A stretch of DNA of 28,332 nucleotides from Gemmatimonadota bacterium. Its GTDB lineage: Bacteria; Latescibacterota; UBA2968; UBA8231. Under the pieces are notes generated by a model. It worked only from the letters and a program-made list of their open reading frames with translations, searched no databases and was not told the DNA's origin. Shown piece after piece: positions 1-28,332 of this stretch. A program made the position numbers and the translations under genes. Numbering within the stretch: the first letter of the stretch is position 1; each line of letters begins with the position of its first letter. Location of the stretch: contig JAYOYH010000022.1 in assembly GCA_038153405.1 (NCBI GenBank), positions 1-28,332 of the forward strand, given 5' to 3'.

Positions 1-338
1 GCCTCGTCAAAGCCGGCCAGCCAGCCCAAGCCGCCGCGGTCCTGCAAGTTGACTAGATTGGGATGTACAGGGCCGCGCACCGGCGAGTTCCAGCCGATGT
101 CCAGTCCGTTATACTGGCCCTTCCAAATACCCATACCGCGCGTGGGCAGGATAGAAAAAGACAGGGCGCCGTTATCGACTTCAATTACGTCCACGCCGTC
201 GCCGGGGCCACCGCGCAGAACGCGTTTCTTAATGGACCAAGTCCCCTCCATACCGAGGTCGGCGGGCGTGAGCTCAAACGTCTCTAACCAAATACCCTCT
301 CCTGCATCCGTCAGCACCCAGGACTCCTCTTTTTTCAT
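1..338 (-). CDS. DUF4432 / aldose 1-epimerase-like family protein (5' part; runs off the window edge)
   Basis: Not in the ORF track. Manual translation from ATG at 338 (GAGGAG RBS upstream) gives MKKEESWVLTDAGEGIWLETFELTPADLGMEGTWSIKKRVLRGGPGDGVDVIEVDNGALSFSILPTRGMGIWKGQYNGLDIGWNSPVRGPVHPNLVNLQDRGGLGWLAGFDE, open to the edge. LRGG..GVDVI.VDNG, PTRGMGIW, GW.SPV..PVHP and GLGWL.GF.E are DUF4432 hallmarks. Confidence 0.85.
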   Translation of the reverse strand, partial: MKKEESWVLTDAGEGIWLETFELTPADLGMEGTWSIKKRVLRGGPGDGVDVIEVDNGALSFSILPTRGMGIWKGQYNGLDIGWNSPVRGPVHPNLVNLQDRGGLGWLAGFDE

Positions 339-416
339 GACCCGTTCTCCTCGTTGGACCGGTGGCGGCCGTTTTACAGGCGTTATTTGTTTTGTCGAGC
401 GCTACAGCGCGCTAAA

Positions 417-445
417 GGTATAGGAGATGGCGCGGCTGTAGTCAA
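417..445 (-). promoter_or_regulatory. Putative sigma70 promoter for the DUF4432 gene
   Basis: Minus strand TTGACT-N17-TATACC, about 80 nt upstream of the ATG at 338. Confidence 0.5.
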
Positions 446-460
446 CGAGCAGAGGGGGCG

Positions 461-489
461 TTGAAGCGCGCGGCCAACTAAATTATCTT
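461..489 (+). promoter_or_regulatory. Putative sigma70 promoter for the aldo/keto reductase
   Basis: TTGAAG(461-466)-N17-TATCTT(484-489), back-to-back with the minus-strand promoter. Confidence 0.5.
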
Positions 490-530
490 GCTGCTACACA
501 CCACGCAGCGTCGGCAACAGAGGAGACGGT

Positions 531-1553
531 ATGCACACTATTCCCAAACGCACCTTGGGCCGAACAGGGCTCGACATCAGCACGCTCGGCTTTGGCGGGG
601 CACCACTTGGCGACCTATTTGACGCCGTCCCCGAAGAACGGGCCCAGGCAACGCTAAAGGCGGCCTGGGACGCCGGCATCCGCTACTACGACACCGCGCC
701 CTTTTACGGCTACGGCAAGAGCGAGCATCGCTTGGGCTACTTTCTGCGTGGCCAAGAGCGCGAGGCATTCGCACTGTCGACCAAAGTGGGCCGCGTCTTC
801 AAGGCCGCGCGCGACCTGAAAACCTTTGACAAGGGCGGATGGATTGGTGGACTGCCCTTCACGTTTCATTTTGACTACAGCTACGACGGCATTATGCGCT
901 CGTGGGAAGACAGCCTGCAGCGCACCGGACTCAACGCCGTCGACCTGCTGCTGATCCACGACCTGGACAGCTTTTTCCACGACAGCGAACAGCGTTTTTC
1001 CGCCTACCTAAACCAGCTCATTACCAGCGGCTGGCGCGCATTGGACGAGCTGCGCTCACAGGGACTGATCAAAGGGGTAGGAGCCGGACTCAACCGCATG
1101 GGGGCCATGCCGCGCCTGCTCGATGCCGTCGATTTGGACTTCTGCATCGTCGCCATGCCCTACACGCTATTGGACCAAGAAGTGCTCGACGAGGAGTTTC
1201 CCCTGTGCCAAGAGCGCGGCGTGCACATCGTCATCGGCGCCGTCTTCGCCTCCGGCATCCTCGTCAACGGACCGGTAGAGGGCGCGCGCTACGCCTACGC
1301 ATCTGCCTCGGAAGAGATATTGGAAAAAACGCGGCGCATCGAAGCGGTGTGCCAGCGCCACGCGGTGCCGCTGCCGGCCGCTGCCATGCAATTCCCGCTA
1401 GGCCATCCGCTGGTCACTTCCATCATACCCGGCGCCATGGCACCCGAGCACATCGAGACCAACGCCGAGTGGTTCCAGCACCCGATACCGGCAGCGCTGT
1501 GGGAGGAACTCAAGAGCGAAGCGCTGCTGCGCGCCGACGCGCCGACGCCCTAG
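531..1553 (+). CDS. Aldo/keto reductase, D-threo-aldose (L-fucose/L-galactose) dehydrogenase-like subgroup
   Basis: LGFGGAPLG, YYDTAPFYGYGKSE (catalytic D/Y), LSTKVGR (K), FDYSYDG, LLIHD (H); GAGGAG RBS. Confidence 0.9.
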   Translation: MHTIPKRTLGRTGLDISTLGFGGAPLGDLFDAVPEERAQATLKAAWDAGIRYYDTAPFYGYGKSEHRLGYFLRGQEREAFALSTKVGRVFKAARDLKTFDKGGWIGGLPFTFHFDYSYDGIMRSWEDSLQRTGLNAVDLLLIHDLDSFFHDSEQRFSAYLNQLITSGWRALDELRSQGLIKGVGAGLNRMGAMPRLLDAVDLDFCIVAMPYTLLDQEVLDEEFPLCQERGVHIVIGAVFASGILVNGPVEGARYAYASASEEILEKTRRIEAVCQRHAVPLPAAAMQFPLGHPLVTSIIPGAMAPEHIETNAEWFQHPIPAALWEELKSEALLRADAPTP

Positions 1554-1728
1554 AGCGGGCACGCGCAGCGCCAGGTAGGACCGAAGGAGCGCAGGTGAAA
1601 TATACCTCGACATGAGGATCTTCTTTTGCTATGTATTTTGGACAAGAGATTGACTATTTTAAATAAAATCAAACAAAAAATACGAGTAGTTATTCAGTGC
1701 ACACCTTCATCCGAATGAGGAGCAGACT

Positions 1729-2313
1729 ATGGTACGAAAAATATCAGGCCGCACGTTGACGACGGTATTGGGACTTTTTTTCGCGCTATCAACGGGTGTA
1801 CCGAGCAGCAGTCACGCAGAAGTTGAATTTGAATTTGAAAATTCACTTGATTCACTTGCGGCAAGCGTTTTGAACAGCGTACAGCAAATCTCTTTCGACA
1901 ACGGCGTTGAGTATTGTGGAACGGTGTATGAGCTCGACGGCGTGATCTTGTCAACACCCGCAACGAAAGGGAAAGCAGACAGCTGTGATTCCGATGATGA
2001 TTTAGACGATGCTGCAACCATACTAGCGTCTTACCACACACACGGATCCTATTCTCAAGATGCCGATACGGAAGTTCCTTCGGTTGATGACTTAAAAGGT
2101 GATATTGAGGAGAAGGTTAAAGGGTATATTTCCACACCTGGTGGACGGGTTTGGCGCATCGACGGAAGCGAAGAAAATGCCGTTATGCTATGCGGTCCCG
2201 GATGTATACTCAGCGACCCTAATTTCGAAGAATGTGAAGCCCTACCTCCTGAAGAAGACTACACACTGCCAAAACTAATGAAGCGTGCCGAAGAAGACTC
2301 GGGAGATTGTTAG
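1729..2313 (+). CDS. Secreted DUF4329-domain (JAB/JAMM-like) protein
   Basis: Sec signal (MVRKISGRTLTTVLGLFFALSTGVPSSSHA-E), then EYCG, YHTHG, PSVDD and GYISTPGG motifs typical of DUF4329; GAGGAG RBS; AT-richer than the flanks. Confidence 0.8.
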   Translation: MVRKISGRTLTTVLGLFFALSTGVPSSSHAEVEFEFENSLDSLAASVLNSVQQISFDNGVEYCGTVYELDGVILSTPATKGKADSCDSDDDLDDAATILASYHTHGSYSQDADTEVPSVDDLKGDIEEKVKGYISTPGGRVWRIDGSEENAVMLCGPGCILSDPNFEECEALPPEEDYTLPKLMKRAEEDSGDC

Positions 2314-2383
2314 AGCACGACGCTGTACACCAAACCGGTGTAGCAATAGCACACGGTAGCACATTCGCTGTCAACGCATTACT

Positions 2384-2415
2384 GGGGGCTGCAGTCTCAC
2401 ACACTGCAAGCCCCC
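2384..2415 (+). terminator. GC-rich hairpin downstream of the DUF4329 gene (possible terminator)
   Basis: GGGGGCTGCAG (2384-2394) pairs with CTGCAAGCCCCC (2404-2415), one bulge; no strong U-tract. Confidence 0.4.
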
Positions 2416-2473
2416 TATTGCTCTATTAACAGCTGCAACACTTCTGCCGTTTTGCAAAGATGGCTGCAACCAA

Positions 2474-2814
2474 GGTGAAAGAGAATCACATCGGCCTCAG
2501 TGCCCAGATCGCCCAGCGGCTCAACGCGCCGTTCAAGTGGCGAAAGAGATCAATGTCGTAGCGGGTGAACTCCCCGTTCCCGTCGTTCCCCTTCTCGAAC
2601 AAAGGTATCGCGCACCGTACCGGCCGGCGCTGGGCGGCACGCTGGTAAAGGTGCCGCTGTGGCCGTTTAGCGCGTCGACGTTGCTCTCCGTCACATAGGA
2701 CCACGCGCCGAGCACGCTGGGCATAAAGCGCACGCGAGAGATGCCGTCTCCGTCGTAAAAGCCGGTTGTTTGGACGCGCTTCTGGCCGTTGCTGAACTCG
2801 GCGCTGCACTCTAC
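2474..2814 (-). pseudogene. Degenerate remnant of a DUF5060/DUF4038 (apiosidase-like/putative glycoside hydrolase) gene
   Basis: Three frame-shifted blocks: VECSAEFSNGQKRVQTTGFYDGDGISRVRFMPSVLGAWSYVTESNVDALNGHSGTF (DUF5060-like); PLFEKGNDGNGEFTRYDIDLFRHL; and, after a 1-nt shift near 2534, ERRVEPLGDLGTEADVILFH. No clear start, and the C-terminal part is absent. Confidence 0.7.
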
Positions 2815-3605
2815 ACTAGGTGCGCTGCGTTGACCGCTCCGTCGCCATAGATCACCGGGCTGTAGGCCGGCTCGTCGAGATGGGAAACGTAGTAATTGTC
2901 GCTGCCGGGCACGGGCGTGGCGCGCTCGTCGCGCAGGTGAACGGCTAGGCTGCAGCGCGCACCGGCCGACGTATTGGCTTGGCTGCCGTGAAAGGTCAAG
3001 CAGTGGTGCAGACTGACGCCGCCGGCCGGTAAAAGCGCCGCTACCTCCTGCCAGTCGGCATCTGCCGCCGCCGAGATCTGCGCCCGCAGCCCCGCCTGAT
3101 CCGACGAAAAAAAATCGCCCTGGTTTAGGAAGCCCCAGCGCTGCGAACCGCGCACAAAGCGCATGGGGCCGGCATCCTCGCCGACATCGCTCAGCGCGAT
3201 CCACGCCGTAAAGAGCCCGCCTTCTCCCTGCCAGTACTGCCAGTACTGGCGATCCTGATGCCAGCCCACGTGACCGGCCATCGCCGAGCCGGGCGGTTTG
3301 ATCAGCAGCTGCGATGCCCATACCTGCACGCGCTGGGACCCCGTGACCGCGGCTATCTGCGCGCCGAGATCGGACGCGCACAAGAGGTCGTACAGGGCGC
3401 TGCTGGCCAGGTGCGCATCGTTGATCTTGCACAGCGTGTGCGGATCGTAGCCGGGGTGCGACGACGGCGGCACGCCCGTATCGTAGCGCCCGTCGCGCAC
3501 CTCTACGAGCGCCGCCTGCGCCGCGCTCAGCAGCGCGCTATCGATGGTCCCATCGGGCAGCTGGCAGAAGCCGTCTTGTTCGTACTGCGCCGCACGTTCG
3601 TTCAT
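2811..3605 (-). CDS. Phytanoyl-CoA dioxygenase (PhyH) family Fe(II)/2-oxoglutarate dioxygenase
   Basis: YEQDGF N-terminus, KPP..WHQD (HxD), TAWIALSD..GPMRFVRGS, FHGS (distal His) and downstream R; ATGA overlap with the upstream esterase. Confidence 0.9.
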   Translation of the reverse strand: MNERAAQYEQDGFCQLPDGTIDSALLSAAQAALVEVRDGRYDTGVPPSSHPGYDPHTLCKINDAHLASSALYDLLCASDLGAQIAAVTGSQRVQVWASQLLIKPPGSAMAGHVGWHQDRQYWQYWQGEGGLFTAWIALSDVGEDAGPMRFVRGSQRWGFLNQGDFFSSDQAGLRAQISAAADADWQEVAALLPAGGVSLHHCLTFHGSQANTSAGARCSLAVHLRDERATPVPGSDNYYVSHLDEPAYSPVIYGDGAVNAAHLV

Positions 3606-5596
3606 GCGTGCTCTCCCTTGTATTTACCCTGCGTGTTTATGCCTAAAAAATCGACCAACGCGTCATTGGTAACGCGCCCGCGCTCAATCTGCAGCGACGC
3701 ATCCTCATAGAGCGCATAGGCGCGCTCGGCCCACGACGTGTCGAACGATTCACCAACGCTATGCAGCAGCAAATCGCACGGCGCCAGCAGCGCCGCCGCA
3801 TTGGGTAGGCCGCCCCCGCATAGAATACCCGGTACGGGTAGTTTGTCTAGATAGTCGCTTGTGCGGTCCGTGGCAAAGCCGTCCGCATCGACGACTAAGC
3901 GCAGACGCCCATCGGCGCTGCACAGGGCGCCGGCCATCAGCAGCCACAGGCCCGCCGTGCCAAAGCCGGCGGCGTTGAGCTGCCGATAGTCGTCTAGCAG
4001 ATGGCGCAGCGCCAGGGCGATATCGCCGATGCGCTCGGCATCATCCGTGCGGTTAAACGTACTGAAAAACGGTGCACTGCCGCGCGGCTTCTCCGGATCC
4101 TGCGGGCCGATATTAGCGCCCGTGCCAAAGGCGTCGATGGCATACACCGTCTGCCCCGCTTCGAGCAGGGCGCGCACGATGGGCGGGTAGAGCGCACCCA
4201 TGCCCTGCGAGTGCACTAGCAGCGTTGCAGATCCCCCGTCGCCGTACGGAGCAAAGCGGCGCACCGGCACCCGCGTTTCGCGCTGTGCGCATACGAACGC
4301 GCCCTCCTGGCAGTCGATACCCTGCCACTGAGTGCTGCGCGCGTCCTCAAATGAAGCGGCCGACGCGCGGTAGCCAATGGCCGTGCGCAGGGCACCGCCC
4401 AGCACGCGGCGGTTTTCCGCCAGCGCCGCCAGCGTCCGCGGCTGGTGCGCAGCAACGTGCGCGCGGGCGGCAACCACGTGCTGGGCGACAAGCGTTTCGT
4501 GATCGGTAAGGGCACCCTCGGGCAGTCCTTCGAAAAAGGCCAGCAGGTGCTCGCGCGGCTCCATCTCATAGGCCGGCTCCTGGAAGTCGGCAGCAACGGG
4601 CAGATCGCAGACGCGACCCAGCCAGCGATAGACCGCCTCGCGCATCGCCTTGTTATAGCCGTGCGGCGCGTCGATTTGCACCTCTTCGACTCGGTCGCCC
4701 GCCCCGTATAGCTCGTAGATCTTTTTGATCGCCGGATACTCGACCTGGGGCGTGTGCGCCGTCCAGTCCTGCGCCGAGGAAACCAGCAGCAGCGGCTTGG
4801 GGGCAATAGTCGCGCCGATGTCGACGTTATTCGTGTCAATGCGCAGCGCCGGCGCATTTTCGCAGATGCATCCGCCCTGCATATAGGCCGAAACCATGCA
4901 CACCGGTGCGGCCGCCGCTAGGCGATCGTCGACGGCGTAGAGGTTGTAGGTCTGCGTGCCACCGCCCGACTCGCCCGTGCAAACCAGTCGCTGCGAATCG
5001 ACCTCGGGCAGCCCCTCGACAAAGTCCAGCGCGCGGATCGCGTTCCACAGCTGCAAGCCGAGAATGGAAAAGTTCCACAGTAGCTGCTCGTCGCCGGAAC
5101 GCTGCCAAAAAGCGCGGTGCACGGCGCCGTAGTCTTCGTCTTGGTAGGCGCCCGACAGGTGACGCGCGCTGTCGTTATAGTCGACCATATCCCACATAAA
5201 GGCCGTGCAGCCGATGCGCGCCAGCGTCAGACCACGTGCCAAATAGGAAGCGGCATCGCTTTCATTGAGGCGGCCTAGTCTCGCATGCCCGTGCGGAGCC
5301 AACACGCCCGGGTGACCACCGGGCTTGGGGTCGAGCGGCCGGAAGAGCGTGCCACCGACGTGGAAATTGGGCAGGCTCTGGAAAGACACCTTCTCGATGC
5401 TGTAGCCGTCGCGCTCGATGCGATCCCAAATGCGCGCATCCAGCGGCGGTTTGTCCGGCATCGGCGCTAGACCCGCGGCAAAGAGCACCTGCTCTCGCAG
5501 GCGTGCGCGCTCAGCCTCCCAGTCGGCGCGACGGGCATAGACCGTGGGAACAAACTCTGCATGCGTATGGGGTATATCCTGCCATCTGGGATCCAC
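3602..5596 (-). CDS. Two-domain alpha/beta-hydrolase (acetyl xylan esterase-like)
   Basis: YSIEKVSFQS, PHGH, GESGGG nucleophile elbow, QGGCICEN, DWT, HGYN; GTG start with AAGGAG RBS. Confidence 0.85.
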   Translation of the reverse strand: MDPRWQDIPHTHAEFVPTVYARRADWEAERARLREQVLFAAGLAPMPDKPPLDARIWDRIERDGYSIEKVSFQSLPNFHVGGTLFRPLDPKPGGHPGVLAPHGHARLGRLNESDAASYLARGLTLARIGCTAFMWDMVDYNDSARHLSGAYQDEDYGAVHRAFWQRSGDEQLLWNFSILGLQLWNAIRALDFVEGLPEVDSQRLVCTGESGGGTQTYNLYAVDDRLAAAAPVCMVSAYMQGGCICENAPALRIDTNNVDIGATIAPKPLLLVSSAQDWTAHTPQVEYPAIKKIYELYGAGDRVEEVQIDAPHGYNKAMREAVYRWLGRVCDLPVAADFQEPAYEMEPREHLLAFFEGLPEGALTDHETLVAQHVVAARAHVAAHQPRTLAALAENRRVLGGALRTAIGYRASAASFEDARSTQWQGIDCQEGAFVCAQRETRVPVRRFAPYGDGGSATLLVHSQGMGALYPPIVRALLEAGQTVYAIDAFGTGANIGPQDPEKPRGSAPFFSTFNRTDDAERIGDIALALRHLLDDYRQLNAAGFGTAGLWLLMAGALCSADGRLRLVVDADGFATDRTSDYLDKLPVPGILCGGGLPNAAALLAPCDLLLHSVGESFDTSWAERAYALYEDASLQIERGRVTNDALVDFLGINTQGKYKGEHA

Positions 5597-5773
5597 GGCA
5601 CTCGCTCCTTTTTTTTGAACGCTTGGGCTGCTACACAGCGCGCACTAAGAAATGCCGAGCGGCGACTGCTGGCAAATGCAATATCGCCACCCGGCACGTG
5701 TTTTACATACCGCGCGTAGCATCTATATTTATCCGCGCGTTTCCACTGCAAAAAACCACTATGCGAGAGTGCC

Positions 5774-6775
5774 ATGCACGCCAACGCCGTCGTATTTACC
5801 GCACCCAACACCGTCGAGTACGCGCCCGTCACCACGCCCGAGCCCGGCCCGGCCGACGTCGTCGTGCGCGTTACCCATTCGTGGATCAGCAACGGGACGG
5901 AAGGATCCTTTCTGCGCGGCGAGCGCATCGAAGGCGATACGCCCTACAGCGGCCAACAAGATCCCTGGCCCTTTCCCATTGTGGCCGGCTACCAGAAAAT
6001 CGGCGTCGTCGAATGGGTCGGTGAACAGATCAAAGACCTAGCCGTCGGCGAAACGGTCTTTGCCACTATGGGCAAGGTCGAGGGCATGTATCGCGAGCGC
6101 GCCGGACAGATTTCGCCGTCCGTTGGCGGGCGCGAGGGCATCTGGAAATTGCCCGACGGCGTCGATCCGCTGGCCTTTGCCGGGCTGGTGCTAACGCAGG
6201 TCGGCTACAATGCCGGCACGCGCCCGCGGCTGGAAATCGGCGACGGTGCCGTCGTCATCGGCGACGGCCTAGTCGGCCAGTGGAGTGCGCAAACGCTGGC
6301 CTGGCGCGGCGCGCAGGTGCTGTTAGTAGGTCGTCACCCAGACCGTCTAGAAAAATTTGCCAACGCGCCCTACTGCCACGTGGTCAACGCGCGCGAAGAA
6401 GACTGGATTGCCAAAGCCAAGGCGCTGTTTCCCAGCGGCGCGCAGGCCGCCGTCGACACCGTTGGCTCTATTGAGGTGATGGAGCAGTTTCAGCAGGTCG
6501 TGCGCCGCTGTGGCCATCTGGTATCGGCGGGTTTTTACGGCACGCAGGACGTGATGGCGCTGCAGCCGCCGCGCTACGGCGAGTACTCCGTCGATCTGGT
6601 ATCCGGCTGGCAGCCGCGGCGCATGGACGAGACGCTGCACCTAATCGCGGCCGGCCACCTGCAAACGCTGCCGCTGATCACGCATCGCTTTCCGGTTGCG
6701 CAGGCGGCCGACGCCTGGGCGCTGATCGAGTCCAAGCGCGAACCGATGCTCGGCGTTATTCTCGACTGGCAATGA
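5774..6775 (+). CDS. MDR-family (zinc-type alcohol dehydrogenase-like) oxidoreductase, probably lacking catalytic Zn
   Basis: GroES-like N-domain with ISNGTE and PIVAGYQ in place of the C..GHE ligands; Rossmann GDGLVG; LITHRFP C-terminus. Confidence 0.85.
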   Translation: MHANAVVFTAPNTVEYAPVTTPEPGPADVVVRVTHSWISNGTEGSFLRGERIEGDTPYSGQQDPWPFPIVAGYQKIGVVEWVGEQIKDLAVGETVFATMGKVEGMYRERAGQISPSVGGREGIWKLPDGVDPLAFAGLVLTQVGYNAGTRPRLEIGDGAVVIGDGLVGQWSAQTLAWRGAQVLLVGRHPDRLEKFANAPYCHVVNAREEDWIAKAKALFPSGAQAAVDTVGSIEVMEQFQQVVRRCGHLVSAGFYGTQDVMALQPPRYGEYSVDLVSGWQPRRMDETLHLIAAGHLQTLPLITHRFPVAQAADAWALIESKREPMLGVILDWQ

Positions 6776-6819
6776 GCGCAGACGGCACCGTAACTCCACT
6801 TCGCAAGGATAGACTACCT

Positions 6820-7818
6820 ATGTCTACAGCCATACCCTCTACCGCCCACGTCCTGCAGTTTAGCGCACCGGGACGGCCCGAGTGGCGCCCCATGCCCGTT
6901 CTGGAACCGCAGCAGGGCGAAGTGCTCATGAAGGTCAACGCCATCACCACCTGTCCGCACTGGGACCTGCACATCAACGACGGCGAGCCAATGTTTCCCC
7001 ATATGCGGCTAGACTACCCCTATACGCCGGGCCAGCCCGGGCACGAAGCCGTGGGCCAAGTCGCAGCGCTGGGGCCGGGCGTCGAGGGGTTTGAGGTTGG
7101 ACAGCGCGTAGTGGCGTGGCGCGATCGCGGCCTAGCCGTGCGCCAGGGCTGCTACGCTCAATATGTTCCCTTTGCCACCGACAGCCTGCTGCCGGTGCCC
7201 GATCACGTGCCCGACGAAAAGGTCGTGTCCCTCGAACTGGCTATGTGCGTGCAGGTCTCGTTTGATCAGCTCAAGGTCTTTGGCGGGGTGGAGGGCAAGC
7301 GAGTTGGCATCTCGGGACTCGGGCCGGCTGGACTGCTCGCCGCACAGATGGCGCTGGCCTACGGCGCCAGCGAAGTCGTCGCCTTCGACCCCCTGTCCGA
7401 ACGCCGCGCATTCGCCCAACAAATCGGCATTGAGCGCGCGCTGCCGCCCGACGCAGACGCCTTTGCCGCCGATCGCTTTGCCGACGGCGCGCTCGACCTG
7501 AGCATCGACTGCACGGGATTCAAATCGGCCATCCAGTATCTGATGGACCGCACGCGCACGGCCGTGACCATTTTTGGCGTGCTGCGCGAGACCATCGAAT
7601 ACGCCGCCTCGCATCGGCGCGGCGGCCTAGCGCTGGTCGGCTACGAAAACCACAACCTCGGCGCCGGCCAGCGCGCGCTGGGGCTAATTGCCGACGGCAA
7701 GCTCGACATCGAGCCGCTGGCTACGTGTGCGCTGCCCTTCACGCGCTATGCCGAAGGCGTGCAGATGCTGCGCAACAAGGAGGCGATTAAAGTGCGCTTT
7801 CTGCCCTGGGCCGAATAA
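6820..7818 (+). CDS. Zinc-dependent MDR alcohol dehydrogenase
   Basis: TCPHWD, PGHEAVG, GLGPAG, DCTG. Start placed at ATG 6820 (AAGGA upstream); the alternative is ATG 6772, overlapping the upstream stop. Confidence 0.85.
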   Translation: MSTAIPSTAHVLQFSAPGRPEWRPMPVLEPQQGEVLMKVNAITTCPHWDLHINDGEPMFPHMRLDYPYTPGQPGHEAVGQVAALGPGVEGFEVGQRVVAWRDRGLAVRQGCYAQYVPFATDSLLPVPDHVPDEKVVSLELAMCVQVSFDQLKVFGGVEGKRVGISGLGPAGLLAAQMALAYGASEVVAFDPLSERRAFAQQIGIERALPPDADAFAADRFADGALDLSIDCTGFKSAIQYLMDRTRTAVTIFGVLRETIEYAASHRRGGLALVGYENHNLGAGQRALGLIADGKLDIEPLATCALPFTRYAEGVQMLRNKEAIKVRFLPWAE

Positions 7819-7857
7819 GCGCACGCGCTCGACCAAACCTACTTGCGAGAGGAAACC

Positions 7858-8271
7858 ATGTTGCCGCGACACATTTTGTATATGCTGTGTTCGCTAGTCG
7901 TAGCCCTACTGGCTGCAGGCTGTCGTTCCACCATGCCCCAGGCGCACGCGCCGGCTTCGCTGCCGGCACGCGTCGTCAGCATTAGCCAAGAGTACGCCAA
8001 TATCAATACAGACGTCAGCGAAGAAGCGCTTGCAACCTTGGGAATCGTGCGCGGAACGCGGTTTACCGCGCGGTTTGGCAAGAAAACGATGAGCGCGCTG
8101 CTGGGCGATGACTACGGCGATGTCCCGCGCGGCGACTGGGTAGCGCTTATCGAACGAGACGAAGGCGATTCGACGCACACCTACCTGCAGCTAGCTATTA
8201 GCTTTGGCAACGCCGCAACCGAAATCGGATGCGCCGTCGGCGATACGCTGTTTGTCGAGCGACCGCACTAG
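7858..8271 (+). CDS. Lipoprotein consisting of a stand-alone SAM hydroxide adenosyltransferase/chlorinase/fluorinase (DUF62) C-terminal-like domain
   Basis: Lipobox LLAAG-C, then VVSISQEYANINTDV, DYGDVPRGDWVALI, YLQLAISFGNAA..IG..VGDTLFV, matching the pattern of the SAM_HAT C-terminal beta-barrel; GAGAGGA RBS before ATG 7858. Confidence 0.7.
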   Translation: MLPRHILYMLCSLVVALLAAGCRSTMPQAHAPASLPARVVSISQEYANINTDVSEEALATLGIVRGTRFTARFGKKTMSALLGDDYGDVPRGDWVALIERDEGDSTHTYLQLAISFGNAATEIGCAVGDTLFVERPH

Positions 8272-8302
8272 CGCATTGGGTCCAGACGGGGCGCGCCCTG
8301 CG

Positions 8303-9709
8303 CTAGCGCCAGATCCGCCCGATGGCCTCTATCTTATCGTCGCCCAAGTAGCCGTAGCGATTTATCCACACCCCGTCGGCCGCGCTGTCGGCCACTAGCT
8401 GAAGGCGCCGCGCAAAGTCGTCTAGCGGGCCGTAGCCGTGCACCAGCGGCGTGATGGCCATGCCGTCCCCGGCGGCGGCCTTCACCTGGGCGATCTTCCG
8501 CTTCTGCGGCGCGTCGGGCACCGGGTGCGGCTCGTGCGGCTCGGGATAGCCGTAGTCCGATAGGCGCTCTGCCCGAATATCGTCTCCCAAATCAAAGAGC
8601 TGGGCCAGCGCGCGCGTCACCAGCGCCTCGTCGAGGTCGCTGTTGTGCTGCATGAGCACCGAACCCCAAAACTCGACCATCGCCGACCAGTGCATGGTGT
8701 AGAGCTTGGGCGAGGCGGCACTGCAGTAGCGCGCCGCGCGTCCGAAATCAAAGCCCGTACAGAGCGTAAAGGGCGGCATAAAGGCATTGGCCGATAGCTT
8801 CTTGTCCTCGCCGCCGTAGGCCGTCAGCGCCGCGCGCCACTCGCGCAGCATGTCGACCGATAGGTCGGCTTTGAGGCGCAGCCACTCGGCGATGCCGGGG
8901 TGGGCGCGCAGGGCGTTGAGTAGGCTAAAGCGCCCGCGCTCGGGGCCAGCCCAATCCGCCAAGTGCTCGTTGCGCAGCCCGCCGTGTAAAAGCTTGTACA
9001 GATCGCCTACGTCGGCCCTTATGCGGGCAAAATCAACGCCGCGCTCTTCGGCCCAGCGCTCGACGTGGGGGCCAAAGTCCTGAAAGGCCTCGTCCAGCTT
9101 GTAGCAGGGATACTCCGGCCAGTCTGGGCGGAATCCGGTGATTTCCGGGTAGGCGTCCAACAGGTCGCGCACGTAGGCGCGCACGTAGCTGCGCACCGCT
9201 GGGCTGGCCAAGCTAGCGGTATTGGCCATGCGGTTTTTCGGCAGCGAGCCGTCGGGCAGGCGCGGCACGTCTTCTTCCATTAGGCCAGACGGCTGCGCTG
9301 CGCCCACCTGCAGATAGACCTCTAGGCCGGCCGCGCGCGCGGCGCGCACGAAGTCGCCGATGACGTGGCCGTGTTCAGCCGTTAAGTCGTTGGCCCGACG
9401 CGGGCTATAGGGCGTGTCGCGGTAGAATGATTCCGTGGGTTCGTAGCTGGCCCCGCTGCGCACCCACAGGGAGCGCTGGCCCCACAGCGGTCGGTCAAAA
9501 AGGCGCGGCGAACTGCCCGCATCGTCGGGCGGCTGGAACGAGCCCTCGCCCTCGGCGGCCGGTGCCGTCACCGTCGGGTTGCACGCAACGGCGGTGGCAC
9601 CGCACTGTTCCATATTGGCCAATATGCCGTCGACGCCTTCGTTGAGGATATAGTCGCCCAGCACGGTGATGCCCAAAAAGCGGCGCGCTGTCATCGTTTG
9701 CTCACCCAT
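8303..9709 (-). CDS. Uncharacterised protein, probable (beta/alpha)8 glycoside-hydrolase-like fold
   Basis: 468-aa ORF with host-like codon usage; alternating beta/alpha pattern, AGLEVYLQV, SLASPAVRSYVRAYVRDLLDAYPEITGFRPDWPEY, DGVWINRYGY; no signal peptide. Confidence 0.6.
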   Translation of the reverse strand: MGEQTMTARRFLGITVLGDYILNEGVDGILANMEQCGATAVACNPTVTAPAAEGEGSFQPPDDAGSSPRLFDRPLWGQRSLWVRSGASYEPTESFYRDTPYSPRRANDLTAEHGHVIGDFVRAARAAGLEVYLQVGAAQPSGLMEEDVPRLPDGSLPKNRMANTASLASPAVRSYVRAYVRDLLDAYPEITGFRPDWPEYPCYKLDEAFQDFGPHVERWAEERGVDFARIRADVGDLYKLLHGGLRNEHLADWAGPERGRFSLLNALRAHPGIAEWLRLKADLSVDMLREWRAALTAYGGEDKKLSANAFMPPFTLCTGFDFGRAARYCSAASPKLYTMHWSAMVEFWGSVLMQHNSDLDEALVTRALAQLFDLGDDIRAERLSDYGYPEPHEPHPVPDAPQKRKIAQVKAAAGDGMAITPLVHGYGPLDDFARRLQLVADSAADGVWINRYGYLGDDKIEAIGRIWR

Positions 9710-9849
9710 CCTTTCTGTCTAGTTCAATACGGACGTTCCGTATCAGTATACACATTGGGCGAAAGGCTTGCCCATTTAGGGATCTATACCCATTCTGTAG
9801 CGCATACTTTGTGTCCGTTCCATACAAACCACGTTGCAGAGAAACAATC

Positions 9850-11136
9850 GTGTGCTATCTCATACCCCTGCTCGCGCTGCTGCTTTCATTCACGGACTCA
9901 TCGGCCGACGAATCCGACCAAGAGCGCTTGGAATGGTTTCGCCAGGCCAAGCTCGGCATCTTTATTCACTGGGGCATCTACGCCGTTGATGGCATCGACG
10001 AGTCGTGGGCATTTTTTAACAAATACGTGTCCTACGAGGACTATATGCGCCAGCTCGAAGGCTTTACCGCCGAGCGCTACGATCCGCAGGCGTGGGCTCG
10101 GCTGGTAGCCAACAGCGGCGCGCGCTACGCGGTGCTGACCACCAAACACCACGACGGCGTGGCGCTGTGGCATACGAAATGGAGCGATCTCAACGTCGTT
10201 GAACAAACGCCCGCTGGACGCGACCTCGTAACACCCTTTGTCAAGGCACTGCGCAAGGAGAAGCTCAAGGTCGGGCTCTACTACTCGCACTTAGATTGGT
10301 CTCATCCCGACTACGACGTCTTTGTGCGCGGGGAGTACCGCTACCGCGACGATCCGGCCCGCTGGGAGCGCTTTCTGCGCTTTCACCGCGGTCAGCTCGA
10401 AGAGCTCGTCGCGCAGTTCAAACCCGATCTGCTGTGGTTTGACGGCGACTGGGAGCACAGCGCCGAGGAGTGGGGCGCCGCCAGCTTGCGCGACACGCTG
10501 CGAGCCTGGCACCCGCCCGTGCTGCTCAACTCGCGCATCAACGGCTACGGCGACTACGCCACGCCCGAGCACAACGCACCCATCGTCCCGCCGGAAGGGG
10601 CGTGGGAGCTATGCATGACCATGAACGATTCGTGGGGCTACCAAGACAACGACCACAATTACAAAACGCCCTACCAGCTCATCCGCATCTTTGCCGATGT
10701 CATCGGCGGCGGCGGCAACCTGCTGCTCGATATTGGTCCGCGCGCCGACGGCACCGTGCCATCCGAGCAGGTGGATATTTTGCGGGAAATGGGCCGCTGG
10801 ACGCACAAGCACGCCGAAGCCATTTACGGCACCGTAGCCGGCATTCCCGCTGGCCACTTCTACGGTCCGACCACGCTGTCGGCCGACCGCCAGACGCTCT
10901 ACCTATTTGTTCCGCATACGTCGGACCAACCCATTGTCGTGCGCGGCCTGAAGAATCACGTCAACCGCATACGCATCGTTGGCAATGGCACCAAAATAAA
11001 GGGACAGATTCTCGGCAAGCAGTACTGGAGCTCGGTGCCGGGCATTCTCTACATCGACGTGCCGCCCGGCGAAGCGGACGCGACCATGACCGTGATCGCC
11101 CTGCAGCTCAAGGGCGAAGTAGACCTGCATCGCTAA
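9850..11136 (+). CDS. Alpha-L-fucosidase, GH29, secreted
   Basis: WFRQAKLGIFIHWG, TTKHHDG, GLYYS..DW, LWFDG (nucleophile Asp), WELCMTMNDSWGY, GNLLLDIGP; signal peptide. Start uncertain (GTG 9850 preferred over 9811). Confidence 0.93.
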   Translation: MCYLIPLLALLLSFTDSSADESDQERLEWFRQAKLGIFIHWGIYAVDGIDESWAFFNKYVSYEDYMRQLEGFTAERYDPQAWARLVANSGARYAVLTTKHHDGVALWHTKWSDLNVVEQTPAGRDLVTPFVKALRKEKLKVGLYYSHLDWSHPDYDVFVRGEYRYRDDPARWERFLRFHRGQLEELVAQFKPDLLWFDGDWEHSAEEWGAASLRDTLRAWHPPVLLNSRINGYGDYATPEHNAPIVPPEGAWELCMTMNDSWGYQDNDHNYKTPYQLIRIFADVIGGGGNLLLDIGPRADGTVPSEQVDILREMGRWTHKHAEAIYGTVAGIPAGHFYGPTTLSADRQTLYLFVPHTSDQPIVVRGLKNHVNRIRIVGNGTKIKGQILGKQYWSSVPGILYIDVPPGEADATMTVIALQLKGEVDLHR

Positions 11137-11153
11137 TGGGAGAAACCGCACGG

Positions 11154-11801
11154 ATGACCACCCGCATACTCTTTGTCGGCAACAGCTTTACGGGGCGCAA
11201 CAATCTGCCCGACCTGTTGGCGCAGCTGGTGACAGCCGCCGGCAAAGGCCCGCTGGAATGGAAGCTGGTCAGCGCCGGCGGCGCCTCGCTGCGGCAGCAC
11301 GTAAACAAAGGTGAAGTCGCTGCACTGCTGCGCGACGAGCGCTGGGACACCGTCGTGCTGCAAGAGCAGAGCACGCTGCCGGCCAAAAGCCCTGCGCGCA
11401 TGGCCGATAGCGTGCGCGATATGAGCGCGCTCATTGGCGAGGCCGGCGCCCGCACGGTGCTCTACATGACCTGGGCGCGCGCCAACGCGCCCGAAACCCA
11501 GCAGGCCATCAACCAGGCCTATGCCGACTGCGGACAGCAGGTCGGTGCCACGGTAGTGCCGGCAGGTATGGCATGGCAGCGCTGCCTGGCGCAGGCACCG
11601 CACATCGTGCTGTACGACAAGGATGGCAGTCATCCCACGCTAGCCGGCAGCTACTTGGCCGCCTGCGCCTTCTACAAGGTGCTCTTTGCCGGACGCGCAA
11701 AGAAGATACCCACCTTGGATATGGCCGTGCCGGAGGATGAGCAGGTCGCATTGCACGAATGCGCACGACAGGCCGTCAGCGCGTTCGAGAAAGGCCGTTA
11801 A
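11154..11801 (+). CDS. SGNH/GDSL hydrolase family protein
   Basis: 3' part of ORF 10470..11801: ILFVGNSFT, VVLQEQS, YMTWAR, DGSHPT..GSYLAA. Alternative start ATG 11136 overlaps the GH29 stop. Confidence 0.85.
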   Translation: MTTRILFVGNSFTGRNNLPDLLAQLVTAAGKGPLEWKLVSAGGASLRQHVNKGEVAALLRDERWDTVVLQEQSTLPAKSPARMADSVRDMSALIGEAGARTVLYMTWARANAPETQQAINQAYADCGQQVGATVVPAGMAWQRCLAQAPHIVLYDKDGSHPTLAGSYLAACAFYKVLFAGRAKKIPTLDMAVPEDEQVALHECARQAVSAFEKGR

Positions 11802-11804
11802 CGC

Positions 11805-12344
11805 ATGCCCCTACTAGCAGCGTGCGCCGTCGTATTCGACGGCGAAGGACGCGTCCTGCTAACCCAGCGCGAGGATTACGAAGTGTGGTGCCTGCCCGGC
11901 GGTCACGTCGAAGACGGCGAGGCGCTGGCGGCCGCCGCCGCGCGTGAGGTGCGCGAAGAAACGGGTGTCCACGTCGATATCACCCATTTGGTCGGACTGT
12001 ACTCGCGACCCAACTGGCGCAGCGGCGTGCACGTGGCCTGCTTTGCCGGTCGCACCAGCGGTGGCCAGCTGCAGGGTCAGCCCGAAGAGGTCGTAGACCT
12101 GGGCTTCTTTGCACTCGACCAGCTGCCCGAAGACTTTTTTGCCGGCCACGAGCTGTTCGTGCGCGACGCGGTCGACGGCGTGCGCGGCACCGTCGCGTCG
12201 CTCGACAGCATTTGGCCCTTCGATCCAGACCTGTCGCGCGAAGGCGTTTACGCACTGCGCGACGCTTCCGGCCTATCGCGCCGCGATTTCTACGTGCGGC
12301 ACTTTGGCACCACCGGTTCCACCTCTATCCGGCGCAATGCCTAG
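11805..12344 (+). CDS. NUDIX hydrolase
   Basis: Nudix box GGHVEDGEALAAAAAREVREETGV. Confidence 0.92.
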   Translation: MPLLAACAVVFDGEGRVLLTQREDYEVWCLPGGHVEDGEALAAAAAREVREETGVHVDITHLVGLYSRPNWRSGVHVACFAGRTSGGQLQGQPEEVVDLGFFALDQLPEDFFAGHELFVRDAVDGVRGTVASLDSIWPFDPDLSREGVYALRDASGLSRRDFYVRHFGTTGSTSIRRNA

Positions 12345-12431
12345 GACAGGTGTCTTGATCGATCCAGTGGAAAGCGTATGTTCTGTGCTGTGCCATTTGC
12401 CACTCTGCCCAGCTATGGAGGATTTCCCAAC

Positions 12432-12884
12432 ATGAGCGAAGCCCTCATCCAGTACTACCCACTGTTAAAATCGCTGCACATCATATTCGTCATCCTGTGG
12501 ATGGGCGGCATGCTCTACCTGCCCTACATTTTCGTCCTGCACAGCCGCGCGGGTGCCGGCTCAGAAACGGCACTGTCCTTTGTCGAGGTCGAGCGCCGCC
12601 TGCTGCGCGCCGTTATGAATCCCTCCATGGCAGTGGCATTCCTCACGGGCATTCTGCTCATCATCGCCACGGGTGCCGGCGCGCCGGGCACGGGCTATTG
12701 GATGCACGTCAAGCTGCTGCTTTTACTCTTGCTGGCGGGGATGCACGGCATCATGGCCGCCAGCCGCAAGCGCTTAGAGCAGGGTGAGAGCCAAAAGGGC
12801 GAGGCGTTCTTTAACCGCTTGGCCTTCGGGTCACGCGCCTTCTTAGTGGTCATCGTACTGTTGGCGGTGTTGAAGCCATTCTGA
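12432..12884 (+). CDS. hemJ: HemJ-like (UPF0093/CopD family) membrane protein, possible protoporphyrinogen IX oxidase
   Basis: KSLHIIFVILWMGGMLYLP, ERRLLRAVMNP, WMHVKL and terminal VLKPF; four hydrophobic segments; GGAGG RBS before ATG 12432. Confidence 0.72.
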   Translation: MSEALIQYYPLLKSLHIIFVILWMGGMLYLPYIFVLHSRAGAGSETALSFVEVERRLLRAVMNPSMAVAFLTGILLIIATGAGAPGTGYWMHVKLLLLLLLAGMHGIMAASRKRLEQGESQKGEAFFNRLAFGSRAFLVVIVLLAVLKPF

Positions 12885-12926
12885 GAAGACCGATCCGTCG
12901 GCCCATAAAAACGAATCGCTCCGCGA

Positions 12927-12958
12927 GCCCACACCCCCCAAGGGATGTGGGCGTTTTT
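12927..12958 (+). terminator. Rho-independent terminator after the GH29-SGNH-NUDIX-hemJ run
   Basis: GCCCACA (12927-12933) pairs with TGTGGGC (12946-12952), followed by GTTTTT. Confidence 0.7.
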
Positions 12959-13005
12959 GTGCACTTGGCCTAGCACATACCCATCCTATACAACGCATCC
13001 CCCTC

Positions 13006-13034
13006 TTGATGCCCACCCGCGTTTTGCGTATACC
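13006..13034 (+). promoter_or_regulatory. Putative sigma70 promoter for the cyclase gene
   Basis: TTGATG-N17-TATACC about 45 nt upstream of ATG 13080; same -10 hexamer as the promoter at 417-445. Confidence 0.4.
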
Positions 13035-13079
13035 ATGCGCGTGCATATTCTCGCATCACCACTACAGGAGGTTATCCGG

Positions 13080-14063
13080 ATGCAACGCGTTACGTCGTCC
13101 CTTTTCTTGCTGTGCGCCCTACTCTCCACGTCGCTGCTGGCGCAGACCCGCCAACAGGGACCCTGGTGGCCTTCGCCCTGGGGTGCCGACGACCAAGCCG
13201 GCGCTTCAAATCGCATCACGGCCGATGTCATTCTCAACGCCGTGCAGCTCGTGCAAAAAGGCACCGTCTACGAGTTAGGTCACGTCTATGAGCGCGACAT
13301 GCCGCTCTTTGGCGATCGCACCTACTCCATGTTCATACCCAGCTCGCCCACCGGTGGCCCTTTTGGCGAAAACAATCTACTGATGTATCACGACGACTTT
13401 CTCTGTGCCGAGATCGGGCAAGTCGGCACGCAGTTTGATGGCCTAGGCCACATTGGCACGAAGATGCAGATGGCTGATGGCACGACGCAAGATATCTTCT
13501 ACAACGGCATACCCGTCGAGGAAATGCGCAATCCATATGGTCTGCTAAAACTCGGCATTGAGCACGTGAAGCCCTTTGTAACGCGCGGCATCATCATCGA
13601 TATCGCCGGCTATAAGGGCGTCGATCACCTCGACCACAGCTACGAAGTCACCGTAGCCGACATCCGCGGTGCCTTAGAGCGGCAGGGCATGGCCGAGAGC
13701 GGCATTTCCGAAGGGGACGCGCTCTTTTTCCGCTATGGCTGGTCCAAACTTTGGAACGACCACGACGAGTACAATACCAATCCGCCGGGCATTGGCATGG
13801 AGGCATCGGCGTGGATCATCGAGCAAAAGCCGTCGATGATCGGCTCCGACCAGTGGTGCAGCGAAGTGATTCCCAACCCCGACCCGCTGCTCACGTTCCC
13901 CGTGCACCAAGAGCTGATTACCAAAAACGGCATATTCAATTTGGAGAATATGGTCCTCGAAGACCCGGTCGCCGACGGCGTCTACGAACTGCTCTTCGTC
14001 TTTACGCCCACGCGCTTTAAGGGCGGCACCGGTTCGCCGGGGCGACCGATCGGCATTCGCTAA
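13080..14063 (+). CDS. Secreted cyclase-family (kynurenine formamidase/isatin hydrolase-like) metal-dependent hydrolase
   Basis: Signal peptide ending LLA-Q; WGADDQAGASN, GTQFDGLGH, TRGIIID, GDALFFRYGW, PVHQELI..GIFNLEN, GGTGSP; CAGGAGG RBS. Confidence 0.88.
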   Translation: MQRVTSSLFLLCALLSTSLLAQTRQQGPWWPSPWGADDQAGASNRITADVILNAVQLVQKGTVYELGHVYERDMPLFGDRTYSMFIPSSPTGGPFGENNLLMYHDDFLCAEIGQVGTQFDGLGHIGTKMQMADGTTQDIFYNGIPVEEMRNPYGLLKLGIEHVKPFVTRGIIIDIAGYKGVDHLDHSYEVTVADIRGALERQGMAESGISEGDALFFRYGWSKLWNDHDEYNTNPPGIGMEASAWIIEQKPSMIGSDQWCSEVIPNPDPLLTFPVHQELITKNGIFNLENMVLEDPVADGVYELLFVFTPTRFKGGTGSPGRPIGIR

Positions 14064-14111
14064 GCTCGAGCCCAATCAGCGACGTAGAATGGGCCGAATG
14101 GCCCCTCTCGG

Positions 14112-14142
14112 ACGGGCGAGTGGCATTTTGCCGTTCGCCCGT
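14112..14142. terminator. Stem-loop between the cyclase and aminotransferase genes
   Basis: ACGGGCGAGTGGCA-TTT-TGCCGTTCGCCCGT, a 14-bp stem including two G-U pairs. Confidence 0.45.
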
Positions 14143-14216
14143 TGCGTTGCCACTGGTGTAGGCGGGCTATCGCTCGTACTTTTGTCTGTCTTACTATAAC
14201 CCCCCCAAAGGACACC

Positions 14217-15284
14217 ATGGGCAAAGAACAGCTGTCCCCCGCGCTCTTCATCGGCGTGAAGGGCAACGACATTATCTCGTTTGGTTCGGGCCAACCCGAC
14301 CTGCCACCGCCGGACGCCGTTTACAAGATCCTACCGCACTACCGCGACTTCAAGTACGGTCTAATTCAGGGCACGGCCGAACTGCGCCAGGCGCTGGCGC
14401 GCCAGTATCCCAGTTCGACGGCTGATAGCTTTGTCGTGACCAACGGCGCATCCGAGGCGCTCGATTTGGTGCTGCGCGCCATTGCCATGCGCGGCGACAC
14501 AAAGAAAAAAAACGTGCTCATGGCGCGGCCCTACTACTATTCCTACCCGCATATGGTGCGCTTTGCCGGCCTCGAACCCATCTACACCGACTCCATTGAT
14601 GGCCGCATCGACTTTGATGATTTTGCCGAAAAAGTGCAGGACTGCAAGGCCGTTATTATCAACTCGCCTTCCAATCCCACGGGCCGCGTTGAAGCGATCG
14701 ATACATTGAAAAAAATCGAGGCCATCACCAGCGAGCTCGGCGTCTACGTGCTGTCCGACGAGGTCTATAAGGACCTGATGTACGTGCGCGAAAACTACCT
14801 GATCAAGGGGCCGCACGTCGTTACGATCAACTCCTTTTCCAAGACCTTCGCCATGTGCGGGTTCCGCGTCGGCTATCTGTGGTCGCTCGACCAGGACCTG
14901 GTGCGCGAGACAATTGATATCAAGACGCACACCTCTATGAACACCAACATCCTCGGCCAGGAAATGGCGCTGGCCGCTACCGGCGTGCCCACGTCGTTTA
15001 TCGACGAACAGCTCGAAATCTGGCAGCAGCGGCGCGACCTGATCTACCAGGGATTGCTCGATTTGGGCCTAGAGCTGTGGAAACCGGAAGGGGCATTCTA
15101 CGTCATGCCCAAAGTCGAAAATCCGGCCGATTTTGTCTGGGACCTCTACGAGCGCTATAAGGTAATCACCTACTTGGGCGAGTGGTTTGGTGCACCCGAT
15201 CGCGTGCGCCTTTCCTACGCGCTCGACGTGGAAAAGATCGAAGTCGGGCTCGACCGCATCGGCCAGTACCTCAAGTCGCGCTAA
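14217..15284 (+). CDS. PLP-dependent aminotransferase class I/II
   Basis: SFGSGQPD, VTNGASEAL, INSPSNPTG, SDEVY, SFSKTFAMCGFRVG (PLP lysine), VRLSYA; AAGGA RBS before ATG 14217. Confidence 0.92.
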   Translation: MGKEQLSPALFIGVKGNDIISFGSGQPDLPPPDAVYKILPHYRDFKYGLIQGTAELRQALARQYPSSTADSFVVTNGASEALDLVLRAIAMRGDTKKKNVLMARPYYYSYPHMVRFAGLEPIYTDSIDGRIDFDDFAEKVQDCKAVIINSPSNPTGRVEAIDTLKKIEAITSELGVYVLSDEVYKDLMYVRENYLIKGPHVVTINSFSKTFAMCGFRVGYLWSLDQDLVRETIDIKTHTSMNTNILGQEMALAATGVPTSFIDEQLEIWQQRRDLIYQGLLDLGLELWKPEGAFYVMPKVENPADFVWDLYERYKVITYLGEWFGAPDRVRLSYALDVEKIEVGLDRIGQYLKSR

Positions 15285-15295
15285 GGCACACCGCC

Positions 15296-16306
15296 GTGGA
15301 CGCTGCGCTCGGATGGGGGTTGATCGGCTGCGGCGGCATTGGCCGCGCGCAGGTGCGCTGGGCGGCGGAAAACCCCGGCGTGCAGCCGCGCGCCTTTTGC
15401 GACGTGCGCATAGAAGCGGCCCGCCAACTAGGCGAGGCGCACCCCGGTGCGCGCTGCACGAGCGATCCGACCGACCTCTTTGCCGATCCTGCGATCGATA
15501 TCGTCTCCATCGCCACCACGCACGATACCCACAAGGCGCTGGCGCTGGCTGCGCTGGCCGCTGGCAAGCACGTCTTTATCGAAAAGCCCATGGCCATGAG
15601 CAGCGCCGACTGCCTCGACATAGCCCGCGCGCATCGGGCCGCCGGCACGCAGCTCATGCTCGATTTTTCCATTCGCTTCTCGCGCGCCGCACAGGCCATT
15701 AAGGAGCGCATGGGGCCGCTCAAGGCCAGCCACGTGCAGTGCACGCAGGACCGGGCCGATCTGAGCACCTGGCGCTGGGATCCGGTCCTGGGCGGCGGTC
15801 CGCTCTACGATGTCGGCGTGCACGCCCTAGACCTGCTGTGCTGGCTGCACGACGACGTGCCAACCGAAGTCTACGCCACCGGCGGTCAGGTCACCCACCC
15901 CGGCCAGCTGGGCAGCGCGCAGATGATCGATACGGCGGCGGCCACCCTGCGCTTTGCCAGCGGCGCGGTGGCTACGTTCCTAATGACCGATGCCGGCCGC
16001 AACGAGCTGCTGTCCAAGTGGTTCTTTGAGTTTTTTGACGGCGAAGGAACCGCCGTGCTGCACGAGCACTTTAAAGCGGTTACCTTCACGCGGCCCGATG
16101 CCAGCGGCCAGCTACACAGCGAGACGCTGCGCCCCGGCGAAAGTGCGCGCTTCCAGCCGCTGGTCGACGCCATTCGTCGCGGAACACCCCTGCCCGCCGG
16201 ACCGCGCGAAGGCTACGTCGCCGCGCTGCTGGTCGAGGCGATCACCGCCTCCATTCACAGCCATCAGCCGCAGGCCATAGAGTTAGCTGACGAGATGCGC
16301 GCCTAG
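15296..16306 (+). CDS. Gfo/Idh/MocA family NAD(P)-dependent oxidoreductase
   Basis: GLIGCGGIG, AGKHVFIEKPMA, GGGPLYDVGVHALD; GTG start 12 nt after the upstream stop. Confidence 0.9.
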   Translation: MDAALGWGLIGCGGIGRAQVRWAAENPGVQPRAFCDVRIEAARQLGEAHPGARCTSDPTDLFADPAIDIVSIATTHDTHKALALAALAAGKHVFIEKPMAMSSADCLDIARAHRAAGTQLMLDFSIRFSRAAQAIKERMGPLKASHVQCTQDRADLSTWRWDPVLGGGPLYDVGVHALDLLCWLHDDVPTEVYATGGQVTHPGQLGSAQMIDTAAATLRFASGAVATFLMTDAGRNELLSKWFFEFFDGEGTAVLHEHFKAVTFTRPDASGQLHSETLRPGESARFQPLVDAIRRGTPLPAGPREGYVAALLVEAITASIHSHQPQAIELADEMRA

Positions 16307-17232
16307 TGCAGCGGCACGTGGCCAGCGGACGGCACCTGCTAGGCCTGGGCATGGCCCTGCTCACCGCGCTGATGTGGGGTGCGCTGCCGGTCATTCTCAA
16401 GGTGCTGCTCAACGACATCGATCCCTATACGTTGACCTGGTGCCGCTTTGTCGCCGCGCTGTGCATTATCGGCCCGCTGGCCGCGCGCCGTGGAGAGCTC
16501 CGGCCGCTGCTAAACTTGCGCGGAGCGGCGCGCATCCTGCTGATCGTCTGTGCGCTGTGCATGACGGGCAACTTCGCGTTCTACCTGGCCGGCCTGCGCG
16601 CCATACCGCCCGGAGCGGCGCAGATCGTCATGCAGCTCTCGCCGGTATTCGTGCTGTTGGGCGGCCTGATCGTTTTCCGCGAATCGTTTGCGCGCGTGCA
16701 GGCGCTGGGTTTTATCGGTCTGTTTGCCGGTATGGCGCTGTTTTTCAACCAGCGCTACGACGAGCTGTTTAGCGGAATGGACAGCCGCTATGCACAGGGC
16801 CTGCTCATTATCGCCTTTTCTTCGCTGCTCTGGTCGACCTTTAGCCTGACGCAAAAGCAGCTGCTCAGCTACGCGTCGGGGCGCGCCGTGCTGACGGTAT
16901 CCTACGGCACCGGCATCGCAGTGCTTCTGCCGTTTATCGATCTGAACGGCCTGTCCCATTTCTCCCCTTCGCACTATCTGCTCTTCGCCGTCTCGGTCGC
17001 CCTTACGCTGTGTTCGTATCTGTGCTTTGCCGAGGCCCTGCGCCACCTTGAAGCCTCGCGCACCGGCGTCATCGTAGCCCTCACGCCGCTGCTGACGGTG
17101 GCCATGGCCGCGCTGGCCGCCCTTTTTACCGACGCGGTAGAGACGGAACCGCTCAACGCGACCGCGCTGCTGGGCGCCCTACTGGTCGTGGCCGGCTCTA
17201 CGGCGACATCGCTGGGCAAGCGATCGCCGTAG
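16306..17232 (+). CDS. DMT/EamA family transporter
   Basis: About 10 hydrophobic helices in two EamA repeats; WGALP, LTWCRF, FAEALRHLEASR. Confidence 0.9.
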   Translation: MQRHVASGRHLLGLGMALLTALMWGALPVILKVLLNDIDPYTLTWCRFVAALCIIGPLAARRGELRPLLNLRGAARILLIVCALCMTGNFAFYLAGLRAIPPGAAQIVMQLSPVFVLLGGLIVFRESFARVQALGFIGLFAGMALFFNQRYDELFSGMDSRYAQGLLIIAFSSLLWSTFSLTQKQLLSYASGRAVLTVSYGTGIAVLLPFIDLNGLSHFSPSHYLLFAVSVALTLCSYLCFAEALRHLEASRTGVIVALTPLLTVAMAALAALFTDAVETEPLNATALLGALLVVAGSTATSLGKRSP

Positions 17233-17347
17233 CCTTTGGCCAGCGACCGTTTGCAATCGTCTTTCCCGCCATCCGTCCGTATCGTAGATTGCTCGGGCCA
17301 ATTTCTTTTTAGCCGCCATGTCCACTCACGCGCAGCAGAGGTGTCTC

Positions 17348-18325
17348 ATGAAGCGTATCGACGCCCATATCCACTACGCCGGCGACCACCAGAACGATCG
17401 CGACCTGCTCGACCGCCACGGACTCAAGCTGTTTAACATTAGCGTAGCCACGCCCGACGTCGAACGCTGGCGCGCGCGCACGGCGTGCTGGCACCGGCTG
17501 GCCGACGACGATCCAGCCCACTACGCCTGGTGCGCCAGCTTTGATCTGCCGACCTTCGACGAGCCCGACTACGCCGAGCGCTGCGTGGCCGACCTAACGC
17601 GCGACATAGCCGCCGGAGCCATCGCCTGCAAGGTCTGGAAAAACATCGGCATGGAGGTCGTAACGCCGAGCGGCGAGTTTATTATGGTCGACGACGCGCT
17701 TTTTGACCCGATCTACGATTATTTAGAAAAACAGGACATCGCGCTGCTGCTGCACATCGGCGAGCCGCTGGCCTGCTGGCAGCCGCTGGACAATCCCGAC
17801 AAGCCGCACTACGGCTACTACAAGAACAACCCCCAGTGGCACATGTACGGCAAGGCGGACTTTCCCTCGCACGGCGACATCATGGCCGCGCGCGATCGCC
17901 TCGTGGCCAAGCGCCCCGGCCTGCGCATTATCGGCGCCCACTTGGCCAGCTTGGAATGGGACGTGGACGAGGTGGCCCAGCGCCTGCGCGCCTTTCCCAA
18001 CTTTGCGGTGGACACCTCGGCGCGCATGCTCGACTTGACCTGGCAAGATACGGCCAAGGTCCGCGCGTTCTTTGCCGCCTTTCCAGAGCAAATACTCTAC
18101 GGCTCGGATATGGTGCACAACGGCTTTTCCTCCGAGTTGGACGGCCACGAGCGCCAGCGCCGCATTGAAAGCGCCGATGCGCGCTGGCAAATGGAGTTTG
18201 CCTACTACGAATCGTCCGACGTGGTCGACGTGCGCGGGCGGGCCGTGCAGGGCCTGGGCCTGAGCGGCGATCTGCTGGACAATTTCTACTACAAAAACGC
18301 CGAGCGCTGGTATCCCGGCCTCTAA
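17348..18325 (+). CDS. Amidohydrolase_2 family metallohydrolase
   Basis: IDAHIH, CKVWK, LLHIGEP, IGAHLA, VDTSAR, LYGSD, YYKNAER; GAGG RBS before ATG 17348. Confidence 0.88.
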   Translation: MKRIDAHIHYAGDHQNDRDLLDRHGLKLFNISVATPDVERWRARTACWHRLADDDPAHYAWCASFDLPTFDEPDYAERCVADLTRDIAAGAIACKVWKNIGMEVVTPSGEFIMVDDALFDPIYDYLEKQDIALLLHIGEPLACWQPLDNPDKPHYGYYKNNPQWHMYGKADFPSHGDIMAARDRLVAKRPGLRIIGAHLASLEWDVDEVAQRLRAFPNFAVDTSARMLDLTWQDTAKVRAFFAAFPEQILYGSDMVHNGFSSELDGHERQRRIESADARWQMEFAYYESSDVVDVRGRAVQGLGLSGDLLDNFYYKNAERWYPGL

Positions 18326-18342
18326 GGAAAGGACATCCTGCA

Positions 18343-19398
18343 ATGATGCAGCAACTAGCAACCCTATCGAATGCGCGGTCGCGCTCTATTAGCCCCGAAA
18401 ACTTCACCGGCGAAAAGGGTAAGGGCGGCATGGCCACCGAAGGGACGGGCGCCGACTGCGCGCGCGACTTAGGTCGGGGTTGGAAGGTATCGCCCTCCGT
18501 CGTCGTCGAGGCCGGCAGCACCTTTACCATGGCCGATATCGAGGGTCCAGGCACCATTGAGCAAATTTGGCTGACGCCGACGGGCAACTGGCGCATGAGC
18601 ATTCTGCGCATCTATTGGGACGATCTGGAGCACCCTTCGGTCGAGTGCCCCATCGGCGATTTTTTTGCCTGTGGATGGGGACAGTTTGCACAGGTCTCGT
18701 CGCTGGCCGTCTGCGTCAATCCCGGCAGCGCCTTTAACTGCTACTGGGCCATGCCCTTTGCCAAGCGCTGCCGCATGACGCTGGAAAATATCGCCGACGA
18801 TGACATGCGCCTCTATTACCAGATCAACTATGCCGAAGCGCCCGTAGCCGATAACGCCGCCTACTTTCACGCGCAGTTTCGCCGCACCAATCCGCTGCCC
18901 TACAAAGAGGTCTACACCCTCGTCGACGGCATCGAGGGCCACGGCCACTACGCCGGAACCTATATGGCATGGGGCGTAAACAACTCGGGCTGGTGGGGCG
19001 AGGGCGAGATCAAATTCTTTATGGACGGCGACGAGGAGTACCCGACGATCTGCGGCACGGGAACCGAAGACTACTTCTGTGGATCGTATAATTTCGAGAA
19101 CAAAGAGACGCGCCAGTATCAAGAGTACACCACGCCCTACGCCGGCCTGCCGCAGGTGCTGCGCCCCGACGGGGTCTATCGGTCGCAGACGCGCTTTGGC
19201 CTCTATCGCTGGCACATTACCGATCCGGTGCGCTTTAGCCAAGACCTGCGCGTGACCATTCAGGCGCTGGGCTGGCGCAGCGGCAGGCGCTACCTGCCCC
19301 TGCAGGACGACATCGCCTCAGTGGCCTACTGGTACCAGACGCTGCCCACCGCACCGTTTCCGCAGCTGCCCGACCGCGACTACCTAGAAATCATTTAA
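18343..19398 (+). CDS. DUF2961 / glycoside hydrolase family 172 protein
   Basis: SRSISPENFTGEKGKGG, GPGTIEQIW, FNCYWAMPF, GWWGEGEIKF, GTGTEDYF, YRWHITDPVRF, SVAYWYQ; no signal peptide. Confidence 0.92.
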   Translation: MMQQLATLSNARSRSISPENFTGEKGKGGMATEGTGADCARDLGRGWKVSPSVVVEAGSTFTMADIEGPGTIEQIWLTPTGNWRMSILRIYWDDLEHPSVECPIGDFFACGWGQFAQVSSLAVCVNPGSAFNCYWAMPFAKRCRMTLENIADDDMRLYYQINYAEAPVADNAAYFHAQFRRTNPLPYKEVYTLVDGIEGHGHYAGTYMAWGVNNSGWWGEGEIKFFMDGDEEYPTICGTGTEDYFCGSYNFENKETRQYQEYTTPYAGLPQVLRPDGVYRSQTRFGLYRWHITDPVRFSQDLRVTIQALGWRSGRRYLPLQDDIASVAYWYQTLPTAPFPQLPDRDYLEII

Positions 19399-19409
19399 AG
19401 GAGCATCCC

Positions 19410-20213
19410 TTGATCGGCGACGAGTTACTCGACCTAGCCTGCTTGACCTACACCGACCGCGACGTGGCCGAACGCTACCAAAAGGCGCAGCGACGGCTCG
19501 AGCGGGATATGAGCCAGTCGGCCGCCAGCATCTTTACGGCCGCGGCCGTCGGCGACGTGCCGGCAGCCGAAGCCCTGCTGCGCGAGGACCCCACGCTTGT
19601 CTCAAAGCGCGGCGGTCCCTACGACATGGAGCCGCTGCTCTACCTGTGCTATGCGCGCCTGCACAGCCCGGATCCGGCGCACGACCCGCTGGAAGCGGCC
19701 AAGCTGCTGCTGGCCAGCGGCGCCGATCCCAACGCCTATTTTTCGCATCCCTACGGCTCAATTTTTACCGCCCTGACCGGCGCGCTGGGCGAGGGCGAGC
19801 GCGGCCCGGACAACCAGCCGCCGCACCGGCAGAGCGACGAGTTGGCGCGCCTGCTGCTCGACGAGGGGGCCCATCCCAACGACGGGCAGGCGCTCTACAA
19901 CCGCATGTTTCGCCACGGCCCGGGCAACCGCTGCATCGAGCTGCTGTTATCATACGGATTAAAGGCCAGCGACCGGGCCAATTGGCATCCCGACGAAGAG
20001 GGCGGCGTCGGCATGCTCGACTTCTTACTCGAGTACGCCGTTAAACAGGGCTTTGCCGACCGCGTTGCGCTGCTGCTGGAAAACGGCGCCGACCCCAACT
20101 TTGCCGGCTTTTACGAGCCCCAAAAGACGCCCTACGCGCACGCGATGGAGCGAGGACACAAGCAGATCGCCGCCATGCTGGAGGAGGCGGGCGCCCGCGC
20201 GCCTGAAAACTAG
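19410..20213 (+). CDS. Ankyrin-repeat protein
   Basis: Repeated LLLASGADPN, LLLDEGAHPN, LLLENGADPN, TPYAHAMERGH..LEEAGA; AAGGAG RBS with TTG start. Confidence 0.85.
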   Translation: MIGDELLDLACLTYTDRDVAERYQKAQRRLERDMSQSAASIFTAAAVGDVPAAEALLREDPTLVSKRGGPYDMEPLLYLCYARLHSPDPAHDPLEAAKLLLASGADPNAYFSHPYGSIFTALTGALGEGERGPDNQPPHRQSDELARLLLDEGAHPNDGQALYNRMFRHGPGNRCIELLLSYGLKASDRANWHPDEEGGVGMLDFLLEYAVKQGFADRVALLLENGADPNFAGFYEPQKTPYAHAMERGHKQIAAMLEEAGARAPEN

Positions 20214-20216
20214 AAT

Positions 20217-21194
20217 ATGGCCGATACAGCTCTCTACAGGTGGCACTGCGTGACGGAGCATGCTCCCTTTGCGCCCCGCGACGGGGCCGGCGCGCTGGTC
20301 TACGATGGGCGCATGTGGCTGCTGGGCGGCTGGAATCCCGGCGACAAAACCCACTTTCCGCGCATCTGCAACAACGAGGTATGGTCTTCCGAGAACGGGC
20401 GCGACTGGACGCTGGTCAAGCCCAACGCGTTTCTCGACGCGCGCTTTGATCCGCACGCCGATTGGGAGGGCCGGCACACGGCCGGCTATGCCGTGCACGA
20501 CAGCCGTATGTGGATCGTCGGCGGCGACGTCAATCAGGGCCACTACCACTTCGACGTGTGGCATTCGCAGGACGGGGCGCAGTGGACGCAGGCCAATCCG
20601 CACGACCCCGTTCTCTGGGGCCCGCGCGCCCTGCACTATACGGTGGCGTTTGGCGACGCGATATGGGTTATGGGCGGACAGACCGTGCCGCAGCTGGCCG
20701 CCGAAGACGAGCGCCGCTACAGCGATGTCTGGCGCAGCGGCGACGGCGTGCACTGGCAGCAGATTGCCCGCCGCGAGCCGGCCTGGGCGCCGCGCGGCAT
20801 GATCGGCGGCAGCGCCGTCTTCCAAGACCGCATCTGGATAGTGGGCGGGGGCCTCTACGACACGCCGGCCCATCCCGGTCGCGTTTTTTACAGCGATGTG
20901 TGGAGCAGCGCCGATGGCGTCGAGTGGACGCTGCACACCCCGGCCGCGCCGTGGGCGTCGCGTCAATATCACGAAGTGGCCGTCTTTGACGACCGGCTGT
21001 GGGTATTAGAGGGATGGAACGGCGCTAACCGCAGCGACGTGTGGCATTCGCAGGACGGCACTCAGTGGCACGAACTGGAAACGCCGTGGGCGCCGCGCCA
21101 CGCCGCCAGCGTATTCGTGCACGCCGACGCGCTGTGGGTGGTGGCCGGCAACAATATGCAGAGCGACGTGTGGAAGCTGGTGCGCGAAGCATGA
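20217..21194 (+). CDS. Kelch-like beta-propeller with Asp-box (S-x-D-G-x-x-W) repeats
   Basis: Six blades with W(L/I/V)xGG-type motifs and five (D/E)VWxSx(D/N)GxxW motifs; no signal peptide. Confidence 0.8.
   Translation: MADTALYRWHCVTEHAPFAPRDGAGALVYDGRMWLLGGWNPGDKTHFPRICNNEVWSSENGRDWTLVKPNAFLDARFDPHADWEGRHTAGYAVHDSRMWIVGGDVNQGHYHFDVWHSQDGAQWTQANPHDPVLWGPRALHYTVAFGDAIWVMGGQTVPQLAAEDERRYSDVWRSGDGVHWQQIARREPAWAPRGMIGGSAVFQDRIWIVGGGLYDTPAHPGRVFYSDVWSSADGVEWTLHTPAAPWASRQYHEVAVFDDRLWVLEGWNGANRSDVWHSQDGTQWHELETPWAPRHAASVFVHADALWVVAGNNMQSDVWKLVREA
20552..21058 (+). repeat. Exact 24-nt direct repeat inside the propeller gene
   Basis: CGACGTGTGGCATTCGCAGGACGG at 20552-20575 and 21035-21058. Confidence 0.85.
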
Positions 21195-21197
21195 AAA

Positions 21198-21238
21198 ACG
21201 GGCCATCTGCCGGTTGCACTAACCGCCCGATGGCCCGT
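21198..21238. terminator. Hairpin between convergent genes (possible bidirectional terminator)
   Basis: ACGGGCCATC (21198-21207) pairs with GATGGCCCGT (21229-21238), inner CGGTT/AACCG stem; the A-run before it gives a U-tract on the minus strand. Confidence 0.6.
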
Positions 21239-21262
21239 CTGTTGCAGATCGAATCGCAGGCC

Positions 21263-22735
21263 TTAAAACGTGCTCTCTTTGGTCGTCATCGAACACCAGC
21301 GCGACGCGTTCAGGTAGTCGATCAGCGCCGCCTGCGCCTCCAGCGTGCCGATGCGCTGCAGCGCCGTGGCGCTGTGACCGCTGACGTAGCGATTGTCCGT
21401 GTCGCGCAGCGCCTCGGCCAAATCGGGCACGGCAGCGGCGGCCCGCTCGCCCAAACGCGCCAAGCCGTAGGCCGCTTCGTAGCGCGTTTGGCCGTCCGCA
21501 TCTTTGAGCAGCGTGCACAGGGCCGGCACGGCGGTATCGGAGGTGCCGCCTAGCGTGCCCAGCGCCTCGGCCGCGTTGCGCCGCACCCATTCGGAATCGT
21601 CGTTGGCCAGGGCCGCCACGCCGCGGGCCGCCTCTTCACCAGAAATAGACCCCATATCGCCCAGGGCAAAGGCGGCAAAGCCGCGGACCGGCTCCTCGCT
21701 CGAGTGCAGGGCGTCGACCAGCGTGGGCACGGCCGTTGCGCCGGTCTGCGCCAAGCCGTGCGCAGCCACTAGGCGAACTTCTTCGCGCTCATCGGACAGC
21801 GCGTCGACTAGGGCGGGCACGGCGCCGCTGCCCAGCGCGCTCATGGCATAGGCAGCGCTGGTGCGCACGGGTTCGCGCTCGTCGCGTAGCGCTGCAGCCA
21901 GATCGTCTATGGCGTCGACGGCCCCCTCGCCCTTAAAGCCCAACGCGCTGACGGCGCGCAGGCGCACGGCCGGGTCGGTGTCCCCCAATTCGGCGCGCAG
22001 CGTCGCGACCGGACGGCCGTTCCCAGCCAACAGCGCACCGCCGCCGCAGTGCCAGTCCCACAGCTTGGCCCACATGAAGTTTTCCTCTTTGTCGCTCCAC
22101 GCCCTGTCGCGACAGTTCCACGTCGGCGCCGTAGGCTCGCTCATGCGGGTGAACTGGAATTTCATCATATAGCGTGTGCGCGGAATCTGACTGGGCATGG
22201 CCCGGTGCCAAATGTCAAAATGCACCAGCGCACAGGTGCCGGCCTCGCCGGTGACCGACTGGTGCACCTCTTCGGCTTCGCTGGCGGCGCGCTGTTCAAA
22301 GCACTGCGTGCCCGGCATTACTCCAGTCGGCCCATTTTCCAGCGGCGTGTCCTGCGGATAGTAAAAGATCATTGCCCAGCGCGTGCGGTGGCTGCGCACC
22401 TTGCGAAAGCCCCAATAGCTGTCTTTGTGCCAACCGCCGCCTTCGTTGGGGCCGCGATTGACGTGGGGGTGGCGGTGCGCGTGCATGACGTAGTCCGGAC
22501 CCAGCACGCTGCTGAGAGCCCCAACAACGACTGGATCGGCAAAGACCTTGCCCAGCTCAGGCACGCGAGGTAGGACGTTGTTGCCCGGGTTGCCCTCCCT
22601 TTCAAAGACCTCTTCCGTGCGCTCGTAAATACGCTGGTGCACATCCGAGGGCAGTTCGGTCTTGAGTTTGACAAAGCCGTTGACGATGAATTCTTTCATC
22701 TGCTCGTCGCTGAGCAAGTAGGTTGGATCGACCAA
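21263..22735 (-). CDS. PhyH-family Fe/2OG dioxygenase fused to C-terminal HEAT (PBS-lyase-type) repeats
   Basis: FIVNGF, WHKD, YYPQD..NGPT, IWHRAM..R, then about six HEAT repeats (VR..AA.ALG). Start placed at TTG 22735 (GGGAGA RBS); the tracked extension to 23332 overlaps the divergent HAD gene. Confidence 0.85.
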   Translation of the reverse strand: MVDPTYLLSDEQMKEFIVNGFVKLKTELPSDVHQRIYERTEEVFEREGNPGNNVLPRVPELGKVFADPVVVGALSSVLGPDYVMHAHRHPHVNRGPNEGGGWHKDSYWGFRKVRSHRTRWAMIFYYPQDTPLENGPTGVMPGTQCFEQRAASEAEEVHQSVTGEAGTCALVHFDIWHRAMPSQIPRTRYMMKFQFTRMSEPTAPTWNCRDRAWSDKEENFMWAKLWDWHCGGGALLAGNGRPVATLRAELGDTDPAVRLRAVSALGFKGEGAVDAIDDLAAALRDEREPVRTSAAYAMSALGSGAVPALVDALSDEREEVRLVAAHGLAQTGATAVPTLVDALHSSEEPVRGFAAFALGDMGSISGEEAARGVAALANDDSEWVRRNAAEALGTLGGTSDTAVPALCTLLKDADGQTRYEAAYGLARLGERAAAAVPDLAEALRDTDNRYVSGHSATALQRIGTLEAQAALIDYLNASRWCSMTTKESTF

Positions 22736-22867
22736 AGCTATACTCTCCCGTTGGACCAATGGTTGGACTAGCCGGAGCACGGCGCACACTGTCGGGTCCG
22801 GTTCGACGCATTGCTCTGCGCAAATAAAATGTATCCCATCGACGGCGACAAGCGCGCCGCCTCCATT

Positions 22868-23716
22868 ATGCCGATATCGCCACTCTACGTATCCGATCTG
22901 GACGGCACGCTGCTGCGCCCCGACGGAACGCTGTCCGAATACAGCCGGATCCATCTCAACCGGCTCATTGCAAACGGGCTGCAGTTCAGCGTTGCGACCG
23001 CGCGCAGCACGGCTTCTATCCGCCAGATCTTGCGCGGCGTCCATCTCTCGCTGCCCGTCGTCAACCTCAACGGCGCGCTGCTTTCCGACCTGCACAGCGG
23101 CCATCACCACGCCATGCACGCGCTGCCGCCCGATCTGTGCGATCGCCTGTGTGCGTGCATGGAAGCCCGCGGTCACAGCCCCTTTGTATCGGTGACGAAC
23201 GGGCAGAGCGATCGCCTGTACTACCGAGGGATATACAACGAGGGCATGCAGTGGTTTGTCGAAGAACGCCAACGCGTTGGCGACCCGCGCCTGAAGCGAG
23301 TCGACGACGTGCACCGCGCTTTTGAAGAGCACGTCCTCGCCCTGACGGTCATCGCCCCTAGCGCGCCAGAAATCGACGCGCTGCGCGCCGACCTGCTGGC
23401 CGAATGCGCCGACTCGGTGCAGGTCTACGTCTTTCCCAACGGCTATTCGGATTTGGGCGATGTGTGGCTGACGGTCTCTGACGGGCGCGCCACCAAAGAT
23501 CGCGGCATTCGCCTGCTGGCCGAACGCGGCGGCTTTGCGCTCGACGAGCTAACCGTGTTCGGCGATGGCGAAAATGATCTGGGAATGTTCGAGATGGCGC
23601 CCAACGCCGTAGCCGTGGCCAATGCCGTGCAGCCCATACGCCAACGGGCTACAGAATGGATCGGCGACCACGGGGAGGATAGCGTCGTGAAGTATTTGCA
23701 GAAGGCATGTGCTTAG
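22868..23716 (+). CDS. Cof-type HAD-IIB hydrolase
   Basis: SDLDGTLL, VATARS, NGA, ATKDRG, FGDGENDLGMF, AVANA. Confidence 0.92.
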   Translation: MPISPLYVSDLDGTLLRPDGTLSEYSRIHLNRLIANGLQFSVATARSTASIRQILRGVHLSLPVVNLNGALLSDLHSGHHHAMHALPPDLCDRLCACMEARGHSPFVSVTNGQSDRLYYRGIYNEGMQWFVEERQRVGDPRLKRVDDVHRAFEEHVLALTVIAPSAPEIDALRADLLAECADSVQVYVFPNGYSDLGDVWLTVSDGRATKDRGIRLLAERGGFALDELTVFGDGENDLGMFEMAPNAVAVANAVQPIRQRATEWIGDHGEDSVVKYLQKACA

Positions 23717-23725
23717 CGCCGCTGC

Positions 23726-26700
23726 TTATTGCACGCCGTTGTTTAGGCCTCCCAGCGGAGACGCAATATCGCGTTCGGAAAACTTGATTTGCACTTTCAC
23801 ATAGGGTCCCCGCGCCCAGTAGGACGCGTTGGACAGTTCGCGATCTTCGCTACCGGCCAGATTATAGCCCAGCGCCAGCCGCGTATTTTTTAGCGCTATA
23901 TAACCGGCTTCTATCGCCGAGCCGTAATTTAGGTTGTCCTGTTCATACTGGTTCAGTATGCGCAGTTCGGCCAGCGTATCCCATCGCTGCGTCCACTCGT
24001 AGCGCAGGTGCGTCGACCAGAGATCTGTCAGGGCTTGTGCCTCTACGCGCCCCGTGCGCACTCTGTTTAGCTTGAAGGTATAGCGCGCATACCACTCCAA
24101 GGATGCCAGTGGTTGGACAATGGTCTCAACGGAGCCGATATGCGATGTTTTTTGCGCGTCGCCCTGCTGGCGCTGGTTGCTTTCCGACTTCAGCTCGTAC
24201 TTGAGAATGGCGTTGATCACATCGTTGCTGTAGGGGCGGTGCGCTAGGCCCAGCGACAGCTGGTGCCGGCGAATGGGCTCCATGCGCGATGTGGTGCGAT
24301 TGAGCTGAGACTCGTCCAAGAATGTGTGCTTGGCCAACATGGACCACGTGCGCGCAATGGACCAATCGCCGGCGCTGGTGATGACCATCTTATCCGTGCT
24401 GCGCCCGTCGCGCCGCTCAAAGCGCGCGCTGGCTTTGAGCGGATCGGCCGGCAAATACTGTGTGGCAATGCTGTAGGCCGTGAAGTCGTTGGCCCCCGTG
24501 CCGCGCAGCGTGCGCATGCGTTCAAAGGTGGTATCAAACGTCCACTCGTCGGTGACGCTATAGCGGTGTTTCAGTCCGACGATGGCCTGATTCTGCTCGC
24601 GGCGCAAACCCGAGTCGAGCTGATAGCGCGCATACATATTTAGGTCTTCGATCAGCGTCGATTCGATGCCCCAATTGGTGTAGCTCGACTTCCACAGGCT
24701 CTCGTCGCGGAACGCGTGTTCCACCACGAATTCCACCTGGTCGCGCAGCTTCCAGCGTCCGTTGATTCTGTTGAGCGTTGGACGGTAGTTGAGCTGCTCG
24801 TCGCCCAGCGTCTGGTCGCGCTCCACGCCCAAGCGCAGGCGCTCGTTAGCCGCCCATTCCAACCCCCCGTTGAGCGTCGTGCTATTGGCGGTGGCAGCAC
24901 CGCCCCCGCTCAGCCGCGTCGACTCAATCGACATAGTCTGCGACACCGCACCCCAATTCATCTGTCCGCTTAGCGAACCGCTGCGCCGCTCCTGACCCGT
25001 CAGGTCGCTGTCCGTCTGATAGGCCTCGCCGACCAACTTGAGGCGATCGGCAACGCGCCAGTGCAGACGACCTCGCACCTTGCGCTCGCCGGGTCGAGCC
25101 GTCGTGCTGCTCGTGTTCAGGTATCGGCCCTGCGCATCGCGGTAATACAACTCGTAGCCGGCACGGCCGCCCAGCGCTCCCTGGCCTTCGACCTTCCAAG
25201 CCCACGCATCTTCCTGGCCGCGCAGGCGCGAACGACCCACTTCGGAAGAGAGGGCCAGCGCGTCGGAAAAGCGCACTCGACCTTCGAGGCCAGCCAGCAG
25301 ATAGTCGCCGCCAGGACGCTCTTCGTTGACGGCCGTCGTGCCCAAGCCCCAGCGCTCCCCTCCATCTAGATACACGTGGGCACCGCTGACCCACTGTTCG
25401 TCAATAACCTGTTTGGTTTCATAGGTCACGACGATAAACTGGGGGTTTTCGTCGGCGTCATAGCTAGCGATAGGACGCTTGAACAAGAGCGTCGCCGCCT
25501 GGTAGTCCACGTCGTAGTCTTTGTAGCGATACTGCCGGCGCTCCTGCAGCACCTTTTCCGGATGCAGGCGATCGCGCACCTGCAGCACCACCTGCTCGCT
25601 GCCCTCGACAATTTCGAGGCGGCGCGCCTGCGCCGACAGATCGTATAAACCCGAGATGCCCTCGCCGCGTATCTGATCGACCTGGGTCGTTTGCTGCGTC
25701 TGGGCAGCGAAGGCGCGCGTGATCAGGCGCTGCGTGCGCGTCTGCGCGCTGACGCCGGTGAATACGCGCTGGTATGACGTGAGCTCGGCCTGAGAAAGGC
25801 GCGTGGCAAAGTCGCCGTACTGCAGGTAGGTCTGGTCGCGTTCCAAGCGAGCGTAGAGCTTGCTCATCGTCGGCGCTTCGTAGAAGATCGAGCTGGCATC
25901 ACCGTATATTGGATACACCTGTTCGGGGCGCAGAAAGCGAAATACCTGGCTGTCGTAATAGCGATCGGAATCGTAGGACGAGGTGAGCAGCCAGCGATCG
26001 CCTAGCGTGCCGCGAGCAAAGTAGGCCAAACGGCCGTTGGCGTAGGCGCCTTCTTCCAAGTCGGCCGCGCCGCTGCTGCCGGCGGGCGCATTTTTGTCGT
26101 TCCACCCGAGCTGACCGTCGGCCATGCCGACGATATTCCATTCCGTCTCGCGCGTGGTGAAGTACAGCGTCTGCGTATCCTCGACCGAACCTGCTCCGAC
26201 GACCAGGCGCGAAGGGCCCGGCTGCGCCGACGGACGGATGCGCAGCACTACCTGACCGTTATCGACCGCTAGCTGGGTGCCTGGCTCGTCTGGAAGCAGG
26301 TCTTCGTTAGCCAACTCGCCGCGTTCCAGCTGCACGGTTACGGCCTGGCCGGCCCCCGCGTTCTTACCCCACGCATCGCGCACGAATACGAAGACTTCGT
26401 GCTGGGCCAGCGTGTCGGCCGGAATGCGCAAGAACGCATCGTCGATCTTCACTTCTGCTACGGGGCCCGCTACGTGCACCTTGACGCTATCGGTCGCGTC
26501 GGGCATGCGCTGCTGCTGCACGACCCACAGCGAGGGCCCCAGCGGCAACTGAACGTCGGCAAAATAGGCGCGACCCGCCCCATCCGTTTGTTGGCTGGCG
26601 ACAATCTGGTCGTTGTGCAGCAGCAGCAGGGTGCTGTTGGCCGCACCCACCGCCTGCACATCGATGCGCTCCTCGACGAGCAGCCTGTCGTGGGGGGGCG

Positions 26701-26806
26701 ATTCGATGCGAACCTCTTGGCCCCACGCCGTCGCGCTGAAAAATGCCGTTAGCGTCGCAAAAAAACCGCGCAAGATCATCGGCAAAGCGTTCCTCGTTGC
26801 CTTCAT
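23726..26806 (-). CDS. Large (~1026 aa) secreted protein with Ig-like N-terminal domains and a predicted large outer-membrane beta-barrel
   Basis: ATG 26806 overlaps the upstream TGA (ATGA) with GGAGG RBS; signal peptide ending ATAWG-Q; GRLAYFARG..LLTSSYDS..YPIYGDAS motif; long run of amphipathic beta-strands ending GPYVKVQIKF. Confidence 0.8.
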   Translation of the reverse strand: MKATRNALPMILRGFFATLTAFFSATAWGQEVRIESPPHDRLLVEERIDVQAVGAANSTLLLLHNDQIVASQQTDGAGRAYFADVQLPLGPSLWVVQQQRMPDATDSVKVHVAGPVAEVKIDDAFLRIPADTLAQHEVFVFVRDAWGKNAGAGQAVTVQLERGELANEDLLPDEPGTQLAVDNGQVVLRIRPSAQPGPSRLVVGAGSVEDTQTLYFTTRETEWNIVGMADGQLGWNDKNAPAGSSGAADLEEGAYANGRLAYFARGTLGDRWLLTSSYDSDRYYDSQVFRFLRPEQVYPIYGDASSIFYEAPTMSKLYARLERDQTYLQYGDFATRLSQAELTSYQRVFTGVSAQTRTQRLITRAFAAQTQQTTQVDQIRGEGISGLYDLSAQARRLEIVEGSEQVVLQVRDRLHPEKVLQERRQYRYKDYDVDYQAATLLFKRPIASYDADENPQFIVVTYETKQVIDEQWVSGAHVYLDGGERWGLGTTAVNEERPGGDYLLAGLEGRVRFSDALALSSEVGRSRLRGQEDAWAWKVEGQGALGGRAGYELYYRDAQGRYLNTSSTTARPGERKVRGRLHWRVADRLKLVGEAYQTDSDLTGQERRSGSLSGQMNWGAVSQTMSIESTRLSGGGAATANSTTLNGGLEWAANERLRLGVERDQTLGDEQLNYRPTLNRINGRWKLRDQVEFVVEHAFRDESLWKSSYTNWGIESTLIEDLNMYARYQLDSGLRREQNQAIVGLKHRYSVTDEWTFDTTFERMRTLRGTGANDFTAYSIATQYLPADPLKASARFERRDGRSTDKMVITSAGDWSIARTWSMLAKHTFLDESQLNRTTSRMEPIRRHQLSLGLAHRPYSNDVINAILKYELKSESNQRQQGDAQKTSHIGSVETIVQPLASLEWYARYTFKLNRVRTGRVEAQALTDLWSTHLRYEWTQRWDTLAELRILNQYEQDNLNYGSAIEAGYIALKNTRLALGYNLAGSEDRELSNASYWARGPYVKVQIKFSERDIASPLGGLNNGVQ

Positions 26807-28332
26807 CGCCCGTCCTCCCTGCCGGCCCCGCCAAGCGGCTCCTCGCACCACATACCCTCCACCTCGTAGTGAACGAACGTCTCCGGCAGTTCACCCGAAG
26901 GGCCATCGACTCGGTACTGCAGCACCAGCCGTGCTCCCGGTGCCACATCGTGCCACACCTTCACGACACGCCCTTCGCTGTGCAGCAGGGATGGGTCGTC
27001 GCCGCCCAGCCCGACCTCTCCACTCCAGTATTCGCCCAAATGCACCAGAGGTAGCGGCTTCAGACCGCGGTATGTCAGTTCAACGGTGCGCGTGCCGCCG
27101 CCCGCTGCCTGCTCGTAAACGGTCCACTGCCACCACGGCTCGGCATCCACCGGCACCGACAGCGTATCGGCTTGTAGCTGGCGCTGCCCCGATTGGGTGC
27201 GCAGAACCGCCGTGAGCACCTCTTGGCCCGCCCGGCGTTCGGCAACGCGTATCGTCGCCTGCTGGCGCAGGGTGTCGGGCGAACTGATCGACCACGAATT
27301 CGCATCTCCCTCGCTTTCCAGCGCCAGCGTTGCATCCCGCTGGACGAGCGACGGGCGCGCGCTCTGGGCCTCCATTTCCCATACCCACCGCGAACCAATG
27401 CGCGCAACCACACCCTGGCCTGCCGCCGACGTATCCGCCTCGGCGTAGCCGGCAACCCAGCGATCGGCCAACGGCGATGCATCGAGCAAGTGCCAGTTCA
27501 GACCCGAGGCCATTGGCGGTAACCAATCGTTCATATCCTCAATCCGACCGGCTGCGCGGACCACGTCGCTGTCGCGCGGCTGCAAGGTGCGCTCGATCGG
27601 CGTTGGATAGCCTGTTTTTAGACCCTGCACCAAGTCGATAGAACGCCGCTCGGCGGGCGCGTAGGTAACGAGATTCAATGCGTGCATTTGCGGGGCAACA
27701 AACTCGACCTCCACGCGGCGATTGCGCGCGCGACCATCCTCTGTGGCGTTGTCGGCTAGTGGGCGCTCGTCGCCGTAGCTAACGGTACTCAGCTGCGATG
27801 GACGAACCCCCAGTGCCACCAGTGCGTCGACTACACCCTGCGCGCGCGCCAGGGCTAGTGTGCTGTTGTCGGCGTGCGAGTGCGTCGGTCGCTGCGCATC
27901 GGCATGGCCTTCGACGACCGCGCTTAATGCCGGAGTGGACAGCAGCGGTGCCGCAATCTCACTCAGCGTGCGACGGGCCTCGTCGCTAGCAGCATCCACA
28001 CCGCTGGCAAAGTGCAATAGGCGCTTCTCAGGCCACTGTATGGCCACTTCTACGCGGCGATTCTTAGCGCGCCCAGTCTCGGTGGCGTTGTCGGCCGCAG
28101 GCTGGCTCGCACCGCGCCCGACCACTTCTATGCGATCAGCCGCCACGCCGCGCCACTGCAGTTTCTGCGCGATGGTCGCTGCACGGTCCGTGCTCAGGTC
28201 TCGGTTGTCGTAATACTGCGCGTTGAAGATGGGCTCGGAGTCGGTGTGCCCCTCCAGGCGCACGCGCGCAGCCGGCAGGTCGGACAGATACTCGGCCAGT
28301 GCGTCAATGCGCGGTCTGTCCTCGCGCCCGAC
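26803..28332 (-). CDS. Multi-domain protein with tandem OmpA C-like peptidoglycan-binding domains (3' part; 5' end beyond the window)
   Basis: Frame open from 28332. Two OmpA_C domains: EGHTDS..N..LS..RA..GRG...P.ADNAT..GRAKNRRVEV and EGHADA..N..LA..RA..SYGDERPLADNAT..GRARNRRVEV; beta-rich C-terminal region. Confidence 0.9.
   Translation of the reverse strand, partial: VGREDRPRIDALAEYLSDLPAARVRLEGHTDSEPIFNAQYYDNRDLSTDRAATIAQKLQWRGVAADRIEVVGRGASQPAADNATETGRAKNRRVEVAIQWPEKRLLHFASGVDAASDEARRTLSEIAAPLLSTPALSAVVEGHADAQRPTHSHADNSTLALARAQGVVDALVALGVRPSQLSTVSYGDERPLADNATEDGRARNRRVEVEFVAPQMHALNLVTYAPAERRSIDLVQGLKTGYPTPIERTLQPRDSDVVRAAGRIEDMNDWLPPMASGLNWHLLDASPLADRWVAGYAEADTSAAGQGVVARIGSRWVWEMEAQSARPSLVQRDATLALESEGDANSWSISSPDTLRQQATIRVAERRAGQEVLTAVLRTQSGQRQLQADTLSVPVDAEPWWQWTVYEQAAGGGTRTVELTYRGLKPLPLVHLGEYWSGEVGLGGDDPSLLHSEGRVVKVWHDVAPGARLVLQYRVDGPSGELPETFVHYEVEGMWCEEPLGGAGREDGR

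Follow-up and report, generated by a model that had tools for sequence, protein, structure and literature searches.

The window, a stretch of 28,332 nucleotides, ends within a locus of two minus-strand genes, one encoding the C-terminal part of a giant adhesin-like protein and the other a protein of 1,026 residues containing a predicted outer-membrane β-barrel (counted from the ATG at 26806; an in-frame GTG at 26851 is an alternative start). These are the only genes of the locus in this genome (G000), and its features are as follows.

26803..28332, minus: C-terminal 509 residues of the giant adhesin-like gene, which as a whole covers 38924-26803 of contig C22 (about 4,280 residues)
28036..28332, minus: third OmpA-like domain, cut short by the edge of the window (residues 1-99 of 509; Pfam)
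27697..28023, minus: fourth OmpA-like domain, complete (residues 104-212 of 509), with a GHxD...LxxxRA motif (Pfam, fold)
26806..27696, minus: lineage-specific tail, a segment of about 185 residues followed by a β-sandwich of about 100 residues (no family match)
26803..26806, minus: ATGA stop/start overlap with GGGAGG upstream (sequence; kept in relatives)
23726..26806, minus: barrel gene, with signal peptide, two periplasmic Ig domains, predicted 38-strand outer-membrane β-barrel and short C-terminal helix (open reading frame, AlphaFold)
26720..26806, minus: predicted Sec signal peptide, residues 1-29 of the barrel protein (by eye; helix 7-24 in the model)
26147..26719, minus: two Ig-like domains, residues 30-220, predicted to be periplasmic, invasin D3/Big_1-like (model, Pfam in homologues, fold matches)
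23777..26137, minus: barrel domain, residues 224-1010, 38 predicted strands (AlphaFold model)
25859..26035, minus: family signature GRLA...LLTSSYD...YPIYGDAS, residues 258-305 (sequence, homologue conservation)
25397..25696, minus: β insert of about 100 residues between strands 7 and 8, predicted on the outside face, with an L.R..DY.VD...G.L.F motif (model, SprA comparison)
24221..24223, minus: Asp862, located in the turn that joins strands 30 and 31 on the periplasmic side and co-varying with an Asn/Asp site of an SdrD-B-like module (co-variation)

The overlap reported in the first-pass annotation is borne out by the minus strand, which reads ...GGGAGGACGGGCG-ATGA-AGGC..., the stop codon (TGA) of the upstream frame overlapping the start codon (ATG) of the barrel gene at 26803-26806, with the ribosome-binding-like GGGAGG just 5′ of them. 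An identical four-nucleotide overlap is present in two relatives (G002 and G004) and on one Phyllobacterium plasmid, and we infer translational coupling of the adhesin and barrel genes. The signal peptide of the barrel protein, called by eye and not from a signal-peptide program, has a cleavage-like site between AWG and Q (also by eye) and a hydropathy below transmembrane level, with no 19-residue window above KD 1.6. The two Ig-like domains that follow are matched by Invasin_D3 in 19 and by Big_1 in 12 of 37 barrel homologues, and model range 28-220 gives fold matches to intimin, invasin and GH2 Ig domains. The Sec signal, Ig-like segments and β-strands originally read in this gene are thus all recovered, the strands numbering 38 in the prediction; the signature motif named at the same time is also present and conserved among homologues, and its region includes a conserved loop (280-316) of low confidence in the monomer model.

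The giant adhesin-like protein

What appeared to be an OmpA gene corresponds to the last 509 residues of a protein of about 4,280 residues, so that a single polypeptide carries both the Ig cargo and the wall anchor. From its N-terminus it comprises a tip domain, a stalk in which at least 18 Ig-like domains match Big_9 and DUF11/CLIPPER, an SdrD-B-like module, four OmpA domains and the tail; the matched Ig-like domains all lie N-terminal to OmpA. Three assembly gaps, all frame-preserving, interrupt the gene, one of them being the window edge, and ungapped relatives have open frames of at least 1,363, 2,244, 2,305 and 2,205 residues. A separate cell-wall-anchored subunit, serving Ig-domain proteins encoded upstream, had been proposed: Ig-like sequence does lie upstream, but in the same chain as the OmpA domains, and tblastn against the genome revealed no free-standing gene for a tip or for a small or major DUF11 protein.

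Pfam PF00691 matches the upstream gene in two stretches (E 8e-34, 116 bits against a cut-off of 27.2), as expected from the earlier count of at least two complete OmpA_C domains, of which, however, only one is complete in the window. A conserved Asp/Arg motif is found in all three visible OmpA domains and the fold of the fourth matches Pal, OmpA and OprF domains (TM 0.8-0.9 on target length); by sequence, the four domains near the end of the protein are likely to bind the cell wall. The CLIPPER (DUF11) domains exceed the Pfam cut-off, and a Lys/Asp/Asn triad, indicative of putative isopeptide bonds, is present in three of the six seen in G000, the three base-proximal ones being without the triad Lys. 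Ig-like domains are each about 4 nm long, which gives a stalk of about 70 nm or more; since this is too long for the periplasm, the stalk is likely to be exported.

The predicted barrel and its putative relation to SprA

The AlphaFold monomer model of the barrel protein (pLDDT 79.8, pTM 0.66) contains 38 strands, a predicted number counted by hand from its DSSP assignment. Even strands lead to short turns (mean 3.2) and odd strands to longer loops (mean 13.4), and some strands are short or weakly amphipathic. Both termini are predicted to lie in the periplasm, and the predicted Cα diameter of about 66-72 Å would be wide enough for folded Ig domains, closure and lumen width being derived from DSSP and geometry. 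Co-variation at the strand 1/38 seam is weak (3.23), a value also reached by 25 of the 665 strand pairs that are not adjacent. No family fitting the barrel was found in Pfam, NCBIfam or the PDB, in agreement with its initial description as uncharacterised and very large; it is unlike TonB-dependent receptors and porins.

TonB-dependent receptors are barrels of 22 strands with an N-terminal plug. Several plasmid homologues carry this name in databases and a weak PDB sequence match points the same way (E 0.009), but an ordinary large nutrient channel or receptor of this type adjoining the adhesin by chance is extremely improbable: the barrel has 38 predicted strands and no N-terminal plug, the TonB barrel Pfam domain occurs in only one of 37 family members (E 0.0014), and barrels of the family are fused to, and co-vary with, a DUF11 partner.

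The N-terminal part of the barrel matches a bridging family of about 1,000 residues (HH probability 99.0%, E 3e-18, 260 columns), which in turn matches SprA (96.1%, E 3e-9), while 4+4 column-shuffle controls for these comparisons reached at most 0.16%; the direct comparison of the barrel with SprA gave 41-56%. This points to a remote relationship to SprA through the bridging family, a transitive relation covering the N-terminal third of the barrel only. The putative homology extends over the insert and adjoining strands, and the L.R..DY.VD...G.L.F motif, which also weakly matches a phage distal-tail family, is common to both; TIGR04189 gave no match to the barrel and 36 homologues at E 0.05. 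Passages of PMC10994853 describe SprA as a 36-strand single-chain giant barrel handling protein cargo, and a 2026 preprint calls it, in the part consulted, the largest known barrel (10.64898/2026.03.07.710327). While SprA/Sov (TIGR04189; PDB 8GL6) has some 2,000 or more residues and 36 strands, the barrel here is half that length with 38 predicted strands; while SprA/Sov cargo bears a C-terminal sorting domain, the adhesin does not; and the barrel has one dedicated, often fused partner, also outside T9SS phyla. The same strand number, 38, has been predicted for the barrels of three proteins of Deinococcus radiodurans, with no function given in the passages of PMC9388160.

The SprA pore is capped on its outside face and opens laterally (passages of PMC10994853), and since the insert is on the outside face, a similar cap may close the pore here. 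The stalk might then exit sideways, as in SprA, from a barrel that may secrete other cell proteins too. The span of the SprA homology and the short or weakly amphipathic strands fit such gated export, but no PorV-like carrier or motor gene adjoins the barrel in the loci inspected and each barrel goes with one dedicated DUF11 partner, which makes it rather unlikely.

Pairing and proposed contact of module and barrel

The barrel family comprises 2,905 clusters at E≤1e-30 across many phyla. The first-pass statement that such barrels are often fused with DUF11/OmpA is borne out. Of 114 fused homologues, 113 have a CLIPPER+SdrD-B-like module ahead of the barrel; OmpA is present in ten and missing from the operon of G118. 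By sequence comparison, the conserved partner of the barrel is the module, not OmpA. The same order is seen in all four plasmid loci examined, and among metagenome loci picked by the module a barrel was present in 8/8 at about 70 bits or more and in 0/70 weaker SdrD-B loci. The pairing also occurs in Acinetobacter, rhizobia and cyanobacteria, and in G092 stalk, SdrD-like module, OmpA and barrel share one frame of at least 3,314 residues. Literature searches found no description of this adhesin-barrel system, and the widespread pairing appears to represent a mode of surface-fibre display that has not been described before.

In multi-gene operons of relatives the stalk is split into pilin-like subunits, with the break inside a CLIPPER domain: all nine upstream subunits stop at CLIPPER model position 95, and the missing last third is matched by 55 of 102 fused N-termini (0-1 in ten shuffles). 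We infer from these sequences that the subunits complete each other's last CLIPPER domain, and that they are pre-joined in one chain here.

With its four OmpA domains, the giant protein could instead be a periplasmic scaffold that, like SlpA/OmpM, connects the outer membrane with peptidoglycan by way of the barrel, which would act as a structural root or a large passive pore. The top Foldseek matches of the barrel are indeed Deinococcus SlpA, and a module contact at the periplasmic rim, described below, would suit this role. The SlpA match is, however, generic (TM 0.21-0.23), 104 of the 114 fused homologues are without OmpA, the genes have a patchy distribution (17 of 168 genomes in the phylum) and are plasmid-borne (24 records), unlike a core tether, and the stalk length and CLIPPER/Big_9 content fit fibrillar adhesins (as described in parts of 10.1101/2025.04.25.650565); such a scaffold is quite improbable.

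Asp862 co-varies with N109 of the module (C22 ~28969, outside the window). Among 132 module/barrel pairs, 114 of them fused proteins in which the contact is intramolecular, N109-D862 reads D/N in 63, N/D in 36, D/D in 11 and N/N in one. It is the top mean-field DCA pair (MI-APC z 8.5), and near-neighbour re-pairing lowers its z to 0.9 (maximum z in 30 controls, 5.9-8.2). The reciprocal swap is found in 10 of the 15 closest pairs differing at the module site, against 4 of 48 not differing, and in none of 25 other D/N-rich barrel columns. An independent-pairs sign test gave a median p of 0.016, and two weaker pairs pointing into the lumen, D66-Q1006 (strand 38) and R48-F308 (loop 280-316), gave p 0.03 and 0.06, values uncorrected for a scan of about 80,000 column pairs from which the pairs were chosen; for D66-Q1006 most of the signal is phylogenetic (z 6.4 in the control). 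The Asn/Asp swap points to direct contact of the module with the periplasmic rim of the barrel, which also fits docking without threading.

The barrel might be no more than a docking socket for the module of a stalk that surfaces by another route, such as the type 9 translocon, or in vesicles. The strongest contact lies at the rim, G000 encodes its own SprA elsewhere (485 bits, above the TIGR04189 cut-off), as does each of the 31 genomes sampled from its class, and type B T9SS cargo is anchored by an outer-membrane partner of its own (PMC9143113). On the other hand, the contact site is periplasmic, and a stalk that is exported while its OmpA domains stay in the periplasm has to pass through the membrane there in any case. 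In addition, the tails of four homologues contain no T9SS sorting domain and no Pfam or NCBIfam match at E 1, stalk and barrel are fully fused in G092, and Acinetobacter, rhizobia and cyanobacteria are not known to have T9SS. Anchoring alone is thus an unlikely role.

Proposed export system and comparison with known systems

The locus is probably a self-contained two-gene export-and-anchor system, in which the barrel exports the stalk and keeps its base threaded while the OmpA domains clamp it to peptidoglycan. Sec would carry both proteins across the inner membrane, and BAM would insert the barrel into the outer membrane. The N-terminal ~3,240 residues of the adhesin would then exit tip first, as folded or folding domains, until binding of the SdrD-B-like module to the barrel halted passage, and the four OmpA domains would remain inside, likely clamping the chain to peptidoglycan. 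No motor is encoded; folding outside, isopeptide locking or calcium binding could ratchet export. Gated SprA-like export differs from this proposal mainly in the exit path.

The FimD/PapC ushers of chaperone-usher pili have 24 strands and a lumenal plug, in contrast to 38 predicted strands and an outside insert here; the subunits in this family are CLIPPER domains, probably locked covalently, and the fibre here is a single chain. No Usher, PapC_N or PapC_C Pfam domain was found in 37 barrel-family members, nor a PapD-like chaperone gene in the two-gene locus or in G013; the multi-gene operons include a small DUF11 gene. Usher subunits are joined by donor-strand complementation, to which the split CLIPPER register of relatives may be comparable, whereas the continuous chain of G000 has no such split. 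Type V systems likewise combine Sec export with a dedicated barrel adjoining or fused with its passenger, the fused passenger being N-terminal to the barrel, and the periplasmic Ig domains here resemble those of the inverse autotransporters invasin and intimin; their barrels, however, have 12 or 16 strands rather than 38, periplasmic OmpA domains stand between passenger and barrel here, and no autotransporter, Omp85, POTRA or TPS match was found. LapA and MpIBP, giant adhesins secreted by the type 1 pathway, stay threaded through their outer-membrane pore by a retention module acting as a periplasmic stopper, as proposed here, and have a similarly very long Ig/cadherin-like stalk. The adhesin here would have the opposite polarity, with a C-terminal stopper, and has a signal-like N-terminus; no RTX Pfam match was found in the giant gene and no ABC/HlyD/TolC transporter gene among the flanking reading frames read.

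In architecture the adhesin resembles CLIPPER fibrillar adhesins, which have a tip, a CLIPPER/cadherin-like stalk, a C-terminal OmpA domain and the Lys-Asp-Asn triad, as here; Acinetobacter silvestris B9T28_05395 is a CLIPPER (DUF11) adhesin with an OmpA 'anchor' (passages of 10.1101/2025.04.25.650565 and PMC10952558). The word 'barrel' is absent from the main text of both papers, and their passages give no account of how the stalk crosses the outer membrane.

More tentatively, and with slightly less than an even chance in our estimation, the barrel may define a new secretion class. In this view it is a 38-strand relative of SprA that exceeds every solved single-chain barrel in size and, with no motor, passes folded Ig chains with covalent locks across the outer membrane. 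Such a barrel would act as a pilus assembler, with split CLIPPER subunits and probably intermolecular isopeptide bonds, or, here, would both export a single adhesin of 4,280 residues and serve as its socket; it may be a simple forerunner or a side branch of the type 9 translocon. The proposed system would explain how the stalk leaves the cell in the many Gram-negative fibrillar adhesins of the DUF11/OmpA type, with a periplasmic OmpA 'anchor' and the stalk outside. The barrel would exceed SprA in size (38 predicted strands against 36), linking the type 9 translocon to a barrel family spread over many phyla. The two-gene locus is the simplest form of the system, and its natural fusion fixes the order of subunits (tip, stalk, base) in the multi-gene versions.

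The two-gene operon and its giant adhesin-like product

Contig JAYOYH010000022.1 (C22) comprises 66,336 bases, of which the window is the opening 28,332, terminated by a run of N. Past this run the contig holds three further pieces of a single giant gene, set apart by 100-N gaps, of which the whole assembly (G000) contains 40.

Features of the locus (C22 coordinates, minus strand)
26806-23726: barrel gene, 1,026 residues, predicted 38-strand outer-membrane beta-barrel; GGGAGG ahead of its ATG
26803-26805: TGA of the upstream frame, which enters from the window end
38924: GTG start of the joined giant gene, 12,846 nt, 4,281 residues
Giant piece, 2,129 residues: signal-like start, unmatched N-terminal domain, 10-11 Big_9/tandem-95 repeats, three DUF11
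Giant piece, 839 residues: Big_1, CarboxypepD_reg-like, two DUF11
Giant piece, 457 residues: DUF11, SdrD-B-like, OmpA

The overlap of the two genes by ATGA (26803-26806) described in the first-pass annotation is seen on the minus strand, while its two or more complete OmpA domains in the window reduce to two matches, one complete and the other clipped by the window edge. The barrel protein has no Pfam or NCBIfam match; public records assign its close relatives to Candidatus Latescibacterota or Gemmatimonadota, and the sequencing runs containing DNA of the locus are mostly marine or estuarine.

The gaps were closed by public contigs, which added 741 and 338 bases and, at one joint, removed 155, keeping the frame in all three cases. 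Two of the fillings are inferred to be stop-free, since in four relatives (G001, G002, G004 and G125), each with four OmpA domains, the corresponding frame runs uninterrupted through at least 1,363-2,305 residues to the same overlap. Upstream lie an intergenic stretch and then unrelated genes. Used as tblastn queries against G000, the proteins of the DUF11 operon of the relative G013 (tip, small and major) matched only the giant gene, so that, judged from sequence, the operon consists of two genes, with cargo and wall anchor in a single polypeptide. The earlier proposal of a cell-wall-anchored subunit holding a separate Ig-domain cargo is thus contradicted: OmpA and Ig-like domains share one chain, and the DUF11 and SdrD-B-like domains for which the upstream contig was to be searched, along with pilin-like genes, were found inside the giant gene and not as genes of their own.

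In the tip domain region (L001:16291-16350, C22 ~38300) a close strain carries clustered substitutions and insertions, and coverage by two other runs falls over the 5' end of the gene, hinting at an adhesive tip that varies between strains. A small gene, AbrB/MazE-like by eye (C22 39252-39947), adjoins the promoter region upstream and possibly belongs to a toxin-antitoxin module.

Family formats and split DUF11 domains

At E ≤ 0.001 the barrel profile matched 6,330 clusters, of which 2,905 also passed E ≤ 1e-30; the barrel is present in 17 of 168 genomes of the phylum and in 24 records of proteobacterial and cyanobacterial plasmids. Among 194 homologues with a near-full barrel match, 114 are fused to more than 350 upstream residues, and in 113 of these a DUF11 (CLIPPER) domain and then an SdrD-B-like module precede the barrel. 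The conserved neighbourhood anticipated at first pass therefore holds for these domains, OmpA occurring in only ten of the 114 (four before the barrel, six after). When metagenome loci were chosen by the SdrD-B-like module, blind to the barrel, a barrel lay within ~2.5 kb in 8/8 strong and 0/70 weak loci, with a profile itself built from barrel-linked sequences. That barrel and adhesin form a real, conserved module is well supported, and on sequence and predicted-structure criteria the pair falls outside every known family tested.

Gene formats among the genomes
Two genes: G000, G001, G002, G004, G125, Phyllobacterium
Four or five genes, DUF11 subunits (tip, small and major) among them: G013, G063, G065, G118
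Single frame of at least 3,314 residues: G092

In the multi-gene operons, all nine tip and major subunits (9/9) stop at position 95 of the 142-position CLIPPER model, with Asp kept in eight and Lys in most, by eye. The missing last third, which holds Asn, was matched by 55 of 102 fused N-termini (0-1 in 10 shuffles) and by two of 72 stand-alone barrels. At exactly that strand, the continuous CLIPPER-base junction of the two-gene format aligns (98.9%) with the N-terminus that is free in split base proteins, the subunits carrying the SdrD-B-like module, and the first domain of the giant is similar to the tip domain of G013 (E 4e-7); the G000 giant accordingly looks like a fusion of tip and base. 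It has three complete CLIPPER domains with a Lys/Asp/Asn triad, for which isopeptide bond formation was shown in an Acinetobacter domain (10.1101/2025.04.25.650565; PMC10952558). The G118 base protein ends directly after its SdrD-like module, without OmpA.

A small single-CLIPPER gene (L016:8589-9278, L042:8385-8939, L044:9172-9750, L046:8846-9427) accompanies multi-subunit operons and is absent from the two-gene form; it is a candidate chaperone, adaptor or cap. In G063 (L046:17029-17108) one TAG breaks the fused barrel gene near barrel position 300, for which sequencing error, pseudogene and read-through are candidates. Directly upstream of the DUF11 operon of G013, a bacterial host, lie tandem genes (L016:4939-5343 and 5494-5895) for signal-peptide-bearing proteins that by eye are nearly canonical ubiquitins with a PEP-CTERM-like C-terminal anchor.

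Probable contact with the barrel, possible remote relation to SprA and proposed export

Across 132 module/barrel pairs, position 109 of the SdrD-B-like module and barrel position 862 show a reciprocal Asn/Asp swap (63 D/N, 36 N/D, 11 D/D, 1 N/N), with co-variation above all 30 near-neighbour controls. The swap arises 15-18 times on the tree, and the independent-pairs test gave an uncorrected p of 0.016. As modelled, D862 occupies a periplasmic turn, which would set the last strand of the SdrD-B-like module at the inner rim, from which the chain goes on to its OmpA domains. Weaker co-variation in two further pairs, one reaching a strand-38 residue that is polar and probably faces the lumen and the other the outer loop 280-316, would place the module inside the pore.

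Profile comparison of the barrel with SprA, the type 9 secretion translocon, gave 56% for the insert (a ~100-residue beta segment at strands 7/8) and 41% for the insert with three strands, no shuffle out of 20 exceeding 3.8%. In SprA the insert motif matches weakly, at a single position in 20 of 21 sequences; taken alone it is promiscuous, weakly matching a phage distal-tail family. A ~1,000-residue outer-membrane family of the same class matches both profiles (barrel, 99.0% over 260 columns; SprA, 96.1% over 322), in an alignment spanning about a dozen strands, beyond the motif. The comparison with SprA suggested at first pass thus uncovered a remote match, stronger through the bridging family; identity with SprA was rejected, there being no TIGR04189 match and a true SprA being encoded elsewhere in G000. 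The bridging family, unnamed and apparently homologous to both, in which the SprA-type insert motif occurs twice, has 18 loci in this class (L049:8210-11200, L050:4383-7529, L051:8621-11662, L163-L177).

In the simplest reading, the giant would be exported through the predicted barrel and then retained in its pore. A chain that combines periplasmic OmpA domains with a stalk at least 70 nm long would have to traverse the outer membrane; the module linking these two parts appears to touch the barrel, which seems remotely related to a protein translocon and whose predicted width would admit folded Ig domains. Export of the giant by the barrel is therefore regarded as likely; as the barrel may be capped, the chain could exit either axially or laterally.

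DUF11 adhesins with OmpA anchors (10.1101/2025.04.25.650565; PMC10952558) and unnamed 38-stranded barrels (PMC9388160, whose Table S3 may name family members) have been mentioned separately. No description of the two joined was found in the portions of the literature covered, which include PMC9210967, PMC10994853, PMC11821415 and 10.64898/2026.03.07.710327; the portion of PMC10120038 covered gave no term match.

Type 9 secretion and other genes of G000

A 2,133-residue frame of G000 (C29:30049-38331; L020, L021) scores over the SprA cut-off, as do frames in 31/31 sampled genomes of the class, and proteins at C22 49244-51586 bear T9SS-like C-terminal domains by eye, which suggests a type 9 system outside Bacteroidota. 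Within the window, a 468-residue ORF without Pfam match (8303-9709, minus strand) lies amid sugar-catabolism genes. At 21263-23332 (minus strand), a PhyH-family dioxygenase domain and HEAT repeats form one fused protein; its frame overlaps a HAD hydrolase gene on the opposite strand, so translation probably begins further downstream than the listed GTG.
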